IMG/VR virus record: IMGVR_UViG_3300045988_136632
DNA: 46,309 nt
From: a virus
Direction: 5' to 3' (one strand)
Shown here: positions 1-46,309 of the stretch, one piece after another
Layout of the letters: every line of letters begins with the position of its first letter
How positions within the stretch are numbered: the first letter of the stretch is position 1
Program-made: the position numbers and the translations under genes
Notes under the pieces: generated by a model
What the model was told of the DNA's origin: nothing
The model's input: only the letters and a program-made list of their open reading frames with translations
Databases searched by the model: none

Positions 1-141
1 ATAGAGTCGGTAAGACCAAGAAGGAGATAACCAAAATGCACAAAAGAGATTTTCAATATAAATCTACCCAATTTTGGCAAAATCATAATACCCCAAAGTG
101 GATTTGCACTCATTTTCAAGCTTTAGAGTATAAAATGAATA
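1..141. repeat. terminal overlap copy 1 (identical to 46169-46309)
   Basis: Base-by-base reading shows that 1-141 equals 46169-46309. Confidence 0.95.
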
Positions 142-677
142 AACTTGAAGATTTTTATTTATTATGTAATTATCCGCTTGTTGATCCCAAATTAGAGTCC
201 ATTGGAATTACCAAAGATCATCTTTTCAGATACTTGTACGAAGATTTTTATATTATATTATTAAGTATTTCAGATATTATATCTAATATTTTGAATGATA
301 TATATAAATTAAACATAAAAAAAGAGTTGCAACATTTACCATATGTACTCAACGAATTAAGTCAAAAGCATATTATTGAAAAAAATCCTACATTGCATAC
401 TACATTAAAAGAATATAACTCTTTTTTAATTCATAATAAAGAAGAAAGAAATAACAACACTCATTATGGTAAATCCCGTAATAACGTACTTAGAAAAATA
501 GAGAATCCTAACGACACCGAAAAACTGCTTGACTATGTTCTTAAAAAAAGATATGACATAGATTTAAAAAGTATATTAAAACCAACTATTATAGAAAAAA
601 TGAATAGTCAAATCATAGAAACAGATAAATTTATAACTGAGATTTTTAATAATGTACAAACGAGATCATTCAGTTAA
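36..677 (+). CDS. hypothetical protein with a HEPN-like Rx4H motif (candidate abortive-infection RNase)
   Basis: The ATG lies 5 nt after the repressor stop, with AGGAG upstream. The product is 213 aa. R138-N-N-N-T-H143 (nt 447-464) fits the HEPN R-N-x-x-x-H signature. The gene is very AT-rich compared with the structural genes. Confidence 0.6.
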   Translation: MHKRDFQYKSTQFWQNHNTPKWICTHFQALEYKMNKLEDFYLLCNYPLVDPKLESIGITKDHLFRYLYEDFYIILLSISDIISNILNDIYKLNIKKELQHLPYVLNELSQKHIIEKNPTLHTTLKEYNSFLIHNKEERNNNTHYGKSRNNVLRKIENPNDTEKLLDYVLKKRYDIDLKSILKPTIIEKMNSQIIETDKFITEIFNNVQTRSFS

Positions 678-688
678 TATTATTGCTT

Positions 689-1318
689 ATGAAAAAAATT
701 ATTTTTATAACATTATCCGCTATCTTCGTCCTGTCAGGATGTAAATCAAAAGAAGACAAAGCATTAGAAGTCATCAAAAATCAAATGTTCCAAACATTAT
801 ACGACTTTGAAAGCTACCAACCTATAGAAACAAAAATAGATAGCGCATTTTTATCAATATACACCGATTCCGCCATTATTAGACATGGATATATCATTAA
901 TGAATTATTGGAGAAAGTAAACAAAGCTTTTGATGAAATCAACGAATATAAAAATTCAATGGAAATTTGGAGCGACTCCTATTCTTCTTATGGAATAAAG
1001 AAATTCTATGAAGCAAAAGAAAAATATGGGGAAAAAATAGAAGAAGCTAAATTATATTCCAAAATGATAAATGCGGAATCTGACACAATAAAATTACTTG
1101 CGCAAAATATTACCCCAGATTTTTATGGTTGGAAAGTAGCACATAAATTTAGATGCAAAACCAAAGGGGGAAATTCCGAAATTGGTAACTATATATATTA
1201 CTTCGATAAGAAAATAAAAAATATAATTTACCAAGAAGATATCGACAACGAAGACCTAATAAGAGCAAAAGAGTTTATAAAAGAATCCTTAGAAAAAGAT
1301 ACATTGTTAAGATGGTAG
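689..1318 (+). CDS. lipoprotein (candidate superinfection-exclusion or surface-modifying protein)
   Basis: The track ORF starts at TTG 683. The ATG at 689 gives MKKIIFITLSAIFVLSGC, a signal peptide plus lipobox (L-S-G-C). It begins 11 nt after the previous stop. Confidence 0.7.
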   Translation: MKKIIFITLSAIFVLSGCKSKEDKALEVIKNQMFQTLYDFESYQPIETKIDSAFLSIYTDSAIIRHGYIINELLEKVNKAFDEINEYKNSMEIWSDSYSSYGIKKFYEAKEKYGEKIEEAKLYSKMINAESDTIKLLAQNITPDFYGWKVAHKFRCKTKGGNSEIGNYIYYFDKKIKNIIYQEDIDNEDLIRAKEFIKESLEKDTLLRW

Positions 1319-1496
1319 ATATGTTATTTCTCATTTTTTAATTAGTATTAAAAACAAAGACGATCTAAAAGTATACAGAAATTAAGTAATTATAATGTAC
1401 CCACAACTTTATCGCATATATGCGCATAGGTTGTTACTTGCTTTCAAATTAGTATTCGAAGTTTAGGTATAACAATCTTCAAACAAGAAATTGAAA

Positions 1497-2057
1497 ATGA
1501 ATAAAAAAATACGAGATAACTATGATAAATACTGTTCGTTTATTAATGAGGAAAAAATCCTTGCAAAGGATCAAATGATACTTGATGAAGATAAAGCAAG
1601 CAGACCCGATTTCAAAGAGAAAAGCATGTTGGCATACAGTAATAATATCCCAGAAGAAATAACATTTACTGTACAACAAAAGAAAAAAGATGAGGCAGAT
1701 TTTAAATTTAATCTAAGATGTAAACCTTTTTGTGATCAACCTTTGTTCAGATATGATTCTACTGGCCCTTCACATAGAAATTCCAGTACTTCTACATCAA
1801 TAGATAAACAAATGGTTACCACTCCACACTTTCATAAATTTACTTCTGACGGGAAAGAAATTGCGTACAAAACAGCAGTGTTAGAAGAAGAGAACCAAGT
1901 TAAAGCATTAAGTGATATTTCTTTATGTGTTCTTCATTTTTTTCAAGAAGCACATATAAAAGGTGAAAAATTTGAGTTAATTTCGTCCCCTGGAGAACTT
2001 TCTTTTAAAGAAGATAGCGATGCTGATCCTTTAGAAAATGTAAAATTTATAATTTAA
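1497..2057 (+). CDS. hypothetical protein, His-rich motif R-Y-D...H-R-N...P-H-F-H (first gene of a two-gene cassette)
   Basis: The track start is TTG 1491, and the first ATG is at 1497. The motif FRYDSTGPSHRN(x14)TPHFHKF spans nt 1749-1835. I cannot assign a family from memory with confidence. Confidence 0.55.
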   Translation: MNKKIRDNYDKYCSFINEEKILAKDQMILDEDKASRPDFKEKSMLAYSNNIPEEITFTVQQKKKDEADFKFNLRCKPFCDQPLFRYDSTGPSHRNSSTSTSIDKQMVTTPHFHKFTSDGKEIAYKTAVLEEENQVKALSDISLCVLHFFQEAHIKGEKFELISSPGELSFKEDSDADPLENVKFII

Positions 2058-2059
2058 AA

Positions 2060-2866
2060 ATGATGGATGAAATTGTAGAACTTATCAAAAAGACATTTTA
2101 CTATCTATGGAAAGTAAAAAGATATGGAAAAACCATAGAGATAATTACACCGTCATTTACAACTAATGACTGCTTTGTATCTGTTTTCTTAACCAAAAGA
2201 GATAAATATTATATAGTCACTGATGGAGGTTGGATTAGTGAAAAATACTATAACAATTTTTTTGATAATGATGATGAATGTTATTCAAGATTATTCTCTT
2301 ATTATAAAGAGAAATATTCAATATGTGAGACTGAATCGAAAAACCAAGTGTACTACTACAAAAGTACAGAAAACATAGAGTTGATCCCCAATATAGTCCT
2401 TGAAATGTCTACTTTTATATCAACAGTAGTAAGTTCATCTTTTATTAAATTCCAAGATAATAAAGATAAGGACTTGCAAAAAAGATTTCGCTCACAAGTA
2501 AGCACATATCTTTCCTCTAATTTTAATAAAGATGAAGTGTCTTTTAACGGATCGATTGACGAACAATATAAAGATATTAAATTCAACGCTGTCATCAAGA
2601 GAGATAATAAATTTACTTTATTTAATTATGTAACTGGTACTACCGATTTTTATTTTAGAGGGAGTATCGGTCGCTCTAATATGAATTTTCAATTAATAAA
2701 CAGAACACCTATAAAAAACAAAATATACAAACGAGTGACTGTTATTAATAATCAAGCATCTGGATACAAGATAGATAAATTAAAACAATATCTTGAGTTA
2801 ATTTCAGCAGAAGCAGAATCAGAAATCATTAATTGGAGTAACAAAAAAGATTTATTAGAGATATAA
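2060..2866 (+). CDS. hypothetical protein, N-terminus resembles DUF1828-type proteins (second gene of the cassette)
   Basis: The ATG lies 2 nt after the upstream stop. The product is 268 aa. The N-terminal pattern GKTIEIITPSFTTNDCFVSVFLTKRDKYYIVTDGGW is recalled from DUF1828/DUF1829-like prophage proteins, but this is not verified. Confidence 0.55.
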   Translation: MMDEIVELIKKTFYYLWKVKRYGKTIEIITPSFTTNDCFVSVFLTKRDKYYIVTDGGWISEKYYNNFFDNDDECYSRLFSYYKEKYSICETESKNQVYYYKSTENIELIPNIVLEMSTFISTVVSSSFIKFQDNKDKDLQKRFRSQVSTYLSSNFNKDEVSFNGSIDEQYKDIKFNAVIKRDNKFTLFNYVTGTTDFYFRGSIGRSNMNFQLINRTPIKNKIYKRVTVINNQASGYKIDKLKQYLELISAEAESEIINWSNKKDLLEI

Positions 2867-2961
2867 ATATTGCGCAAATACAACAGATGAATACCATTAA
2901 TATTCATTGGTAAATCATTGAAAAATATTGAGTGTAATCAACTAATAAAAACCTATTTTTT

Positions 2962-2986
2962 TCCAAAACGAATCTTTGGAGTTTTT
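2962..2986 (+). terminator. weak hairpin plus T-run after the two-gene cassette
   Basis: TCCAAA (2962-2967), a 7-nt loop, TTTGGA (2975-2980), then GTTTTT. The stem is AT-rich and overlaps a TCCAAAAC repeat, so it may instead be an integrase arm site. Confidence 0.3.
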
Positions 2987-3040
2987 AAAATCCGTTGTAA
3001 CATACTGAATAGCTGTCAGTTTACATATAAATAAGGTTCA

Positions 3041-3084
3041 TACTGGCAGTGTCGAGGTGATCGGTTCGAGTCCGATACTCTCCA
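3041..3084 (+). other. tRNA 3'-end fragment, candidate attP core
   Basis: T-arm ATCGG-TTCGAGT-CCGAT (3060-3076), then acceptor 3' strand ACTCTCC (3077-3083). The upstream part looks like a long variable arm (tRNA-Ser-like). No matching 5' acceptor or D-arm is present, so the tRNA is partial. It lies 135 nt upstream of the integrase. Confidence 0.65.
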
Positions 3085-3218
3085 CAGATTAAAAATCGCT
3101 CCTACAGTATGTTATAACGTACTTTCTAAATTCTTCCAAATTTCGTTTTGGATAAAAAAAAGACAAATTCTGCCACTTTTGGCATTAATAACTTGTCGAA
3201 AACTTATCCAAAACAATT

Positions 3219-4397
3219 ATGACAACTCTCAAAATTGCCGTTGTTCCAGCTAAGATGCTGAAAAGCGGAAAACACAAAATCAGAATCGCAATTGGACACA
3301 AACAAGAAACAAGATACCTTGTTACCCGATTCACTATTGACAATTTATCTTATTTCAAAGACGGGCAAGTTGTAGGAACAGCAAATGCTTCGAGTATAAA
3401 TATGAAATTAAGGAATATCCTTAATTCATATCAAGAAGCACTCGACCGAATAAATACTCAATCATATACTTGTAAACAACTCATCGAATACTTGTCAACC
3501 GTTAAACAAGGTACTACAAGTTTTAATACTGCATCCAACGAATTCATAATCAATATGGAAAATGAAGGCAGAAAAAGCACAGCCGCACTATATCGTAGAA
3601 CCTGTAATTATTTTAATGAGTTTATAAAGTATGATATTATGTTAGATGGTATTACTCCACGTACCATAAAAGATTTCGACATCTACATGAATAAGGAAAG
3701 AAATCTAAATCCTGTCACAAGAGGGACACATATGGCTCATTTAAAGGCAATAATCAATCAAGCAATACGAGATAAAAAAGCGGCTTATGAAACACATCCT
3801 TTTGAATATTACGAAAAGCCGGCAGGAAGTGTACGAGAGCTTGATATCACCGTTGAAGAAGTAAAAATGATTAGAGATTCAACCCCAAAAGAAAAATCTC
3901 TAAGAATGGCTCGTGATCTCTTTATGCTATCCTATTATCTTGGAGGTATTAATCTCATAGACCTCATGCAATTTAATTTTAAAAACAAGGATACAATTGA
4001 ATACATACGAGAAAAATCTAAGAACACTAAAAAAGGTGATAAAAAAGTAAGTCTTACTATACCGGACGAAGCAAAACCGATTATCAAAGAATGGATCAGT
4101 AAAAGTGGGAAACTTAACTTTGGGTATAAATACACATATGATAATTTCAGAAAGTATGTCACAAAAGAAATAGGGCGCCTTGCCGAAAAAATAGGTATCG
4201 AATCACACGTAGTATACTATTCAGCACGAAAGAGCTTTGTACAACACGGTTTCGAGCTTGGAATAAATCTTGAAACATTAGAATATTGTATCGGTCAAAG
4301 CATGAAAATGAATCGTCCTATTTTTAATTATGTAAAGATAATGCGAAAACACGCTGATCAAGCTATTAGAAAAATACTTGATAATCTGAAAAAATAA
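3219..4397 (+). CDS. int: tyrosine-type site-specific integrase
   Basis: 392 aa, adjacent to the tRNA-fragment attP. The N-terminal arm-binding-like region, the C-terminal YYSARKSFVQHG and the NY near the end are typical of Bacteroidota phage and CTn integrases. Confidence 0.8.
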   Translation: MTTLKIAVVPAKMLKSGKHKIRIAIGHKQETRYLVTRFTIDNLSYFKDGQVVGTANASSINMKLRNILNSYQEALDRINTQSYTCKQLIEYLSTVKQGTTSFNTASNEFIINMENEGRKSTAALYRRTCNYFNEFIKYDIMLDGITPRTIKDFDIYMNKERNLNPVTRGTHMAHLKAIINQAIRDKKAAYETHPFEYYEKPAGSVRELDITVEEVKMIRDSTPKEKSLRMARDLFMLSYYLGGINLIDLMQFNFKNKDTIEYIREKSKNTKKGDKKVSLTIPDEAKPIIKEWISKSGKLNFGYKYTYDNFRKYVTKEIGRLAEKIGIESHVVYYSARKSFVQHGFELGINLETLEYCIGQSMKMNRPIFNYVKIMRKHADQAIRKILDNLKK

Positions 4398-4451
4398 GCA
4401 GCATCCTATAAAATAAATCATAAAACGCTTGCATAATATACAAATGTATAT

Positions 4452-4459
4452 TATATTTG
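4452..4459 (+). promoter_or_regulatory. candidate Bacteroidota -7 box TATATTTG
   Basis: Matches the TAnnTTTG consensus 28 nt upstream of ATG 4488. It sits next to a 9-bp inverted repeat, ATAATATAC/GTATATTAT. Confidence 0.4.
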
Positions 4460-4487
4460 CATTGTCAAATTAAACGTATAAATAAAA

Positions 4488-4685
4488 ATGAGTAATGAAA
4501 AAGATTATCTAATTAGCTTGCTAATGAAAAACAAAGCACAACTAAAAATGCTTGATTTCATCTTCGAAAACAACAGCAATGCAGATGAAGAAAAAATGAA
4601 CGCAATCCTTGATGAGAAACTAAGAGTTGAAAAAAACATCGGGAACATTGAGAAAGCGTTAAAAGAGTTAGAAAAACAAAAGTAA
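4488..4685 (+). CDS. small coiled-coil protein
   Basis: 65 aa with a charged heptad-like sequence. A candidate promoter lies just upstream. Confidence 0.5.
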   Translation: MSNEKDYLISLLMKNKAQLKMLDFIFENNSNADEEKMNAILDEKLRVEKNIGNIEKALKELEKQK

Positions 4686-4727
4686 AAAATGCCTCCCAGC
4701 AATGGGAGGTTCTAAAAACATAAAATT

Positions 4728-5147
4728 ATGAAAACGTTAAAAGATGAATTAAAAGAGCTTCAAATACTTCTCAATAATCCGACTCCGGAAAATGAGATGT
4801 TATATCAAAAAAAGTTTATTGAAATAAAAAACAAATTTTCTTCTAAAGAAGATGCTAATATTATAGCAGACTTCATTTTAAATGGATACAAACAAATAGA
4901 CGAAGGATTAAAAGAAATAGAAAAAGAAATAAGCATACGCCAGCAATTGGAAGAAGTAAAGGAAGTTATTTCTTTATCGTACATAGCAAAGAAATATTTC
5001 GGTAAATCTCGCCAGTGGTTAAATAATCGGATTAACGGTTGTATAGTAAACGGCAAGCCATGTAAATTCAGCGAAGAAGAAAAAGAAAAATTAAATTACG
5101 CTCTTTCAGACGTAAGTAAGTTATTAGGCTCAATTCGCATTCTCTAA
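4728..5147 (+). CDS. small DNA-binding-like protein (C-terminal region resembles the DUF5053-type HTH); possible excision or regulatory factor
   Basis: 139 aa. The segment YFGKSRQWLNNRINGCIVNGKPCKFSEEEKEKLNYAL resembles a motif common in Bacteroidota mobile elements. A strong terminator follows. Confidence 0.6.
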   Translation: MKTLKDELKELQILLNNPTPENEMLYQKKFIEIKNKFSSKEDANIIADFILNGYKQIDEGLKEIEKEISIRQQLEEVKEVISLSYIAKKYFGKSRQWLNNRINGCIVNGKPCKFSEEEKEKLNYALSDVSKLLGSIRIL

Positions 5148-5166
5148 TGCGTTTAATTTGACACCG

Positions 5167-5197
5167 CCCCGCAATTGAGTCGTTGCGGGGCTTTTTA
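5167..5197 (+). terminator. rho-independent terminator ending the + strand lysogeny module
   Basis: CCCCGCAA (5167-5174), an 8-nt loop, TTGCGGGG (5183-5190), then CTTTTT. Confidence 0.75.
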
Positions 5198-5383
5198 TGC
5201 CTTTTCCCCTTCTATCTTTTCCCTAAATTCCCATAGATGCTCAATATAGGGGTGGAACGTTGGATTCTCCCAGTGCTTCGATATAGTAGCTATCGAGCTT
5301 TCAATAAAATACTCACAATCGAGTATGTTTATACATTTACTTAATTGATACGGGGAGGCCGGATACGCTTTGTTTTCAAACAT
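5195..5383 (-). CDS. hypothetical small protein downstream of the beta-helix gene
   Basis: 62-aa ORF, 39 nt after the stop of the 5423-7414 gene on the same strand. Confidence 0.35.
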   Translation of the reverse strand: MFENKAYPASPYQLSKCINILDCEYFIESSIATISKHWENPTFHPYIEHLWEFREKIEGEKA

Positions 5384-5422
5384 ATTCTTTGTATTTATCC
5401 CAAAATGAGTACTTAAATATTA

Positions 5423-7414
5423 TTACTTAGCAATCCAACGACCATTAATAAAAATCCATAAGGAATTAGTACCGGTACCCATATTATAAACAATATCACC
5501 ATCTTGCCAAGAACCGACTGAAGGACAAGTTGTACTCCTGCATTCAATATTATTGCCCTTATAACTGATAGACTTTATATTAGTATTCCCCGATAATATT
5601 CCTTCCGTCAATTTCTGCCATTTGTAACCACAAATAGAAATACCATTTTCATATAAATGCTTAGTCCCACATATAGGAACATCAACATAATGTGTATATT
5701 GAATATTATTCCCATCTTTCTTTCCTCTATAAAATCGAAAATTTGTTCTGCGTCCACAAGTATCCCCATTTACGATATTGAAAAGTAACCCATTAGAAGC
5801 ATAACTCAAGGTACAATTCCCTAAATCCCTAACAGTATTACATATTTGTCGACCATGATCCCAAATTGCATGAGCTTTATAATAATATTCTCCATCTAAA
5901 TATTGCCAAATAACATTAGGATTAAGACCATACAATGTTATAAAAATATCTCGTACATTATCTATATATCCCAACTTATCAATATAACCATTAGGGGCAA
6001 TTAATGAAGATTGAGACAATAGATAACTATATTTATTAAATTCTTTCATAGGTAGCATATCATTACCACATAATGCAATGCCACACAAATACATTTTACC
6101 TATTGATCCAGAACGAACCCAATAACGATAATTTTGTGAAAGTTTTAACATCTGAACCATTTGAGTTTTGGTCGTTACCCCCCTTAACTGAATATCGTAC
6201 TCACAAATATCAGCTACAGTATATTGAACACCATCACGATCTTCTTTATCATAAAATAGAAACAAATTATCTGCCATATTGACAACAGAAACATCTTCGT
6301 CCCCCCCAGATTGTATTACAACACAAGGCCTATTTAACTTTTTAAAATAATTATTATGCAGACTTACATTAGAATCTTGAATAACAACTTGACCATCCTC
6401 CATATGGTTAGAATTAAAAGTTATTCCCTTACTGCCACTTATCCAAATGTCAGCATTCACTATATTTGAAGTAATATTACCTCCAAGGCATGAAGCTATC
6501 CGTATACCTTTATTGTAGCTGCCATTATTAATAGCATTAAAATCACAAACTAAACCATCACCAAGAAAACCAAAATCAATCGTATACAAACTTTCTCCTC
6601 TATGTATATCAATACTATTGTTTATTACACAACCAGTTACTCTCTTACGATCTATATAATGGTTATTACTAAAAACAATACTTTGTTGAAAGTTACTAAA
6701 AGTGCAAGCTTTTATTTCACAACAAGATGCAGCGCTAAATATAGCTTTTAGCTTACTAATATTATTAGAGAACAATAATCGTTCAATCTGAGTTTGATTA
6801 CTGGAATACAATACTTCCCAATTACAAACTTTTTCACCTTTCTCATTTACATACCAGTCTTTTACATTTATTTCCACAACATACCCATTGGTAAATAAAC
6901 TATCTTCTACTAAACGTGAAGAATTATCCATCTCTGCTACTAAGAAAGTTCCTTTTTCTTTTTCCGTTTTATTTTCCATTCCGGATTCACCTACCAACTG
7001 AATACCATACTTCACATGAAGTATTTTCTTTATTATATACTTACCACGTGGAATGAACACTTGCCCTGTCCCTTTCATTGTAATAGCCTTATTAATAGCA
7101 TCAGAACAATCCTCTAAAGAATCTGCTACTGCTCCAAACCATTGAGGATATGCTCTATCCATGATCCATGATCCAATGACATTCAATTCCAAGCCAAAAA
7201 TTTGCGAGATAGGAGCAATTAAAGATGTATTATTACCTTTCAAGTCTCCATTACCAGTAATTATGCCACCCATAAAAATCAAAGTAATATTCGAAGCTAA
7301 CAGAACACTACTATTTATTACATGAATCGAAGTAACAACATAAGTTGAATTGGATATTGTCGATTCGGGATTGAATTCAGGCCAATCCATAATTAAATTA
7401 TGATTTTGTTCCAT
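5423..7414 (-). CDS. right-handed beta-helix (pectate-lyase-3-like) protein, tailspike or polysaccharide depolymerase-like
   Basis: AYPQWFGAVADSLEDCSDAINKAI...GQVFIPRGKYII matches the N-terminal signature of pectate-lyase-superfamily tailspikes. The track start at 7462 is TTG, and the first ATG is at 7414. Confidence 0.65.
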   Translation of the reverse strand: MEQNHNLIMDWPEFNPESTISNSTYVVTSIHVINSSVLLASNITLIFMGGIITGNGDLKGNNTSLIAPISQIFGLELNVIGSWIMDRAYPQWFGAVADSLEDCSDAINKAITMKGTGQVFIPRGKYIIKKILHVKYGIQLVGESGMENKTEKEKGTFLVAEMDNSSRLVEDSLFTNGYVVEINVKDWYVNEKGEKVCNWEVLYSSNQTQIERLLFSNNISKLKAIFSAASCCEIKACTFSNFQQSIVFSNNHYIDRKRVTGCVINNSIDIHRGESLYTIDFGFLGDGLVCDFNAINNGSYNKGIRIASCLGGNITSNIVNADIWISGSKGITFNSNHMEDGQVVIQDSNVSLHNNYFKKLNRPCVVIQSGGDEDVSVVNMADNLFLFYDKEDRDGVQYTVADICEYDIQLRGVTTKTQMVQMLKLSQNYRYWVRSGSIGKMYLCGIALCGNDMLPMKEFNKYSYLLSQSSLIAPNGYIDKLGYIDNVRDIFITLYGLNPNVIWQYLDGEYYYKAHAIWDHGRQICNTVRDLGNCTLSYASNGLLFNIVNGDTCGRRTNFRFYRGKKDGNNIQYTHYVDVPICGTKHLYENGISICGYKWQKLTEGILSGNTNIKSISYKGNNIECRSTTCPSVGSWQDGDIVYNMGTGTNSLWIFINGRWIAK

Positions 7415-7522
7415 AAAGTAAAAATTAAATATCGTATCAAAAGAAATTATCTCTATAAACAATATGAGTTATTATATATTAGATTCTTTGATTATTCTTG
7501 TAATAAAAATAACTCTACAATA

Positions 7523-7530
7523 CAAATATA
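7523..7530 (-). promoter_or_regulatory. candidate -7 box TATATTTG (reverse strand)
   Basis: Plus-strand CAAATATA is the reverse complement of TAnnTTTG. It lies in a 340-nt AT-rich gap upstream of the beta-helix gene. Confidence 0.35.
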
Positions 7531-7804
7531 AAAATATATATCAAAATAACCCCAAAAAGTACCCGGACAAATTTAGGTAGGACACAGATTAATAACAACC
7601 AGTACATCAACGATATACATATTCTATTGACAAAATTACCCAGACAATTCCAAAATTATTTTCATGTCACCAAAAGAAATTATAGTGAAAACGAACAAAT
7701 ATTAATAGTTTATCATAGCCTTTAAAAATAAAAAGCCCCGATCCGTTAAGAACCAAGGCTTCGCCACTTGTCGCTACAAGTAAGCTTCTACACTATTATA
7801 ACAA

Positions 7805-8257
7805 TTACCACATAAATAAGTTGCAACTTACCCCGACACCCACATACCATCCACCCGGATAACCATATCCGGCTTGTAAGCCCAATCCCCAACGCTTTTT
7901 CTTCGGGGTAATGGTGTGGTAAATATCATTCGTCACTGTCTGATATGTAGTTCTCGGAAATACCTGTAAGCTATCCAATCTTGGCCGGTAACCGGATATC
8001 CATGCCCGGTAAAGGCTATCCTCATAATAAGCCTGTTCACGCTGAACTACAGTATCGCCTACATGTATTGTATCTGTCAAACGGACGACCAATAGCGGAG
8101 CCATAGGCGCATGGATAAGTAGCGTATCAACTCTTACAACGGTCTTTATTTTTGTCTCGGTGCGTATCTCTGCCGGCAAAGGCTTATGTGGCCGAAACCA
8201 AGCAGCCACACAAGCTATTAATAATATAATTATTAATATCCACGGCAATGATTTCAT
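7805..8257 (-). CDS. lysis-cassette membrane or lipoprotein (o-spanin-like position)
   Basis: 150 aa. The N-terminus MKSLPWILIIILLIAC carries a possible lipobox (L-I-A-C). The C-terminus is Gly/aromatic-rich. It overlaps the endolysin gene by 4 nt. Confidence 0.55.
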   Translation of the reverse strand: MKSLPWILIIILLIACVAAWFRPHKPLPAEIRTETKIKTVVRVDTLLIHAPMAPLLVVRLTDTIHVGDTVVQREQAYYEDSLYRAWISGYRPRLDSLQVFPRTTYQTVTNDIYHTITPKKKRWGLGLQAGYGYPGGWYVGVGVSCNLFMW

Positions 8258-8652
8258 AAAGCTAAAATTTGCTTACGGTTCCCCTCTTTCCGGTAAGATA
8301 CATGTACCCACGAGAAATTCTTCTCATCAATCAATTGGTCAAAAGGAAGGCCAAGTTCCTGAATCAGATAAAACAACCGTTTATTCTCTTTCGGGCTACC
8401 ACCGGTAATATCTGCTGCCCTTCCAGTCATGTGGTCACTGGTGGCGGAACCTTTCACAGCCTTGTTGAGAGCCAGACAACGGAATCCGCTATTTACCTGT
8501 ATCGGTTTTCCATAAGCCTCCCGGAGCGGATCAAGGACATTATCCACTAATGCGGTCATATTGTATACATGTTCTTTCTTGCACCGGTTATCAATACCCA
8601 ACCGATCTGCTGTTTCTGATTTACAAAGTTCTGCAATTGTAAAATACTTCAT
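8254..8652 (-). CDS. endolysin, peptidase M15 (D-Ala-D-Ala carboxypeptidase-like) family
   Basis: SGFRC...SDHMTGRAAD (S-x-H-x-x-G-x-A-x-D) plus the C-terminal WVHV zinc ligand pattern. Confidence 0.8.
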   Translation of the reverse strand: MKYFTIAELCKSETADRLGIDNRCKKEHVYNMTALVDNVLDPLREAYGKPIQVNSGFRCLALNKAVKGSATSDHMTGRAADITGGSPKENKRLFYLIQELGLPFDQLIDEKNFSWVHVSYRKEGNRKQILAL

Positions 8653-8654
8653 CC

Positions 8655-9062
8655 CTATTCCTCCTTTTGATTACTTGTTGCTTTTTTTATAAATTCATTT
8701 GGCGGATCACGATCCAAACATTTCAGAGCATTATTGCATTTGAGAAATTCCAAAGCTTGATTATTAAGTTCCAATCGAGTGTTCTTATCCAAAAGTTCAC
8801 GGATACGTTTACGATCCTCTTCTTTTTCTTGGTAAAGTTGGTCTATTTTCTTATTGAGCACATCTTCAACCGCACGTTCCTCTTCATAACACCTTTTCCA
8901 TTCTGCTGCATACTGTGTAATATTATCGGCTTCCGCTTTTTTTGCAACAGCAGCTTCTTTCCGTTTCTTTGAATCATAAAACTGAAATGCTCCAATCAAT
9001 GGAATCAAGATAGTTGCCACGATTCCACCTACCATTGTTATAACTTGACTAAACTGATCCAT
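8655..9062 (-). CDS. N-terminal-TM coiled-coil lysis protein (holin or i-spanin-like)
   Basis: 135 aa with a single N-terminal TM (VITMVGGIVATILIPLIGAF) followed by a long charged coiled coil. It lies immediately upstream of the endolysin. Confidence 0.55.
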   Translation of the reverse strand: MDQFSQVITMVGGIVATILIPLIGAFQFYDSKKRKEAAVAKKAEADNITQYAAEWKRCYEEERAVEDVLNKKIDQLYQEKEEDRKRIRELLDKNTRLELNNQALEFLKCNNALKCLDRDPPNEFIKKATSNQKEE

Positions 9063-9206
9063 ATCTCTTATGTATCATACATTTTTTTTGTTTTTTCAAA
9101 AATTAATTACCATTACCATATTTACAAAAGACAGATAACGCATAATCTGTTTTTATTTATTTTTTAGCTGCCCTGCTTGTGAAAGTAGGGCAACTTTTTT
9201 ATTCAT

Positions 9207-9473
9207 CTAAGCATCGATAACCTCTTCCACCTCTGGAAATATATCTTCTTCCGGCAAGTCTGATTCCTCCGGTACCGCCATTTCCGGATGTAACACCCAT
9301 TCCTGAACTTCCAGAGAATTCTTTTCGATATAGTCATTCATTTCCGACTCGGTGTCGAATTCTGCATACTCTGAGGTAGCGGAAGGATATACCTTGCCGC
9401 TATTCTCTTTAATGATATTCTGTACTGTCCCGTCTTTATAGATGAGGACATAGGGTTTTGTTGATACTATCAT
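9207..9473 (-). CDS. small acidic protein
   Basis: 88 aa with an acidic C-terminus, 5 nt after the tail fibre stop. Confidence 0.55.
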   Translation of the reverse strand: MIVSTKPYVLIYKDGTVQNIIKENSGKVYPSATSEYAEFDTESEMNDYIEKNSLEVQEWVLHPEMAVPEESDLPEEDIFPEVEEVIDA

Positions 9474-9478
9474 AATTA

Positions 9479-12400
9479 TTATTTATTAGTTGTTACTGTA
9501 AATCCTTTCTGCTGTAATGACTCGATCGCCGATTGAGAAGCTTCCGTAGGTGCGGCACATGCACCAGTTAGATTTATCGTTCTCGTTCCCGTTCTCTCCC
9601 CCGCAATAGCCGCTAATTTTATAAGTATATTATCAACCGTTGCAGAGTCTATAGGGAATACTTCGGATGGTTGCAACTGGAAATAATATACTTGATCCGA
9701 CATAGGGAATTCCCCATTAAACGTAACGTTGAAATTTTTAGTTATACTAAAATGTACGATTCCCTTGTTAGGTATCTCACTAATATCCCCTGTTATCGGG
9801 TTAGCGGAATCTATGGATTGTAAATTAAACACGTTAGTGTTTGTAGGCAAATCAGACAACGAACCTTTTAAATTACAATTTCCAAAAAGCGTAATACTTT
9901 TTAATTCTCTCGGAAATTCTGAAATGTCCCCGTGTACGGTAGATAATCCAGATATTTGTAAGTTTTGTACGTTAGGTGGTAAATCTGCAATATTCCCAGA
10001 TATATTATAATTTGTACCGGAAAAAATTATAGAGACTAAGCCACGAGGAAGATCCGCCACGTCTCCCGTAAATATGTCCGTTAAACCATATAACATAATT
10101 TGTTCCAAACTAAGAGGTAAGTCAGACACATCTCCGGACATATCTATGGGGGAACCTGTATTAAGATACATATAGGTTAATTTACGAGGAAGATCGGAAA
10201 CATTACCGGTAATACTTATTCCAGCACTCGTAAGTCGTAAATACGTTAAAAGTCTCGGTAAGTCTTCGAGTTTACCAGATAATTTAGGATTTGAAAAGGT
10301 GCCACTATTGATAAGAATATATGTCATTTTTCTATTAAAATCTTTTATTTCACCGGTAACATTATTATCTGAAGCTAACGATATATGGGTTGCCCCTTCA
10401 CCGAAATCCCGTACATTACCTATTACATAACAATTATTATTTTGAGTATTATTTGTTATATTATATACTCCTTTAGCTTCAATTACTGCAAAGGGATCAA
10501 TACATTTAAAATACACACTATTTGATACTCCTTTCTTTATTTTCACAGAGGTTTCCGTCCCTATATTTGTACTTAAGGATACATACCCCCCAGTGATATT
10601 TATCTCGGAATCAATTAACGGGGATGTCATAACCATACTGATGAAGCCCTCATCTGAATTTTTCTTCAACTGAATCACCGTAGTAGGGATATTGTTATAA
10701 GCAATTTCCGCAAGGTCATCATTTGATGCCGGCATACCGTTTACAGAATACTCACTACATCTGAGAAAAACGTTTCCGGAAGTGATGTCGTACCATCCAA
10801 GCAACACTCCTTTCATTTGAAAGCCGTACTCCTCCCAAGAGAAGGAATCAGATTCGATATCATATACAAGGAATCTGTTAGATTGAAAACCAGAAGCGGA
10901 AATGTTTTTTAAGGACGTATCTTCATTACGAAAAACACTATTCCCCCAGCTTACTGAGTATCGACCATCTATTTTTAATGTTATGTTATTAAAAGAAGTT
11001 GATTCAAAATGAATAATCCCTTTTTCACGAGGAAACAACCATCCGTTCTGAGTTGCCAGCGCCCCTGCCTGATCGGCACCAAGAACCTTATTCTCATCAG
11101 TTGTTGTTAAGTCGTGAACAATGTCGGAGTTTGGGATATAGTCATCGGGAGATTGAGAGACACCATCTACCCTGTACCGGTTACACTTCAATATGGCTTC
11201 TTTCAAGAATCCGTTGACCCATCCTACAAGTATGCTATTAGACATTTGAGATGAGTATTTTACTAATTTATACTGTTTCTCACTTAAATCATAGACTAAA
11301 TACTTGAGCTTATCGTCTGTCATTGGATCAATAATCTCTTGTCCGGATTCGGTAGCCGAGTTTCCTATTCTTGTATTTCCGTATGACAACAACAGGTTTC
11401 GTGGCAAAGAGATGGTTACTGATGTATCTGTCTTACTGAAATTAACGGAGGCAAATACATTATCAGTATATACATGCATCATGGCATTCTGAGTCGAAAG
11501 TATCCTACCCATATTCGCGGATAAAGGTAGGTCTGTAGCAGTAGATGTTATCACATTGAGTATTTCGGATGCAGAAAGGTATTTGGTAGGATCCATTGGT
11601 TTACCGTTGATCGAATAATCACTACATCTTAATAATGCGGATTTTAACAGCACATTGATCCATCCTACTAATACTTTTTTAGTCATTTGATTTATAGAAG
11701 AAACGAGTTTTAACTTGTTGTCTTCTAAATCAAGTACTAAAAACCATTCTTCAAAATCATAAGGCATTGACAGGTCTCCCTGATTATGTACTACGTTCAA
11801 AGTATCAGAATACGAAATGGTAACCTGCGACGGAAAATTAATACTAACATTATCATCATAGAAATTAATATTAACCATACCGTGATGGCAAAACAGACAT
11901 CCATTCTGAGTATAAGCATTATCCATGTCTTTATCTAACTTAGATATATCGCTTTTTACCTTCGTCATATCCGCCTGTAGCTTATCAGATTCATCATTCA
12001 AATCGGAAATCTCTTTAGAATGCACAGTGGTATCTTGCACTAAGGAAATCAATTTACCCCATACGCTACCATCCTCTGATTCGGAAGTAGATTCAGAACC
12101 GATCTCTTTGATCAAAGCATCTACAGACTGCTTGGTAGCGTAATAATCAAATATAACATTACCATGACTATCAAATCTGGCATGAATATTATTTGCGTCA
12201 GAAGTATCTGTAAGTTCTGCGACCAAATCTTTTTTGAACCTTTCAAATGCTTCTTTAGTGACATAACTATCCGGATTTACAGGGTTTCCATCCGAATCGA
12301 CTCCCACTACATTCATCTTTACAGCCTGCCATCCAGAAGTTGTATTACCTAAAAAGGCAATACCTACACCGTCATGTACATAGTTTCCGAATCCGGTATA

Positions 12401-12613
12401 TGTACCCTTTTGAGTTGCCGCCCAAATAACGTTTTGATCCGGATTTCCCGGATTAGTATCCAGTTCTGCTACACCGGCAAAAGTCCTATCCTCACCAATC
12501 ACATTGACGATAGACAACAATGTATTTTGAAGGATCTGACCGGTTATCTCCTGATTACCGTTAGTCTTTATGACCTCAGTAATCGCATCTTTTAGTTTAA
12601 TGTAATCTGCCAT
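9479..12613 (-). CDS. tail fibre or receptor-binding protein with a triplicated module and a C-terminal LRR-like array
   Basis: 1044 aa. It has a coiled coil around aa 190-232 and three homologous modules of about 110-145 aa (aa ~234-630). About 8-9 repeats of ~23 aa of the type G-D-(V/I)-S-D-L-P-x-x-L span aa ~752-960. Confidence 0.75.
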   Translation of the reverse strand: MADYIKLKDAITEVIKTNGNQEITGQILQNTLLSIVNVIGEDRTFAGVAELDTNPGNPDQNVIWAATQKGTYTGFGNYVHDGVGIAFLGNTTSGWQAVKMNVVGVDSDGNPVNPDSYVTKEAFERFKKDLVAELTDTSDANNIHARFDSHGNVIFDYYATKQSVDALIKEIGSESTSESEDGSVWGKLISLVQDTTVHSKEISDLNDESDKLQADMTKVKSDISKLDKDMDNAYTQNGCLFCHHGMVNINFYDDNVSINFPSQVTISYSDTLNVVHNQGDLSMPYDFEEWFLVLDLEDNKLKLVSSINQMTKKVLVGWINVLLKSALLRCSDYSINGKPMDPTKYLSASEILNVITSTATDLPLSANMGRILSTQNAMMHVYTDNVFASVNFSKTDTSVTISLPRNLLLSYGNTRIGNSATESGQEIIDPMTDDKLKYLVYDLSEKQYKLVKYSSQMSNSILVGWVNGFLKEAILKCNRYRVDGVSQSPDDYIPNSDIVHDLTTTDENKVLGADQAGALATQNGWLFPREKGIIHFESTSFNNITLKIDGRYSVSWGNSVFRNEDTSLKNISASGFQSNRFLVYDIESDSFSWEEYGFQMKGVLLGWYDITSGNVFLRCSEYSVNGMPASNDDLAEIAYNNIPTTVIQLKKNSDEGFISMVMTSPLIDSEINITGGYVSLSTNIGTETSVKIKKGVSNSVYFKCIDPFAVIEAKGVYNITNNTQNNNCYVIGNVRDFGEGATHISLASDNNVTGEIKDFNRKMTYILINSGTFSNPKLSGKLEDLPRLLTYLRLTSAGISITGNVSDLPRKLTYMYLNTGSPIDMSGDVSDLPLSLEQIMLYGLTDIFTGDVADLPRGLVSIIFSGTNYNISGNIADLPPNVQNLQISGLSTVHGDISEFPRELKSITLFGNCNLKGSLSDLPTNTNVFNLQSIDSANPITGDISEIPNKGIVHFSITKNFNVTFNGEFPMSDQVYYFQLQPSEVFPIDSATVDNILIKLAAIAGERTGTRTINLTGACAAPTEASQSAIESLQQKGFTVTTNK

Positions 12614-12639
12614 TATTCTAAGATTTAATAGTTAATAAA

Positions 12640-13509
12640 TTAGTCGTTATTGAAATCGTTATTGAAATCGGAATTATAATCTCCCCTATTTTCGTATATC
12701 GTTCCCCGGCATATTTTCTTCACAACTGTATCAGTTTGGAATTCAACTTCTACGCTTGCAAGATTTCCTTGTGTTTGCCATGTCGGAGTTGCCAAGAATG
12801 TATCACAGTTATATACTCTACCGTATTTATCCGTTACAATGACATAATCAGATAATCGAATTAATCTCATCACGTCACATAAATACTCAGGTGCTAAAAA
12901 GGTACATCGATATGTCTTTTCAGAGATCTGCTTTTCCGGGAAGAAATACCCATCTAATGTTTCTCCATCCTCCTCAAACGGATATTCCGGTTTCCCAAGC
13001 TCGGTACATAAATAAAGTACATTCTTAAATGCCGGATTGTTATATACTATCTGGCCGGCATCAAATACAAGATTTTCGACATCGTACCATTGTATTTTCA
13101 AATACGCGGAAATATCCTGAACAACGGTAAACATTTCTGAATAGAAATACTGCTTACCGTCATACATGCGTGCATAATATATTCCGTCATACATTGTTAA
13201 AGACAATGGTAACCTACCCGGATATACTATTACATCATACCCCAAATCCTTAAAATGCACAATTTCCAATCCCGTCATAATCATGTCAGACGTTATATCC
13301 GCATATTTCACTCCATTCTTTGTGTATAGGAGCACTTCTTGAATCGGATTCTCACTATACTCTCTCATTAACTGAAAAGGCAACAGAAAGCTTGAAGGAG
13401 TAAACAAAGGGTATATATCCCCATATGAATAACTTTTCCGGTGATTCTGTTCGTTAATTGAAGTGTACCACGGAAGTACACTAAGATTGTTATTGTTATT
13501 CTGTATCAT
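12640..13509 (-). CDS. tail or baseplate-associated structural protein
   Basis: 289 aa, located between the distal tail protein and the fibre. It overlaps the upstream gene by 14 nt. Confidence 0.55.
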   Translation of the reverse strand: MIQNNNNNLSVLPWYTSINEQNHRKSYSYGDIYPLFTPSSFLLPFQLMREYSENPIQEVLLYTKNGVKYADITSDMIMTGLEIVHFKDLGYDVIVYPGRLPLSLTMYDGIYYARMYDGKQYFYSEMFTVVQDISAYLKIQWYDVENLVFDAGQIVYNNPAFKNVLYLCTELGKPEYPFEEDGETLDGYFFPEKQISEKTYRCTFLAPEYLCDVMRLIRLSDYVIVTDKYGRVYNCDTFLATPTWQTQGNLASVEVEFQTDTVVKKICRGTIYENRGDYNSDFNNDFNND

Positions 13510-15961
13510 AGCGTAAATCTATTGAATGCATTCTACTACTCAAATTCACTGAAATACTCTCTATCTTACCGTCCCCGATGGAGGTATGTATCAATTTCAA
13601 AGGGGATATTTCACGATCGTAAGGGAATTTTGCTTCGCTGCTCTTTAACCGGGAAATGTATTTCAATGTGATATCGGAATTATTGATATTCACTTTTTTA
13701 GATGGGAGGTTATAACCCCAATAAACAGGATGCAGAAAGAAATAGGACAGATACCCGTTCTGATTCTGATAAATATCACCGTCTACCGTTTGAGATAAAA
13801 CAGGGACACGCTCTCTGCCGGCCTGCGTAATCGTTTCCATCAATGCAAATCCGTCTTTGGAAAACTCATCAGAACGCAATATCATATAGTCGATATCAGT
13901 AGAGAAATTACTAACCGATATCTCCTCAATCTTGTCCTGCTTGACATAGTTGCTTCTCATGATGATCGGATAACCGGTAAACGGTTCTGTGACTTCATCC
14001 ATCCATGAAAATTGATAGCGTTCCGGCATATCCAACTTTTCGTATTTATACTCTTTACGACCAGTCTCCCATGATTTTCCATTGCTCGGACATATCCACT
14101 TTGTCAAATCCATAGCAATTCCCGGCTGGTTGGTGTATGAACGACCATTACGGAAGTACTGTATATGCTCAATCTTCAACTTGTTATCCTCAATATACCA
14201 ATAGCATTGATACACGTATTTCAGCATGTCTAATACACTTTTCAAAGTGATAGTAGCCTTTTGTGCAGGTTGGGTATAGTTACTTATCAAGATATTGGTT
14301 TTCGGAGTCATGTACACCTTTCGTTGACCTCCTCCGATAGGACGGTGTGATGCATAAAAGAATTGGCTGTATTCTGTTGTATTCCCAAAAGTAATACCCG
14401 GTGCAACCTTGTCAAGAAGCACGGATAAGACAGAATGCAAAGGCATGGCATGAGACATCGTGTATTCAAGTCTTGATTTTGGTTCTATTTCATCCTTTGA
14501 GAAGTCATGTATAAACCAATAAGAATAATCATCAGTCCACATATCACGATTAACAGGATATGCCTTGTAAGGTGAAATATCGGTAGGAGGATAATAGTAT
14601 TCACCTCTTCCATTCTGTCCCCATTCAGAAGGTTCCGTTTTTACAATAGCGGATGATTTAAATTCTTGAACAGCATACGGTATCACATAGGGATATGATC
14701 CCGGAGTTGATATCATATCATCCGATGGTTTATTATGCCATGTAACAGATACTTTATTTGTGGCCACAACATACCTCGTGTAAAATACTTTTTTATTTGT
14801 GTCCCCTGTGGCAATTTTTACAGACGTATTAGAAGTAGCAAAAAACTCAAGTGTTCCATTTCTTGATGGATCTATATACAAATCACCTCTTGTGTTACCT
14901 ATTCGCTCATTAGTTTTTCCATCGTACAGCGCAAAACTTCCAGAAATGCCAGTACCAGAAATAAGTACTTGGATAAATCCGGCATTATCCTTTAGCCTGT
15001 ATGTAGCAGTACGGTATTTATCCGGAGTTGCGGTTGGTGAAAAATCAGCGATATAATATCCTTTCATATAAGACGGAATACCATCTCCTTGCACGTTTAT
15101 TGCGATAATTGTTCCTGATTCACCAAAGAAATACTTCTCTTTGAGTTCGTTTGTATCTGTAACCACATCTGCATCCTGTTCCCAAAATACCCCAGAAAGA
15201 GCGCATGAGACCTTATCATCTCCTGCCGTATAGATTTGTAAGATTCCACGTCTATACAGGGATATCTTTTCAAGTTCTGGATTTAATCTTACCAAATCAT
15301 ACTCCCGTTCCCATCCGTCCAATAATTTCGTATAAGCGTCATTACTATCCGGTTTGACACGAACCGAAAGGTCAGCCACGTTAATGGTACAGTCAGTGCG
15401 TAAGAATTTGGTCTTAACATACAGATTGAAAGTACGTCCACCGTCTTGGCTCCAATAAACGTCTAAATAGTAAATCGTATCAAAGGGACGGTTAAGGATA
15501 AAATAATAATCCCGACACATGAATGTAATTTCACCATTCAAGCCTTCACGGAAAAACTCCTGCTCGGACTCTTTTGTATATGTCTTTGAAAGACTGTCTT
15601 TATAGATTGGCTTCGCTTTATGAAGCAAATCAATACTCACATCACCACTGTTCCAGTCATCTACCGTATAACAGAATACCATTGCTGACGCACCATTTGG
15701 TATAACCAGATCAAGATTACTTCCGGAATAGCCGGATATATATTTGTGATTTGAGTCGAAAAAGCAGACAGTAACCTCTTTCTCATTGAATGCAACTTTT
15801 GTGTATTCTGACACGGGAACAAGAGGACTTGTATTGTACTTTGCATCCCTAATAACAAAACCGGAGGTTGCGAATAACCTGTATCCGTATTGAGTCCCTT
15901 CCATTTCCGGATCAAAAACATCCCGATTGACCAAATAAAAAATGTATAATGGATTCATCAT
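13496..15961 (-). CDS. distal tail or tail-tip protein
   Basis: 821 aa, directly downstream of the tape measure with a 4-nt overlap. This is the canonical Dit/Tal position. Confidence 0.6.
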   Translation of the reverse strand: MMNPLYIFYLVNRDVFDPEMEGTQYGYRLFATSGFVIRDAKYNTSPLVPVSEYTKVAFNEKEVTVCFFDSNHKYISGYSGSNLDLVIPNGASAMVFCYTVDDWNSGDVSIDLLHKAKPIYKDSLSKTYTKESEQEFFREGLNGEITFMCRDYYFILNRPFDTIYYLDVYWSQDGGRTFNLYVKTKFLRTDCTINVADLSVRVKPDSNDAYTKLLDGWEREYDLVRLNPELEKISLYRRGILQIYTAGDDKVSCALSGVFWEQDADVVTDTNELKEKYFFGESGTIIAINVQGDGIPSYMKGYYIADFSPTATPDKYRTATYRLKDNAGFIQVLISGTGISGSFALYDGKTNERIGNTRGDLYIDPSRNGTLEFFATSNTSVKIATGDTNKKVFYTRYVVATNKVSVTWHNKPSDDMISTPGSYPYVIPYAVQEFKSSAIVKTEPSEWGQNGRGEYYYPPTDISPYKAYPVNRDMWTDDYSYWFIHDFSKDEIEPKSRLEYTMSHAMPLHSVLSVLLDKVAPGITFGNTTEYSQFFYASHRPIGGGQRKVYMTPKTNILISNYTQPAQKATITLKSVLDMLKYVYQCYWYIEDNKLKIEHIQYFRNGRSYTNQPGIAMDLTKWICPSNGKSWETGRKEYKYEKLDMPERYQFSWMDEVTEPFTGYPIIMRSNYVKQDKIEEISVSNFSTDIDYMILRSDEFSKDGFALMETITQAGRERVPVLSQTVDGDIYQNQNGYLSYFFLHPVYWGYNLPSKKVNINNSDITLKYISRLKSSEAKFPYDREISPLKLIHTSIGDGKIESISVNLSSRMHSIDLRYDTE

Positions 15962-18900
15962 GATTTAATTCTCCTTTTCAAATTCTTATAAGCAGTAATA
16001 GTATCACCATTCGCATCACGATATGTACGCTCTCTATTCTTTATCTCCCTTATATCGTTTCTTATATCATTCAAATCGGTATTTTTCTCTTTCAAGTTGA
16101 CAGAGATGTTATTTACACCGTCATATGCAGCTAAATACTTATCGGTAAATGTTCCGTTGTTCAAGGATTTTATAACATCAGGAATAACCTTACGAAACCT
16201 ACGCGAATTTCTCTTATTGATAACGGCAAAGAATTCACCACCTTCCGCACGTCTACGGGTACCATCCGGTTTTGTTCCAAGATCAACATCATTGCCCGAC
16301 TGATGAGAACCACCCTGTAACAATTCTACTGTACCATCACCATACTTTTCTTCACTGCCTTTTGTTAGTTGAGACGCTTTTATCTTTGCAGCAGCAAACG
16401 CACCCCACATGGTAGCGATCATGGCGATTGCAGCAGGAATCCCCCAAATACCAACACCGGAAAAGGACTTGAATATGCCAGCACTTGCAGTAACAAGATT
16501 GCTTGCCTGCTCTAAACTATTGATCGCTTCCTGTTGCTTCTGTGCTTTGGCTTGCTCTTTCAATGCTTTTTCTTGATTCTTCTTCGCTAAATCCAACTCT
16601 TTCTGAGCTTGCTCAACATTTGACGCATACCCATTTGCACGAGCTTCACGTTCCGCATCCAAAGCATTTTGAGCAGCTTCAACCTCACGGTCTGCCGCTT
16701 CGACTGCCCTTTCTGCCGCCTGAACCTTTGCATCTGCAATTGAATTTATAGCATCTATGGCATATTGTGCGGCTGTACTGATAGCCTGTTCTTGTTCTGA
16801 AGTTAAATTCAACCCGAAAAGCTCATAAATATTTGAAGGTTTAGAAGTTTTATCTATCTCATTGTCTATTTCCTTTATCTGATTTGCTATAATCTTACCT
16901 CTTTCTGTAAGGGTACCATCAGGTTTTGTCTCTAACGCTAATTCAGCCTTTAACCTTTTCTTTGTTTCTTCAAGAATTAATTTTGTTTTTTCCTTTTCAG
17001 ATATTTTTAATGCATTGATTTCAGACACAGCAAGCTCATTATTCAAAGCAATCTTATCCATACCGAAAGCCTTCAATTCTTTTACAATCTGAGCATCGTA
17101 TTTGGCATTTATATCTGCTTCGCTTTGTCTCATTTCTTTCGACAATAACCTATTTTGTGCCAACTCTATTTTACGTTGGTTCTGCAAAAGCTTAATACGT
17201 AGGTCAATTTCCTTTTCAGAACCTTCCTCTACAGCTTCCAATTCTAATTGTATCCGGTCAGATTCTTTTTGTAACATATCTGATGTTATCTGATCTTCCA
17301 ATTGATTAAGATCCTTTGTGTATTGGTCACGAAGATAACCTAAACGGGATTCCATTTCATTTTTTTGTATTTCAGTCAATGAATCCCTTTCAATATTCAA
17401 ACTGTTGGTAAGATCCTGTATCTGTCTTTCATAAGATACTCTCAACAGTTCTCTTTGCTTATCTGCACCCTCTTCCAACAATGCAATCTTGGCATCTTCG
17501 GTCAATCTAATAGTTGCCAGTTCTGATGCATTTTGTTGTTTGTCAATTTCCTTTAATTCGTTATCCAATTGCTTACGTAAAGATATTATCGAATCATTCA
17601 ATGATTTTCTTGCCTTTTCCGTAAGATTATTATCTGTCTCCAACTGATATTTTATATCTGCTATCGAACGGGCATTTGCCGCTTTTCGTTGTGATCTCTG
17701 TTGGTCAAAGCTGTTTTTAATAAGAGATATTCTAATATCTTCTGCTTTACGAAGAATATCGGTTTCTTGTTTTGCAATATTCTTATCTTCCTGCTTCCGT
17801 TGTTCATATTGGGCTTTAATCAGTGTATCCAATTCCATTCCTTTTGTTTCCAAATTGACACCAAGCTCAACATCATGTCCCAATTTATCAATTTGACCTT
17901 GTACATTTTCAATCGCTTTGTCAACTTTTACTTTTTCAATTTTTCCATCCAAATCAACATCAATATATGTTGTTTTAATATCATCCTTTTGTAAATTTTG
18001 TAAATTAATCAATAAGTCCCGAAATTGCTCTAATTTATACCGGTTCAATTCCAAATTCCTCAATTCATCCGAATAATAACCAACTGATTTATTGTGAGCT
18101 TTGGTACGTAGCAACAATATTTCATCCTCTATTTTACGTATCTCAATAAGACCTGCATTACGTGCTTTGGCAATACTTAATTCTTGTTCCAATCGAGTGA
18201 TACGTTCATAAATGGTACGATTCATTTCTTCACTCTCTTTTTCCAAATAATCTGAATATGCTTTTTGGTATTCATTGAGTCTTTTTTGTTTCTCCGCAGC
18301 ATCCTTTGTCCCCATAGAAAAAAGAGTTAACGCACCCACCACAGTTACTAACGCAGTGGCCAACAGAACATAAGGATTAGCATTTGCAATAAGATTAAAT
18401 GCCTTCTGAGCTACAGTTGCAGATATAGTAGCTTTGGTTCCCTGCATAGTTACAAGACGATCATATACTTTAGCCTTCGTTAAAGCCGTTTGTTGTAATC
18501 GGGATATTCCAAGCATTAATGCGGATTGCTTCTGAATTGAATTTTGAATAGCTTGAACACCTGTCGTTACCGCTATTGCAGCTTGCAACTTTTTTTGTGC
18601 CTTTTCTACATTTTCACTTTCAACACCGGCTAATTCCATTATACCAGTATAGGCAGAAAATCCACCAGATGCAGCACTGGCAGCACCTAACACAGCATCC
18701 AAGTTAGAAGTATCGGAAGCCATATTGTTTACCTCTGCCGTAGCATCTTTAAGAGCATCCCTTAAAATGGCTGTTTCTCTCGATAACCGTTGGTATTCTT
18801 CTGTATTTTGTTTACCCTCAAGACGTAATAATGCCAACTGCTTAGTTTGATTCTCAATTTGCGTTGTCAACTTTTGTGCATCAGCAGAATAATTTCCTAC

Positions 18901-20034
18901 ATTTAGACTTGTCTTTCCTGTTTCTTCCTGTAGTCTCTTCATTTCTTGATACAATGCGTCCGTCTCAGCAACCAATTTACGCCCTTCTTCCGTGCTTTTC
19001 CGGTATTCATCAGATAATCCATTCAGAACTATTTTGTTCAATGAGTACTGAGCACTTAAATGTTCATAACTTCCCGCAGTACTTGTATTCAACTGATTAA
19101 GAAGTTTAATTTGCGTCTGAGTTTTCTTTATAGCATCTTTTTGACCATCCATAACAGAAGTCAGAGCCGCTGCCCTTTCTATGAATTCATTCTCAGAAAT
19201 CTTCCCAGAATCATATTCTTTGTTAAGTTCCTTCAATGAAGATTTGGTATTTACCTGTTCCTGCTGAAGCTCAATAAGATTCTTGAACAAATTTTGCATA
19301 TTCGTATCAAGACCATAAAAAGACTCCTGTAACCTTCCATTTTCATCATCAACACCCCTTTGTGATTCTTGAAATTTGTTCATTACAGAGTCAGCCTTTT
19401 GCAGACCGGCATTTACTCTTTCCATAGCAGCACGATAATCATCTATGCTCAAATCACCGGAATCAAAAGACGCATTCAGTTGATCAGAGATAGATGTCAG
19501 CCGGGCAACATTAGAAGATGCCTTATTTATTACATCCGAATATGAAGCCATCCCATTTTCACCCTTTTTTATGAATGCATCGTAATTCGTCTTTTCTACA
19601 TCTGACAATGCAGTATACAATTCATCGATAGAACGGGTTAATTTATTCGTATCCGAATTCAATTTTTCATAAGAAGCCCCTAATGACTTATTGGAATTTT
19701 CAGCAGATTTACTAATCGAATTCTGTTGTTGCTGAACTGACTTTAACAGATTCAATTCCTTTGTTGTAGCATTCAAAGAATCCGTAAGTTCTGATTGAGA
19801 ATAAGATAATCTTTCTGCATCCTCAGAAGCTTTACGAATAGTTTCACGTCCCTCTTTTGTTGCACCGGATACTTTTTTAAGGGAATTACTAAGCTGTTCC
19901 GCTTCTTTTTTCACCTTCGCAAGAGCAGACTCATATATGCCTTTCAATTCTTCTAATTGCTTGATCAGATCGGTTATTGAACTGTCAGGCTTAATAAGAT
20001 CACTGTATTTTATAGGATTATTGTTATCTGCCAT
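15958..20034 (-). CDS. tape measure protein
   Basis: 1358 aa with extensive coiled coil. It has hydrophobic segments (for example GIWGIPAAIAMIATMWGAFAAA) and sits upstream of the distal tail genes. Confidence 0.85.
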   Translation of the reverse strand: MADNNNPIKYSDLIKPDSSITDLIKQLEELKGIYESALAKVKKEAEQLSNSLKKVSGATKEGRETIRKASEDAERLSYSQSELTDSLNATTKELNLLKSVQQQQNSISKSAENSNKSLGASYEKLNSDTNKLTRSIDELYTALSDVEKTNYDAFIKKGENGMASYSDVINKASSNVARLTSISDQLNASFDSGDLSIDDYRAAMERVNAGLQKADSVMNKFQESQRGVDDENGRLQESFYGLDTNMQNLFKNLIELQQEQVNTKSSLKELNKEYDSGKISENEFIERAAALTSVMDGQKDAIKKTQTQIKLLNQLNTSTAGSYEHLSAQYSLNKIVLNGLSDEYRKSTEEGRKLVAETDALYQEMKRLQEETGKTSLNVGNYSADAQKLTTQIENQTKQLALLRLEGKQNTEEYQRLSRETAILRDALKDATAEVNNMASDTSNLDAVLGAASAASGGFSAYTGIMELAGVESENVEKAQKKLQAAIAVTTGVQAIQNSIQKQSALMLGISRLQQTALTKAKVYDRLVTMQGTKATISATVAQKAFNLIANANPYVLLATALVTVVGALTLFSMGTKDAAEKQKRLNEYQKAYSDYLEKESEEMNRTIYERITRLEQELSIAKARNAGLIEIRKIEDEILLLRTKAHNKSVGYYSDELRNLELNRYKLEQFRDLLINLQNLQKDDIKTTYIDVDLDGKIEKVKVDKAIENVQGQIDKLGHDVELGVNLETKGMELDTLIKAQYEQRKQEDKNIAKQETDILRKAEDIRISLIKNSFDQQRSQRKAANARSIADIKYQLETDNNLTEKARKSLNDSIISLRKQLDNELKEIDKQQNASELATIRLTEDAKIALLEEGADKQRELLRVSYERQIQDLTNSLNIERDSLTEIQKNEMESRLGYLRDQYTKDLNQLEDQITSDMLQKESDRIQLELEAVEEGSEKEIDLRIKLLQNQRKIELAQNRLLSKEMRQSEADINAKYDAQIVKELKAFGMDKIALNNELAVSEINALKISEKEKTKLILEETKKRLKAELALETKPDGTLTERGKIIANQIKEIDNEIDKTSKPSNIYELFGLNLTSEQEQAISTAAQYAIDAINSIADAKVQAAERAVEAADREVEAAQNALDAEREARANGYASNVEQAQKELDLAKKNQEKALKEQAKAQKQQEAINSLEQASNLVTASAGIFKSFSGVGIWGIPAAIAMIATMWGAFAAAKIKASQLTKGSEEKYGDGTVELLQGGSHQSGNDVDLGTKPDGTRRRAEGGEFFAVINKRNSRRFRKVIPDVIKSLNNGTFTDKYLAAYDGVNNISVNLKEKNTDLNDIRNDIREIKNRERTYRDANGDTITAYKNLKRRIKS

Positions 20035-20035
20035 C

Positions 20036-20791
20036 TTATTTTGATTTGTTTTTTGACTTCAAAGACTTCTTTATGAATTCAAATGCGTTGTAATATTCTA
20101 ATACAGTGTACTTCTTTGCATTGACATGTAGATGTTGTGCAATCATAAGACACATATTTTCGAATTGTTTATCATACTGTATTTCTACACTGTCGGTTCC
20201 GGAAAAAGACTGAGGATTGGTATAAGTAATCAGTTGACCTGTCAGATCATCGATTTCATTACTTCTATCAACTCCCTCAATGGTACTATTCAGCATTAGC
20301 AGTGTTCTTTCCCTCAAAAGATCATAATACTCCTTCACGGTAGAATCATCAAACAGCATGGGGAAATACAGTAGCATCTCTTCATCTATTTTTTTTTTGA
20401 CCGATTCCATATGGTCGGTCAGTTCCTTATTCGTCGCTTCTGCAAACAGATCCAACACTTTCTGTAATCCGTCATCGGTTAAATCATCTACCAATTTTCC
20501 GTCTATGCTTTTTACCAATGCTGCAAATGCCAGATGTTTCGGGCTTATTTCTGATTGTATGAAATAGATGTTCTGCCGGATGTTTCCTATCTCCTTTTCA
20601 GCCTTATCCGGCTGGTTTAAACGGCAATACCTTACTACTTTTTCCATATGTGCGTCCCAATCACTCAGATCGGAACCTACACCGGCATCTATAAGAAGCA
20701 TTTTATTGTACTTATGAAACCTGACAATCGGTAATTCATCAATACTGTCATATAACTCAACCTTATGCTTTGCAAGTACTATTTTTCTCAT
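20036..20791 (-). CDS. tail assembly chaperone-position protein
   Basis: ATG 20791 overlaps the TGA of the upstream ORF (ATGA). The longer track start at 20905 adds an implausible hydrophobic leader. The gene lies immediately upstream of the tape measure. Confidence 0.55.
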   Translation of the reverse strand: MRKIVLAKHKVELYDSIDELPIVRFHKYNKMLLIDAGVGSDLSDWDAHMEKVVRYCRLNQPDKAEKEIGNIRQNIYFIQSEISPKHLAFAALVKSIDGKLVDDLTDDGLQKVLDLFAEATNKELTDHMESVKKKIDEEMLLYFPMLFDDSTVKEYYDLLRERTLLMLNSTIEGVDRSNEIDDLTGQLITYTNPQSFSGTDSVEIQYDKQFENMCLMIAQHLHVNAKKYTVLEYYNAFEFIKKSLKSKNKSK

Positions 20792-21051
20792 AACAGACAC
20801 TTGATTAATGGAGTGGAACAAAAAGGTATTAACAATGATGTTAAATCGCCTGTTATAACTGCACAAATAACAGACAGAAATACAGAAACCCACCATGACA
20901 GACAAAAGTTACACAATGCCATCTCTGAGAAGAAATCATTACCGTGAACCTGCATCCACTCAATAACTCTCCATTTACGCAACAATGAAAGAATAAATGT
21001 CGCCAACAGTGCGACAATAACCATATGATATAAAAAATCCTGCATACTCAT
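20788..21051 (-). CDS. small multi-TM membrane protein within the tail module
   Basis: 87 aa with 2-3 hydrophobic helices. It is translationally coupled to the next gene by an ATGA overlap. Confidence 0.5.
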   Translation of the reverse strand: MSMQDFLYHMVIVALLATFILSLLRKWRVIEWMQVHGNDFFSEMALCNFCLSWWVSVFLSVICAVITGDLTSLLIPFCSTPLIKCLL

Positions 21052-21054
21052 TTA

Positions 21055-21627
21055 CTATTGATTATAACATGTCTCTTTAACCGTCATCACACCTTCGAAT
21101 CTGAATCCGGCAAATGGATGCATCAAAAATTGATTATCCAATTCGTTGAATGTAAATCCTTTAAAAACATTCTCCGCACGTTCGTATATACGGTTAATCT
21201 TAATACTTCCAGATTTAAGCCAGAAACCACCATTCAACGCACGCATGATTTGAAACTTTACGGCTTCCGTATTGCGATTGTCAGCCTCATTGGTAACCCT
21301 ACGCATATCCACCCATACAATAAGCGAAAATTGAGCCTTATAGTCAGATTGCCTGCCTGTGATCCAATCCACATCCTGCGGATCATCAATTACAAAAAAT
21401 GAAAAGTTACCCAACACTTTATCATCCGGTGCAATCAGTATATAATCATTGCCACCTGCATATACATCAGGTGTATAATATTTCTTTCCGTTGATGGACT
21501 TCACAAGACGTTCTGCACGTCCGAAGCTATGATCCAGCCACGGAAGATTATCAGCTAACCCTTTCTGTATATCGGATATCACCCTATCGAATAATTCTGG
21601 ATTCTTTGGTATTGGTACACGTTCCAT
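21055..21627 (-). CDS. probable major tail (tube) protein
   Basis: 190 aa. The call rests on position upstream of the chaperone and tape measure region, with no motif support. Confidence 0.4.
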   Translation of the reverse strand: MERVPIPKNPELFDRVISDIQKGLADNLPWLDHSFGRAERLVKSINGKKYYTPDVYAGGNDYILIAPDDKVLGNFSFFVIDDPQDVDWITGRQSDYKAQFSLIVWVDMRRVTNEADNRNTEAVKFQIMRALNGGFWLKSGSIKINRIYERAENVFKGFTFNELDNQFLMHPFAGFRFEGVMTVKETCYNQ

Positions 21628-21629
21628 TT

Positions 21630-22097
21630 TTATTTATTTAAAATTACTTCCTTTGCCTTTTTCATGAGATCCGGATAAATGTAATCCCATATAAGGCTCA
21701 ATATATTTTCATCCGTAAGACCGAGAATCTGACGGCCGTATTTCTTTATCAATGCTTCAGTTTTCCAATCAGATGCTTTTATTTCAAATTGCCTGTCACC
21801 GACTTCAATGTAGAAGCTACTTTCAAAATCACCTGTATCACGCAATGTCACACGGTTGGTTGGTTGTCCTTTCTCCTCCTTAATCGCTATAGTCAACGGC
21901 CGGTATGGAGCATAATCCATAATACTCACCCCAAGCCTGTTAACCCCTTCTTCATACAACTGAATTTCAGCATTCATATCAACTATATAAGCTTCGTTAT
22001 CCGTAATGATCCTTTGGATATACATGCCTGAAACCAGCCCCTCATTAAAGGTAACTACCCGACTTTTCAAATCTATTATAGACTGCAATCCCGCCAT
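21630..22097 (-). CDS. head-tail joining or tail completion protein (by position)
   Basis: 155 aa, tightly packed between structural genes. Confidence 0.4.
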   Translation of the reverse strand: MAGLQSIIDLKSRVVTFNEGLVSGMYIQRIITDNEAYIVDMNAEIQLYEEGVNRLGVSIMDYAPYRPLTIAIKEEKGQPTNRVTLRDTGDFESSFYIEVGDRQFEIKASDWKTEALIKKYGRQILGLTDENILSLIWDYIYPDLMKKAKEVILNK

Positions 22098-23431
22098 TAT
22101 GTTGTACGATAACGAACACCGTGATTATTACATGACAAGCAAATTCTATCTAATCCCTGTGTATCTAAACTCAGTGCTTCATAAGCCTTTTTTAAATCGT
22201 AGCCTAATCCACCCGGCCTACCTTGTGTATTACCGTCAAGTTCGTAAAGAATATCCATACGGGACACGTTGGATTGATTTCGATTTACGCGTACATCCGG
22301 ATTCATAGCCATTGTCCGCAATGCAATTGCGGCTACCTGCCTTTGTATCACTGTCTGAAATATCTGGCGTTGTGATATGATAAAATCAGTAAGATCACAG
22401 CCAACCGTTATCTCGCAATTAATACCATAATTCAGCGTATTGGTATAGATGTTTCCGGGAATATCCCAGAGTTCCGGATATTCTTCAAATGTAGTAGGTG
22501 CATTATACATGAATGGAGATATCTGCATGTACTTAGTAATCTGTCTCCATGTCTCCACACTACCGATATTACATGTACCACAAGGTTCACGGCTCCAATC
22601 CTTTGAAACATTGACAGCTTCCATTCCACGTGGTAGCTCGTCTTGATTATATACCAGATACCAAGCACCACCGGAGTTGTTTCCGTCACTGATATACGGC
22701 AGATAACAATCTTTTAATGGGAACCATTGGAACCCTCCATTCGTGACATTAAAATTCAGATAGAAAGTACGGATAGGGTCTATCTGCGAACTATGGAAGA
22801 GATACATCTTGATTAGTCCGGTACCACCGGTCATTTGAAGCCCGATACGTTCTATTTTAGTTGTCACTCCCATAGAACGGACAGGAACAATTTCCATTCC
22901 TACGAGTTTATGAGAATTCTGCAAAGTAGCACGTATACGTCCTGCACCATCAAAGAGTGTACGTCTTTCCAACAAATTTTTCGTCTCCTTATCCAAACCT
23001 TTCATTTGAGTAAAGGTTTGCACAACGGTATCTATACCGTTTATTGTCAGATTTTCAAGATAACTGGATAGCATATTGAAAGGCTGCCAAAAAGGATTGC
23101 CATAATCACGACTAAAGTCACCGTTAAAGTCGCTAACCGCTGGTTCTTGGTTAGTATTGCCCATTTTAGCCATCCACAGCATATTATTATGAGACACAAT
23201 ATCCCCTTTTCTATAAGGCGAAATCATGTTCCATTTCGGATACTGATAGCCCCAATCATCCGGTATTATGGCCGATATATTATTGAGAGTAACAAGAGGA
23301 TGTGCATTTTGAAAGTACAATCCGCTATCGGTACGCGTCAATGATTCTTCTATATGATGTGTAGGATTAAGAGCCTGTTGCCATCCCACAACATTAAGCA
23401 AAGCCTGTTCTATTTCTTTTAACCTGTACAT
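22097..23431 (-). CDS. virion structural protein of unknown role
   Basis: 444 aa, first gene after the capsid-gene terminator, with AAAGGGT immediately upstream of the ATG. Confidence 0.5.
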   Translation of the reverse strand: MYRLKEIEQALLNVVGWQQALNPTHHIEESLTRTDSGLYFQNAHPLVTLNNISAIIPDDWGYQYPKWNMISPYRKGDIVSHNNMLWMAKMGNTNQEPAVSDFNGDFSRDYGNPFWQPFNMLSSYLENLTINGIDTVVQTFTQMKGLDKETKNLLERRTLFDGAGRIRATLQNSHKLVGMEIVPVRSMGVTTKIERIGLQMTGGTGLIKMYLFHSSQIDPIRTFYLNFNVTNGGFQWFPLKDCYLPYISDGNNSGGAWYLVYNQDELPRGMEAVNVSKDWSREPCGTCNIGSVETWRQITKYMQISPFMYNAPTTFEEYPELWDIPGNIYTNTLNYGINCEITVGCDLTDFIISQRQIFQTVIQRQVAAIALRTMAMNPDVRVNRNQSNVSRMDILYELDGNTQGRPGGLGYDLKKAYEALSLDTQGLDRICLSCNNHGVRYRTT

Positions 23432-23438
23432 ACCCTTT

Positions 23439-23478
23439 AATAAATAAAGGGGATGAGGACAAATATCCCATCCCCTTT
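23439..23478 (-). terminator. rho-independent terminator after the major capsid gene
   Basis: Reverse strand GGGGATG, a 13-nt loop, CATCCCC, then TTTATTTATT. The stems lie at 23449-23455 and 23469-23475. Confidence 0.6.
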
Positions 23479-23498
23479 CATTGTGTCATATCTAATTT

Positions 23499-24596
23499 TT
23501 AAGCCGAAAACTGAGCAGCATTCGTCACATATACAGGCATACCCAAAGGAGTATTATCTGCACGTGCAGCAATCTCAGCCTTGATGATCGGGTTAGCGAT
23601 AGTTGCAGGATTACTGTTGTATGCAACCAAGAATGCAACATCAACTGAGAATCCGAAGAATTCTTTAACACCACAATTCAAATCTGCCGTTGCATCACCC
23701 CACAATTTAGACTGGTCACCAACTTCCGTATAGTAATGAGAACCTACCGGAAGATCAACAAACGGAATACGTACTACGTCCCATTCGTGGAAGTTAGAAC
23801 GAGCACGACGTAATGCTTCACGGTCAACACGGGTAAGCACTCCGACATTCCCGTCAACTACTGCGAACAGTGTTCCCATTTTGCCGGATTCGTCAACGAC
23901 ATTGTTAGTATAATGAATAACCTTGTTGTCGTATTCCATTCGTTTGTTGACGTCATTGTAGATACCATGCTGAGCCAATTTACGAATAAGTGCATCAACA
24001 CCGGCATTTCCGATCACGTGAATCTGTTCCGGATAACAGTTAGCACGCATCATAGGGTTAATATCACCTAAGATTTCAGTAGACATCTGAGTAGGAACTT
24101 CAATCACGTTACCGGTTACGGTATAATTCAGTTTAGATTTGAAAACCTGCGTCTTTTGAGCTTCCAATTGTGCAACTGCTGCTGAATCAAGAGCATTAGC
24201 CATAGCACGACTGATTTTCTCCATTTTGCGAAGCCAGTCATGTTCGTAACTGATTTCATTATTCATATAAGCAGCCGGCACCATCGTAAATCCTACCGCG
24301 TAAGTAGCCCATGTAACGGTATACAGCGCAGAAGTATTCTCATTATCAGCAATGACACATGAGCGAACATTGGACACCTGTACATTCTCATCATAGTTAA
24401 TGACAGGAATCTGTACGGTATTACCGATCGAAGCGAATGCACGTTCGCGTAATCGGGGGTTAATAATCGAATTACGTGCATCGGTCTGTTCTACGAAAAA
24501 ATCCAATGCGCCATACTCGCAAGGGCGGGTCATATTCCGGTCAAATTCGGGATCTTCAACACGCCAATTCTGTAATCTGGTTGCAATTAAACTCAT
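23499..24596 (-). CDS. major capsid protein
   Basis: 365 aa, downstream of the scaffold-like gene. It is flanked by an upstream conserved motif and a downstream terminator, which suggests high expression. Confidence 0.65.
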   Translation of the reverse strand: MSLIATRLQNWRVEDPEFDRNMTRPCEYGALDFFVEQTDARNSIINPRLRERAFASIGNTVQIPVINYDENVQVSNVRSCVIADNENTSALYTVTWATYAVGFTMVPAAYMNNEISYEHDWLRKMEKISRAMANALDSAAVAQLEAQKTQVFKSKLNYTVTGNVIEVPTQMSTEILGDINPMMRANCYPEQIHVIGNAGVDALIRKLAQHGIYNDVNKRMEYDNKVIHYTNNVVDESGKMGTLFAVVDGNVGVLTRVDREALRRARSNFHEWDVVRIPFVDLPVGSHYYTEVGDQSKLWGDATADLNCGVKEFFGFSVDVAFLVAYNSNPATIANPIIKAEIAARADNTPLGMPVYVTNAAQFSA

Positions 24597-24656
24597 ATCA
24601 AATATTTTTTTAATGTTATAAATACCGGGTTGACCCTTTACCCTTTCTTATTCTCT

Positions 24657-25604
24657 TTATTTCTCCGGAAGGGAAGAGATATTGTTATCTTTCCATGCCT
24701 GATCCATAGCAGTCTGGAATTCCGCAGAACCATTTGTCAGTCCTTGCGTCATAAGACTTGAAGCAATCATATCATATGCTTCTGTTCTTGTCTTTGCACC
24801 AGCTATGCTAATAACAGTACCCGAACCTGTAACACCAGAAGGAGGTTGTGTGCCGGTACCGACTTGTTGCCTGCCTTTATCCAAAACCCCCATCATATCC
24901 AATTCACGTTGAATCAATTCATCAGCCGTAAATGGATTCAATTGATTGTTCGGATTACGCATAATTGCGCCATTTTCATCTTTGAACGCAATGATCTGAC
25001 CGCCTTTCCCGTCATCGATCAGTTCCGGATGCATGTTTTTAATTTTCTCTGTCGCTTGACTAAGCAATACCTTAGTTACACTTCCCGGGAGCTCCGGTTT
25101 AAACTTCAAATTAGCCGTAGCAGCTTGCAATGTTGATTCCACACGGATACCGAACAGTTCTTTTTGATGGTTTTGTTCAGCGTTCTGGAATTTGGTATTA
25201 AGCTCATTATATTGCCCTGTAATAGCTGCAAGATCAGCTTTAGCCTGCTTCAAAGCCTTCGCGGTCTCCGCATCGGAAGCACCATCTTGGATAGCCTTTT
25301 CCAAACGCGATTTTTCTTTTGTCAGCGTATCAATAGTGCTCTGTAGCTGTACGGCACTTTCGGCCTTTGTCTTGAACTCACCAAGTACCCTTTTCGCATA
25401 ATCATACGTCTTTTCAGTGCCATTCTTTGCAATACCGGTAACAGACAAAATATCGGCATCCAAGTCACCGTATATCTTACCCGTTTTTTGAGCAATTACG
25501 CTATTTTCGTCATTTGCAGACAAAGTTGTGATAGCTGCCAACTGTTCGTCACTCAATCCGGCCAATACCGAATTTGCTTTTAAAACTTCTACTGTTAATG
25601 CCAT
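24657..25604 (-). CDS. scaffolding protein
   Basis: 315 aa, Ala/Gln/Lys-rich and helical, lying between portal and capsid. Confidence 0.55.
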   Translation of the reverse strand: MALTVEVLKANSVLAGLSDEQLAAITTLSANDENSVIAQKTGKIYGDLDADILSVTGIAKNGTEKTYDYAKRVLGEFKTKAESAVQLQSTIDTLTKEKSRLEKAIQDGASDAETAKALKQAKADLAAITGQYNELNTKFQNAEQNHQKELFGIRVESTLQAATANLKFKPELPGSVTKVLLSQATEKIKNMHPELIDDGKGGQIIAFKDENGAIMRNPNNQLNPFTADELIQRELDMMGVLDKGRQQVGTGTQPPSGVTGSGTVISIAGAKTRTEAYDMIASSLMTQGLTNGSAEFQTAMDQAWKDNNISSLPEK

Positions 25605-25635
25605 GATTTTACCCTTTAATCATTTATGGTTAATA

Positions 25636-26136
25636 TTATTCTTCTGCTTCTTCAGAAGATTCCTTTTTAGGCCTGCCCGGTTTCTTTGCTTCCTGAATAA
25701 TGCCAGACTCTTTCAATTCAGCAAGGATTTCCGCTTTCAGGGCTTCCTTCTCAGCTTTTTTCCGTTCCTCTTCAATCCTGGCTTCCTCCTCTGCCTTAAG
25801 CCGTGCCTCTTCCTCTTCTTTAGCAGCCTTTTCTTCTGCCTTTGCAGCTTCCTCTGCTTTCTTTGCAGTTAAGTATTCGTTCGGATCGTGCAATACAGTA
25901 ATGGTGTGACCATGCTTTTTCAAGTTATGATAAACACCTTCTTCGTAAGCTTTTTTACCGAACACTTGAACACGTGGTGTGCTCAATCTCTTACCTGTAT
26001 CTGAATCGAACTTTCTAACTTCGATAAGGCAGTGGTACAAATGTTCTTCCCCTTTGGGAACAATGTAATTTTCCGGGGTAACGTCAAAAATAGACACGTC
26101 TTTAGTCTCCCCGTTGACTCCTGTTTTCACGAGCAT
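25636..26136 (-). CDS. hypothetical head-module protein with a highly charged KAEE-rich tail and a GRPKK AT-hook-like motif
   Basis: The track start at 26142 is TTG, and the ATG is at 26136. The C-terminus is a K/E/A low-complexity stretch ending in PGRPKK. Confidence 0.55.
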   Translation of the reverse strand: MLVKTGVNGETKDVSIFDVTPENYIVPKGEEHLYHCLIEVRKFDSDTGKRLSTPRVQVFGKKAYEEGVYHNLKKHGHTITVLHDPNEYLTAKKAEEAAKAEEKAAKEEEEARLKAEEEARIEEERKKAEKEALKAEILAELKESGIIQEAKKPGRPKKESSEEAEE

Positions 26137-27823
26137 AATCAAAAAATTTATTAGTTATTACTGATATCTTTTTGTCAAAAGGCACCTGTGTGCCGAATTC
26201 AAGAATGTTCATGTTCTCTCTTTCGAATCGTCGCACATAGCTTGCAAAATTCAGCTTGATACGCAGTTCATCCTCACTAATCAAATTCTTACCATAGAGA
26301 TCTAAAATCTCTGTACGGGTCAAATGCCGATAAGGTTCAAGTTCTGACAGTATCAACATTCGCTGCATCTGCGTCGGATTATTCCGGTATTCCGTCTCTA
26401 TGATCTGATTTTGCAACGCATCCAATTCTCCCTCACTCGCACCTGCTTCTTTTGCCGATTTATACCTTTGACGCAATTCATTAGCATCATACAGGTAAAA
26501 TTCAGTACCGTAATTGACTTTCGCTGAAACAAATTGTTTACCATATCGCAAGCGACAGACGGTCTCATCGACAAATTGCTGTGCGGATTCAAATCCCTTT
26601 TTAATACGGTTCAAGACAGTGCTTTGGCTTTCGAATGCGGCTTTCACCTGCTGTTCATTGAATGCTTCACGTTGCGTTACTTCCTCATTTTGTCCGACAA
26701 CAGCCGTTATGATATCGTCACGTAGTCTTTTTTCTTCATCGACATTATAATCAAGACTGCTACGGTCAACAGAAAGCATCTGAACAGGATTATGTAAATC
26801 AGGCTGTTTTTCGCCCGGGATAGGTATTTCAACAAATGATCCGGCACCAACTATGCGTTTATTTCCGCATTTAGGGCACCGGAGAAGTTCAAGACCGAAC
26901 TGGTCAAACTTATAGTGCCCATCCTTATCCCGGATAAATCCTCCATCGCAATAATCCCCATTATTTCCATTGCTAAAATCGCATGCCTGTTCATAACCGG
27001 AATAAATAGGGTATGCACCGTAGAGATCAAGATGTCTTTTGCTGATGTGAAAGAACAGGAACCAATCCAATGCTTCCAATTCCTTAGTTAGAGGACTCAA
27101 CTTAATATCTGGTTCCCTCAAATTAACCGGTTCATCCCAAAAGAATCTTGCCGGGCAATAACCTAAATCATGAGGATTCTCAACAAGCAGCTCCCCTATA
27201 TTATTTTTTTCTTCCCGAAATATGCGGTAACTATCCCTGTCGATTACAGCAATACGGCCAAAATCTTGACGGAATATTATAAAATCCATTATTCCGGTCG
27301 TAGGATTTGCCTCATAAGTGATTACACTTTCGATCGGAAGCCAATAGAAATAGGGTTCTGGATATTTGCCGGTAGATTGCTCTGCCGGCAAATCAACAAT
27401 AAGAATGCTGTTTATCTCCGTTTTGAAAAACTCCCATCCTTTTTTACTCCAAACCTCTGGTTCATGCAGGACATCTTGCCGGTAATATTCCCAATCATCC
27501 CTTTGGTCACTGTTGAGGAACTGGTAATTGAACGCAGGGTTGCGACCGTCGAATATCCGAGAAAGCTTGTCAAAGCAAATGGACGTTACCTCATTCGTGC
27601 GAATAGGATAACGGAAAAGGGTCTTAAAGATCTTAAATTTATCATGCGGAAGAATGTTACTAACCATCGCAAGAAAGTCAGTAACAGGCTGAGATATAAT
27701 CGGAGTAGCGTATGTCTGAGCATGGAATTTAATCCGGTTTTGCTGGATTATTGCTCTCGATATCGTTCCTCTTTTCTGAGGTTCCGTTATCTCTTTTCTT
27801 ATTTGATCGATTGATAAACCCAT
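26102..27823 (-). CDS. portal protein
   Basis: About 573 aa, lying between terminase and scaffold. The track start at 27835 is TTG, and the ATG at 27823 gives MGLSIDQ. Confidence 0.65.
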   Translation of the reverse strand: MGLSIDQIRKEITEPQKRGTISRAIIQQNRIKFHAQTYATPIISQPVTDFLAMVSNILPHDKFKIFKTLFRYPIRTNEVTSICFDKLSRIFDGRNPAFNYQFLNSDQRDDWEYYRQDVLHEPEVWSKKGWEFFKTEINSILIVDLPAEQSTGKYPEPYFYWLPIESVITYEANPTTGIMDFIIFRQDFGRIAVIDRDSYRIFREEKNNIGELLVENPHDLGYCPARFFWDEPVNLREPDIKLSPLTKELEALDWFLFFHISKRHLDLYGAYPIYSGYEQACDFSNGNNGDYCDGGFIRDKDGHYKFDQFGLELLRCPKCGNKRIVGAGSFVEIPIPGEKQPDLHNPVQMLSVDRSSLDYNVDEEKRLRDDIITAVVGQNEEVTQREAFNEQQVKAAFESQSTVLNRIKKGFESAQQFVDETVCRLRYGKQFVSAKVNYGTEFYLYDANELRQRYKSAKEAGASEGELDALQNQIIETEYRNNPTQMQRMLILSELEPYRHLTRTEILDLYGKNLISEDELRIKLNFASYVRRFERENMNILEFGTQVPFDKKISVITNKFFDYARENRSQRGD

Positions 27824-27977
27824 TCTCTTTGTCAAACTTAAAACTTGAATTTGCCGGTAAATACCACCCGCCGTTATTCTGCATTCTCAGCAGCTTATCG
27901 GCATGGGTGATTCCAAATTCTTTCTCGATATTCAACGAATCACATCTTAATGTAACTGTTGTTGTCTTTGCCTTCAT
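27729..27977 (-). CDS. small hypothetical protein overlapping the portal 5' end
   Basis: 82 aa, with an ATGA overlap to the upstream gene. Its 3' end overlaps the portal ORF by about 95 nt, so one of the boundaries is uncertain. Confidence 0.4.
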   Translation of the reverse strand: MKAKTTTVTLRCDSLNIEKEFGITHADKLLRMQNNGGWYLPANSSFKFDKENGFINRSNKKRDNGTSEKRNDIESNNPAKPD

Positions 27978-28630
27978 TTTTTAGCAATTCTAAGAGCAGT
28001 CAAAGGATTAAAATCAGGGGCAATAATAGCGAGATTGTCAGACCAGTTTGGCAAGAATGACCATGAAATGGCATTGCTATCCGGTGCTTCCAATCCGCCC
28101 AATGTTTTATCTCCTATAAACAGTGAACGAACAGGTATAGGATAATAAATTTTTTCATTTGTTTCATCCTGATCAGCACCCACTGCACCATTCCCATCAA
28201 ACAGATAAACACCCAAATTGGATGCTTGACTTTCACACTGTAATGCTTTAAGTGCTTTAATTACCGCTTGTGGTACTTCGCGAATAACTCCTGTAAACGG
28301 AGTTGGCTCACGGCCTATATTCTTTTCAATACCTCCAAGTGTTTCATTTCCGCCACCAAAGGTACGTGCTGCGCCCGCTTCTGCTGTCGGTGCTTCAATG
28401 TACGGAGAAACAACAATTTTAGTAGAGTCATTCGCTGACAATAATGGAGTCCAAGACGCAAGTGCGGTAATAGGCATTGGAGAATCACCTTCACCGTTAA
28501 AACTATTTCTTGTTCCATCATCTTTATAAAGACGTTGGAAAGCAACTTTTTGAATCTGTCCTAACGATTCGGAACAGATCACTTCTGGAATATCGGGCAA
28601 AGCTGGTGCCGCTGGACATGTACAAATCAT
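27974..28630 (-). CDS. probable abundant virion protein (function unknown)
   Basis: The track start at 28675 is TTG, and the ATG at 28630 gives MICTCPAAP. It has its own candidate promoter and shares a 21-nt upstream motif with the capsid gene. Confidence 0.55.
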   Translation of the reverse strand: MICTCPAAPALPDIPEVICSESLGQIQKVAFQRLYKDDGTRNSFNGEGDSPMPITALASWTPLLSANDSTKIVVSPYIEAPTAEAGAARTFGGGNETLGGIEKNIGREPTPFTGVIREVPQAVIKALKALQCESQASNLGVYLFDGNGAVGADQDETNEKIYYPIPVRSLFIGDKTLGGLEAPDSNAISWSFLPNWSDNLAIIAPDFNPLTALRIAKK

Positions 28631-28768
28631 ACTTTTAAAAATTAAAGTTATTAATATGTTATATCTCAGGGTCAACCCTTCACCCTTTTCAATAAATTAC
28701 AATTTAATTAAATCAATTATTTAATAGAATCAAATAATCAATTATGCAATAACACTTTATTGCACGCA

Positions 28769-28776
28769 CAAATATA
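28769..28776 (-). promoter_or_regulatory. candidate -7 box TATATTTG (reverse strand), possibly with a -33 TTTG at 28797-28800
   Basis: Plus-strand CAAATATA lies in the 142-nt gap after terL. A TTTG lies 20 nt upstream on the reverse strand. The box is flanked by two copies of ATCAAATAATCAA. Confidence 0.4.
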
Positions 28777-28817
28777 TATACTAAAAATCAAATAATCAAA
28801 TAAAAAGCTCTATTTTT

Positions 28818-29987
28818 CTAATTACGAACTCTAATACCTCGTGGTTTTGAACTTTCCGATAATTTATTAAGTGCTACATAACGTAATGCATCCAACGCAT
28901 GATTATTGCTATCAATAGGTTCATTCCTCAATTCTCCGGTTATTTTATCTTCTTTCCACTTATAATTCCTAAGTTCATATATTAAATTAAGACTTGACTT
29001 TGTAACACATATCTCATAACGTTGTAAAATCTGAATGCCATTACGAATTGAATCTGCTCCCTTATTTGCCGCTTCTATTTTTTTTATTCCATAATTATAA
29101 ATCTCACGAATTGATTTTTGTTCAGCAGAATCAGCAATAACATCGCAGTCTTTATCCCTAAGTCTATCTGCAATTTGGTCATTTGTAAGACCTCTCTCAT
29201 AACAATGTTCATTCACCCATAATTTCCCATCATATTGATAAACATCAACGATCGCAGTAGGATCTGTTGTAAAACCAAAATCCATTCCCCTACCGATCAA
29301 CTTTGCAGTTTCTGGTATGGAATCAACTTGCTTCCATCTTGAATATATAATTCCGACAGAACGACCTGTTAATCCAAGACCGTAGACCCTCCACCAATTA
29401 TCATCGTCTTTGTGAGATTCTATTTCTGAAATTTGCTGTGGGGTATTAAAAGGATTGTCTTTATATGTAGAATGTACTTCTATAGTATTTTCTTTAACTT
29501 GTACCCCCTTTAATTCATACCAAAACTCGCAATCTGGATTCCAATCAAGAAATACACATTCCCTTGTACGAACAGACAATTGTCTATAGGTTTCATATGG
29601 AATACGATTACATTCATTAATGAATAATATATCCCTTCTCCCACCTTTCACCTTACCCCAATCATCAACTGAAAAAAAGCGTATACTACTACCACTATTG
29701 AACGTATATTGATGATCAGTAGAATTCAATTTAAAATCCCTGTCTTTTAAAAGTCCCTCATTAGACAAAATATCATCAATATCTTTTAATGCTCCTCTTT
29801 TTAAATGTGGCATGCTCTCAGATACAATATTTATATCCTTTCCATTTTTACTACCGACAGCAATAGACACAAGTAAGGATACAATAGAATATGTTTTTCC
29901 TGATCTTGTTCCTCCACGGTTAGCAATCGTTCTAACACCAGAAAGATAAGCTTTCAAACTCTCTCTGTATACCTTAACAACAATCAT
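28818..29987 (-). CDS. terL: terminase large subunit
   Basis: 389 aa with Walker A GGTRSGKT. The C-terminal nuclease-like region has acidic residues. It overlaps terS by 1 nt. Confidence 0.85.
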   Translation of the reverse strand: MIVVKVYRESLKAYLSGVRTIANRGGTRSGKTYSIVSLLVSIAVGSKNGKDINIVSESMPHLKRGALKDIDDILSNEGLLKDRDFKLNSTDHQYTFNSGSSIRFFSVDDWGKVKGGRRDILFINECNRIPYETYRQLSVRTRECVFLDWNPDCEFWYELKGVQVKENTIEVHSTYKDNPFNTPQQISEIESHKDDDNWWRVYGLGLTGRSVGIIYSRWKQVDSIPETAKLIGRGMDFGFTTDPTAIVDVYQYDGKLWVNEHCYERGLTNDQIADRLRDKDCDVIADSAEQKSIREIYNYGIKKIEAANKGADSIRNGIQILQRYEICVTKSSLNLIYELRNYKWKEDKITGELRNEPIDSNNHALDALRYVALNKLSESSKPRGIRVRN

Positions 29988-30484
29988 TATTCCTTATTTT
30001 TAAGTTGTTCTATCAAATTAGCATCTTCATCATTGGAAACAATGATATTAAGTCCTGTCGAAATCTCACCTGAATGCTCAGTATTTTGCTTATTCTTCCA
30101 CCTATCTGGTTCTAAATTCGTTAAAAGGAAAATACCGGCGCCGATATTCGGTTCAACACGAATATTCTTCTTTACCTCCTTTTTGATCTTTTTCTTTTTA
30201 CCTTCAAAATAGTATTCGGTTGATGTCTGCTCGTATTCATATCCAATGGCAGCATTGGCCATAGAAGATACAATACGACGTTCAAGACCATTTTTGAAAT
30301 CATCTTTTGCCTTTTTTATAGCATTCGAAAAGTCCGAATTTTCCATCCAATTATAATAAGTCTGTGCATCTATGCCGAAGCGCTTGCAAAAGTCCTTTAA
30401 CTTCGCTCCACCATACTCCATCAGCCCGTTTTCACGAACCCAATCTGAACACTGCTGAATCATTTCATCATTAAACTTTGCCAT
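29987..30484 (-). CDS. terS: terminase small subunit
   Basis: 165 aa with an N-terminal HTH-like segment (DFCKRFGIDAQTYYNW), immediately upstream of terL. Confidence 0.65.
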   Translation of the reverse strand: MAKFNDEMIQQCSDWVRENGLMEYGGAKLKDFCKRFGIDAQTYYNWMENSDFSNAIKKAKDDFKNGLERRIVSSMANAAIGYEYEQTSTEYYFEGKKKKIKKEVKKNIRVEPNIGAGIFLLTNLEPDRWKNKQNTEHSGEISTGLNIIVSNDEDANLIEQLKNKE

Positions 30485-30509
30485 ATTTTGTAATCCACAT
30501 AATTTTCAT

Positions 30510-30677
30510 TTATAATTTAAACTTCTTGATTAAGAATTCCCCCCACCATATAGATATCATATTCACTCCATCGGCAAAGTATTTTAATACTAAGGCAATA
30601 CATTGAATAGGAATTGATACAATCATGACAGGATATCTTATCACATTGTGAAGTATCTTTATTTTATTTTCTTTCAT
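30510..30677 (-). CDS. small membrane protein (55 aa, below the ORF-track cutoff)
   Basis: Hand translation gives MKENKIKILHNVIRYPVMIVSIPIQCIALVLKYFADGVNMISIWWGEFLIKKFKL. It fills the gap between the 30683 gene and terS. Confidence 0.4.
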   Translation of the reverse strand: MKENKIKILHNVIRYPVMIVSIPIQCIALVLKYFADGVNMISIWWGEFLIKKFKL

Positions 30678-30682
30678 ATTGT

Positions 30683-31063
30683 CTATATAAGTTTTAACGC
30701 TTCCTGAATTCCGGCTTCCAATGCTTCCTCGTAGGTGCTGTAACGAACAGGAGTTCTGTCCTCCAATCCTATCAGGTCATGGGTAGGTATTGTCAGAATA
30801 TCGTAAAGCCAATAGTCTCCATACATATAGCCTATTTCAATATGGAGGAACTTAGTGTTCCTCAACCACTTTTGGGTGAGAGATTGGGTAGGTGCAGAAA
30901 AACAATCATCCTTTTCATTGAAATTCTCGGATTCGTCGTAAGTTTCAGACAGTTTCATGTCACCTTCTATGGAATCTGCTTCATAAAAAGTAAATACATT
31001 TTCACTAAACCCTTTTTCTTTCAGCAGCTTTGCTGTTTCTAATTTTACAAATTCTTCAGTCAT
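30683..31063 (-). CDS. hypothetical protein
   Basis: 126-aa ORF, tightly packed in the - strand operon. Confidence 0.55.
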   Translation of the reverse strand: MTEEFVKLETAKLLKEKGFSENVFTFYEADSIEGDMKLSETYDESENFNEKDDCFSAPTQSLTQKWLRNTKFLHIEIGYMYGDYWLYDILTIPTHDLIGLEDRTPVRYSTYEEALEAGIQEALKLI

Positions 31064-31065
31064 GG

Positions 31066-31419
31066 TTATTCCTTTTTTAATTCTTCCAATACTTTCTTCG
31101 CTATCTCATGATGAGATAACTGTTGCCAATCAGAACAGATATCATCCGCTTCATTATCGTAATGATTAGCATATACATATTCATTCAGTTGCTCACGAAA
31201 ATACTCACCGTCTAAACCGCTATCATCACAATCATCATACATTCTCAATTCATGGGCTACGTCCTTACATTCTTTGTGTGTTATGAAGTCATACACAACT
31301 CCGTCATAAACATCTGTCTGACGGACATATTTTTGTCCTATCGTAATCTTTTCGCAACAAAATTCACACCTATGTTCTTTTTTAGCTGTTGGGTAAGTTT
31401 CTCTTAGTATTGTTGGCAT
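31066..31419 (-). CDS. hypothetical Cys-rich protein
   Basis: ATG 31419 (MPTILRETYP) lies 2 nt after the methyltransferase stop. It contains a CEFCCEK cluster. Confidence 0.55.
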   Translation of the reverse strand: MPTILRETYPTAKKEHRCEFCCEKITIGQKYVRQTDVYDGVVYDFITHKECKDVAHELRMYDDCDDSGLDGEYFREQLNEYVYANHYDNEADDICSDWQQLSHHEIAKKVLEELKKE

Positions 31420-31421
31420 AG

Positions 31422-32135
31422 TTATACGCCAAATAGGCTTGTTTGTATTAAAGTTCCTTTCTCTGTTTTTATTTCGCCAAAGCATTGGCGGCGGAAGTAT
31501 TCTTCTTGGTCATTATAAATATCTACATCTTTCTCGGTAGCAAAAAAATCAAAACCAAGTTTATACGCTGCAATTCTATTTGTACCACTTCCAAGATGTG
31601 AATCGTATATCTTCCAACCCGCCTTAGCATAAGTCTTATATATCCACGCATATAACTGAACTGGTTTCTGTGCCACATGTCTCTTTGCGTAATTAATAGC
31701 TATTTTTGCATTGTTTGAAACGCAATTTTGCATATTCGCCCTACTGGTTCTGAACATCTTTGTGCTTATATTAAAGGAGGTGTATGCAAGTTCAGCCATG
31801 GCAAACGTAACGCCATCCGGCTGCAGCTTATCATAAACAATCCATCCCATTGACGGGGGTATCCATCGGCTAAAATAGTTAGCACCAAATATTATTTGAT
31901 TCTTACTCACCCGAAACAGCTCATCGAAATACTCTTTATCAGGCGGCTTTGAATCCCAATCTTTACTTTTATACCGGGTTATTTTACCTTGACCTTTCTT
32001 CTGTCCAATGCTTCCGTTTCGCTTAGCTATCCCGATTCCATATTCAGGGTCTACGACAGCCAAATCGAAAAACTTATTTGGAATGCCTTTCATATATTCC
32101 ATGCAGTCCATATTATACACTTCACTTATTGGCAT
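31422..32135 (-). CDS. DNA methyltransferase (N6-adenine/N4-cytosine, beta-class motif order)
   Basis: A DPEYG (DPPY-like) motif near the N-terminus and DSHLGSGTNRIAAYKLG (an FxGSGT-type AdoMet motif) near the C-terminus. No cognate nuclease gene is seen. Confidence 0.75.
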   Translation of the reverse strand: MPISEVYNMDCMEYMKGIPNKFFDLAVVDPEYGIGIAKRNGSIGQKKGQGKITRYKSKDWDSKPPDKEYFDELFRVSKNQIIFGANYFSRWIPPSMGWIVYDKLQPDGVTFAMAELAYTSFNISTKMFRTSRANMQNCVSNNAKIAINYAKRHVAQKPVQLYAWIYKTYAKAGWKIYDSHLGSGTNRIAAYKLGFDFFATEKDVDIYNDQEEYFRRQCFGEIKTEKGTLIQTSLFGV

Positions 32136-32164
32136 TATTTACCTCCTTTCTGTTTTGTATTGAA

Positions 32165-32533
32165 TTATTCTTCGGTATCGAAATCTTCATGATATAAGTT
32201 ATATCCAGCTAATATGGCTTTCTTTAACTCCTCCCGGAGGTCGCAGTTACCTGATCCAGACAAGAGCATTCGGTCAGCTATTTCGTATGCACGTTCTTCC
32301 AAAGTTTTTTCACCCACTTTAGAGTATTGGATGGCCATACGCGTATGGTATTTCTCACCTTCGTGATTCAAAGTCTGACTTAAAGCCACTTCACCAACAT
32401 TAATCCGAATAGCTCTTTCTGATAGTTTCATAAGAACAAACTGCATTAATCTAAACAGACCTTCACCGCCTTCATCCGATACATTCTTTAAAAACTTACA
32501 AATTACTTTATCTTCTTCTTTTGTTAATTTCAT
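32165..32533 (-). CDS. hypothetical protein
   Basis: The track start is GTG 32551. ATG 32533 is preceded by AGAAAGGAGACAAT. Confidence 0.55.
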   Translation of the reverse strand: MKLTKEEDKVICKFLKNVSDEGGEGLFRLMQFVLMKLSERAIRINVGEVALSQTLNHEGEKYHTRMAIQYSKVGEKTLEERAYEIADRMLLSGSGNCDLREELKKAILAGYNLYHEDFDTEE

Positions 32534-32556
32534 ATTGTCTCCTTTCTGCACTGTTA

Positions 32557-32742
32557 TTAATCAATTATTTCAAATGTAACTTTTACTTTTTTACAGCGAT
32601 AGCCCCTCTTATACCATTGCTTCCATGTACGGGAACACCCCTTACACCATTCTTTAATGCAGAAACTTTTGAAATATTTCTGCGTATTCATTACAATAAG
32701 GCCATCAGGATAAACGATAACGTACATTATATCTTCACGCAT
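32557..32742 (-). CDS. small basic Cys-containing protein
   Basis: 61 aa. The ATG is preceded by the same AGAAAGGAGACAAT context. Confidence 0.5.
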   Translation of the reverse strand: MREDIMYVIVYPDGLIVMNTQKYFKSFCIKEWCKGCSRTWKQWYKRGYRCKKVKVTFEIID

Positions 32743-32771
32743 ATTGTCTCCTTTCTATTCAATTTTGAGGG

Positions 32772-32990
32772 TTATCCGATAGAAGATAATGCCTGCATAC
32801 ACTCGAAAATAAAAGATGAACTTAAAGCGTCATACACCTCATCCGGTATATCTTCTTCATTTTCAAAGCTACCTTCAACGCTTACTGAACCATAGCCTGT
32901 TGCAACATGCTTCTCTTTATACTCTTTACCGTCAATGATTACGGTGCTCTCCCAACCATTAGGAGTAATTTCGATTTTTATCTTATTCAT
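32772..32990 (-). CDS. hypothetical small protein
   Basis: 72-aa ORF in operon register. Confidence 0.5.
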   Translation of the reverse strand: MNKIKIEITPNGWESTVIIDGKEYKEKHVATGYGSVSVEGSFENEEDIPDEVYDALSSSFIFECMQALSSIG

Positions 32991-33009
32991 GTTTATCTTG
33001 GGTTATACG

Positions 33010-33330
33010 TTAAATATAATATCCACTATAATCAGGATGATTACTTTCCAAAACAGCTTTCATTGCATCCTGAACATTATCAAAGTAACCTAAAGAAACA
33101 GCATCCGAACCTGTTTCCTCGTCATATGGAGTAGGATAACCAGCTTCAATTTTTCCTCTATTTTCACCGACCATTACTTCATGAACCCATCCATAAATGT
33201 TTGTTTTCCACTTATCAAACATTATGCTTTTCCCCATAATATACTCTACTTTTATCAAGTCATAGTCATTAGGATAGTTAGCATTCTGTTCCCAATAAGC
33301 TTCTGAATTGTCAACTGTTATTTTACTCAT
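33010..33330 (-). CDS. hypothetical protein
   Basis: 106-aa ORF in operon register. Confidence 0.55.
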   Translation of the reverse strand: MSKITVDNSEAYWEQNANYPNDYDLIKVEYIMGKSIMFDKWKTNIYGWVHEVMVGENRGKIEAGYPTPYDEETGSDAVSLGYFDNVQDAMKAVLESNHPDYSGYYI

Positions 33331-33469
33331 ATTTATTCATAATTAATTTGTTTTGAGTTAATAATTAACAGCACATTGAAAGTATTTCCAATGTGTGCTC
33401 ATAATATTCACCTTTCATTATCTGTAATAAAATTGGTGGTTCATGATTGATTCTGTTCATTATTTTCTT

Positions 33470-33700
33470 TTACTTATCTTTTAAATAATTAATATACTTT
33501 CCCTTAGCTTCTTTGAAGAAGATAAAGCCACACTTTATTGGTAAATCAAATAGAGTTTCCGGCTTGTTAGCATCCATCTGTTTAATGAAATCGGATTGCA
33601 ATATTTTCTTATCCCAACAAGCATATTCAATGGCAGACCAATAACGATTTAGAATGCCACCAACAGACAGCCACCATAAAAAATCATTCAATGTTTTCAT
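33470..33700 (-). CDS. hypothetical small protein
   Basis: 76 aa. It starts 18 nt after the stop of the 29-aa peptide gene. Confidence 0.5.
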   Translation of the reverse strand: MKTLNDFLWWLSVGGILNRYWSAIEYACWDKKILQSDFIKQMDANKPETLFDLPIKCGFIFFKEAKGKYINYLKDK

Positions 33701-33718
33701 ATATGAATCTTTTGTTAA

Positions 33719-33808
33719 TTAATCGCGCAAGGCTACAGCCAGCAATCCCAATGACATCAACAAGATGGAGACAATGGCATATAGAAATGCATATTGATAT
33801 CTATTCAT
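33719..33808 (-). CDS. 29-aa single-TM hydrophobic peptide, copy A
   Basis: Hand translation gives MNRYQYAFLYAIVSILLMSLGLLAVALRD. It is paralogous to 36617-36706, and the nucleotide similarity is confined to the coding part. Confidence 0.55.
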   Translation of the reverse strand: MNRYQYAFLYAIVSILLMSLGLLAVALRD

Positions 33809-33871
33809 GTCCTACGAATTAAAAATGTGTGCAAAAACGCTCTTCTCATCAGAAAGTTCAAGACTGATTTG

Positions 33872-34309
33872 TTATTCGTTAATTAATTCTGGGTTGTCAT
33901 AGATATTACCTTTAACTACAAACATTTTACATGTCTGTTGAATAGTATTTTCTACAAAGCCATCCCATCCAACCCAACACCCTTCTTTGGCGCACCATTT
34001 AACCTCAAATGAAAGTCCTATGCGATGTTTTCCAGCCGTTGTAATATAGTCAAGTTGTACAATATCTCCCTCATAAATCTCTTTACCGTTCCTATCGAGA
34101 AGCCCTGTGAACTGTCCGACTGTCTCGTTGGCAACTTCACAATCATCCACAACAAATCCGAAATTATCTGTTTCGAAACTTGCTATATTCTTAAAGATTA
34201 CAGTTTTGTTTATGTTTAGCGAGTGGAAATTAAAAGAATAATTGGCAAGATTTCCACATATCCATTTTCCGTCCTTGATGCGCTTACCTCTGAATCTGAT
34301 TGTTCTCAT
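33872..34309 (-). CDS. YopX-like protein
   Basis: MRTIRFRGKR...GQFTGLLDRNGKEIYEGDIV...GNIYDNPELI matches the YopX family pattern. ATG 34309 lies 19 nt after the upstream stop. Confidence 0.65.
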   Translation of the reverse strand: MRTIRFRGKRIKDGKWICGNLANYSFNFHSLNINKTVIFKNIASFETDNFGFVVDDCEVANETVGQFTGLLDRNGKEIYEGDIVQLDYITTAGKHRIGLSFEVKWCAKEGCWVGWDGFVENTIQQTCKMFVVKGNIYDNPELINE

Positions 34310-34328
34310 TATGTTACTTTCTACTTTG

Positions 34329-34697
34329 TTATACGTTAATAGACATTCTTTTAATATGCGCAAAACATTCATCCATAGCCTTGTCAAAAACTTCTTGACT
34401 TATGATATTTTTCTCAATCCGTTTCACGTATTCACTTGCGTAAGATGCAAGTTGGATGCTTGAATCACTATTACTTACATCTTCTCTGTTGTCAAAATAT
34501 ATATGTATACAATCATATACCACTTCATCACCGATTTCATCAGTATTTACCCTAACTATCGCTGTGATTTTTTCGTAAGAAGTATGCGCCATGTGAATAC
34601 ATTTTCCAACGAGATATTGATATTTTGCCTTTTTCTTATCAGCTTCCTGTTTCTTTAGCTTCTGTATTTCAGCTTCTAATTTCTGTATTCTGTTCAT
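34329..34697 (-). CDS. hypothetical protein (N-terminal coiled coil)
   Basis: 122-aa ORF. Confidence 0.55.
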   Translation of the reverse strand: MNRIQKLEAEIQKLKKQEADKKKAKYQYLVGKCIHMAHTSYEKITAIVRVNTDEIGDEVVYDCIHIYFDNREDVSNSDSSIQLASYASEYVKRIEKNIISQEVFDKAMDECFAHIKRMSINV

Positions 34698-34698
34698 A

Positions 34699-35535
34699 TC
34701 AATCTATAAACTCTGTATTATCATTTACTTGTGCGTCATCACACACCTTAACCGCAACATTTCCATTGGGCTTTAGCCTACATTCTTGAATTTCCCTTGT
34801 TTCAATAAGTGTGAAAGAAGCGTGTGTATTGTTAGAGTGCAGGTACTCACCATCCCAAACCCATATTCCACCGTGTATGTCCTTGAATGTACCTATATTT
34901 GGATTTAAAGTTTGCAGTATCGCTTTGCGACCTACATTGGTCATGGCAACAAATCCGTTATGGGTTGGATTCATTTCTTTTACTTCCTCATATAGAGCAT
35001 TGTCAAGCTGTTTTAGCCATAAAAGGAATTTCGGCACTCCCTTGTCTTGGTAATCTTTTATTCTTCCTCCAAACAAAGCATAGGGGGTAAAATTGATGAT
35101 TTGCTTGGATATAAACTCTGCATTAAAATGCTCTCGTTTAATAATCGGTCTTCTACAGGAGAAAGCGCCACCTCCATCCACAAACTCTATATCTTCATTC
35201 AAACCCAAGTGTGCAATCGGGATATATACAAAATCTGTGAAGTATTCCAGTTTTTTCGGTTGGGTTAATTTAGACCTATAAACATCTTTATGCTTCTCTT
35301 CAAATTCTCTTATCCAAGTATGGAACTTGCTTGCCAATCTTGAATATCCTATAACTCTACCTCTACTCCCATGAGGACAATAATTATCAAAAGCAACACA
35401 ATTGCCTTTTGCGTACAACTCGCATTTTTCGGGACATTCGCAATATATAATATGACCGATTGCTTTTTCTGATTTCTTTTGCTTGAATAGTGCATTTGCT
35501 GGATTCCATACCCATGCGTCAATTTCTTTCTTCAT
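34699..35535 (-). CDS. hypothetical Cys-rich protein
   Basis: It contains CECPEKCELYAKGNCVAFDNYCPHG. ATG 35535 is preceded by AAGGAGAAAGG. Alternative starts are 35574 (ATG) and 35610 (TTG). Confidence 0.5.
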   Translation of the reverse strand: MKKEIDAWVWNPANALFKQKKSEKAIGHIIYCECPEKCELYAKGNCVAFDNYCPHGSRGRVIGYSRLASKFHTWIREFEEKHKDVYRSKLTQPKKLEYFTDFVYIPIAHLGLNEDIEFVDGGGAFSCRRPIIKREHFNAEFISKQIINFTPYALFGGRIKDYQDKGVPKFLLWLKQLDNALYEEVKEMNPTHNGFVAMTNVGRKAILQTLNPNIGTFKDIHGGIWVWDGEYLHSNNTHASFTLIETREIQECRLKPNGNVAVKVCDDAQVNDNTEFID

Positions 35536-35602
35536 AGACCTTTCTCCTTTTTTTGTTCCACTATTTTGGTTCATTACTGATTTGTTTTGAGGGTTATTCT
35601 TT

Positions 35603-35902
35603 TTAATCAAATGGATAATTCAATTTTAGTTCTTCCATCATAGCTTCTACATCTTTGGCTACCAATTTAGCCATCTCTTTAGAGGTTATATTAGGATTTG
35701 CAGACAATCTACCCTGCATTGCGGCAATAGCAAAATCATGGATATGTTTATTAATATAGGCAGTAAAATTACCATAACCATTTTCCATTAGATATTGTAA
35801 ATCAATTAGCCAATTAGCAAGTTGTCTATGTTCTTCTGCACATTCTCCACATAGTTCTTCACTCTTCTTCTTTGAATGTTCGATTGCTTCTGTTAATGTC
35901 AT
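35603..35902 (-). CDS. hypothetical protein
   Basis: 99 aa, overlapping the upstream gene by 4 nt. Confidence 0.55.
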   Translation of the reverse strand: MTLTEAIEHSKKKSEELCGECAEEHRQLANWLIDLQYLMENGYGNFTAYINKHIHDFAIAAMQGRLSANPNITSKEMAKLVAKDVEAMMEELKLNYPFD

Positions 35903-36300
35903 AGTGGCTTTAATTTTGGTATTTCATTCATGATTGCATTTATACGTTCTATTTCTAATTTTGCAGCAACTTCTAATTCTTCGAGATATTCATCAATAAA
36001 TTCGTACATCTCATTTTTACTAATTGTACCCTCGGTTGGATCCCCTGTTTCTTCTTCATTTGCCATATATAAACGTTTATTGCATTTTTTATTGGCTAAA
36101 TTCTTATGATGATCTAATCCTCCAGAATAAAAAGGTTCTATACAGAAAAAATAATTGCCGCATGCTCTTTCGATATGAATATCTCTTCTACCTCTATAAC
36201 GGCTGATTCCCAAATTGCATGGGTCAGGGCCTTCTGCCATTTTTTCCATAGCATTAAAATCAGGACCTTTTAATAATTCATTAAATTCTTCTTTTTTCAT
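35899..36300 (-). CDS. hypothetical protein
   Basis: 133-aa ORF. Confidence 0.55.
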   Translation of the reverse strand: MKKEEFNELLKGPDFNAMEKMAEGPDPCNLGISRYRGRRDIHIERACGNYFFCIEPFYSGGLDHHKNLANKKCNKRLYMANEEETGDPTEGTISKNEMYEFIDEYLEELEVAAKLEIERINAIMNEIPKLKPL

Positions 36301-36381
36301 TTTTTCTCATTTTTAATCAGTTAAGTTATTCGAAAATTCCGAACAACTACTTTTTAGTTCTTTTCTATTTGATTTTTATTA

Positions 36382-36582
36382 TTACTCTATAAAAAATCCT
36401 TGTAAGTGGCCGCACTTATCACACTTATGAGCACTTATTTGGATTTCGCCATCGGTAGCGATAGATTTTTCAATCACACCTGACTTGTAAGGTTCATCGT
36501 CATGTGTGTAGATGAAAGTGCCCACGACAAGCGCAAGCCTTCCACCGCACTTGTCACATACATTTACGTTATCTTCGTTCAT
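36382..36582 (-). CDS. small zinc-ribbon protein
   Basis: 66 aa with CDKCGG...CDKCGH pairs. Confidence 0.55.
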   Translation of the reverse strand: MNEDNVNVCDKCGGRLALVVGTFIYTHDDEPYKSGVIEKSIATDGEIQISAHKCDKCGHLQGFFIE

Positions 36583-36616
36583 GACCTCTTTGATTTTATT
36601 TGGATCGTTCTATTAA

Positions 36617-36706
36617 TTAACTGCACAAGGCTACAGCCAGTAATCCCAATGCCATCAACAAGATGGAGACAATGGCGTATAGAAATGCATATTGATATCT
36701 ATTCAT
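36617..36706 (-). CDS. 29-aa single-TM hydrophobic peptide, copy B
   Basis: Hand translation gives MNRYQYAFLYAIVSILLMALGLLAVALCS. Its ATG overlaps the stop region of the upstream 225-aa gene by 8 nt. Confidence 0.55.
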   Translation of the reverse strand: MNRYQYAFLYAIVSILLMALGLLAVALCS

Positions 36707-37376
36707 AAACAGGTGATTTTAAAAGATTTATAGCTTCTTGATCTCCAGATGAAGCACGCCTTAATATCTCTTTATACCAAGTGTAAGTATTATATCCATC
36801 CGGAACAATATACCCTTTTGGAAGTTCTCTTCTGTTTAATGCTTCCTCGTTTCTGCGTTTTCTTTCGCAAGATTCAATTTCTTTTGAACGTTCAGGAATA
36901 AATTCTTTAAAAAAGGCATTCCCAATCCTCCGAGCATCAAATTGAGAAAAGGAATTATCATATCTCCCAGCTTTGTATCTTGCAAAGAATAACATCAACT
37001 CTGACAGCTTATATATTTTAACCTGAGAAGCAAAGGATTGAGCAAATATTGTAATTCCATCTACAACTCCAGAATCCTTGCTTGAACTTGATCCAAATAA
37101 TGCTATCACTTGACCATATATCCAAAACTCAGCATTCCCTTCCCCATAAAACTCATCGTACTTTTGCAGTGTAGGACAATCTGCATAATAGGCTTTTTCC
37201 GGGTTTCTGGCTGTATATCCCCAATTTTGAGGGGAAAACACACGTTCAATATCAGAAGGGCTTCTCCACTTCGTTAACCAAACCTTGCTCTCTGCGTTGA
37301 CGCTCGGCAATATATTGCTGCATGGCATAGACATTTGCTTCATACTTGCTATTACCTGATTTCCGATTGTTTCCAT
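36699..37376 (-). CDS. replication-module protein of unknown function
   Basis: 225 aa. The start is uncertain because its first ~80-125 nt overlap the 3' end of the initiator-like gene. Confidence 0.5.
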   Translation of the reverse strand: METIGNQVIASMKQMSMPCSNILPSVNAESKVWLTKWRSPSDIERVFSPQNWGYTARNPEKAYYADCPTLQKYDEFYGEGNAEFWIYGQVIALFGSSSSKDSGVVDGITIFAQSFASQVKIYKLSELMLFFARYKAGRYDNSFSQFDARRIGNAFFKEFIPERSKEIESCERKRRNEEALNRRELPKGYIVPDGYNTYTWYKEILRRASSGDQEAINLLKSPVYE

Positions 37377-38217
37377 ATTTTTGATTTAACCATTCTTGAT
37401 AATCACGTTCCGTACCCGTAAATACTACACCAGTCCAACCGGATTCAATTGCCCTTTCAATTTGTAGGATAGCAAACTCTTCTTCAAATTTTGAAAGTTT
37501 ATCTAACGATAGTTGCAAGGCATAATTGAGTTTCTTTTTCCATTTTGGAGTTTGGCGAAGTGCTTCCCACGCTGACATAAAAGCTATCGAAGTGAATGGA
37601 TATACTAAAGGCTTTTCATCCCCTTCTTTTTTCTTAGATTTTTTAGGCTTTGTAGGTGGGGTGCTCTCGTGCGTATGCGCGAGATTACTCTCTATGTTTA
37701 TAGTTTTAATATCTATAATAGGTGGGATTTGCATATCATCAGTACCATTTACCGATGATATTACCGATGAAGCGTTTTTATCATCAGTATTTTCATCAGT
37801 ACGTAGTACCGAAGATATTACCGTATTGTTTACCGATGATTGACATTCCTCTGCTGATATATCATCAGTATTTTCTTCGGTATTTTCATCAGTACCATTT
37901 ACCGATGATATTACCGATGATTTCATGTCATTATCGAGAATAGGTAAGAAAGAATAGTAACATCCTATTCGTTTATCCCGACATGATTTAAAGAATATCA
38001 AACCGGCATCAGCGAGAGCTTTGCGAGACTTACGCAATGTTTTATCCCAGATATTCAAAGAAGTGCATAAAACTGCGCTACGAGCTTCAAATACTTCTTT
38101 CCAACCTTTTTCATTACAAATAGATATCAACTCATAGTAGAGAGCTTGATCTATTGCCGTAAGATAAGTATCATCCCTAACCTTTCTAAGTTTTGATATT
38201 AGTTGATAACTGTTCAT
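37252..38217 (-). CDS. replication initiator-like protein (N-terminal winged-helix-like domain, Ser/Asp-rich linker, C-terminal domain)
   Basis: 321 aa. An iteron-like 9-mer array is embedded in the linker-coding part, which parallels the lambda O/ori arrangement. Confidence 0.55.
   Translation of the reverse strand: MNSYQLISKLRKVRDDTYLTAIDQALYYELISICNEKGWKEVFEARSAVLCTSLNIWDKTLRKSRKALADAGLIFFKSCRDKRIGCYYSFLPILDNDMKSSVISSVNGTDENTEENTDDISAEECQSSVNNTVISSVLRTDENTDDKNASSVISSVNGTDDMQIPPIIDIKTINIESNLAHTHESTPPTKPKKSKKKEGDEKPLVYPFTSIAFMSAWEALRQTPKWKKKLNYALQLSLDKLSKFEEEFAILQIERAIESGWTGVVFTGTERDYQEWLNQKYGNNRKSGNSKYEANVYAMQQYIAERQRREQGLVNEVEKPF
37736..37920. repeat. iteron-like array (candidate origin of replication)
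   Basis: TCATCAGTA at 37736, 37781, 37793, 37862 and 37886. TACCGATGA at 37750, 37762, 37831, 37900 and 37912. These are the same 9-mer family in opposite orientation with 1 mismatch. A 35-bp perfect direct repeat lies at 37736-37770 and 37886-37920. Confidence 0.6.
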
Positions 38218-38507
38218 AATCTAAAATATCTATTTGCAGTACATTCATCAAAGGATTTTACACGTTCAATAAGCCGTTTCTGTCGTTGTCTGAATGCTAA
38301 ATTATTATCATACTTATTGTGACATTCTCGACATAATCCGACGATATTAAGAGGATTTGTGTAATGTTCCGGATACATGCTCTTTGAAACCAAATGAGCG
38401 GCATCTGACATGGGTTTACCACAAATTGCACAATAGGGTGGTAATGCCTTCTTTATATTAGCCACATCCCTATTTCGTTTAGCCTGTTTATTACTTACCT
38501 GTCTCAT
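38214..38507 (-). CDS. small HNH/zinc-finger nuclease-like protein
   Basis: 97 aa with CAICGK...H...N...CRECHNKYDNN. Confidence 0.6.
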   Translation of the reverse strand: MRQVSNKQAKRNRDVANIKKALPPYCAICGKPMSDAAHLVSKSMYPEHYTNPLNIVGLCRECHNKYDNNLAFRQRQKRLIERVKSFDECTANRYFRL

Positions 38508-38532
38508 ATATAATATTTAAATGTCCACTAAT

Positions 38533-38561
38533 TAAAAGCCCCGAAGCGTATTCTCCGGGGC
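38533..38561 (-). terminator. rho-independent terminator (reverse strand) at the 3' end of the GC-rich noncoding island
   Basis: Reverse strand GCCCCGGA, a loop, TTCGGGGC, then TTTTAAT. It lies only about 26 nt upstream of ATG 38507. Confidence 0.65.
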
Positions 38562-38925
38562 ACAACCATTATTCACATTGATGTGTGGCTCACATTTATG
38601 CGGTGGTAGCAGGACTTGCACCTGCACGATAGGAGTTTCACTTAGTTTTATTGCCGTTGGTGTAGTTTCGCCAACCCATACATTGTCTTTTTCATTTTAC
38701 ACGGGACTCCTGTTCATTTCCGTCAATCTTTCAATTGCACTCTGTCACATGTCCGACTACCCGCAACCTATCTATAAGTATGTCTCAGCTTTAGCGTCTC
38801 TCATTGTTCCGCCATACCACCATGTTCGCCAACTCTATCTTCACAGACCGAGCAGGCAGGCTAACAAAGTAGTTCCCGGATAAACAATCAAGCTACACCG
38901 GGAGTAATTAATAAAATTAAAAATC
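38562..38925 (-). ncRNA. candidate structured RNA with a tRNA-like acceptor/T-arm module (class unknown)
   Basis: No credible ORF is present. GC is about 46% by hand count, against a much more AT-rich flank. On the reverse strand, GGTGGTA (38821-38815) pairs with TACCACC (38608-38602). That strand is immediately preceded by GCAGG-TGCAAGT-CCTGC (38625-38609), which gives tRNA T-arm geometry. Further helices are AGGAGT/ACTCCT and GTTGG/CCAAC. Confidence 0.35.
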
Positions 38926-38982
38926 TAAGACCGGGGCACTCTCCCGACGGTGTCCTTTTCACCGGCATTTTTTTGTTAATAA

Positions 38983-39252
38983 TTAAATTGATTTATTGTG
39001 TATTTTTGCATGGCAATCCTCACAAAGAGTAACAAGACAATCCAAATGGGATAATTCATTGCCCACAATAGATATACCGCTCACTTTATAAGTTTTATGA
39101 TGAACTTCAAGAGAATAGGATTTTCCACACATTTGGCAACGATGCCCGTCACGGATACGAACCTTTCTTTTTACTTCTTCCCAATATGGGTTATTCCTCA
39201 GACTCTTCCGATAATTCGACGGCCTCCCCTTCTTGTGTGCCAATCTCGTCAT
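38983..39252 (-). CDS. HNH endonuclease
   Basis: DGHRCQMCGK...LEVHH...N...LCEDCHAKIH is a classic HNH motif. ATG 39252 is preceded by AAGGAGGAAACCA. The track start at 39285 is TTG. Confidence 0.75.
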   Translation of the reverse strand: MTRLAHKKGRPSNYRKSLRNNPYWEEVKRKVRIRDGHRCQMCGKSYSLEVHHKTYKVSGISIVGNELSHLDCLVTLCEDCHAKIHNKSI

Positions 39253-40060
39253 TGGTTTCCTCCTTTCTCCACGGACTTTTTTCAATTGCTACTCTATGCC
39301 ATTCATGACGTTGTATAGGAATTACCTCCCCATTATCCTCATCCAGAAAATCTTCGATCCAATTTTCTAACCAAACATCCATACCATCTTCTTCCCATAC
39401 TTCTACCACATCTTCACCCTTACCGAACTTGCGTAGATTTTTACGGGTATCTTTTACATCAATATTTGGTAACTCATAGCCAAGTGACTTAAATGCTTCT
39501 TGATTCTTTTCGCCAGAATTGAAAAGGTCATTGTATTCATGCTTCGGAATTTCCTGAACCAATGCCAAACGGAATGCATCATTTACCCATGAATAATACA
39601 GATAATATCCCATAACAGGAATACGGAAGGTATCGATCATCTTAAGAGGATAATCCTTAATTCCTTTCTTCGCAAGATTTACCAAATCTTTAAATTGAGT
39701 ATGCAAGGAGGTTATTTTAGCTTCATACTCTTTTTTAGCAGCATTAAATTCGGATTTTAAAGCTTCCAATTGACTCTCTAATTCCGGCATCTGTTCCTCG
39801 GCAATCTCACCATAATTTGCACGAATGATAGATATTTCATAATCATCCATCACACGGTTAGCAATTACATCTTTTTCTTGAATGGTTACGAAGTGTTCTG
39901 AAAGCTTCTTCTTTACATCGTCCATACAGACACAATCAGAAAAAATAATCTCTGGAAATTTCACTGTTGACGGAAGTTTGAAAGTTATCTCTTCCGGTTC
40001 ATAATCTTTTAAATCAATCATTGTTTTATGGGTTTTAATAAATTCCCAAAGAAGAAACAT
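39191..40060 (-). CDS. hypothetical recombination-module protein with an acidic C-terminus
   Basis: 289 aa (alternative ATG at 40021). It has a central coiled coil, and its 3' end overlaps the HNH gene by 62 nt. Confidence 0.55.
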   Translation of the reverse strand: MFLLWEFIKTHKTMIDLKDYEPEEITFKLPSTVKFPEIIFSDCVCMDDVKKKLSEHFVTIQEKDVIANRVMDDYEISIIRANYGEIAEEQMPELESQLEALKSEFNAAKKEYEAKITSLHTQFKDLVNLAKKGIKDYPLKMIDTFRIPVMGYYLYYSWVNDAFRLALVQEIPKHEYNDLFNSGEKNQEAFKSLGYELPNIDVKDTRKNLRKFGKGEDVVEVWEEDGMDVWLENWIEDFLDEDNGEVIPIQRHEWHRVAIEKSPWRKEETNDEIGTQEGEAVELSEESEE

Positions 40061-40080
40061 ACTCCTTTGGGAACTTTTCT

Positions 40081-40088
40081 TAATTTTG
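40081..40088 (+). promoter_or_regulatory. candidate -7 box TAATTTTG
   Basis: Matches TAnnTTTG 29 nt upstream of ATG 40117. The spacing matches that of the 4452 box to ATG 4488. Confidence 0.4.
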
Positions 40089-40116
40089 GAGCTGTCAAAC
40101 TTTAAAATTAAGTGTT

Positions 40117-40380
40117 ATGGAAATTTTATTTAGAAAAGCAATTACCGAACAATCTAATAATTTTATAACTATTAGAAGAATTAAATCAAAAGATGGAGTT
40201 AAAACTTTTATTTCTTCAGGTACATTCACTGATAAAAAGTCTATAAGAAGCTATGAATTAAGCGATAATGAAATAAAAGATTTATCCAATATATTTGATA
40301 AATTAATTAACTGTCCTGATTTTCTTCTTTCTCAAGATTCCATGACTGAACCTTTTGAAGAAGTCGAATTGCTTGAGTAA
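40117..40380 (+). CDS. hypothetical protein on the opposite strand to the surrounding operon
   Basis: 87-aa ORF with its own candidate promoter. It fills an otherwise empty 245-nt gap and converges on the 40307-40498 ORF, overlapping it by 74 nt. Confidence 0.45.
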   Translation: MEILFRKAITEQSNNFITIRRIKSKDGVKTFISSGTFTDKKSIRSYELSDNEIKDLSNIFDKLINCPDFLLSQDSMTEPFEEVELLE

Positions 40381-40498
40381 TATTATATTGGGTTTCTTGT
40401 GATACTTCCAAAGCGATATAATCTGAACTATAATCATTTTCATTTCTTTGGATATCTAAAACCTTTCGACCATCTAAGATTATTTCTATTCTTTTCAT
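40307..40498 (-). CDS. hypothetical small protein
   Basis: 63 aa, with the ATG 2 nt after the exonuclease stop. Confidence 0.5.
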   Translation of the reverse strand: MKRIEIILDGRKVLDIQRNENDYSSDYIALEVSQETQYNITQAIRLLQKVQSWNLEKEENQDS

Positions 40499-40500
40499 AA

Positions 40501-41649
40501 TTATTCAAAATCATCAATAGCAACCGGATGGAGCAATTTTTGGCTCCATTCCGGAAGCTGCATGTCAATTATTCCACGAGCACCTTCTTCCGCATTTGCG
40601 TCATAACCGGGGAAAAACTTCTTATCAAAGCAATCCTTTACAATAGAAAGTGCATAGTGATACTTATATTTGCCATTCGCCAAATCGTCCGGTGCCCAGA
40701 AAAGAACAGCAACATCATAGGGTTCAACTGTCTGTAACATAATCATTATCGTCACATTAAAGTCTCTGCCTGTTATACTGCTCATTACTTCTTGATACAT
40801 ACCTTCCGACAACTCATATTTGAGTTTGGCACAATCATAATAGAACTTACCGAGATCATCGGCTCGTGTGGTCTTAAAAGAAATTACGGCATTTACACCG
40901 ATATTCTCTTTTACATTAAAATAATCCGGCCTTACACGTACATTTAATCCTGTTTCTCCATCTTTTCCGTAGAAAGAGACCTCGGAATAAGCACCTTTGA
41001 GTATCTGAGGAATTATACCGCCACCATACCAATAATAATTTCTTTCCAGAGCTTTTATTATCATGCTCATTTCTTCACTGATAAAAGAATATCCTAAATC
41101 TATACACTGCTGTTTTTTGTGATCCCGATAATCTTTTAAATCGTTGAAATTCCATCTTTCTGATGGGTGATCTTCTTCAACATCTGGAATATAATTCTTA
41201 TCATTTGAGAGTAGGTCTTCGTAGAATCTTATCATACAGAGAACACCTTCTTTCGAAGATTGGCTACATTTAGGTTCTACCTTTACAAGCTCGAATAAAC
41301 GTGGTTCTAAAAAAGCCATGTGAGCAAAAGTTCCTAATTGAAAACATGGTCTTTCCTTTTCCTCAAAGACTCTTTCGTAGTCGTAATAGAAAGAACGAGG
41401 TGTTTTAAGTGCATTCTTTAAATTTGAAGATGATATATAATCACTCTTCAGATAAAGTTCCATCGGATCACGTTTTACCAATCCGTTTATGCTAAGTTCT
41501 TTCAGGTCGATATTAATAGGAGGATTGTTGCAATTCAAGGAAATAAAATCAAGCATTTCCTCTTTGGTAGGGTAATCATCCGGATTATAAGCGGAAGGAT
41601 TGAGTTCTTCACCTTCCTCACAATCGTTCAAATCAATATCATCCCACAT
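40501..41649 (-). CDS. PD-(D/E)XK family exonuclease (RecE/DUF3799-like)
   Basis: QLGTFAHMAFLEP (G-[ST]-x-x-H...LEP) followed by VRPDY and ISFKT (D...(D/E)xK-like). Confidence 0.65.
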   Translation of the reverse strand: MWDDIDLNDCEEGEELNPSAYNPDDYPTKEEMLDFISLNCNNPPINIDLKELSINGLVKRDPMELYLKSDYISSSNLKNALKTPRSFYYDYERVFEEKERPCFQLGTFAHMAFLEPRLFELVKVEPKCSQSSKEGVLCMIRFYEDLLSNDKNYIPDVEEDHPSERWNFNDLKDYRDHKKQQCIDLGYSFISEEMSMIIKALERNYYWYGGGIIPQILKGAYSEVSFYGKDGETGLNVRVRPDYFNVKENIGVNAVISFKTTRADDLGKFYYDCAKLKYELSEGMYQEVMSSITGRDFNVTIMIMLQTVEPYDVAVLFWAPDDLANGKYKYHYALSIVKDCFDKKFFPGYDANAEEGARGIIDMQLPEWSQKLLHPVAIDDFE

Positions 41650-42103
41650 CTGGCAAGTTTATGCGTAAAGGTTTGATAGACCAGTTATCAGAAGAATTTG
41701 CATTTGTCTTATTCTTCTTTCTGCCCATATATGTTATTTTTAGCATTGTACCTTTTTTAATTATGCCATCTTCAAAATAAGGTTGTAAAGCTCCAACCAA
41801 CCTTACAGAGCCGTTCATTGTAGTAGTCAAATCACCATTTTCATTTTGCTCTGCAAATATGACACAATCCAAATCGATTAATTCACCATTGCTTTGAGAC
41901 AATACTTTTTGAGGTTTGATATCCAAGAAAATAACTTTCTTAAATTCACCCGGATTCACAGGAGACCAATAATTACCACACAAATCTACGGGAAGTTCCT
42001 TTGCTTCTTTCAAAGAAGGAATATCCCCAGATAAATCAATTGTCTGTACGTCAAGAGAAGATTCTTGTTCTCTAAGAATCAAATCCTTTTCATTATTATC
42101 CAT
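41639..42103 (-). CDS. hypothetical protein (possible recombination partner or ssDNA-binding protein by position)
   Basis: 154 aa, overlapping the exonuclease gene by 11 nt. No motif was recognised. Confidence 0.5.
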   Translation of the reverse strand: MDNNEKDLILREQESSLDVQTIDLSGDIPSLKEAKELPVDLCGNYWSPVNPGEFKKVIFLDIKPQKVLSQSNGELIDLDCVIFAEQNENGDLTTTMNGSVRLVGALQPYFEDGIIKKGTMLKITYMGRKKNKTNANSSDNWSIKPLRINLPDVG

Positions 42104-42166
42104 GATCGTAAAAATTTAAAGGGTTATATAATAGAATTATAGACATTACTTGTTAAGTTATGAAAG

Positions 42167-42355
42167 TTATTCAACTTCGCAGGTATAGCCATTTTCGCGC
42201 ATATAATCTGAAATATCGTCTTTGGATATGGAATCCAGTAATTTAGTAGAATCTCTTCCATCTACTTCTGCTGTTATCCTGATATATCCATTTCCAGTCA
42301 TACTGGTCTCTATCTGAACGCTTGTCGCATCCACATCTATTGATATTGTTTTCAT
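42167..42355 (-). CDS. hypothetical small acidic protein
   Basis: 62 aa, overlapping the upstream gene by 4 nt. Confidence 0.5.
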   Translation of the reverse strand: MKTISIDVDATSVQIETSMTGNGYIRITAEVDGRDSTKLLDSISKDDISDYMRENGYTCEVE

Positions 42356-42618
42356 ACTTTAAAGTATTTTTTAGCCTGTTCCACGGTAAGGAAACCGTCA
42401 TTCAAAATTTTTGCACATATCTGTGCTATTGAGTCGCTTTCGCATACTATTTCGAAAGAGAGAGGACGTTTGTCACCTATCACGCTTCGCCCATCAACGT
42501 GACAGCCTATCGGATCGCCGTCCGTCAAAAGGGATTTAAGCCTTTCGATTTCGATCTGATACATCTCTATTTCTTTTATAAGATCTTTGTTCTCTTCTTG
42601 TAATTTCATCTTATTCAT
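42352..42618 (-). CDS. hypothetical protein
   Basis: 88-aa ORF with an N-terminal coiled coil. Confidence 0.55.
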   Translation of the reverse strand: MNKMKLQEENKDLIKEIEMYQIEIERLKSLLTDGDPIGCHVDGRSVIGDKRPLSFEIVCESDSIAQICAKILNDGFLTVEQAKKYFKV

Positions 42619-42702
42619 AACAATTTCATTCTTAAAGAAAAATCAACCTTTTTCAGTTGTTTTCTTGAAATCAACTAAAATCGATTGATTCTACATATTC
42701 TA

Positions 42703-42891
42703 TTAAATATATCTTATTCTCAATAATACCTTTACAGGCCTGTCTACCATAGCAGAAAAAGCATCCAAGATCTGTTCTTTTACAATCTTGACAGGCTTAG
42801 AGATGATATCGTGATCTATAATCTCTAAAGGTACTTTCCGCCCATTATATGTGATAAGGGTGGCGGATTGTATGATGTAAGGTTTAATCAT
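42703..42891 (-). CDS. hypothetical small protein
   Basis: 62-aa ORF in operon register. Confidence 0.45.
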   Translation of the reverse strand: MIKPYIIQSATLITYNGRKVPLEIIDHDIISKPVKIVKEQILDAFSAMVDRPVKVLLRIRYI

Positions 42892-42903
42892 ATGATACCG
42901 ATA

Positions 42904-43017
42904 TTACTTTGCAAGACCTTTCAGAATCTTACGGTAAAACCATACAGAATACAGGATACCGAAAACATTTATCCACAAATTCAATTTTCCTGTTTCCGGA
43001 TCTACATCATTAAACAT
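42904..43017 (-). CDS. 37-aa small membrane peptide (below the ORF-track cutoff)
   Basis: Hand translation gives MFNDVDPETGKLNLWINVFGILYSVWFYRKILKGLAK. It fits the gap between 43043 and 42891. Confidence 0.4.
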   Translation of the reverse strand: MFNDVDPETGKLNLWINVFGILYSVWFYRKILKGLAK

Positions 43018-43042
43018 CAACAAGCATGGCAAAGCCAACAAG

Positions 43043-43357
43043 TTAAGCAATAGTACGTTCAGTATAATTTTCATTTTTCTTCTTTTTGGGAGATTTACGA
43101 TATTTGATTATTGCATATTTCAAGACATCTGCTGCATTGCAGTACCACTTTCCATTTTGCTTGTTAGTTGGTTTATCGCTTCTGATCTTACCTTCTTCAA
43201 TTAATTTTAGAAGTCTACCCAACCCTCCCACCATGCTTGCAGCTTTCCTTTGGCCGAAAGTCTCCCTATCCATGATGGCGAGAATATTCGCCAATCTCAT
43301 ATCCGGAGTACCATCAATAAGTATGTCCGGTTTTTGATTGTTATAAGGATATATCAT
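43043..43357 (-). CDS. hypothetical basic protein (possible DNA-binding)
   Basis: 104 aa with a basic C-terminus. Confidence 0.5.
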   Translation of the reverse strand: MIYPYNNQKPDILIDGTPDMRLANILAIMDRETFGQRKAASMVGGLGRLLKLIEEGKIRSDKPTNKQNGKWYCNAADVLKYAIIKYRKSPKKKKNENYTERTIA

Positions 43358-43384
43358 AATTTAAATTAGTTAAAGCCATTGTTT

Positions 43385-43777
43385 TTAAGAAAGAAGGAAG
43401 TTTGATAAACTCAAATCAACATTCCGCCTACCCGTAATTCTAACTGAAATGGTATTACGGGCACGAGAAGAAAACCGAATTCTACGCATATCAAAGTAGC
43501 TACAAGTAATCTGTATAGTAAAAAAAAGGATTGAAAAAAATATTTCCAATCCGTGCTTCCTTATCTCTTTCAGATCAAAGTTCTTCTTCGCCCTGTCACA
43601 TAGCAAAAATAAGGTTAGTTCAACATTGTTATTAATACCTAACTTTTTATGAATATCCCTTATCTGAGCTTTTATCGTCCACACAGATTTTTGTAAGACA
43701 TCTGCGATTTCAACAGGAGTATGCCCCTTTGCCACTTCATTTGCTACTTGATATTCACATTGAGTCAAAGGTTCCAT
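43385..43777 (-). CDS. LuxR/GerE-type HTH regulator with a hydrophobic C-terminal segment
   Basis: LTQCEYQVANEVAKGHTPVEIADVLQKSVWTIKAQIRDIHKKLG is a GerE-type HTH. The C-terminus carries IFFSILFFTIQI. Confidence 0.65.
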   Translation of the reverse strand: MEPLTQCEYQVANEVAKGHTPVEIADVLQKSVWTIKAQIRDIHKKLGINNNVELTLFLLCDRAKKNFDLKEIRKHGLEIFFSILFFTIQITCSYFDMRRIRFSSRARNTISVRITGRRNVDLSLSNFLLS

Positions 43778-44034
43778 TAGGACAACCGTTTAACAAAGTA
43801 TATTCGTTTCACCTCATCCGCCCCTATCACATCCCATTGCTTTTCACCCCATGAATCACGTTCCTTTGAGGATTTCACAGAGTATAAAGATGATTGCTTC
43901 ACATTAGTAAATCCAAATATCTGCCCAATTTCCATCTCTTCAAATCCCGGTCTTAAGTCTGAGGTATACTTTGCGACTTCCATACCTCTGGTACGAAGTA
44001 CATTTTCTGTAAGTACAGGTAATTTATTTGCCAT
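43777..44034 (-). CDS. hypothetical protein
   Basis: 85 aa, overlapping the next gene by 1 nt. Confidence 0.55.
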   Translation of the reverse strand: MANKLPVLTENVLRTRGMEVAKYTSDLRPGFEEMEIGQIFGFTNVKQSSLYSVKSSKERDSWGEKQWDVIGADEVKRIYFVKRLS

Positions 44035-44438
44035 AATATTTATTTTAGTTTATATATAATGTGCCCTGCCCGATTCTCACTACCGGATGCCAGTTACAAG
44101 CTGTCAACAGGACTTATAAAGCAAATACCACGATTTGCCGACCTTAGTCTAACTGTTTATTTTTACAACGATGCCTGTTTGACCCTTACAGCAGCATACA
44201 TCGTTGTCAAGTTATGACTACTTTACATCGTCAGATTTCGTCAGAGGATAACTTGAAAACCTCAATTTTCCATTATGTCAAAGATCGAATTAACATAGTG
44301 CCTGTAGAAGATATTCTCTACGCCCCTACAGGCTAAATGACTTTTAAAATTTCCCCGGCTGGTATCCCTTGCTATCAGCGCTGAACATCGCAGGAGCCTT
44401 ATGCCGGATTACAGGACTACCTTTTTGGAAATCTTAAT
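44035..44438 (-). ncRNA. candidate structured RNA or long regulatory leader (class unknown)
   Basis: A 404-nt stretch with no ORF of 60 aa or more on either strand. GC is about 46% in the first 100 nt by hand count. Several 6-8 bp helices are present, including CAACGATG/CATCGTTG, CCTGTAG/CTACAGG and GCAAAT/ATTTGC. Confidence 0.3.
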
Positions 44439-44711
44439 TTATTTAGGCACATGGTCTATTCTCCATACTGGCATAAAACCAGCAGCAATATCGCCAAGTG
44501 AAAGATTCTTAATCGGAAGAAACAGCCCCTTTTCTTTTATCTGTAACTCGTTATGGTATTCGTCTTTTTTTATTTGAGCATCAGCCCAAGACATTCTCAT
44601 TGCAAAATTCAAAGAGTAGTTATAATTGCGCACATAAATCCAAGCACGCTGTATGATAGCTTTCCTATTGTACTTACCATCAATTACCAGTCTATAATCT
44701 CTCTTTTCCAT
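44439..44711 (-). CDS. hypothetical early protein
   Basis: 90-aa ORF. Confidence 0.5.
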   Translation of the reverse strand: MEKRDYRLVIDGKYNRKAIIQRAWIYVRNYNYSLNFAMRMSWADAQIKKDEYHNELQIKEKGLFLPIKNLSLGDIAAGFMPVWRIDHVPK

Positions 44712-44731
44712 ATTACTAATGTTACGTCAAT

Positions 44732-45019
44732 TTATTTAAACACCTTAAGTTGGACTATCGCCTTTCTGCCCTGTAGATGAATAACATTAGTCACTTCCAT
44801 CTGATAATCAGACCAACAGGTTCCTTGTATGAAAAGACCCAAAAGATCTTTGTATTCAGATTGATTATTCTTCCCGATTAACTTCACTATGCGGCTTATC
44901 TCTTCTTTTGAAAGTATTACAATTTCACCTTTGCGCGGAAACACTTCAAGATCTATCTCCACAGCCGTATCTATGTAAATTACATCGTTATCGGACATTA
45001 CACATACTTGAACTTTCAT
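44732..45019 (-). CDS. hypothetical early protein
   Basis: 95-aa ORF. Confidence 0.5.
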   Translation of the reverse strand: MKVQVCVMSDNDVIYIDTAVEIDLEVFPRKGEIVILSKEEISRIVKLIGKNNQSEYKDLLGLFIQGTCWSDYQMEVTNVIHLQGRKAIVQLKVFK

Positions 45020-45068
45020 AATAATCTATTTTACTTTGGTTCTATGATTCACGAACTTATTCATTGCA

Positions 45069-45311
45069 TTAATCTCCTACATAATGTGCTCCATAAAGCC
45101 CAGTACTATTTTGATTATAGTAAGCCGAAGATGGAGTAGAGTTATTATTATAGTTAGTAGGCTTATAGTCTGTGAAATATTTACATGAGTAGTTTTTTGC
45201 TTCATTCCAAATACGTCTCAGGCATTCACCAAATGATATTCCTCTTTCTTTCAATGCGCGGAAAAGAATGTGCGCATCGGTCATTATCTTTTTCAAATTG
45301 TACTTTTTCAT
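45069..45311 (-). CDS. first early-operon protein (Cro position, no HTH recognised)
   Basis: 80 aa, divergent from the repressor across the operator region. Confidence 0.55.
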   Translation of the reverse strand: MKKYNLKKIMTDAHILFRALKERGISFGECLRRIWNEAKNYSCKYFTDYKPTNYNNNSTPSSAYYNQNSTGLYGAHYVGD

Positions 45312-45398
45312 TGCCTTACCTATTTTTAGTTATGTAAATAATTTGGTTATCTCAATCAAACTTCTCATCTTTGCGATGTCGTTTGTTATTTGATGTTG

Positions 45399-45406
45399 CA
45401 AAGATA
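45399..45406 (-). promoter_or_regulatory. candidate early promoter -7 box TATCTTTG (reverse strand)
   Basis: Plus-strand CAAAGATA is the reverse complement of TAnnTTTG. It overlaps operator palindrome O1 by 3 nt. Confidence 0.4.
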
Positions 45407-45420
45407 CTAACAGTTAGTAT
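45404..45420. promoter_or_regulatory. operator palindrome O1, ATACTAAC-A-GTTAGTAT
   Basis: Perfect 8+1+8 inverted repeat in the divergent intergenic region. Confidence 0.6.
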
Positions 45421-45465
45421 AAATACAAACTTTACAGTATTAAAAGTTAGCATATTTACAACATT

Positions 45466-45482
45466 TAACTAACTGTTAGTAT
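45466..45482. promoter_or_regulatory. operator palindrome O2, (TA)ACTAAC-T-GTTAGT(AT)
   Basis: It has the same ACTAAC-N-GTTAGT core as O1 and ends 8 nt upstream of the repressor ATG. Confidence 0.55.
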
Positions 45483-45490
45483 TTTCATAT

Positions 45491-46198
45491 ATGGAAGCTT
45501 GGGAAAGAATAGAATTTATTATTGAAAGAGAAGGGATGAATAAGAATTCATTCAGTAATGCTATTGGCATTTCTAATAATGTGACTATAACAAGAATCAT
45601 TAATGAACATCGTACTCCTTCACGAGCTACATGTGAAAAGATAGTTAGTGCATTTCCTTCTTATAATCTTCAATGGGTACTTACTGGAGAAGGTGAAATG
45701 CTCAATAATTCGAATCCTGTACCAAAGTACAATGAAGCCGTACCCATTCAACAAGATGTAGTATATATTCCTCTTGTCAACCAATTCGCATATGCCGGAT
45801 ATCTTGATGGATATTCAGATTGCACCTATTTAGAACAGCTTCCTAAAGTTCCTTTTATTGTAGATCATGAAGGACATGGAAATTATATCGCTTTCGAAGT
45901 AAAGGGGGACAGCATGAACAACGGAACCGAAGAAAGCTATTTAGAAGGTGATAGACTGTACTGTCGTGAAATACAACCTCACCTTTGGGCTACATCTAAA
46001 TTACATCTCCGGAAATGGGATTTTGTGATAGTACATGAAGATGGAATTGTAGTAAAACGAATTATAGATCACGATGTAGAGAACCACACTATTACAATAC
46101 ATTCTTTGAATGATATGTATCCAGATCGAGTTATTGATTTGTGCGATGTTAAACAGATATTTAATGTCATAGAGTCGGTAAGACCAAGAAGGAGATAA
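45491..46198 (+). CDS. CI/LexA-like repressor (N-terminal HTH plus C-terminal S24 autopeptidase)
   Basis: The N-terminal Cro/C1-type HTH is NSFSNAIGISNNVTITRIINEHRTP. The C-terminus has VKGDSMNNG (catalytic Ser) and IVVKRI (Lys). Confidence 0.85.
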   Translation: MEAWERIEFIIEREGMNKNSFSNAIGISNNVTITRIINEHRTPSRATCEKIVSAFPSYNLQWVLTGEGEMLNNSNPVPKYNEAVPIQQDVVYIPLVNQFAYAGYLDGYSDCTYLEQLPKVPFIVDHEGHGNYIAFEVKGDSMNNGTEESYLEGDRLYCREIQPHLWATSKLHLRKWDFVIVHEDGIVVKRIIDHDVENHTITIHSLNDMYPDRVIDLCDVKQIFNVIESVRPRRR

Positions 46199-46309
46199 CC
46201 AAAATGCACAAAAGAGATTTTCAATATAAATCTACCCAATTTTGGCAAAATCATAATACCCCAAAGTGGATTTGCACTCATTTTCAAGCTTTAGAGTATA
46301 AAATGAATA
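46169..46309. repeat. terminal overlap copy 2 (identical to 1-141)
   Basis: Same as copy 1. It contains the repressor stop codon and the start of the 36-677 ORF. Confidence 0.95.

Follow-up and report, generated by a model that had tools for sequence, protein, structure and literature searches.

Introduction

In phage lambda, the accessory genes rexA and rexB encode a sensor and a membrane ion channel, and not an RNase. To our knowledge, hardly any phage-defence genes from Bacteroides of the human gut have been tested. Prophage-encoded defences that consist of a single HEPN protein are known, such as Tha (PMC11087260) and Butters gp57r (bioRxiv 10.1101/2023.01.03.522681). Tha, from Staphylococcus aureus prophages, is expressed in the lysogen, is non-toxic alone and acts as a non-specific RNase once a protein of the incoming phage triggers it (PMC11087260). 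Small stand-alone HEPN proteins that cause abortive infection, some of them carried on prophages, have also been described as the lactococcal AbiD, AbiF, AbiU2 and AbiV and as AbiF of a C. difficile phage (PMC12373285). Another family, Cthe_2314, was listed by Anantharaman et al. 2013 as having the HEPN motif without known gene associations (PMC3710099).

The window analysed here, the whole stretch of 46,309 nucleotides of IMG/VR record IMGVR_UViG_3300045988_136632, is the circular genome of a temperate Bacteroides phage. An earlier note on this DNA had described a HEPN-like ORF and a lipoprotein gene as a pair co-transcribed with the CI repressor. We find that the ORF is most likely a stand-alone anti-phage gene, a reading in which our confidence is evenly balanced, with the lipoprotein gene and a further gene pair, ORF188-ORF268, as independent cassettes behind the repressor.

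Organization of the repressor-proximal region

The ends of the window overlap by 141 nt (positions 1-141 are identical to 46169-46309). The contig is circular, and the truncated ORF with which the window opens is therefore the 3' end of a 235-aa ORF on the plus strand (45491-46198), whose last 30 nt are repeated at positions 1-30 through the overlap, with the stop codon TAA at 28-30. This gene encodes a CI-like repressor in which an HTH at the N-terminus precedes an S24 (LexA-like) autopeptidase domain at the C-terminus, as revealed by matches to Pfam PF00717 Peptidase_S24 (E 1.8e-7), to HTH_3/HTH_19 and to PHROG 4 'transcriptional repressor' (E 2.8e-20). The repressor gene is mosaic, since C-domains 90-97% identical to this one are found in other prophages together with N-domains only 33-36% identical. 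An operator-like region (45406-45480) separates the divergent early genes from the repressor gene. The palindrome ACTAAC-N-GTTAGT is present there twice (45406-45418 and 45468-45480); within the whole window it is confined to this region, and it was also detected as an inverted repeat. The identity of 99.6% to a sister phage (L007/L009) stops exactly at 45406, which marks the swap point of the immunity region.

On the other side of the cargo genes lies the attP core (3042-3086), up to the end of which an integrated copy of the phage (L021) is collinear with the window, with host DNA beyond 3086. Inverted repeats flank the core at 2956-3007 and 3105-3158, and a tyrosine integrase gene follows on the plus strand (3219-4397; Pfam Phage_int_SAM_5, E 5.8e-16, and Phage_integrase). 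The cargo genes thus sit at the attR end of the prophage in the lysogen.

A Cthe_2314-family HEPN gene behind the repressor

The first cargo gene (36-677, plus strand) starts with an ATG at 36, only 5 nt after the repressor stop codon, and ends with a stop codon at 675-677. It encodes 213 amino acids and has a GC content of 24.6%, compared to 37% for the phage background (5400-45300). The protein matches Pfam PF18730 HEPN_Cthe2314 with 30.8 bits (E 3.7e-7) against a gathering cut-off of 27.1, residues 52-167 being aligned with positions 34-148 of the 174-position profile. The threshold is cleared by only about 4 bits, and the allele in Bacteroides nordii falls just below it. Two relatives score 42.2 bits (P0126, E 1.1e-10) and 26.5 bits (P0002, E 7.6e-6, just under the cut-off). 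The R-x4-H active-site motif of HEPN proteins, R138-N-N-N-T-H143 (encoded at 447-464, plus strand), is located inside the block E136-E-R-N-x-x-x-H-x-G-K-S147. In the alignment, E136, E137, R138, N139, H143, G145, K146 and S147 are invariant among the window protein, the B. nordii protein (74% identity) and P0126 (27% identity), and the block is also intact in a fourth allele (L106). The motif is therefore not a chance R-x4-H, as it lies within a Pfam HEPN match above the gathering score and is invariant down to 27% identity. These data support the assignment of ORF 36-677 as a HEPN-family protein with an intact R-x4-H site, predicted to be a metal-independent RNase, and the motif noted earlier from the letters alone holds.

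It is very improbable that the assignment is a false positive and that the ORF encodes an unrelated helical cargo protein. Besides the marginal Pfam score, the low-complexity, AT-rich sequence would favour such an error, as would the outcome of the structure-based work. The protein is predicted to be all helical in low-confidence models; the AlphaFold2 models, fully helical, reach a pLDDT of 43.3 (single sequence) and 49.3 (3-sequence alignment), too low to judge the fold. A Foldseek search of the PDB with these low-confidence models gave nothing below E = 1, with a HepT toxin at rank 14 (E 4.9), and sequence searches of the PDB with the window protein, its profile and P0126 found no relatives. 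However, three diverged sequences independently match PF18730 over the same region, their strongest conservation is exactly at the R-N-x3-H block, and in UniRef the protein from B. nordii already carries the name Cthe_2314 family HEPN protein.

Searches against defence systems agree with the earlier statement that the locus is not a system that can be named. No model in PADLOC-DB v2, which includes RexAB, Abi proteins and HEPN-TM, matches the window HEPN protein or the lipoprotein at E <= 1. Among the other HEPN alleles the same database gave nothing apart from a weak match of the P0126 motif region to the CARF_HEPN model (E 0.0085).

Rare alleles and exchangeable cassettes

The HEPN family is extremely rare: searches through billions of proteins recovered 4 alleles, each of them from a related Bacteroides prophage. 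An exhaustive HMMER search of 1.8 billion representatives yielded 3 matches, IMG/VR 1 locus and metagenomes 3 loci; a profile search, genome contigs and tblastn of phage GenBank added no further members. With only 4 alleles, statistics on the gene context are thin. All four lie in the repressor-proximal cargo region. The gap between repressor and HEPN genes is 5, 5 and 12 nt in three of them. In L106 a further gene lies between them, and there the HEPN gene still has a relic of the repressor 3' end in front of it. The B. nordii allele resides in a prophage of a cultured strain with the genome accession CP083676.

The dN/dS of the HEPN gene is 0.25 against the B. nordii allele and 0.79 against L106, compared to 0.012-0.016 for the adjacent repressor C-domain and 0.07 for the lipoprotein. 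The ORF is thus a real gene under purifying selection (dN/dS 0.25), and the values well above those of its neighbours indicate fast evolution, a pattern typical of conflict genes. Two truncated HEPN proteins of 128-129 aa, P0003 and P0004, were considered as pseudogenes that would hint at toxicity and were rejected: the breaks of P0003 are runs of N in scaffolds, and P0004 corresponds to the C-terminal portion of the L106 allele, which is intact.

Comparison with the sister phage L007/L009, 99.6% identical upstream, shows how the gene moves. There, exactly positions 29-688 are replaced by the gene of a 78-aa membrane protein, so that only the HEPN gene is swapped and the lipoprotein is kept at 97% identity. 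The 78-aa ORF was examined as a possible remnant of the HEPN N-terminus; it encodes an unrelated small membrane protein with no match to the HEPN HMM. The boundaries of the HEPN cassette coincide with the repressor stop and the lipoprotein start. The sister phage matches the window as far as 1428 and resumes at 2921, lacking the segment 1429-2920. An imperfect palindrome (inverted repeat I4, 1403-1434) 3' of the lipoprotein gene spans this left boundary at 1428/1429. The post-repressor region is best read as a cargo (moron) slot of independent, exchangeable cassettes, all on the strand of the repressor gene. The locus is a clear example of prophage cargo shuffled in exact gene-sized cassettes, with the conserved 3' end of the repressor gene serving as the recombination anchor.

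The segment absent from the sister phage contains two genes on the plus strand. ORF188 (1497-2057, 186 aa, or 188 aa from a TTG at 1491) opens this separate two-gene cassette and encodes a protein like DUF6978 and PADLOC PDC-M24A. It matches Pfam DUF6978 with 28.4 bits (E 2.2e-6), short of the cut-off of 29.6, and PDC-M24A with E 4.1e-6. ORF268 (2060-2866, 268 aa) belongs to no family that we could name, with no match in Pfam, PADLOC, PHROG or NCBIfam. When the two genes were compared with the PADLOC PDC-M24 components, ORF188 matched PDC-M24A and ORF268 none. ORF268 is a constant partner: homologues of ORF188 always adjoin a homologue of ORF268 (L021, L033-L034 and L036-L051), and the pair is best read as a third independent cassette.

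The exchange data also bear on whether the HEPN-like protein might be non-catalytic or regulatory, binding RNA or serving the phage's own regulation, for instance in the processing of lysogenic and lytic transcripts, rather than defence. Regulators do occur among HEPN families, MtlR being an example (PMC3710099), and a site inside the immunity operon is compatible with such a role. But the catalytic R and H and the flanking EE..GKS are invariant, the sister phage without HEPN shows that the gene is dispensable, and AT-rich, foreign, fast-evolving cargo fits an accessory conflict gene and not a core regulator. A regulatory role is therefore quite unlikely.

Relation of the HEPN gene to the repressor

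The earlier note had likened the position of the HEPN gene to that of rexAB, and it indeed directly follows an HTH/S24 repressor gene of the CI type. The tiny gaps and the shared strand suggest that HEPN is co-transcribed with the repressor in the lysogen, and the repressor-HEPN gap is too short to hold a promoter and yielded no terminator. Scans for sigma-70 promoters and terminators found no more sites than in shuffled sequence, the sigma-70 model being not suited to Bacteroides, and the Bacteroides -7 motif TAnnTTTG is absent from the plus strand of the intergenic regions.

Such an arrangement raises the question whether HEPN is a toxin functionally tied to the repressor, the two making up an addiction or induction module in which an intact repressor restrains the RNase through binding or through tight co-regulation. 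The toxin would then act once the S24 repressor has cleaved itself under RecA stimulation, or once the prophage is lost, leading to shut-off of host RNA at induction or to the killing of cured cells. The position of HEPN as the first gene behind the repressor in three alleles, and the repressor relic in the fourth, agree with this coupling. HEPN toxins normally require a neutraliser (PMC3710099), and no other antitoxin candidate is nearby: a nucleotidyltransferase domain, as in MNT antitoxins, was found neither in the window genes scanned nor in any related locus. On the other hand, prophages that lack HEPN carry this repressor C-domain too (90-97% identity), which shows only that the repressor does not need HEPN. 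In addition, another gene intervenes in L106, and the known single-protein HEPN defences (Tha and the AbiD/F type) are non-toxic without an antitoxin (PMC11087260). We consider a coupled toxin unlikely.

The lipoprotein gene

The next gene (689-1318, plus strand) begins 11 nt after the HEPN stop codon and encodes a 209-aa lipoprotein from a large unnamed family of Bacteroidales phages. Its start is placed at the ATG at 689, as homologues begin at MKK, and an in-frame TTG lies upstream at 683. The GC content is 28.9%, so the gene is also AT-rich relative to the phage (37%), as first noticed for both genes. The N-terminus consists of a signal peptide and lipobox, MKKIIFITLSAIFV-LSGC (lipobox at 731-742), followed by the mature N-terminus C-K-S-K-E-D-K. 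The lipobox agrees with the pattern [LVI][ASTVI][GAS]C; in an alignment of 27 family members its Cys is all but invariant, and the blocks TLYDFxSY and FRCKTKGG are conserved as well. A Pfam scan found no domain besides a weak match to the lipid-attachment site LPAM_1, as expected from the first description of a lipobox protein with no recognisable domain, and none of 229 homologues has a Pfam domain. A search of the PDB with the family profile yielded no accepted relatives; a weak match to AcrIIA11 (E 0.014) was judged fortuitous in view of the coiled-coil-like character of the region and the export of the protein.

In Bacteroidetes, the signal for surface export lies just after Cys+1 and reads C-X-K-(D/E)2-X, or S-D-D-D-D with net negative charge, and a shift of the motif impairs lipoprotein export, as reported by Lauber et al. 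(PMC5080379). The family consensus C-K-S-K-E-E-K departs from this signal, as the acidic pair lies at +5/+6, one position beyond the rule, and the net charge is positive. By this sequence rule, the lipoprotein is more likely to face the periplasm than to be exposed on the surface.

Do HEPN and the lipoprotein together make up a two-gene defence system, in which, for instance, an envelope sensor signals to or restrains a cytoplasmic RNase? The two genes adjoin with the 11-nt gap. The order repressor-HEPN-lipoprotein is found once more, in a deeply diverged phage whose three proteins share 30%, 27% and 25% identity, in this order, with those of the window; its lipoprotein was recovered by a leave-one-out HMM (E 1e-17). 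Some exported protein adjoins every HEPN allele, either the lipoprotein, a 206-aa lipoprotein or an SH3 secreted protein. However, exported proteins are frequent throughout these cargo regions. HEPN is present in 0 of 80 IMG/VR phage loci that carry the lipoprotein, and the sister phage retains the lipoprotein without HEPN. In B. nordii the HEPN gene is followed by the gene of an SH3/DUF3761 secreted protein instead of the lipoprotein, and in L106 the lipoprotein is lost altogether, with HEPN intact in both. Moreover, a Sec/Lol-exported lipoprotein and a cytoplasmic RNase occupy different compartments. A single two-gene system is thus highly improbable, and the pairing proposed in the earlier note is not supported. 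As for co-occurrence, a check that the note suggested, the two genes are together in 2 of the 4 HEPN alleles, including the diverged phage, and apart in B. nordii and L106.

The lipoprotein family is widespread in the immunity and cargo regions of prophages without HEPN, where its neighbours include HSDR_N (by Pfam) and Fic-, restriction-endonuclease- and GIY-YIG-like proteins (by eye), all defence-like cargo. The best reading is that the lipoprotein gene is a separate, far commoner cargo gene and not the partner of HEPN. As a side observation, the repressor-HEPN-lipoprotein order across 25-30% identity could mean a functional tie rather than mere shared ancestry.

Proposed mode of action

As a stand-alone anti-phage gene, HEPN would encode an RNase of abortive infection or superinfection immunity. 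By analogy, it would probably resemble Tha or the Abi proteins in being an RNase that the lysogen expresses. Production would be constitutive but the protein inactive at first, most likely as a dimer whose active site is composite. Once activated by some component of an incoming phage, the enzyme would cut RNA, so that translation and phage growth stop. This is the mode of Tha in S. aureus prophages, and probably that of the lactococcal HEPN Abi proteins too. The lipoprotein would act separately, probably as a periplasm-facing envelope protein that alters the envelope of the lysogen and possibly blocks a phage receptor. How a constitutively made RNase stays harmless is a point for which this model offers no account.

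A closer link to lysogeny control can also be imagined. HEPN might be wired to the S24 repressor, neutralised or silenced until self-cleavage and thereby linking the SOS decision to RNA shut-off or suicide, or repressor, HEPN and lipoprotein might form one layered immunity unit; we give these ideas a low probability. If true, they would provide a new control mode for the orphan Cthe_2314 HEPN family, with prophage repressors doubling as antitoxins. If HEPN is instead one more prophage HEPN Abi protein, it enlarges a known class without introducing a new principle. Natural near-isogenic phages that differ in the presence of HEPN, together with the allele in a cultured B. nordii, make the experiment unusually tractable.

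Comparison with known systems

Similar to lambda rexA-rexB, the cargo genes lie directly 3' of a CI-type repressor gene on the same strand, with expected expression in the lysogen and expected phage exclusion. They share no sequence similarity with rexA-rexB and no PADLOC match, and they are independent cassettes and not a pair. The lipoprotein resembles Llp of T5 and Cor of phi80/N15 in being a small phage lipoprotein, and by analogy a receptor block from the periplasmic side might be proposed for it. It is about three times larger and shows no homology to them; the match to Cor (PHROG 1119, E 0.054) covers only residues 1-22, which are the signal peptide.

The lactococcal Abi proteins and C. 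difficile AbiF belong to other HEPN families, and the window HEPN protein has no match to Abi_2 or any other Abi Pfam family. C. difficile AbiF is under the control of a neighbouring RNA (PMC12373285), whereas the window HEPN gene has gaps of only 5 and 11 nt to its neighbours and no Rfam RNA was found near it. Tha is likewise a single prophage protein whose C-terminal half contains the HEPN motif R-N-x3-H (PMC11087260). The likeness is one of description, with no sequence relationship seen: Tha has 301 aa, an unrelated N-terminal region and a Gram-positive host, and tha is paired with ith/xis, whereas the window HEPN gene adjoins the repressor gene.

The window protein and its relatives match the profile of the Cthe_2314 family (PF18730) itself and keep its R-x4-H, although the branch from Bacteroides prophages has diverged strongly and its scores are marginal. 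The consistent context behind an S24 repressor is previously undescribed for this family, which is uncharacterised and had no associations in the 2013 survey. A HEPN family that has had neither a function nor a genomic association since 2013 now has one branch placed in a Bacteroides lysogeny operon, which gives it a testable role.

Identification of ORF213 as a probable HEPN protein

ORF213 (213 aa, 36-677, plus strand) lies directly behind the CI-like repressor gene and is followed by a 209-aa lipoprotein gene (689-1318). The statements about the sequence in an earlier note, which proposed the two genes as a rexAB-like defence pair, are all correct. The repressor stop codon (28-30, equal to 46196-46198) is separated by 5 nt from the ORF213 start at 36, and the ORF213 stop codon (675-677) by 11 nt from the lipoprotein ATG at 689. 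Positions 447-464 encode the R138-NNNT-H143 motif, and 731-742 the lipobox LSGC. Both genes are AT-rich, with GC contents of 24.6% and 28.9%, respectively, versus 37% for the bulk of the phage.

The guess that ORF213 is a HEPN protein was borne out by profile comparison and motif conservation. ORF213 matches Pfam PF18730 (HEPN_Cthe2314) with an E-value of 3.7e-7 and 30.8 bits (gathering score 27.1), over residues 52-167 including the motif. The same stretch is matched in the related proteins P0126 (E 1.1e-10, 42.2 bits) and that of B. nordii (E 7.6e-6, 26.5 bits, just below the gathering score), the latter bearing the UniRef name Cthe_2314 family HEPN protein. A three-way allele alignment revealed E136-E-R-N-x-x-x-H-x-G-K-S147 as the best-conserved block, and the dN/dS of 0.25 between ORF213 and the B. 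nordii allele indicates purifying selection. In addition, the motif region of P0126 weakly matches the PADLOC CARF_HEPN model (E 0.0085). AlphaFold, provided with three homologues only, yielded low-confidence models (pLDDT 43 and 49) that were helical throughout; Foldseek of such a model against the PDB gave no match under E = 1, and PDB sequence searches gave no matches. We thus assign ORF213 to the HEPN proteins with high confidence, using the profile match and the conserved motif rather than the fold; weighing these against the PDB results, a false-positive call is very unlikely.

Genome organization and attachment site

The exact 141-nt terminal direct repeat (1-141, identical to 46169-46309) marks the window as a closed circular phage genome of about 46.2 kb, making the HEPN gene cluster continuous with the repressor gene at the window's end. 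The structural and early genes form a long minus-strand block, and the integrase gene lies at 3219-4397. Relatives of the phage are integrated in Bacteroides genomes and also occur in human-gut metagenomes. One integrated copy, L021, is collinear with the window as far as 3086, which places the attP core at about 3042-3086 and the cargo genes at the attR end of the lysogen, in the order repressor, ORF213, lipoprotein, ORF188, ORF268, attR. The attP core is flanked by nested long inverted repeats (2956-3007 and 3105-3158) and is 92.5% identical to MT838931.1, a short unannotated gut phage record. Several related prophages encode, at the attR end, a recurring Cys-rich protein of 83-84 aa (…CSLTPTCKGWGCRF…; L001 12147-12334, L016 9206-9457 and L105 4507-4761), which the window lacks. 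In the early region, a DUF2693-FD RNA (Rfam RF02926; 44063-44113, minus strand; 55.8 bits, gathering score 44.5) lies just upstream of an 85-aa gene (43777-44034).

The repressor (45491-46198; GC 35.5%, compared with 37% for the phage bulk) has an HTH at its N-terminus and an S24 autopeptidase domain at its C-terminus. The palindrome ACTAAC-N-GTTAGT occurs twice upstream of its gene, at 45406 and 45468, and is unique to that region in the window; the two copies are plausible candidate operators. Comparison of the repressor genes of the window (45491-46198), L001 (9300-9995), L007 (5045-5740) and L105 (1815-2522) revealed a mosaic, with S24 domains 90-97% identical where the HTH domains are 33-36% identical. 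The swap boundary starts at the first palindrome, 45406. Therefore, immunity specificity appears to be exchanged via recombination inside the repressor gene.

The HEPN gene is rare and keeps its place behind the repressor

When 1.8 billion representatives were searched exhaustively with HMMER, the ORF213 protein itself, one fragment and P0126 were the only matches. Word-indexed (5.8 billion clusters), profile, genome, IMG/VR and metagenome searches contributed the B. nordii allele and that of the prophage locus L106 and no others, giving four alleles in total. Amino acid identity to the window type is about 89-90% for L106, and identity is 74% for B. nordii and 27% for P0126. Two apparent truncations were rejected, the 128-aa P0003 being an artefact of N-runs in scaffolds and the 129-aa P0004 the C-terminal portion of the L106 allele, which is intact.

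All four alleles reside in related Bacteroides prophages, which have GerE, AAA_24 and SNF2 early genes in common; each allele lies in the repressor-proximal cargo region and on the same strand as the repressor. In three of them the HEPN gene comes first behind the S24 repressor, at distances of 5, 5 and 12 nt. L106 has an unrelated 206-aa lipoprotein gene inserted between the two, and its HEPN start is preceded by the same short spacer together with a degenerate second copy of the repressor gene's final ~145 nt (L106 3855-4000, matching window 46053-46198). Ancestrally, the repressor thus adjoined HEPN directly, and the second repressor 3' end looks like the footprint of a cassette insertion by recombination there. 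Cassettes seem to be exchanged with this conserved 3' end as the recombination anchor, and the HEPN cassette boundaries fall exactly at the flanking stop and start codons. The repressor-HEPN junction is the one constant and no other neutraliser is in sight, as would suit a repressor-coupled toxin acting on induction or curing; we consider this reading unlikely.

The HEPN gene combines a foreign composition and an intact, invariant R-x4-H site with a fixed place behind the S24 repressor. Its protein evolves fast relative to its neighbours, with dN/dS of 0.25 to 0.79 (about 8 synonymous changes underlie the upper value), whereas the repressor C-domain and the lipoprotein have values of 0.012-0.016 and 0.07, respectively. 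The 2013 survey defining the Cthe_2314 family recorded the motif and, for gene associations, 'None detected' (PMC3710099); our literature search found no mention of PF18730. Stand-alone HEPN defences carried by prophages are already established, as is defence cargo next to repressors; what is new is the first consistent genomic context for this orphan family, in an under-studied host group.

The lipoprotein gene is probably an independent cassette

The lipoprotein family comprises 229 matches at E <= 0.001, carries no Pfam domain and has the conserved blocks TLYDFxSY and FRCKTKGG. At 80 IMG/VR phage loci encoding a member of this family, the HEPN family HMM detected no HEPN. These lipoprotein genes, often directly behind a repressor, are surrounded by other cargo: an HSDR_N-domain protein (Pfam), Fic-, restriction-endonuclease- and GIY-YIG-like proteins (judged by eye), other secreted proteins and ORF188-ORF268 homologues.

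Sister phage L007/L009 is 99.6% identical to the window as far as 45406 and differs in the operator region and repressor N-domain. Exactly window 29-688, the HEPN gene, is swapped for an unrelated 78-aa membrane protein gene, while the lipoprotein gene is kept at 97% identity and 1429-2920 (ORF188-ORF268) is absent. This natural swap is the sharpest evidence against a partnership. The 78-aa gene was rejected as a HEPN remnant, as its product is an unrelated membrane protein and gave no HEPN-HMM match. This small membrane protein (65-78 aa, MIEILTIILLIFGVLQIILFF...; L007 5768-6004), whose stop overlaps the lipoprotein start in the sister phages, has homologues behind the lipoprotein in other phages (L082-L086) and may be another exclusion-type cargo gene.

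Conversely, HEPN occurs without the lipoprotein. Behind the B. nordii allele come genes for an SH3/DUF3761 secreted protein and for a membrane protein, and L106 has lost everything between the 3' ends of HEPN and ORF268, with HEPN intact and the motif kept. The pair recurs in one deeply diverged phage, that of P0126, where the next gene encodes a 170-aa lipoprotein, a true distant family member (BLASTP E 2e-9; leave-one-out HMM E 1e-17). The two phages share the order repressor-HEPN-lipoprotein, at identities of 30%, 27% and 25%, respectively. This order may reflect a functional tie; however, because the lipoprotein is so common behind repressors in these phages, shared operon ancestry suffices. 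The pair recurs in this one phage and at none of the 80 lipoprotein loci; those loci, the sister-phage swap and the B. nordii and L106 alleles leave the proposal of a single system unsupported. We regard independent cassettes as the probable arrangement and a true functional pair as highly improbable.

ORF188 and ORF268 (1497-2866, plus strand; GC 30.5% and 27.3%) form a separate AT-rich two-gene cassette. ORF188 matches Pfam DUF6978 (28.4 bits) and the PADLOC candidate PDC-M24A (E 4.1e-6); ORF268 has no database matches. Their homologues always adjoin in L021, L033-L034 and L036-L051, and they are a candidate second defence pair of this cargo region. An imperfect 32-nt palindrome (ACAACTTTATCGCATAT/ATATGCGCATAGGTTGT; 1403-1434), located after the lipoprotein gene and before ORF188, spans the cassette boundary at 1428/1429; it may serve as a terminator hairpin or as a site for a regulator or for recombination.

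Proposed working model

The family consensus of the mature lipoprotein N-terminus, C-K-S-K-E-E-K, does not fit the Bacteroidetes surface-export signal, in which acidic residues lie nearer the Cys by 1-2 places with net negative charge (PMC5080379). A periplasm-facing lipoprotein is therefore likelier than surface display. Its assignment as a Cor exclusion protein was rejected, since the PHROG match spans the signal peptide only. T5 Llp blocks its receptor from the periplasmic side. The lipoprotein might be an independent, envelope-acting lysogenic-conversion gene product, perhaps with a similar periplasmic-side receptor block.

As the gaps of 5 and 11 nt leave no room for signals, the maintenance promoter of the repressor would also drive the HEPN gene in the lysogen. 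As in characterised HEPN proteins, the product of this gene would be a dimeric, metal-independent RNase, latent until a superinfecting phage triggers its activity; the triggered enzyme would then degrade RNA and abort the infection. A regulatory or non-catalytic role, set beside the conserved motif, seems unlikely. Overall, we give a stand-alone HEPN anti-phage RNase in an independent cassette roughly even chances, and the anti-phage RNase role, which is argued by analogy, slightly less than that. The locus suits testing, with near-isogenic phages with and without the gene, helped by a sequenced B. nordii isolate (CP083676) carrying a HEPN allele. The closest working model for ORF213 is Tha, which S. 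aureus prophages encode as one HEPN protein carrying an RNxxxH site and which the tail proteins of incoming phages activate (PMC11087260). Butters gp57r and the single-gene HEPN Abi proteins of lactococci (PMC3710099) are further working models.

Follow-up and report, generated by a model that had tools for sequence, protein, structure and literature searches.

A conserved PDC-M24-like gene pair beside the attP site of a temperate Bacteroidaceae phage

What role could be played by two small adjacent genes that a temperate phage carries between its immunity genes and its attachment site? This question was raised by a stretch of 46,309 nucleotides of viral DNA (IMG/VR virus record IMGVR_UViG_3300045988_136632), here called the window, in which a first-pass annotation had singled out such a pair as an unrecognised cassette and a candidate new defence or toxin-antitoxin system. 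The window is a circular assembly of approximately 46.2 kb with an exact 141-nt terminal overlap and represents a temperate Bacteroidaceae (Bacteroides) phage. Because it is circular through this overlap, the gene order across its ends can be read as S24 repressor, HEPN, lipoprotein, A, B, attP, and integrase, with every feature described here on the + strand. The LexA/CI-like S24 repressor gene (45491 to 46198; Pfam Peptidase_S24, E 1.8e-7, and the helix-turn-helix family HTH_3) heads a co-directional cargo block, and its stop codon, which falls inside the terminal overlap, lies 5 nt ahead of the gene for a HEPN_Cthe2314-like protein (36 to 677). The latter and the lipoprotein gene that follows (683 to 1318) are cargo in the same low-GC block. 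Both are neighbors that lie outside the A-B unit, and in other prophages A-B has upstream neighbors different from these two. The GC content was 27 to 29% over positions 1 to 3000 compared to 35 to 42% in the rest of the window, in agreement with the earlier description of the cassette as AT-rich.

Gene A occupies 1497 to 2057 and encodes 186 aa when read from its ATG, or 188 aa from a TTG at 1491, and gene B occupies 2060 to 2866 and encodes a two-domain protein of 268 aa. The junction in the window reads TAA-AA-ATG, a gap of 2 nt, which confirmed both open reading frames and their tight coupling. An attP core resembling the 3' end of a tRNA (T-arm and acceptor 3' strand; 3046 to 3086) lies 180 nt from the cassette and is followed by a tyrosine integrase gene (3219 to 4397; Pfam Phage_int_SAM_5, E 5.8e-16, and Phage_integrase, E 0.001). 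Comparison with L043, a contig spanning an integrated junction, showed no difference from the window through nt 3086, where the tRNA-3'-like GGTTCGAGTCCGATACTCTCCACA ends, and no relationship directly beyond it. This places the right-hand crossover boundary at 3086 and demonstrates that the cassette does adjoin attP. A full tRNA was not found at the core by ARAGORN. As had been proposed, PHROGs and Pfam gave no match of A or B to families with a virion or replication role.

We examined whether the pair is provided with regulatory signals of its own. The 178-nt spacer 5' of A (1319 to 1496; 172 nt to the TTG at 1491) contains the perfect 12-bp palindrome CGCATATATGCG at 1413 to 1424, which the first-pass annotation had pointed out together with a downstream hairpin and T-run. 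Both elements are present, but neither was better than chance. A perfect 12-bp palindrome arose in 13.5% of shuffles of the spacer, the window as a whole contains 16 of them, and of two contigs compared, the near-identical L043 has CGCATATATGCG with one mismatch and L042 lacks it. On the shuffle frequency of 0.135 and the lack of conservation in L043 and L042, the palindrome was rejected as an operator. The AU-rich hairpin (UCCAAA...UUUGGA followed by GUUUUU; 2962 to 2985) has a weak stem of 6 bp at about 2962 to 2979. It was not called by a terminator scan, and the fold z-score of the region from 2864 to 3000 was -1.74, which leaves it a possible but unsupported terminator. A promoter belonging to the pair was likewise unsupported, since no Bacteroides-type -7 box (TAnnTTTG, at most one mismatch) was found 5' of A and sigma-70 sites were no more numerous than in shuffled sequence. 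An Rfam search of positions 1 to 5200 for RNA elements gave only a chance snoRNA match (E 0.18). In most related loci, A begins only approximately 30 to 40 nt after the upstream gene.

The pairing of the two genes proved to be nearly invariant. Of 100 related loci, with identities reaching down to approximately 30%, 99 have B directly 3' of A. The 37 loci from metagenomes and genomes all show this arrangement, with gaps of -4 to +3 nt, as do 62 of the 63 from IMG/VR, where the gaps range from -8 to +19 nt. Among paired loci, the identity of A fell to 30 to 41%. These results establish the pair as a conserved unit. Paired loci were found in Bacteroidales, Flavobacteriia, Chitinophagia, Cytophagia, and one Lachnospiraceae metagenome-assembled genome, a taxonomic breadth that is biased by the scans of GTDB and IMG/VR, which used peptide patterns derived from Bacteroidota sequences. 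For plasmids, tblastn gave no match to A at an E value of 0.01 or lower. One cluster of B occurred in approximately 22,000 indexed blocks of the assembly collection and in at least 1,000 contigs, and among prophages of Bacteroidaceae from the human gut the pair is very common. Disrupted alleles were also seen. The truncated A product P0008 is carried by four metagenome contigs, and in two of these, L048 and L049, the loss of 1 nt within the PHFH codons cuts A short and leaves B intact. A frameshift in L002, located in a T7 homopolymer, may have arisen through sequencing error, and an apparent disruption of B with A intact in L046 was traced to an N-gap in the scaffold.

The settings of these loci included prophage ends in gut Bacteroidaceae, the cultured temperate phage BS-TP3 of Bacteroides salyersiae BG8, and positions beside type I restriction-modification (R-M) genes in other Bacteroidota. 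The att-proximal slot noted for the window recurred across relatives: in L009 to L013 and L043 the pair came last in the prophage before host DNA, an integrase gene followed it in the window, in BS-TP3, and in two contigs of phage form, L014 and L049, and in 47 of 57 IMG/VR contigs the contig ended within 3.5 kb of B. Among non-phage genomes, the pair was found beside or inside type I R-M loci or among other defence or mobile cargo, in line with the defence surroundings that had been anticipated for it. In L015 it directly follows hsdM-hsdS-DUF3644(HEPN)-hsdR, in L016 it lies between HsdS/Fic and Fic/T5orf172, and in L024, L026, and L030 type I R-M genes lie 3' of it; L028 groups with L015 in showing this association. 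The prophage neighbors of the pair included genes for PtuB-like HNH, PDC-S31-like/DUF2971, RelA_SpoT, and HEPN proteins. No R-M genes were found in the window phage, and most prophage copies had none nearby.

The protein encoded by A aligned with the whole of the Pfam model DUF6978 (PF22398; positions 13 to 133 of 133) with an E value of 2.2e-6, but its 28.4 bits fell 1.2 bits short of the gathering score of 29.6. The same family was matched by 10 of 13 A homologues (best E 2e-7), and five close homologues carry precomputed PF22398 matches, so that A is very likely homologous to DUF6978 as judged by profile comparison. A also matched PDC-M24A, a model of the defence-system database PADLOC, with an E value of 4.1e-6 and 25.2 bits over profile positions 10 to 136 of 146, as did all 13 A-family members (best E 2.1e-7), the PADLOC models being used here without a curated cut-off. 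Apart from PDC-M24, no PADLOC family recurred in the A and B families, and PHROGs and NCBIfam yielded nothing informative for either protein. The AlphaFold model of A was confident (pLDDT 87, pTM 0.80). Searches of the PDB and BFVD with this fold returned nothing significant (best E 0.06 to 0.07, TM at most 0.28), and SAS-6/XRCC4 heads, START/SRPBCC proteins, bilin reductases, and lipocalins, which appeared at this level, were set aside as noise; a profile search against PDB sequences gave no match. The signatures of the HKD, HIT, cupin, 2H, His-Me/HNH, GIY-YIG, H-Y-E ADP-ribosyltransferase, and BECR RNase families were compared with the motifs of A by eye, and for none did spacing and predicted secondary structure both fit. 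The near-threshold matches to DUF6978 and PDC-M24A do not support the label "unrecognised" for A. No relative of known chemistry was found by structure or sequence, in keeping with the earlier remark that A could not be assigned to a characterised enzyme family.

The His-rich motif that had drawn attention to A is real, but it spans 1746 to 1841 rather than 1749 to 1835, and its two halves are separated by 13 residues rather than 14 (F84-RYDSTGPSHRN-x13-TPHFHKF-115, which holds R85, D87, G90, H93, N95, P110, and H111). When conservation was scored over 135 A-family members, P110 and H111 were present in 100%, H93 and K20 in 99%, N95 in 98%, R85 in 92%, and D87 in 88%. The three histidines originally nominated for mutation as H95, H113, and H115 had been numbered from the TTG; counted from the ATG they are H93, H111, and H113, of which the first two are conserved but H113 fell below 80%. 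The resulting invariant set (K20, R85, D87, H93, N95, H111, and E151) is enzyme-like, and the A family is almost always single-domain. Since no structural or sequence relative offers a known chemistry, it is this conservation pattern that suggests a putative effector enzyme. The tail of A (residues 163 to 186) was modelled with low confidence (pLDDT 62 to 71), yet D177, P178, and F184 within it are conserved.

The AlphaFold model of B (pLDDT 88.6) resolved two domains, for which Foldseek returned matches with E values of 0.006 to 0.35. The N-terminal domain (approximately residues 1 to 126, nt 2060 to 2437), ordered alpha-beta-beta-beta-alpha-beta-beta-alpha, resembles type III secretion chaperones and YbjN proteins (SicP, Spa15, InvB, YbjN, AmyR), DUF1828, and the "double-wing" C-terminal domain of T4 MotA. 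Compared to the chaperones, YbjN, and MotA, the Foldseek probability was 0.85 to 0.98 and the target TM 0.42 to 0.58, but E values of 0.04 to 0.35, identities of 4 to 16%, and a setting free of secretion-system genes limit this to a likeness of fold. The C-terminal domain (approximately residues 134 to 268, nt 2459 to 2866) has an alpha-beta-beta-beta-alpha-beta order that fits a restriction-endonuclease-like core, with Foldseek matches to PD-(D/E)xK proteins (the Card1 and Can2 nuclease domains, R.BspD6I, AF1548, and the R2 RLE; E 0.006 to 0.15, TM at most 0.33). Unlike these nucleases, it has no D...(D/E)xK motif: its beta2 and beta3 strands read F-N-A-V and L-x-N-Y-V-T-G, its conserved residues are F175, A177, L187, N189, Y190, T192, and G193, and neither the 43 family members compared nor the 290-aa class showed a conserved D, E, or K in this domain. 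By this pattern, B looks non-catalytic. Matches of B to CNOT11 and uL18 in a profile search against PDB sequences were spurious.

The suggestion that the N terminus of B recalls DUF1828 or DUF1829 survived in part. Public records label B homologues of 74 to 76% identity "DUF1828 domain-containing protein," and 6 of 24 B homologues gave weak matches to DUF1828 (PF08861; best E 0.0017 to 0.0022) on the N-terminal domain, as did the partners in L016 and L018. However, all were below threshold, with at most 19 bits versus a cut-off of 22, and the window B had no Pfam match, with none to DUF1828 for the full-length protein (E up to 1) or the isolated N-terminal domain (E up to 10). DUF1829 was matched neither by the 24 homologues (E up to 1) nor by the isolated C-terminal domain (E up to 10).

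A cassette whose families match PDC-M24A and PDC-M24B can no longer be called unrecognised. PDC-M24 is one of 145 untested defence candidates, cassette CAS_00098 (FAM_00129>>FAM_00065), nominated for their location within or adjacent to type I R-M, BREX, or DISARM systems (Payne et al. 2024, bioRxiv 10.1101/2024.01.29.577857). As in PDC-M24, A and B are adjacent and co-directional in the order A>>B, and relatives of the pair lie beside or inside type I R-M loci, the very setting used for nomination. For B, model PDLC04539 was matched by 14 of 27 family members (best E 6.8e-7) and PDLC04540 by 13 of 27, but the window B matched neither at an E value of 1 or lower. Its link to PDC-M24B is thus transitive, through family members that do match, and PADLOC would probably not call a system in the window. 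The window copy also differs in that A is approximately 40 aa longer than the 146-position profile and in that the pair is prophage cargo at att rather than R-M embedded. In the L016 and L018 partners, which were inspected individually, the alignment with PDC-M24B was confined to the N-terminal half of B, and the C-terminal domain may therefore differ from that of PDC-M24B. Literature searches on DUF6978, DUF1828, PDC-M24, and BS-TP3 returned no functional data and no paper that mentioned PDC-M24, and the sole comment found on DUF6978 was an unreferenced "putative metal-binding histidines" for a Staphylococcus aureus member. Taken together, these comparisons make it highly probable that A-B is a conserved PDC-M24-like two-gene accessory module; by homology, it is a candidate divergent, phage-borne version of PDC-M24, in which genes for a DUF6978 protein and a DUF1828-like protein come in that order.

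How might such a module act? At the extreme att-proximal end of the phage, the pair would be lysogenic-conversion cargo, and its being co-directional with the repressor gene suggests expression in the lysogen. We lean slightly towards reading the whole as a lysogen-expressed defence or exclusion module, by which A-B would shield the lysogen, and hence the prophage, from other phages through exclusion or abortive infection. The division of roles within it is more tentative, and we give it somewhat less than an even chance: A would be the effector, acting through its His/Arg/Asp/Asn/Lys site (K20, R85, D87, H93, N95, H111, and E151) with an activity that is probably of the phosphodiesterase or RNase type, and its partner B, itself non-catalytic, would either keep A inactive or detect the trigger. 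The tail of A, conserved but disordered (D177-P-L...F184), could serve as a handle for the chaperone-like N-terminal domain of B, and nucleic acid binding could fall to the degenerate nuclease-like domain at the C terminus of B. A bolder version, which we regard as rather doubtful, is that DUF6978 would found a structurally new enzyme class, with a compact alpha+beta fold and a K-R-D-H-N-H-E site, as the effector of a widespread prophage immunity in gut Bacteroidaceae, in which the type III secretion chaperone-like domain of B would capture the A tail and keep A latent and the dead nuclease fold would read invading nucleic acid. PrrC/RloC-type effectors offer a known parallel in that some relatives of the pair lie inside or beside hsd operons, but A-B has neither sequence nor fold similarity to them, no ABC-ATPase domain, and, in most copies, no adjacent R-M genes.

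A tightly coupled two-gene operon carried on mobile elements could instead be a plain toxin-antitoxin or addiction module, in which A would be a toxin and B its proteinaceous antitoxin and which would stabilise the prophage or mobile element because any cell losing it would be killed, with no role against other phages. The cargo position at prophage ends and in integrative elements fits this, as does the occurrence of A-null alleles with B intact and of no verified B-null allele with A intact. However, searches of Pfam and NCBIfam matched neither protein to a known toxin or antitoxin family, and with PADLOC included they revealed no HTH, RHH, AbrB, Phd, or other antitoxin DNA-binding domain, leaving the classic toxin-antitoxin reading of the first-pass annotation without specific support. 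Type II antitoxins are typically labile, unlike the large two-domain B, which at 268 aa exceeds A in size, and the repeated embedding by type I R-M is a signature used for predicting defence systems. We consider this explanation unlikely, and it overlaps with the defence reading since many toxin-antitoxin systems are also abortive-infection systems.

Carriage by phages and adjacency to type I R-M loci would both be explained if the pair served the phage in a non-defensive way, as an anti-restriction or counter-defence factor or as a regulator of R-M. We hold this to be improbable: the pair belongs to the block near the repressor gene and shares the orientation of that gene, rather than lying among early lytic genes; its prophage neighbors in the same slot are of defence type (HEPN, PtuB-like HNH, RelA_SpoT); the window phage and most prophage copies lack nearby R-M genes; and the nearly always single-domain A family has an enzyme-like invariant set rather than the composition of a DNA mimic. 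The absence of a known function, a low GC content suggestive of recent acquisition, and the frameshift alleles of A might point to two unrelated hypothetical genes brought together by chance, or to functionless decaying cargo. This is contradicted by the adjacency in 99 of 100 loci over approximately 30 to 100% identity, and the overlapping or closely spaced start and stop codons, the invariant residues kept in both proteins, and the confident folded models of both argue against it as well, making it by far the least probable of these explanations.

Compared to the unrecognised system first proposed, A-B is a distant relative of the predicted PDC-M24 and a good candidate for experiment. The presence of the pair, as gp25-gp24, in the cultured phage BS-TP3, with its known host B. 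salyersiae BG8, makes a direct knockout and challenge test feasible, and the absence of a phenotype would be a useful negative for prediction by embedding. If the defence reading is true, it would validate PDC-M24, one candidate nominated through guilt by embedding, extend it to a clade only half detected by current PADLOC models, and could reveal a new effector fold and chemistry. It would also mean that an immunity determinant carried by prophages shapes the dynamics between phages and their hosts in the gut.

Genes A and B lie in a plus-strand block of a circular genome. The first 141 nt of the window are repeated exactly at its end (1-141 and 46169-46309), which identifies it as a circularised phage genome of approximately 46,168 bp (~46.17 kb) in which the repressor gene spans the junction. 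After circularisation, the co-directional genes are a LexA/CI-like S24 repressor (45491-46198), an HEPN_Cthe2314-like gene (36-677; Pfam E 3.7e-7, above the cut-off), a lipoprotein gene (683-1318; only weak matches to PHROGs of the signal-peptide type, including Cor- and Rz-like ones), a 178-nt spacer, gene A (1497-2057; 186 aa, or 188 aa if the TTG at 1491 is used), gene B (2060-2866; 268 aa), a tRNA-3'-like segment, and a tyrosine integrase (3219-4397). The phage structural genes are on the minus strand. The GC content was 27 to 29% over the first 3 kb and 35 to 42% elsewhere in the window. The HEPN gene begins 5 nt past the repressor stop codon, and it and the lipoprotein gene share the low GC content of the A-B block; these two genes are probably further cargo, for instance one for abortive infection by an RNase-type product and one for a lipoprotein acting in surface exclusion.

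The distribution of the two genes was then compared across related loci. Close homologues (53 to 79% identity) were found in Bacteroidaceae and Phocaeicola prophages, downstream of an S24 repressor and always in the order A then B. In the cultured temperate Bacteroides phage BS-TP3 (PQ571276.1), the genes run repressor, HNH, gp26, gp25, gp24, DUF2971, and integrase, with gp25 corresponding to A (62% identical, annotated "hypothetical") and gp24 to B (76% identical, annotated "DUF1828 domain-containing protein"). A search of one genome per GTDB species yielded distant A homologues (30 to 41% identity) in Flavobacterium, Maribacter, Winogradskyella, Mariniflexile, Larkinella, Chitinophagales, Prevotella, and a Lachnospiraceae MAG. 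When HMMs built from both families were used to count pairs, B started within -4 to +3 nt of the A stop codon in 37 of 37 loci and directly followed A in 62 of 63 IMG/VR loci, the lone exception being cut by the contig end. These counts bear out the view that A and B are conserved as a unit. The upstream neighbours vary by prophage lineage (HEPN and lipoprotein genes in the window, a PtuB-like HNH gene in others, and ParA-like ATPase, RelA_SpoT, and DUF4177 genes in another), which argues that A-B is an autonomous two-gene module in a cargo hot spot. In related Bacteroidaceae prophages (L001-L008, L038-L041, and L045, which is BS-TP3), the repressor-to-att stretch is variable in its cargo, containing a PtuB-like HNH nuclease and a DUF2971/PDC-S31-like gene or, in the other lineage, a ParA-like ATPase, a small alarmone-synthetase-like RelA_SpoT gene, and DUF4177.

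The first-pass annotation had described a coupled, att-proximal cargo cassette, and this was confirmed by the TAA-AA-ATG junction between A and B and by L043, a metagenome contig in which the pair is integrated. This contig and the window match exactly as far as nt 3086, where GGTTCGAGTCCGATACTCTCCACA ends; from there the contig runs on into unrelated host sequence, demonstrating that A-B is the last prophage gene set, 180 nt from the attP core. Host genes directly follow the pair in five further loci (L009-L013), and L014 and L049 share the window's arrangement, with the integrase next after the pair. The viral contig end was no more than 3.5 kb from B in 47 of 57 IMG/VR loci (median, 1.86 kb). 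A perfect 11-nt inverted repeat, GTTTTGGATAA / TTATCCAAAAC (3145-3155 and 3204-3214), flanks the stretch immediately 5' of the integrase ATG (3219) and may serve as an arm site for integrase or excisionase or in the regulation of int. After the integrase, the plus strand carries a small coiled-coil-like ORF (4488-4685) and a DUF5053 protein gene (4728-5147; Pfam E 1.6e-28), the latter also present after the integrase of L049; these are possibly involved in excision or regulation.

The cassette had been considered unrecognised, but both families can be traced to a published candidate, PDC-M24, and to existing DUF entries. Gene A scored 28.4 bits over the full Pfam DUF6978 model (cut-off, 29.6) and matched PADLOC PDC-M24A with an E value of 4.1e-6; all 13 A-family members tested also matched this model. 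PDC-M24B was matched by 14 of 27 B-family members (best, 6.8e-7), among which no other PADLOC family recurred, whereas the window's own B had neither a Pfam nor a PADLOC match. PDC-M24 is cassette CAS_00098 (FAM_00129>>FAM_00065) of Payne et al. (2024; bioRxiv 10.1101/2024.01.29.577857), one of 145 "phage defence candidates" picked for being embedded in BREX, DISARM, or type I R-M systems and explicitly described there as untested. Our literature search found no paper mentioning PDC-M24 and no function given for DUF6978 or DUF1828.

The A family is small, with 1.84 billion representatives yielding 270 clusters at 50% identity; nearly all are of 180 to 215 aa and, as judged by length and match extent, almost always single-domain. 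An alignment of 135 members bore out the presence of a conserved His motif in this cassette of unknown function. The motif is real, but it spans nt 1746-1841 with a spacer of 13 residues, which corrects its earlier coordinates and spacing. Conserved residues, counted from the ATG (add 2 from the TTG), are K20, R85, D87, G90, H93, N95, T109, P110, H111, and F112, and further G119, A123, Y124, F148, E151, D177, P178, and F184. H113, previously numbered H115 and proposed as a key residue, is not conserved among these 135 proteins. The predicted model of A was confident (pLDDT 87, pTM 0.80), with two N-terminal helices, a six-strand antiparallel region, a G-P-x-H-R-N loop, a beta-hairpin starting at P-H-F, and three helices; the tail (residues 163-186) had low model confidence, yet D177, P178, and F184 within it are conserved. 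Foldseek with this model returned nothing credible in the PDB or BFVD, and PDB sequences searched by profile gave no match. The same phage also occurs with a natural variant allele in which a 1-nt deletion (CACTTTCAT to CACTTCAT, window ~1828-1832) inside the PHFH codons truncates A; this allele also has V107F, an intact B, and identical flanks. It was found at L048 3001-3560 and L049 835-1400, two of the four metagenome contigs carrying the truncated product, and fits with A as the active or costly component. A Bacteroidaceae genome assembly (L002, GCA_024789925.1) has another A frameshift, which falls in a T7 run and could be an error. The only apparent disruption of B proved to be a scaffold gap and was rejected.

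The predicted model of B (pLDDT 88.6, pTM 0.58) has two domains. Residues 1-126 resemble type III secretion chaperones and YbjN in order of elements, with Foldseek matches of marginal E value to YbjN, AmyR, SicP, Spa15, InvB, 2plg, and the MotA C-terminal domain. Residues 134-268 have the alpha-beta-beta-beta-alpha-beta order of PD-(D/E)xK nucleases (marginal matches to Card1, Can2, R.BspD6I, AF1548, and R2) but not their catalytic motif: F-N-A-V and L-x-N-Y-V-T-G occupy the D...(D/E)xK positions, and neither B length class conserves an acidic or lysine residue. Enzyme-like conservation therefore sits in A and not in B. The 72 B clusters returned fall into classes of approximately 267 to 274 and 289 to 294 aa. 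Members of the ~290-aa class (L016 3551-4423; P0238-P0253) have only the N-terminal domain in common with the window B (30% identity over residues 2-126), and their C-terminal half could not be aligned with it by BLAST, a hint that the partner protein has undergone domain swapping.

The flanking sequence elements reported earlier exist but fall within chance expectation. The 12-bp palindrome CGCATATATGCG is present at 1413-1424, but a perfect 12-bp palindrome arose in 13.5% of spacer shuffles and the window contains 16; L043, otherwise identical, has a mismatch in it, and the related L042 lacks it. The spacer upstream of A contained no Bacteroides-type -7 box, and a sigma-70 scan found sites no more numerous than in shuffles. 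Because the gap from the preceding gene to A is only ~30 to 40 nt in most related loci, having its own regulatory region is not characteristic of the module. The downstream hairpin exists as a 6-bp AU-rich stem (~2962-2979) followed by GUUUUU, but it was not called by a terminator scan, and the region around it folds with z = -1.74.

Outside phages, type I R-M adjacency was detected by BLAST in 5 of 18 non-redundant distant loci (L016, L024, L026, L028, and L030), a raw count. The pair directly follows hsdM-hsdS-DUF3644(HEPN)-hsdR in L015/L028; in L016 it has an HsdS/Fic pair on one side and Fic/T5orf172 on the other. A small Xre-type HTH gene and then type I R-M follow it in L024, L026, and L030, and in L023 the same small gene is followed by a large gene. 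A 745-aa PrimPol/DUF3987-type gene, of a kind typical of integrative elements, precedes A in L023, L026, and L027. This layout suggests an integrative element with defence cargo. In Flavobacteriia and Chitinophagia (L023, L024, L026, L027, and L030), the third gene encodes ~100 aa and starts 0 to 2 nt past B, the L024 copy tested being Xre-type HTH; this is possibly a three-gene version of the system.

The evidence best supports A-B as an accessory module of two genes, PDC-M24-like, that the prophage carries as cargo. Its most probable function is anti-phage, through exclusion or abortive infection, and the first-pass annotation was right to think of defence. We infer that the pair would be expressed in the lysogen, with A as a putative effector in which any chemistry would reside and B as a candidate non-catalytic regulator or sensor, whose chaperone-like domain possibly grips the conserved tail of A. 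The main rival, which overlaps with this defence reading, is a purely addiction-type toxin-antitoxin role. Counter-defence or modulation of R-M is less likely because of the repressor-side position and the neighbours of A-B, and chance adjacency of the two genes is excluded because it is contradicted by their synteny.

Taken together, these results define a Bacteroidota and phage clade of PDC-M24-like pairs, only half detected by PADLOC, and newly provide its near-invariant A-B pairing, its exact att-end position, the apparently non-catalytic nature of B, a corrected set of invariant residues for A, and a culturable test system for the pair.

What the first reader, a model, noticed from the sequence alone, without database searches (positions are those of the whole stretch)
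38562..38925. GC-enriched ORF-free island with a tRNA-like acceptor/T-arm module, sandwiched between two small HNH genes
About 360-470 nt have no credible coding potential. The only ORF (38578-38883, +) has an implausible composition and lies on the wrong strand. GC is about 46% by hand count inside a much more AT-rich operon, which is the classic signature of structured RNA in AT-rich genomes.

On the reverse strand, GGTGGTA (38821-38815) is perfectly complementary to TACCACC (38608-38602). That 3' strand is directly preceded by a 5-bp stem and 7-nt loop, GCAGG-TGCAAGT-CCTGC. The geometry is exactly that of a tRNA T-arm with acceptor stem, including the G53:C61-type closing pair and C56/A58-equivalent loop bases. 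There is no canonical D or anticodon arm; instead about 190 nt of further helices (AGGAGT/ACTCCT enclosing GTTGG/CCAAC) replace them. The element ends in a strong reverse-strand terminator (38533-38561) only about 26 nt before the next gene. It is flanked by HNH nuclease genes on both sides (38983-39252 and 38214-38507).

Possible roles are a tRNA-mimic decoy against anticodon nucleases, an HNH-associated guide or mobility RNA, or a cis-acting antitermination leader for the replication genes. I cannot match it to a known RNA class.
Basis: partly seen in the sequence, partly recalled or inferred. Interest (0 to 1): 0.65.

Follow-up and report, generated by a model that had tools for sequence, protein, structure and literature searches.

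The report
Non-decoding tRNA-like RNA gene in Bacteroides prophage
The ORF-free island is a real RNA gene from a Bacteroides prophage: it keeps the acceptor stem, D-arm and T-arm of a tRNA but has no usable anticodon arm and carries a large extra domain, and it belongs to a widespread family in gut phages that I could not find described anywhere and whose function is unknown.

Summary
On the minus strand, 38821-38601 folds as a tRNA-like core: a 7-bp acceptor stem, a 3-bp D-stem and a 5-bp T-stem with a 7-nt loop. A degenerate hairpin sits at the anticodon position, and an arm of about 145 nt sits at the variable-arm position. A GNRA-capped leader hairpin precedes the core; a conserved trailer and an intrinsic terminator follow it.

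The 20-nt trailer motif occurs in at least 119 IMG/VR contigs and in several Bacteroides genomes. It follows a T-arm plus acceptor strand in 116 of 119 readable loci, and these take about 20 different sequences. In 29 distinct sequences the acceptor and T stems are 98.9% paired, and 9 of 12 pairs show compensatory changes.

Relatives with canonical D- and T-loops pass Rfam's tRNA threshold. None reads as a normal decoding tRNA: anticodon loops are 6, 8 or 11 nt long, or the arm is replaced by a structured insert. Scaffolds and inserts recombine independently of each other.

The flanking HNH genes are incidental (5 of 100 and 3 of 117 loci).

Best reading: a tRNA-derived mimic or scaffold RNA, probably matured by tRNA-processing enzymes. 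I found no matching Rfam family and no paper describing it.

The parts
38865..38871 (-). Near-match (TACTTTG) to the Bacteroides -7 promoter box TAnnTTTG, just upstream of the leader hairpin
   Evidence: Read. Of 31 distinct upstream sequences in related loci, 17 carry an exact TAnnTTTG, and 11 of those at one fixed distance from the hairpin. The promoter consensus itself is from memory. That this is a promoter is an inference.
38828..38857 (-). Leader hairpin: 8-bp lower stem (one U-U mismatch in this copy), a GG/UA internal loop, UCU/AGA upper stem, and a GUGA (GNRA) tetraloop
   Evidence: The lower stem varies with G-U and compensatory changes and is 92.5% paired. The tetraloop is GUGA, GCGA or GUAA across relatives. 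The same apical motif is widespread in Bacteroidales phage contigs.
38815..38821 (-). Acceptor stem, 5' strand: GGTGGTA
   Evidence: In 29 distinct relatives, pairs 3:70 to 7:66 each take three or four standard pair types, and all seven acceptor pairs show only one non-standard cell (at 2:71).
38794..38812 (-). D-arm: stem GCG/CGC, with a 13-nt loop (GAACAATGAGAGA) that lacks the canonical G18 G19
   Evidence: The stem covaries (GTG/CAC, ACG/CGT). Close relatives carry the loop AATTGGTAGA, typical of class II tRNA-Leu (recalled from memory).
38773..38793 (-). Degenerate hairpin at the anticodon-arm position: UAAAG / UUAUA with an A-A mismatch and an 11-nt loop
   Evidence: Loop length and sequence differ among close relatives (11, 8, 8 nt). 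ARAGORN finds no tRNA under any of 1,236 single contiguous deletions.
38628..38772 (-). Long inserted arm at the variable-arm position, closed by GATAGG/CCTATC. It contains the GTTGG/CCAAC hairpin (38675-38656).
   Evidence: The closing helix is conserved in sequence in the L053, L022 and L093 types, but the interior differs. There is no complementarity to the rest of the window beyond chance.
38609..38625 (-). T-arm: GCAGG-TGCAAGT-CCTGC. G53:C61, C56 and A58 are kept; position 55 is G instead of U.
   Evidence: T-stem pairs 49:65 to 52:62 covary, and G53:C61 is invariant in 29 of 29. In the table the TGCAAGT loop occurs only with D-loops that lack GG.
38601..38608 (-). Acceptor stem, 3' strand TACCACC, plus the discriminator (G here; A or T in near-identical siblings). 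No CCA is encoded.
38562..38600 (-). Conserved 3' trailer: CATAAATGTGAGCCACACAT with hairpin ATGTG-AGCCA-CACAT (38595-38581), then TGAATAATGGTTGTG. This copy lacks about 11 nt (GCAAGGGTTAG) that are present in the family consensus.
38530..38561 (-). Intrinsic terminator GCCCCGGAG-AATACG-CTTCGGGGC followed by a T-run. It is conserved nearly base for base across the family.
38930..38948 (-). Terminator-like hairpin downstream of the upstream HNH gene, which would isolate the RNA gene as its own transcription unit
   Evidence: consensus scan only.
38983..39285 (-). Upstream small HNH endonuclease gene. It is not part of the RNA element; it is probably a free-standing homing-type insertion.
38214..38507 (-). 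Downstream small HNH endonuclease gene. It is not part of the RNA element.

Best explanation
This is a phage-borne RNA gene derived from a tRNA, most likely a class II, tRNA-Leu-like ancestor, that no longer decodes.

Shown:
- Its acceptor stem, D-stem and T-arm are kept by compensatory evolution across a large family in Bacteroides temperate phages.
- The anticodon arm is degenerate or replaced.
- A large domain is inserted.
- The tRNA-like scaffolds and the inserted domains are shuffled independently between phages.
- The HNH genes next to it in this window are not a conserved part of the system.

Inferred mechanism:
- The gene is transcribed as a short unit of its own, from a Bacteroides-type promoter box to the intrinsic terminator.
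- Because the acceptor and T-arm minihelix and the D/T elbow are intact, host RNase P cuts off the GNRA-capped leader at 38822/38821. The 3' trailer is then removed and CCA is added.
- The result is a stable, tRNA-shaped RNA that cannot read codons.
- It then acts as a tRNA mimic or a natural 'tRNA scaffold'. The tRNA-like chassis gives processing, stability and recognition by factors that bind the acceptor stem or elbow. The variable inserted domain is the specific effector, binding or titrating a host or phage factor.
- What that target is remains unknown.
For: Family size: the trailer 20-mer hits at least 119 IMG/VR contigs and prophages in Bacteroides genomes, including B. salyersiae DSM 18765, which carries this exact variant.

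Diversity: in 116 of the 119 loci that could be read, the motif follows a T-arm plus acceptor 3' strand. There are about 20 different T-arm and acceptor sequences, with the partner 5' strand 61-220 nt upstream for all but two of them, and about 250 nt in one long-insert variant.

Covariation:
- 95.8% of cells are paired, against 78.4% in shuffles (0 of 500 shuffles reach the observed value).
- The acceptor plus T helix is 98.9% paired, and 9 of 12 pairs show changes on both sides.
- Slid controls are about 50% paired.
- G-U pairs are frequent, so the constraint is on this strand as RNA.

tRNA ancestry: relatives with the same acceptor and D-arm but canonical loops pass Rfam RF00005 (threshold 29 bits): L171 36.5, L282 36.3, L273 39.2 and L283 45.6 bits.

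Loss of decoding:
- ARAGORN finds no tRNA in the window.
- It finds none after any single deletion.
- It finds none in 19 metagenome contigs that carry the canonical-loop version of this minihelix.
- Members without an insert still have 6- or 8-nt loops at the anticodon position.

Modularity: one scaffold carries at least 7 unrelated inserts. One insert type sits in three different scaffolds, and its own helices covary, with 12 of 44 pairs compensatory.

Own transcription unit: there is a terminator downstream and a terminator-like hairpin upstream, plus a promoter-box-like motif.
Against: - There is no expression or processing data of any kind.
- This particular copy is the most deviant in its group. 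Its T-loop has G55, its D-loop has no GG, its trailer has an 11-nt deletion, and the discriminator differs (G, A or T) between near-identical siblings. It could therefore be a decaying copy.
- Its own variant is known only from near-identical sequences, so the helices inside its insert have no covariation support of their own.
- Leader and trailer are more conserved in sequence than the tRNA-like body. That could mean the flanks, not the body, are the functional part.
- The 5' acceptor strand was located by requiring at least 6 of 7 pairs within a 14-nt search range, which inflates the acceptor counts slightly. It nevertheless falls at one fixed position after the conserved leader, without gaps.
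- No target for the insert was found.
Confidence: 0.6

Rival explanations
1. The tRNA-like fold is only a processing handle. RNase P and a 3' endonuclease cut at it to release the conserved leader hairpin and/or the conserved 3' trailer with its terminator. Those released pieces are the functional small RNAs, as with the 3' external transcribed spacer of the E. coli leuZ tRNA transcript. Alternatively the cuts punctuate the early polycistronic transcript.
For: Leader and trailer are almost invariant in sequence, while the body takes about 20 forms. Any tRNA shape would serve as a handle, which would explain why the body is free to vary.
Against: - tRNA-like bodies of the same types also occur with quite different trailers that run straight into the next gene, and without the leader hairpin (L022, L093, L276). 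The body is therefore the common denominator.
- The inserts have their own covarying structure.
- The window's trailer carries an 11-nt deletion.
- No complementary target for the leader or trailer was found in the window.
Confidence: 0.17
2. It is a decaying phage tRNA gene with no function of its own: a pseudogene with insertions, carried along between conserved regulatory sequences at a recombination hotspot.
For: - This copy has non-canonical D- and T-loops, an 11-nt anticodon-position loop, a variable discriminator and a deleted trailer.
- The L002 type has a weakened acceptor stem.
- Flanking genes are mosaic.
Against: - Decay would not preserve pairing through double changes in 9 of 12 acceptor and T pairs, nor in the D-stem and the insert helices.
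- The change in the T-loop (U55 to G) occurs only together with loss of GG in the D-loop. That looks like co-adaptation of the elbow, not random decay.
- The family is abundant, and up to 4 minihelices of this geometry occur in a single related locus of 15 kb or less.
Confidence: 0.1
3. It is a real decoding tRNA whose insert is an intron, or an expansion that processing removes or the ribosome tolerates. An unusual anticodon loop might then let it evade host anticodon nucleases.
For: - Relatives pass the Rfam tRNA threshold.
- ARAGORN in intron mode calls a tRNA-Lys(CUU) with an 80-nt insert in the L001 type.
- Phage tRNAs with altered anticodon loops that escape nucleases are known (from memory).
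Against: - No deletion of a single contiguous segment turns the window copy into a detectable tRNA.
- The anticodon-position hairpin has a mismatched stem and an 11-nt loop.
- The inserts of about 50-170 nt are too short for group I introns, and Rfam finds no intron.
- Members without inserts still have 6- or 8-nt loops.
- The putative anticodon is not conserved among close relatives.
Confidence: 0.06
4. It acts in cis on transcription. The GNRA-capped leader hairpin, the tRNA-like fold and the terminator together form a regulated termination or antitermination switch ahead of the replication and late genes, in the manner of lambda nutR/tR1.
For: - The element lies in the early operon on the same strand as all lytic genes, with a strong terminator about 25 nt before the next gene.
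- The hairpin loop is GNRA-like, as boxB is (from memory).
- The apical hairpin motif often forms terminator-like hairpins elsewhere.
Against: - Nothing in such a switch needs a tRNA shape.
- The downstream genes differ between phages.
- Some members lack the leader hairpin or the terminator.
- No candidate antiterminator protein was identified.
Confidence: 0.05
5. It works as DNA: an attachment or recombination site derived from a tRNA gene, a homing-endonuclease target, or a replication origin next to the initiator gene.
For: - Phage attachment sites often contain the 3' half of a tRNA gene.
- The element lies at a mosaic junction with HNH genes, next to the replication initiator in this window.
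Against: - Both acceptor strands and both T-stem strands covary, with many G-U pairs that would be A-C mismatches on the other strand.
- The integrase lies 34 kb away.
- The neighbouring genes are not conserved.
Confidence: 0.02

Closest known systems
Canonical tRNA (Rfam RF00005), specifically class II tRNA-Leu-like genes carried by phages
   Same: - 7-bp acceptor stem, 3-bp D-stem, and a 5-bp T-stem with a 7-nt loop, G53:C61, C56 and A58.
- Close relatives carry the D-loop AATTGGTAGA and the T-loop TTCGAAT and pass the Rfam threshold.
- It lies in an accessory early region, and in this window free-standing endonuclease genes flank it, as in the T4 and T5 tRNA clusters (PMC2330249).
   Different: - No 5-bp anticodon stem and no 7-nt anticodon loop.
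- A 145-nt arm is inserted.
- The window copy gets no RF00005 hit even at E <= 10, and ARAGORN finds nothing.
tmRNA (SsrA)
   Same: The termini form an acceptor stem stacked on a T-arm. The anticodon arm is replaced by a large structured insertion. No CCA is encoded in many species (from memory).
   Different: - ARAGORN's tmRNA search is negative, and Rfam's tmRNA models give no hit.
- The window copy has U3:A70, not G3:U70.
- No resume codon and no tag reading frame.
- The insert is much smaller and is not conserved.
- One sister group (the L083 type) does have G3:U70 with A73.
Engineered 'tRNA scaffold' for expressing recombinant RNA (Ponchon and Dardel; from memory)
   Same: A foreign structured RNA is grafted into a tRNA body in place of the anticodon or variable arm, so that the cell processes and stabilises it like a tRNA. 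Here one scaffold carries at least 7 inserts and one insert sits in 3 scaffolds.
   Different: That is a laboratory design, not a natural family. Processing and stability of the phage RNAs have not been tested.
Phage P1/P7 C4 antisense RNA and the phage T4 stable RNAs 'species 1 and 2' (from memory)
   Same: These are phage-encoded small non-coding RNAs whose precursors mimic tRNA enough to be matured by RNase P. The T4 RNAs lie in the tRNA cluster and still have no known function.
   Different: No sequence or covariance-model relation was tested or found. C4 has a defined antisense target, whereas no target was found here.
Bacterial Y RNA (YrlA), and eukaryotic or viral tRNA-like ncRNAs (mascRNA, gammaherpesvirus 68 tRNA-like RNAs)
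   Same: Non-decoding RNAs that keep the tRNA elbow and an acceptor-like stem and are handled by tRNA enzymes.
   Different: In YrlA the termini lie at the end that corresponds to the anticodon stem and the acceptor is closed by a loop, which is the opposite topology. Rfam gives no hit. No Rsr/Ro gene was found among the 37 window proteins scanned.
HDV-like theta ribozymes next to tRNAs in gut phages (PMC10879173)
   Same: A conserved RNA element immediately 3' of a tRNA-type gene in gut Caudoviricetes.
   Different: The trailer cannot form the nested P1/P1.1/P2/P3/P4 fold when inspected by hand: no strand complementary to P1 follows a P3 hairpin. Rfam's HDV-type models give no hit.

Membership tests
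tRNA (RF00005) | Score at or above the curated covariance-model threshold (29 bits) | tested here: not met
   The window copy gives no RF00005 match even at E <= 10 in a 701-nt search. Relatives with the same acceptor and D-arm score 36.3-45.6 bits.
tRNA (RF00005) | 7-bp acceptor stem stacked on a 5-bp T-stem, with a 7-nt T-loop closed by G53:C61 | tested here: met
   The pairs covary across 29 distinct relatives and are 98.9% paired.
tRNA (RF00005) | D-arm with G18 G19 contacting U55 C56 of the T-loop | tested here: inconclusive
   The D-stem is present and covaries. The window copy has no GG in the D-loop and has G55 in the T-loop. In the table the two deviations occur only together, which suggests an altered but maintained elbow. 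This cannot be verified without a structure.
tRNA (RF00005) | 5-bp anticodon stem and a 7-nt loop with U33 and a three-base anticodon | tested here: not met
   The hairpin at 38793-38773 has an A-A mismatch, a G-U pair and an 11-nt loop. ARAGORN is negative for the native sequence and for 1,236 single-deletion derivatives.
tRNA (RF00005) | Aminoacylation and decoding on the ribosome | not testable with these tools
   Needs acid-gel or tRNA-seq charging assays.
tmRNA | Detection by ARAGORN or the Rfam tmRNA models; G3:U70; a tag reading frame with a resume codon | tested here: not met
   Searches are negative. Pair 3:70 is U:A. There is no conserved ORF in the insert, which differs entirely between relatives.
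Group I intron in a tRNA gene | Intron of 200 nt or more with a P3-P9 core, inserted in the anticodon loop, leaving a canonical tRNA after removal | tested here: not met
   Rfam gives no intron hit. The extra sequence is about 50-170 nt across the family. No single deletion restores a tRNA.
HDV-like / theta ribozyme | Nested double-pseudoknot fold starting at the cleavage site just 3' of the tRNA | tested here: not met
   Rfam gives no hit. Hand inspection of the conserved trailer finds no P1 partner in the required position.
HNH-associated guide RNAs (HEARO / IscB omega-RNA) | Obligate adjacency to a large IscB-type HNH/RuvC protein, and a match to the Rfam HEARO model | tested here: not met
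   The neighbours are HNH-only proteins of 97 and 100 aa. They are present in only 5 of 100 and 3 of 117 related loci. Rfam gives no hit.
YrlA / bacterial Y RNA | Termini in a Ro-binding stem, a tRNA-like domain closed at the acceptor end, and an rsr gene nearby | tested here: not met
   The termini here are at the acceptor stem. Rfam gives no hit. No Ro/Rsr-like protein was found among the 37 window proteins scanned.

The most novel reading that the evidence does not exclude
Bacteroides temperate phages carry a modular, previously undescribed class of 'tRNA-chassis' RNAs. A tRNA-shaped scaffold that has been deliberately made unable to decode is used by the phage to mature and stabilise interchangeable structured RNA domains. 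Those RNAs act in trans in the conflict between phage and host. One possibility is that they are decoys or inhibitors for host factors that recognise the tRNA acceptor end or elbow, such as the nucleotidyltransferase toxins of the MenT/AbiE type that modify tRNA acceptor ends (PMC7450476). The shuffling of scaffolds and inserts would then reflect an arms race.
Probability: 0.25. Interest if true: 0.85.

Novelty: new variant of a known kind. Interest (0 to 1): 0.68.

Why it matters
Phage tRNA genes are usually explained by codon usage or by escape from anticodon nucleases. This is different. A large family in phages of a dominant human gut genus keeps the tRNA shape by compensatory evolution while the anticodon arm is systematically disabled or replaced, and structured inserts are swapped between scaffolds. 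The family comprises at least 119 viral contigs plus several Bacteroides genomes, with up to four minihelices of this geometry in a single related locus.

If these RNAs are expressed and processed as predicted, they are a natural counterpart of the engineered tRNA scaffold and a new class of phage non-coding RNA. A testable role would be the manipulation of host machinery that recognises tRNA.

There is also a practical point. tRNA finders and Rfam miss most of these genes, so they currently sit in phage genomes as unannotated 'intergenic' sequence.

Tried and rejected
- ARAGORN, standard and intron modes, on the window and its relatives: nothing in the window. Relatives give only forced 'tRNA-???' or intron calls.
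- Rfam at the curated threshold and at permissive E-values on the region: only chance-level hits. One is a 13-bit PreQ1-like match at 38636-38679 (threshold 39 bits), which I take to be chance.
- Exhaustive single-deletion 'intron removal' followed by ARAGORN: no tRNA for the window copy. The calls in L001, L068 and L005 have mismatched anticodon stems or irregular loops.
- HDV-like or theta ribozyme in the trailer: rejected by hand and by Rfam.
- Hammerhead or kink-turn readings of the leader loop: they do not fit. It reads as a 3-bp stem with a GNRA tetraloop.
- Long-range pairing between leader and trailer: RNAalifold on chimeric constructs was uninformative. A hand-found 10-bp pairing involves a segment that is deleted in the window copy, so it was not pursued.
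- Complementarity of the insert, leader or trailer to the rest of the prophage (template-repeat or antisense roles): the longest matches are 11-12 nt, which equals what shuffled sequence gives.
- Search for a host tRNA with the same 3' half, to test for recent capture: all 19 metagenome hits are phage-type elements and none is a canonical tRNA.
- HNH linkage: rejected by the census of neighbouring genes.
- Literature searches for a described Bacteroides-phage tRNA-like RNA: nothing relevant was found. The library is incomplete, so this does not prove the family is undescribed.
Full report
**What is at the site**

On the minus strand the interval between the two small HNH genes reads, 5' to 3', as follows:
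- a terminator-like hairpin behind the upstream HNH gene (38948-38930);
- a near-match to the Bacteroides -7 promoter box (TACTTTG, 38871-38865);
- a leader hairpin (38857-38828), whose top is UCU-GUGA-AGA, that is, a GNRA tetraloop;
- a tRNA-like body (38821-38601);
- a trailer (38600-38562);
- a strong intrinsic terminator (38561-38538 plus a T-run).

The body has these parts:
- a 7-bp acceptor stem, GGTGGTA/TACCACC;
- U8 and G9;
- a 3-bp D-stem, GCG/CGC, with a 13-nt loop;
- a poor hairpin at the anticodon-arm position (UAAAG/UUAUA with an 11-nt loop);
- a 145-nt arm closed by GATAGG/CCTATC at the variable-arm position;
- a T-arm, GCAGG-TGCAAGT-CCTGC;
- a discriminator, G.

A pattern scan for this minihelix geometry finds only this site in the window, against 0.05 expected per shuffled window. 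GC content is 43.1% over 38562-38925 and 45.7% over the body, against 36.0% for the window. ARAGORN and Rfam report nothing here. The plus-strand ORF 38578-38883 has no Pfam match.

**It is one member of a large family**

Two unannotated 'Bacteriophage sp.' records from human faeces share the flanks but differ in the middle. In 116 of the 119 loci that could be read, it is preceded by a T-arm plus a 7-nt acceptor strand. These take about 20 different sequences, most with a canonical TTCGA T-loop. A complementary 5' strand lies 61-220 nt upstream for all but two of them, and about 250 nt upstream in one long-insert variant.

The same frame occurs in prophages of Bacteroides sp. KFT8, Bacteroides sp. 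f07, B. muris and B. salyersiae DSM 18765. The last carries the window's exact variant.

**Covariation**

On an alignment of 29 distinct leader + acceptor + T-arm constructs (A2), I named a structure and counted pairs:
- 95.8% of cells are standard pairs, against 78.4% in shuffles; 0 of 500 shuffles reach the observed value.
- Sliding the partners by 1 to 3 columns gives about 50% paired.
- The acceptor plus T helix is 98.9% paired, and 9 of 12 pairs show changes on both sides.
- G53:C61 and G1:C72 are invariant; G2:C71 is kept in 28 of 29.
- The lower stem of the leader hairpin is 92.5% paired, mostly through G-U and one-sided changes.
- The leader tetraloop varies only within GNRA (GUGA, GCGA, GUAA).
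- The many G-U pairs place the constraint on the minus-strand RNA, not on DNA.

One caveat applies. I located the 5' acceptor strand by requiring at least 6 of 7 pairs within a 14-nt search range. It nevertheless always falls directly after the conserved leader, and the alignment has no gaps there.

The D-stem also covaries: GCG/CGC becomes GTG/CAC in L022 and ACG/CGT in the L002 type.

**Relation to tRNA**

Relatives that share the window's acceptor and D-arm but have the canonical D-loop AATTGGTAGA and T-loop TTCGAAT pass Rfam's tRNA threshold of 29 bits. L171 scores 36.5, L282 36.3, L273 39.2 and L283 45.6 bits. In each case the model skips a long insertion at the anticodon or variable region. 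From memory, the D-arm TGGCGGAATTGGTAGACGC is that of bacterial class II tRNA-Leu.

The window copy deviates further. Its T-loop has G at position 55 and its D-loop has no GG. In the table the TGCAAGT loop occurs only with D-loops that lack GG, and homologues that keep GG (L171, L093) have canonical TTCGA loops. This suggests a co-adapted elbow, but that is an inference.

None of these genes looks able to decode:
- ARAGORN finds no tRNA in the window.
- It finds none after any of 1,236 single contiguous deletions.
- It finds none in the 19 metagenome contigs that contain the canonical-loop version of this very minihelix.
- Members with no insert still have 6-nt or 8-nt loops at the anticodon position: L283, L269 and the L182 type.
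- Among the window's closest divergent relatives, the loop at that position is 11, 8 and 8 nt long and different in sequence.

This pattern argues against both an intron-containing tRNA and random decay.

**Modularity**

The scaffold GGTGGTATGGCGGAATTGGTAGACGC...GCAGGTTCGAATCCTGCTACCACCA carries at least seven unrelated inserts, besides the window, L053 and L005 types. Conversely, one insert type, beginning AATCAAGATGTGAGG, sits in three scaffolds with different acceptor and T stems. Its own helices covary: 12 of 44 predicted pairs have compensatory changes. Inserts are therefore structured modules, not junk.

The window's own insert is known only from near-identical copies, so its internal helices remain predictions. 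The GTTGG/CCAAC hairpin has a CTTGG/CCAAG counterpart.

The insert, leader and trailer show no complementarity to the rest of the prophage beyond chance.

**Context**

The window is a nearly complete temperate, siphovirus-like Bacteroides prophage. Its main features are:
- a CI-like repressor (45491-46198, plus strand);
- an early operon on the minus strand, with an exonuclease VIII-like gene, the RNA, and an O/DnaD-like replication initiator;
- terminase, portal, tape-measure and tail-fibre genes;
- an integrase (3219-4397).

In related loci the genes on either side of the RNA belong to at least 16 downstream and 18 upstream families. The downstream families include DUF3268, VRR-NUC, NinG, RusA and DNA methyltransferases, which is a nin-region-like accessory zone. 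Window-type HNH genes flank the RNA in only 5 of 100 downstream and 3 of 117 upstream positions.

I therefore read the HNH genes as free-standing homing-type insertions next to a conserved sequence. This is known from the tRNA regions of T4 (SegB) and T5 (F-TflI, F-TflII and F-TflIV) (PMC2330249). They are not partners of the RNA.

**The frame**

The leader hairpin's apical motif, CGGUCUG(Y)GAAGAUAG, is common in Bacteroidales phage contigs. Of 65 distinct contexts, 36 have a flanking stem of at least 5 bp. Of those, 28 are followed by a T-run, so they look like terminators. Many precede other odd tRNA-like genes.

Some family members lack the leader hairpin (L022, L093, L276) or have different trailers that run into the next gene. 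The tRNA-like body is thus the common denominator, which weakens the idea that only the flanks matter. Other related loci hold up to four minihelices of this geometry within 15 kb or less, some of them in tandem, as in L171 and L269.

**Interpretation**

Shown:
- This is an RNA-level, strand-specific, conserved structure derived from a tRNA, and it is widespread.
- It is non-decoding by every available sequence criterion.
- It is modular.
- It is not linked to HNH genes.

Inferred:
- It has its own promoter.
- It is matured by RNase P, a 3' processing activity and CCA addition.
- It works as a tRNA mimic or as a natural tRNA scaffold that presents a variable effector domain.

The target and the biological role are unknown. 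A decoy for factors that read the acceptor stem or elbow is plausible but untested. A decoy for anticodon nucleases fits poorly.

The alternatives are ranked in the rivals section: processing handle for leader or trailer RNAs, decaying pseudogene, true tRNA with an intron, cis-acting termination switch, and DNA site.

**Comparison with known systems**

In architecture it most resembles a tRNA with its anticodon arm disabled and an enlarged variable arm. That makes it like tmRNA in topology and like the engineered tRNA scaffold in logic. It fails the membership tests for tRNA (covariance score, anticodon arm), tmRNA, group I intron-containing tRNA, the HDV-like theta ribozyme (PMC10879173), HEARO/omega-RNA and YrlA.

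I found no Rfam family and no paper that describes it. Neither source is complete.

Noticed in passing
window 44063-44113 (-): The only Rfam hit in the window at the curated threshold is a DUF2693-FD RNA (RF02926, 55.8 bits), in the early operon upstream of the tRNA-like gene. A related locus (L278 1447-1495) has one too, at 77.9 bits. The two RNA genes therefore occur together in at least two of these phages.
   Followed up: partly
window 36-677 (+): Protein with a Cthe_2314-like HEPN domain (PF18730, E = 3.7e-7), on the far side of the integrase from the phage genes. It may be host DNA or prophage cargo. HEPN proteins are often RNases, some of which cut tRNA. Any link to the tRNA-like RNA is pure speculation.
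   Followed up: no
L177-L268 (viral contigs); window 38828-38857: The apical motif of the leader hairpin, CGGUCUG(Y)GAAGAUAG (internal loop plus a 3-bp stem plus a GNRA tetraloop), recurs widely in Bacteroidales phage contigs on variable lower stems. It is usually followed by a T-run like a terminator, and often precedes other non-canonical tRNA-like genes. Why terminator-like hairpins should share a conserved top is unexplained.
   Followed up: partly
L283 4859-4961 (-); L038, L182, L171 and L176: In several unrelated subfamilies the loop at the anticodon position, or a separate hairpin before the trailer, contains the self-complementary hexamer UGCGCA (ARAGORN calls the 'anticodon' tgcg). 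A palindromic loop could mediate kissing-loop dimerisation or be a protein-binding site. The window copy does not have it.
   Followed up: no
L083/L003 group: The second-largest subfamily has the acceptor GGGGGTG/CATCTCC with G3:U70 and discriminator A73. From memory, this is the identity set of alanyl-tRNA synthetase, which tmRNA shares. One variant (L108) has A3:U70 instead.
   Followed up: no
window 38577/38576 (-): Compared with the family consensus and with the otherwise identical B. salyersiae copy (L173), the window's trailer lacks about 11 nt (GCAAGTGTTAG), between short repeats of AATG/TG.
   Followed up: partly
window 38874-38975 (-); L148 and L215: The segment between the upstream HNH gene and the promoter box is homologous to sequence that follows a different tRNA-like gene in L148 and L215. 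It reads GCCGGTGAAAAGGACACCGTCGGG...CCCCGG and includes a hairpin TCCCGG/CCGGGA at 38903-38874. It may be a shared terminator or regulatory module of these RNA loci.
   Followed up: no
L269, L171, L176, L280: Some related phages carry tandem arrays of two or three tRNA-like genes separated by short spacers, and related loci of 15 kb or less hold up to four minihelices of this geometry. In L171 and L176 an extra module of about 90 nt lies between the last tRNA-like gene and the conserved trailer.
   Followed up: partly
window 38797-38809 and 38614-38620 (-); Across the family, the T-loop TGCAAGT (G55) occurs only with D-loops lacking G18 G19. The T-loop TTGGAAT (G56) also goes with a D region that lacks GG but contains CC. 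This is possible covariation of the tertiary elbow pairs 18:55 and 19:56.
   Followed up: partly
window 38636-38679 (-): Weak resemblance to the PreQ1-I riboswitch aptamer: a stem-loop ending in CUACA, followed by the tail AAUAAAACUAAG. The score is 13 bits against a threshold of 39 (E = 9.7). I treat it as chance, and the segment is not conserved in relatives.
   Followed up: partly
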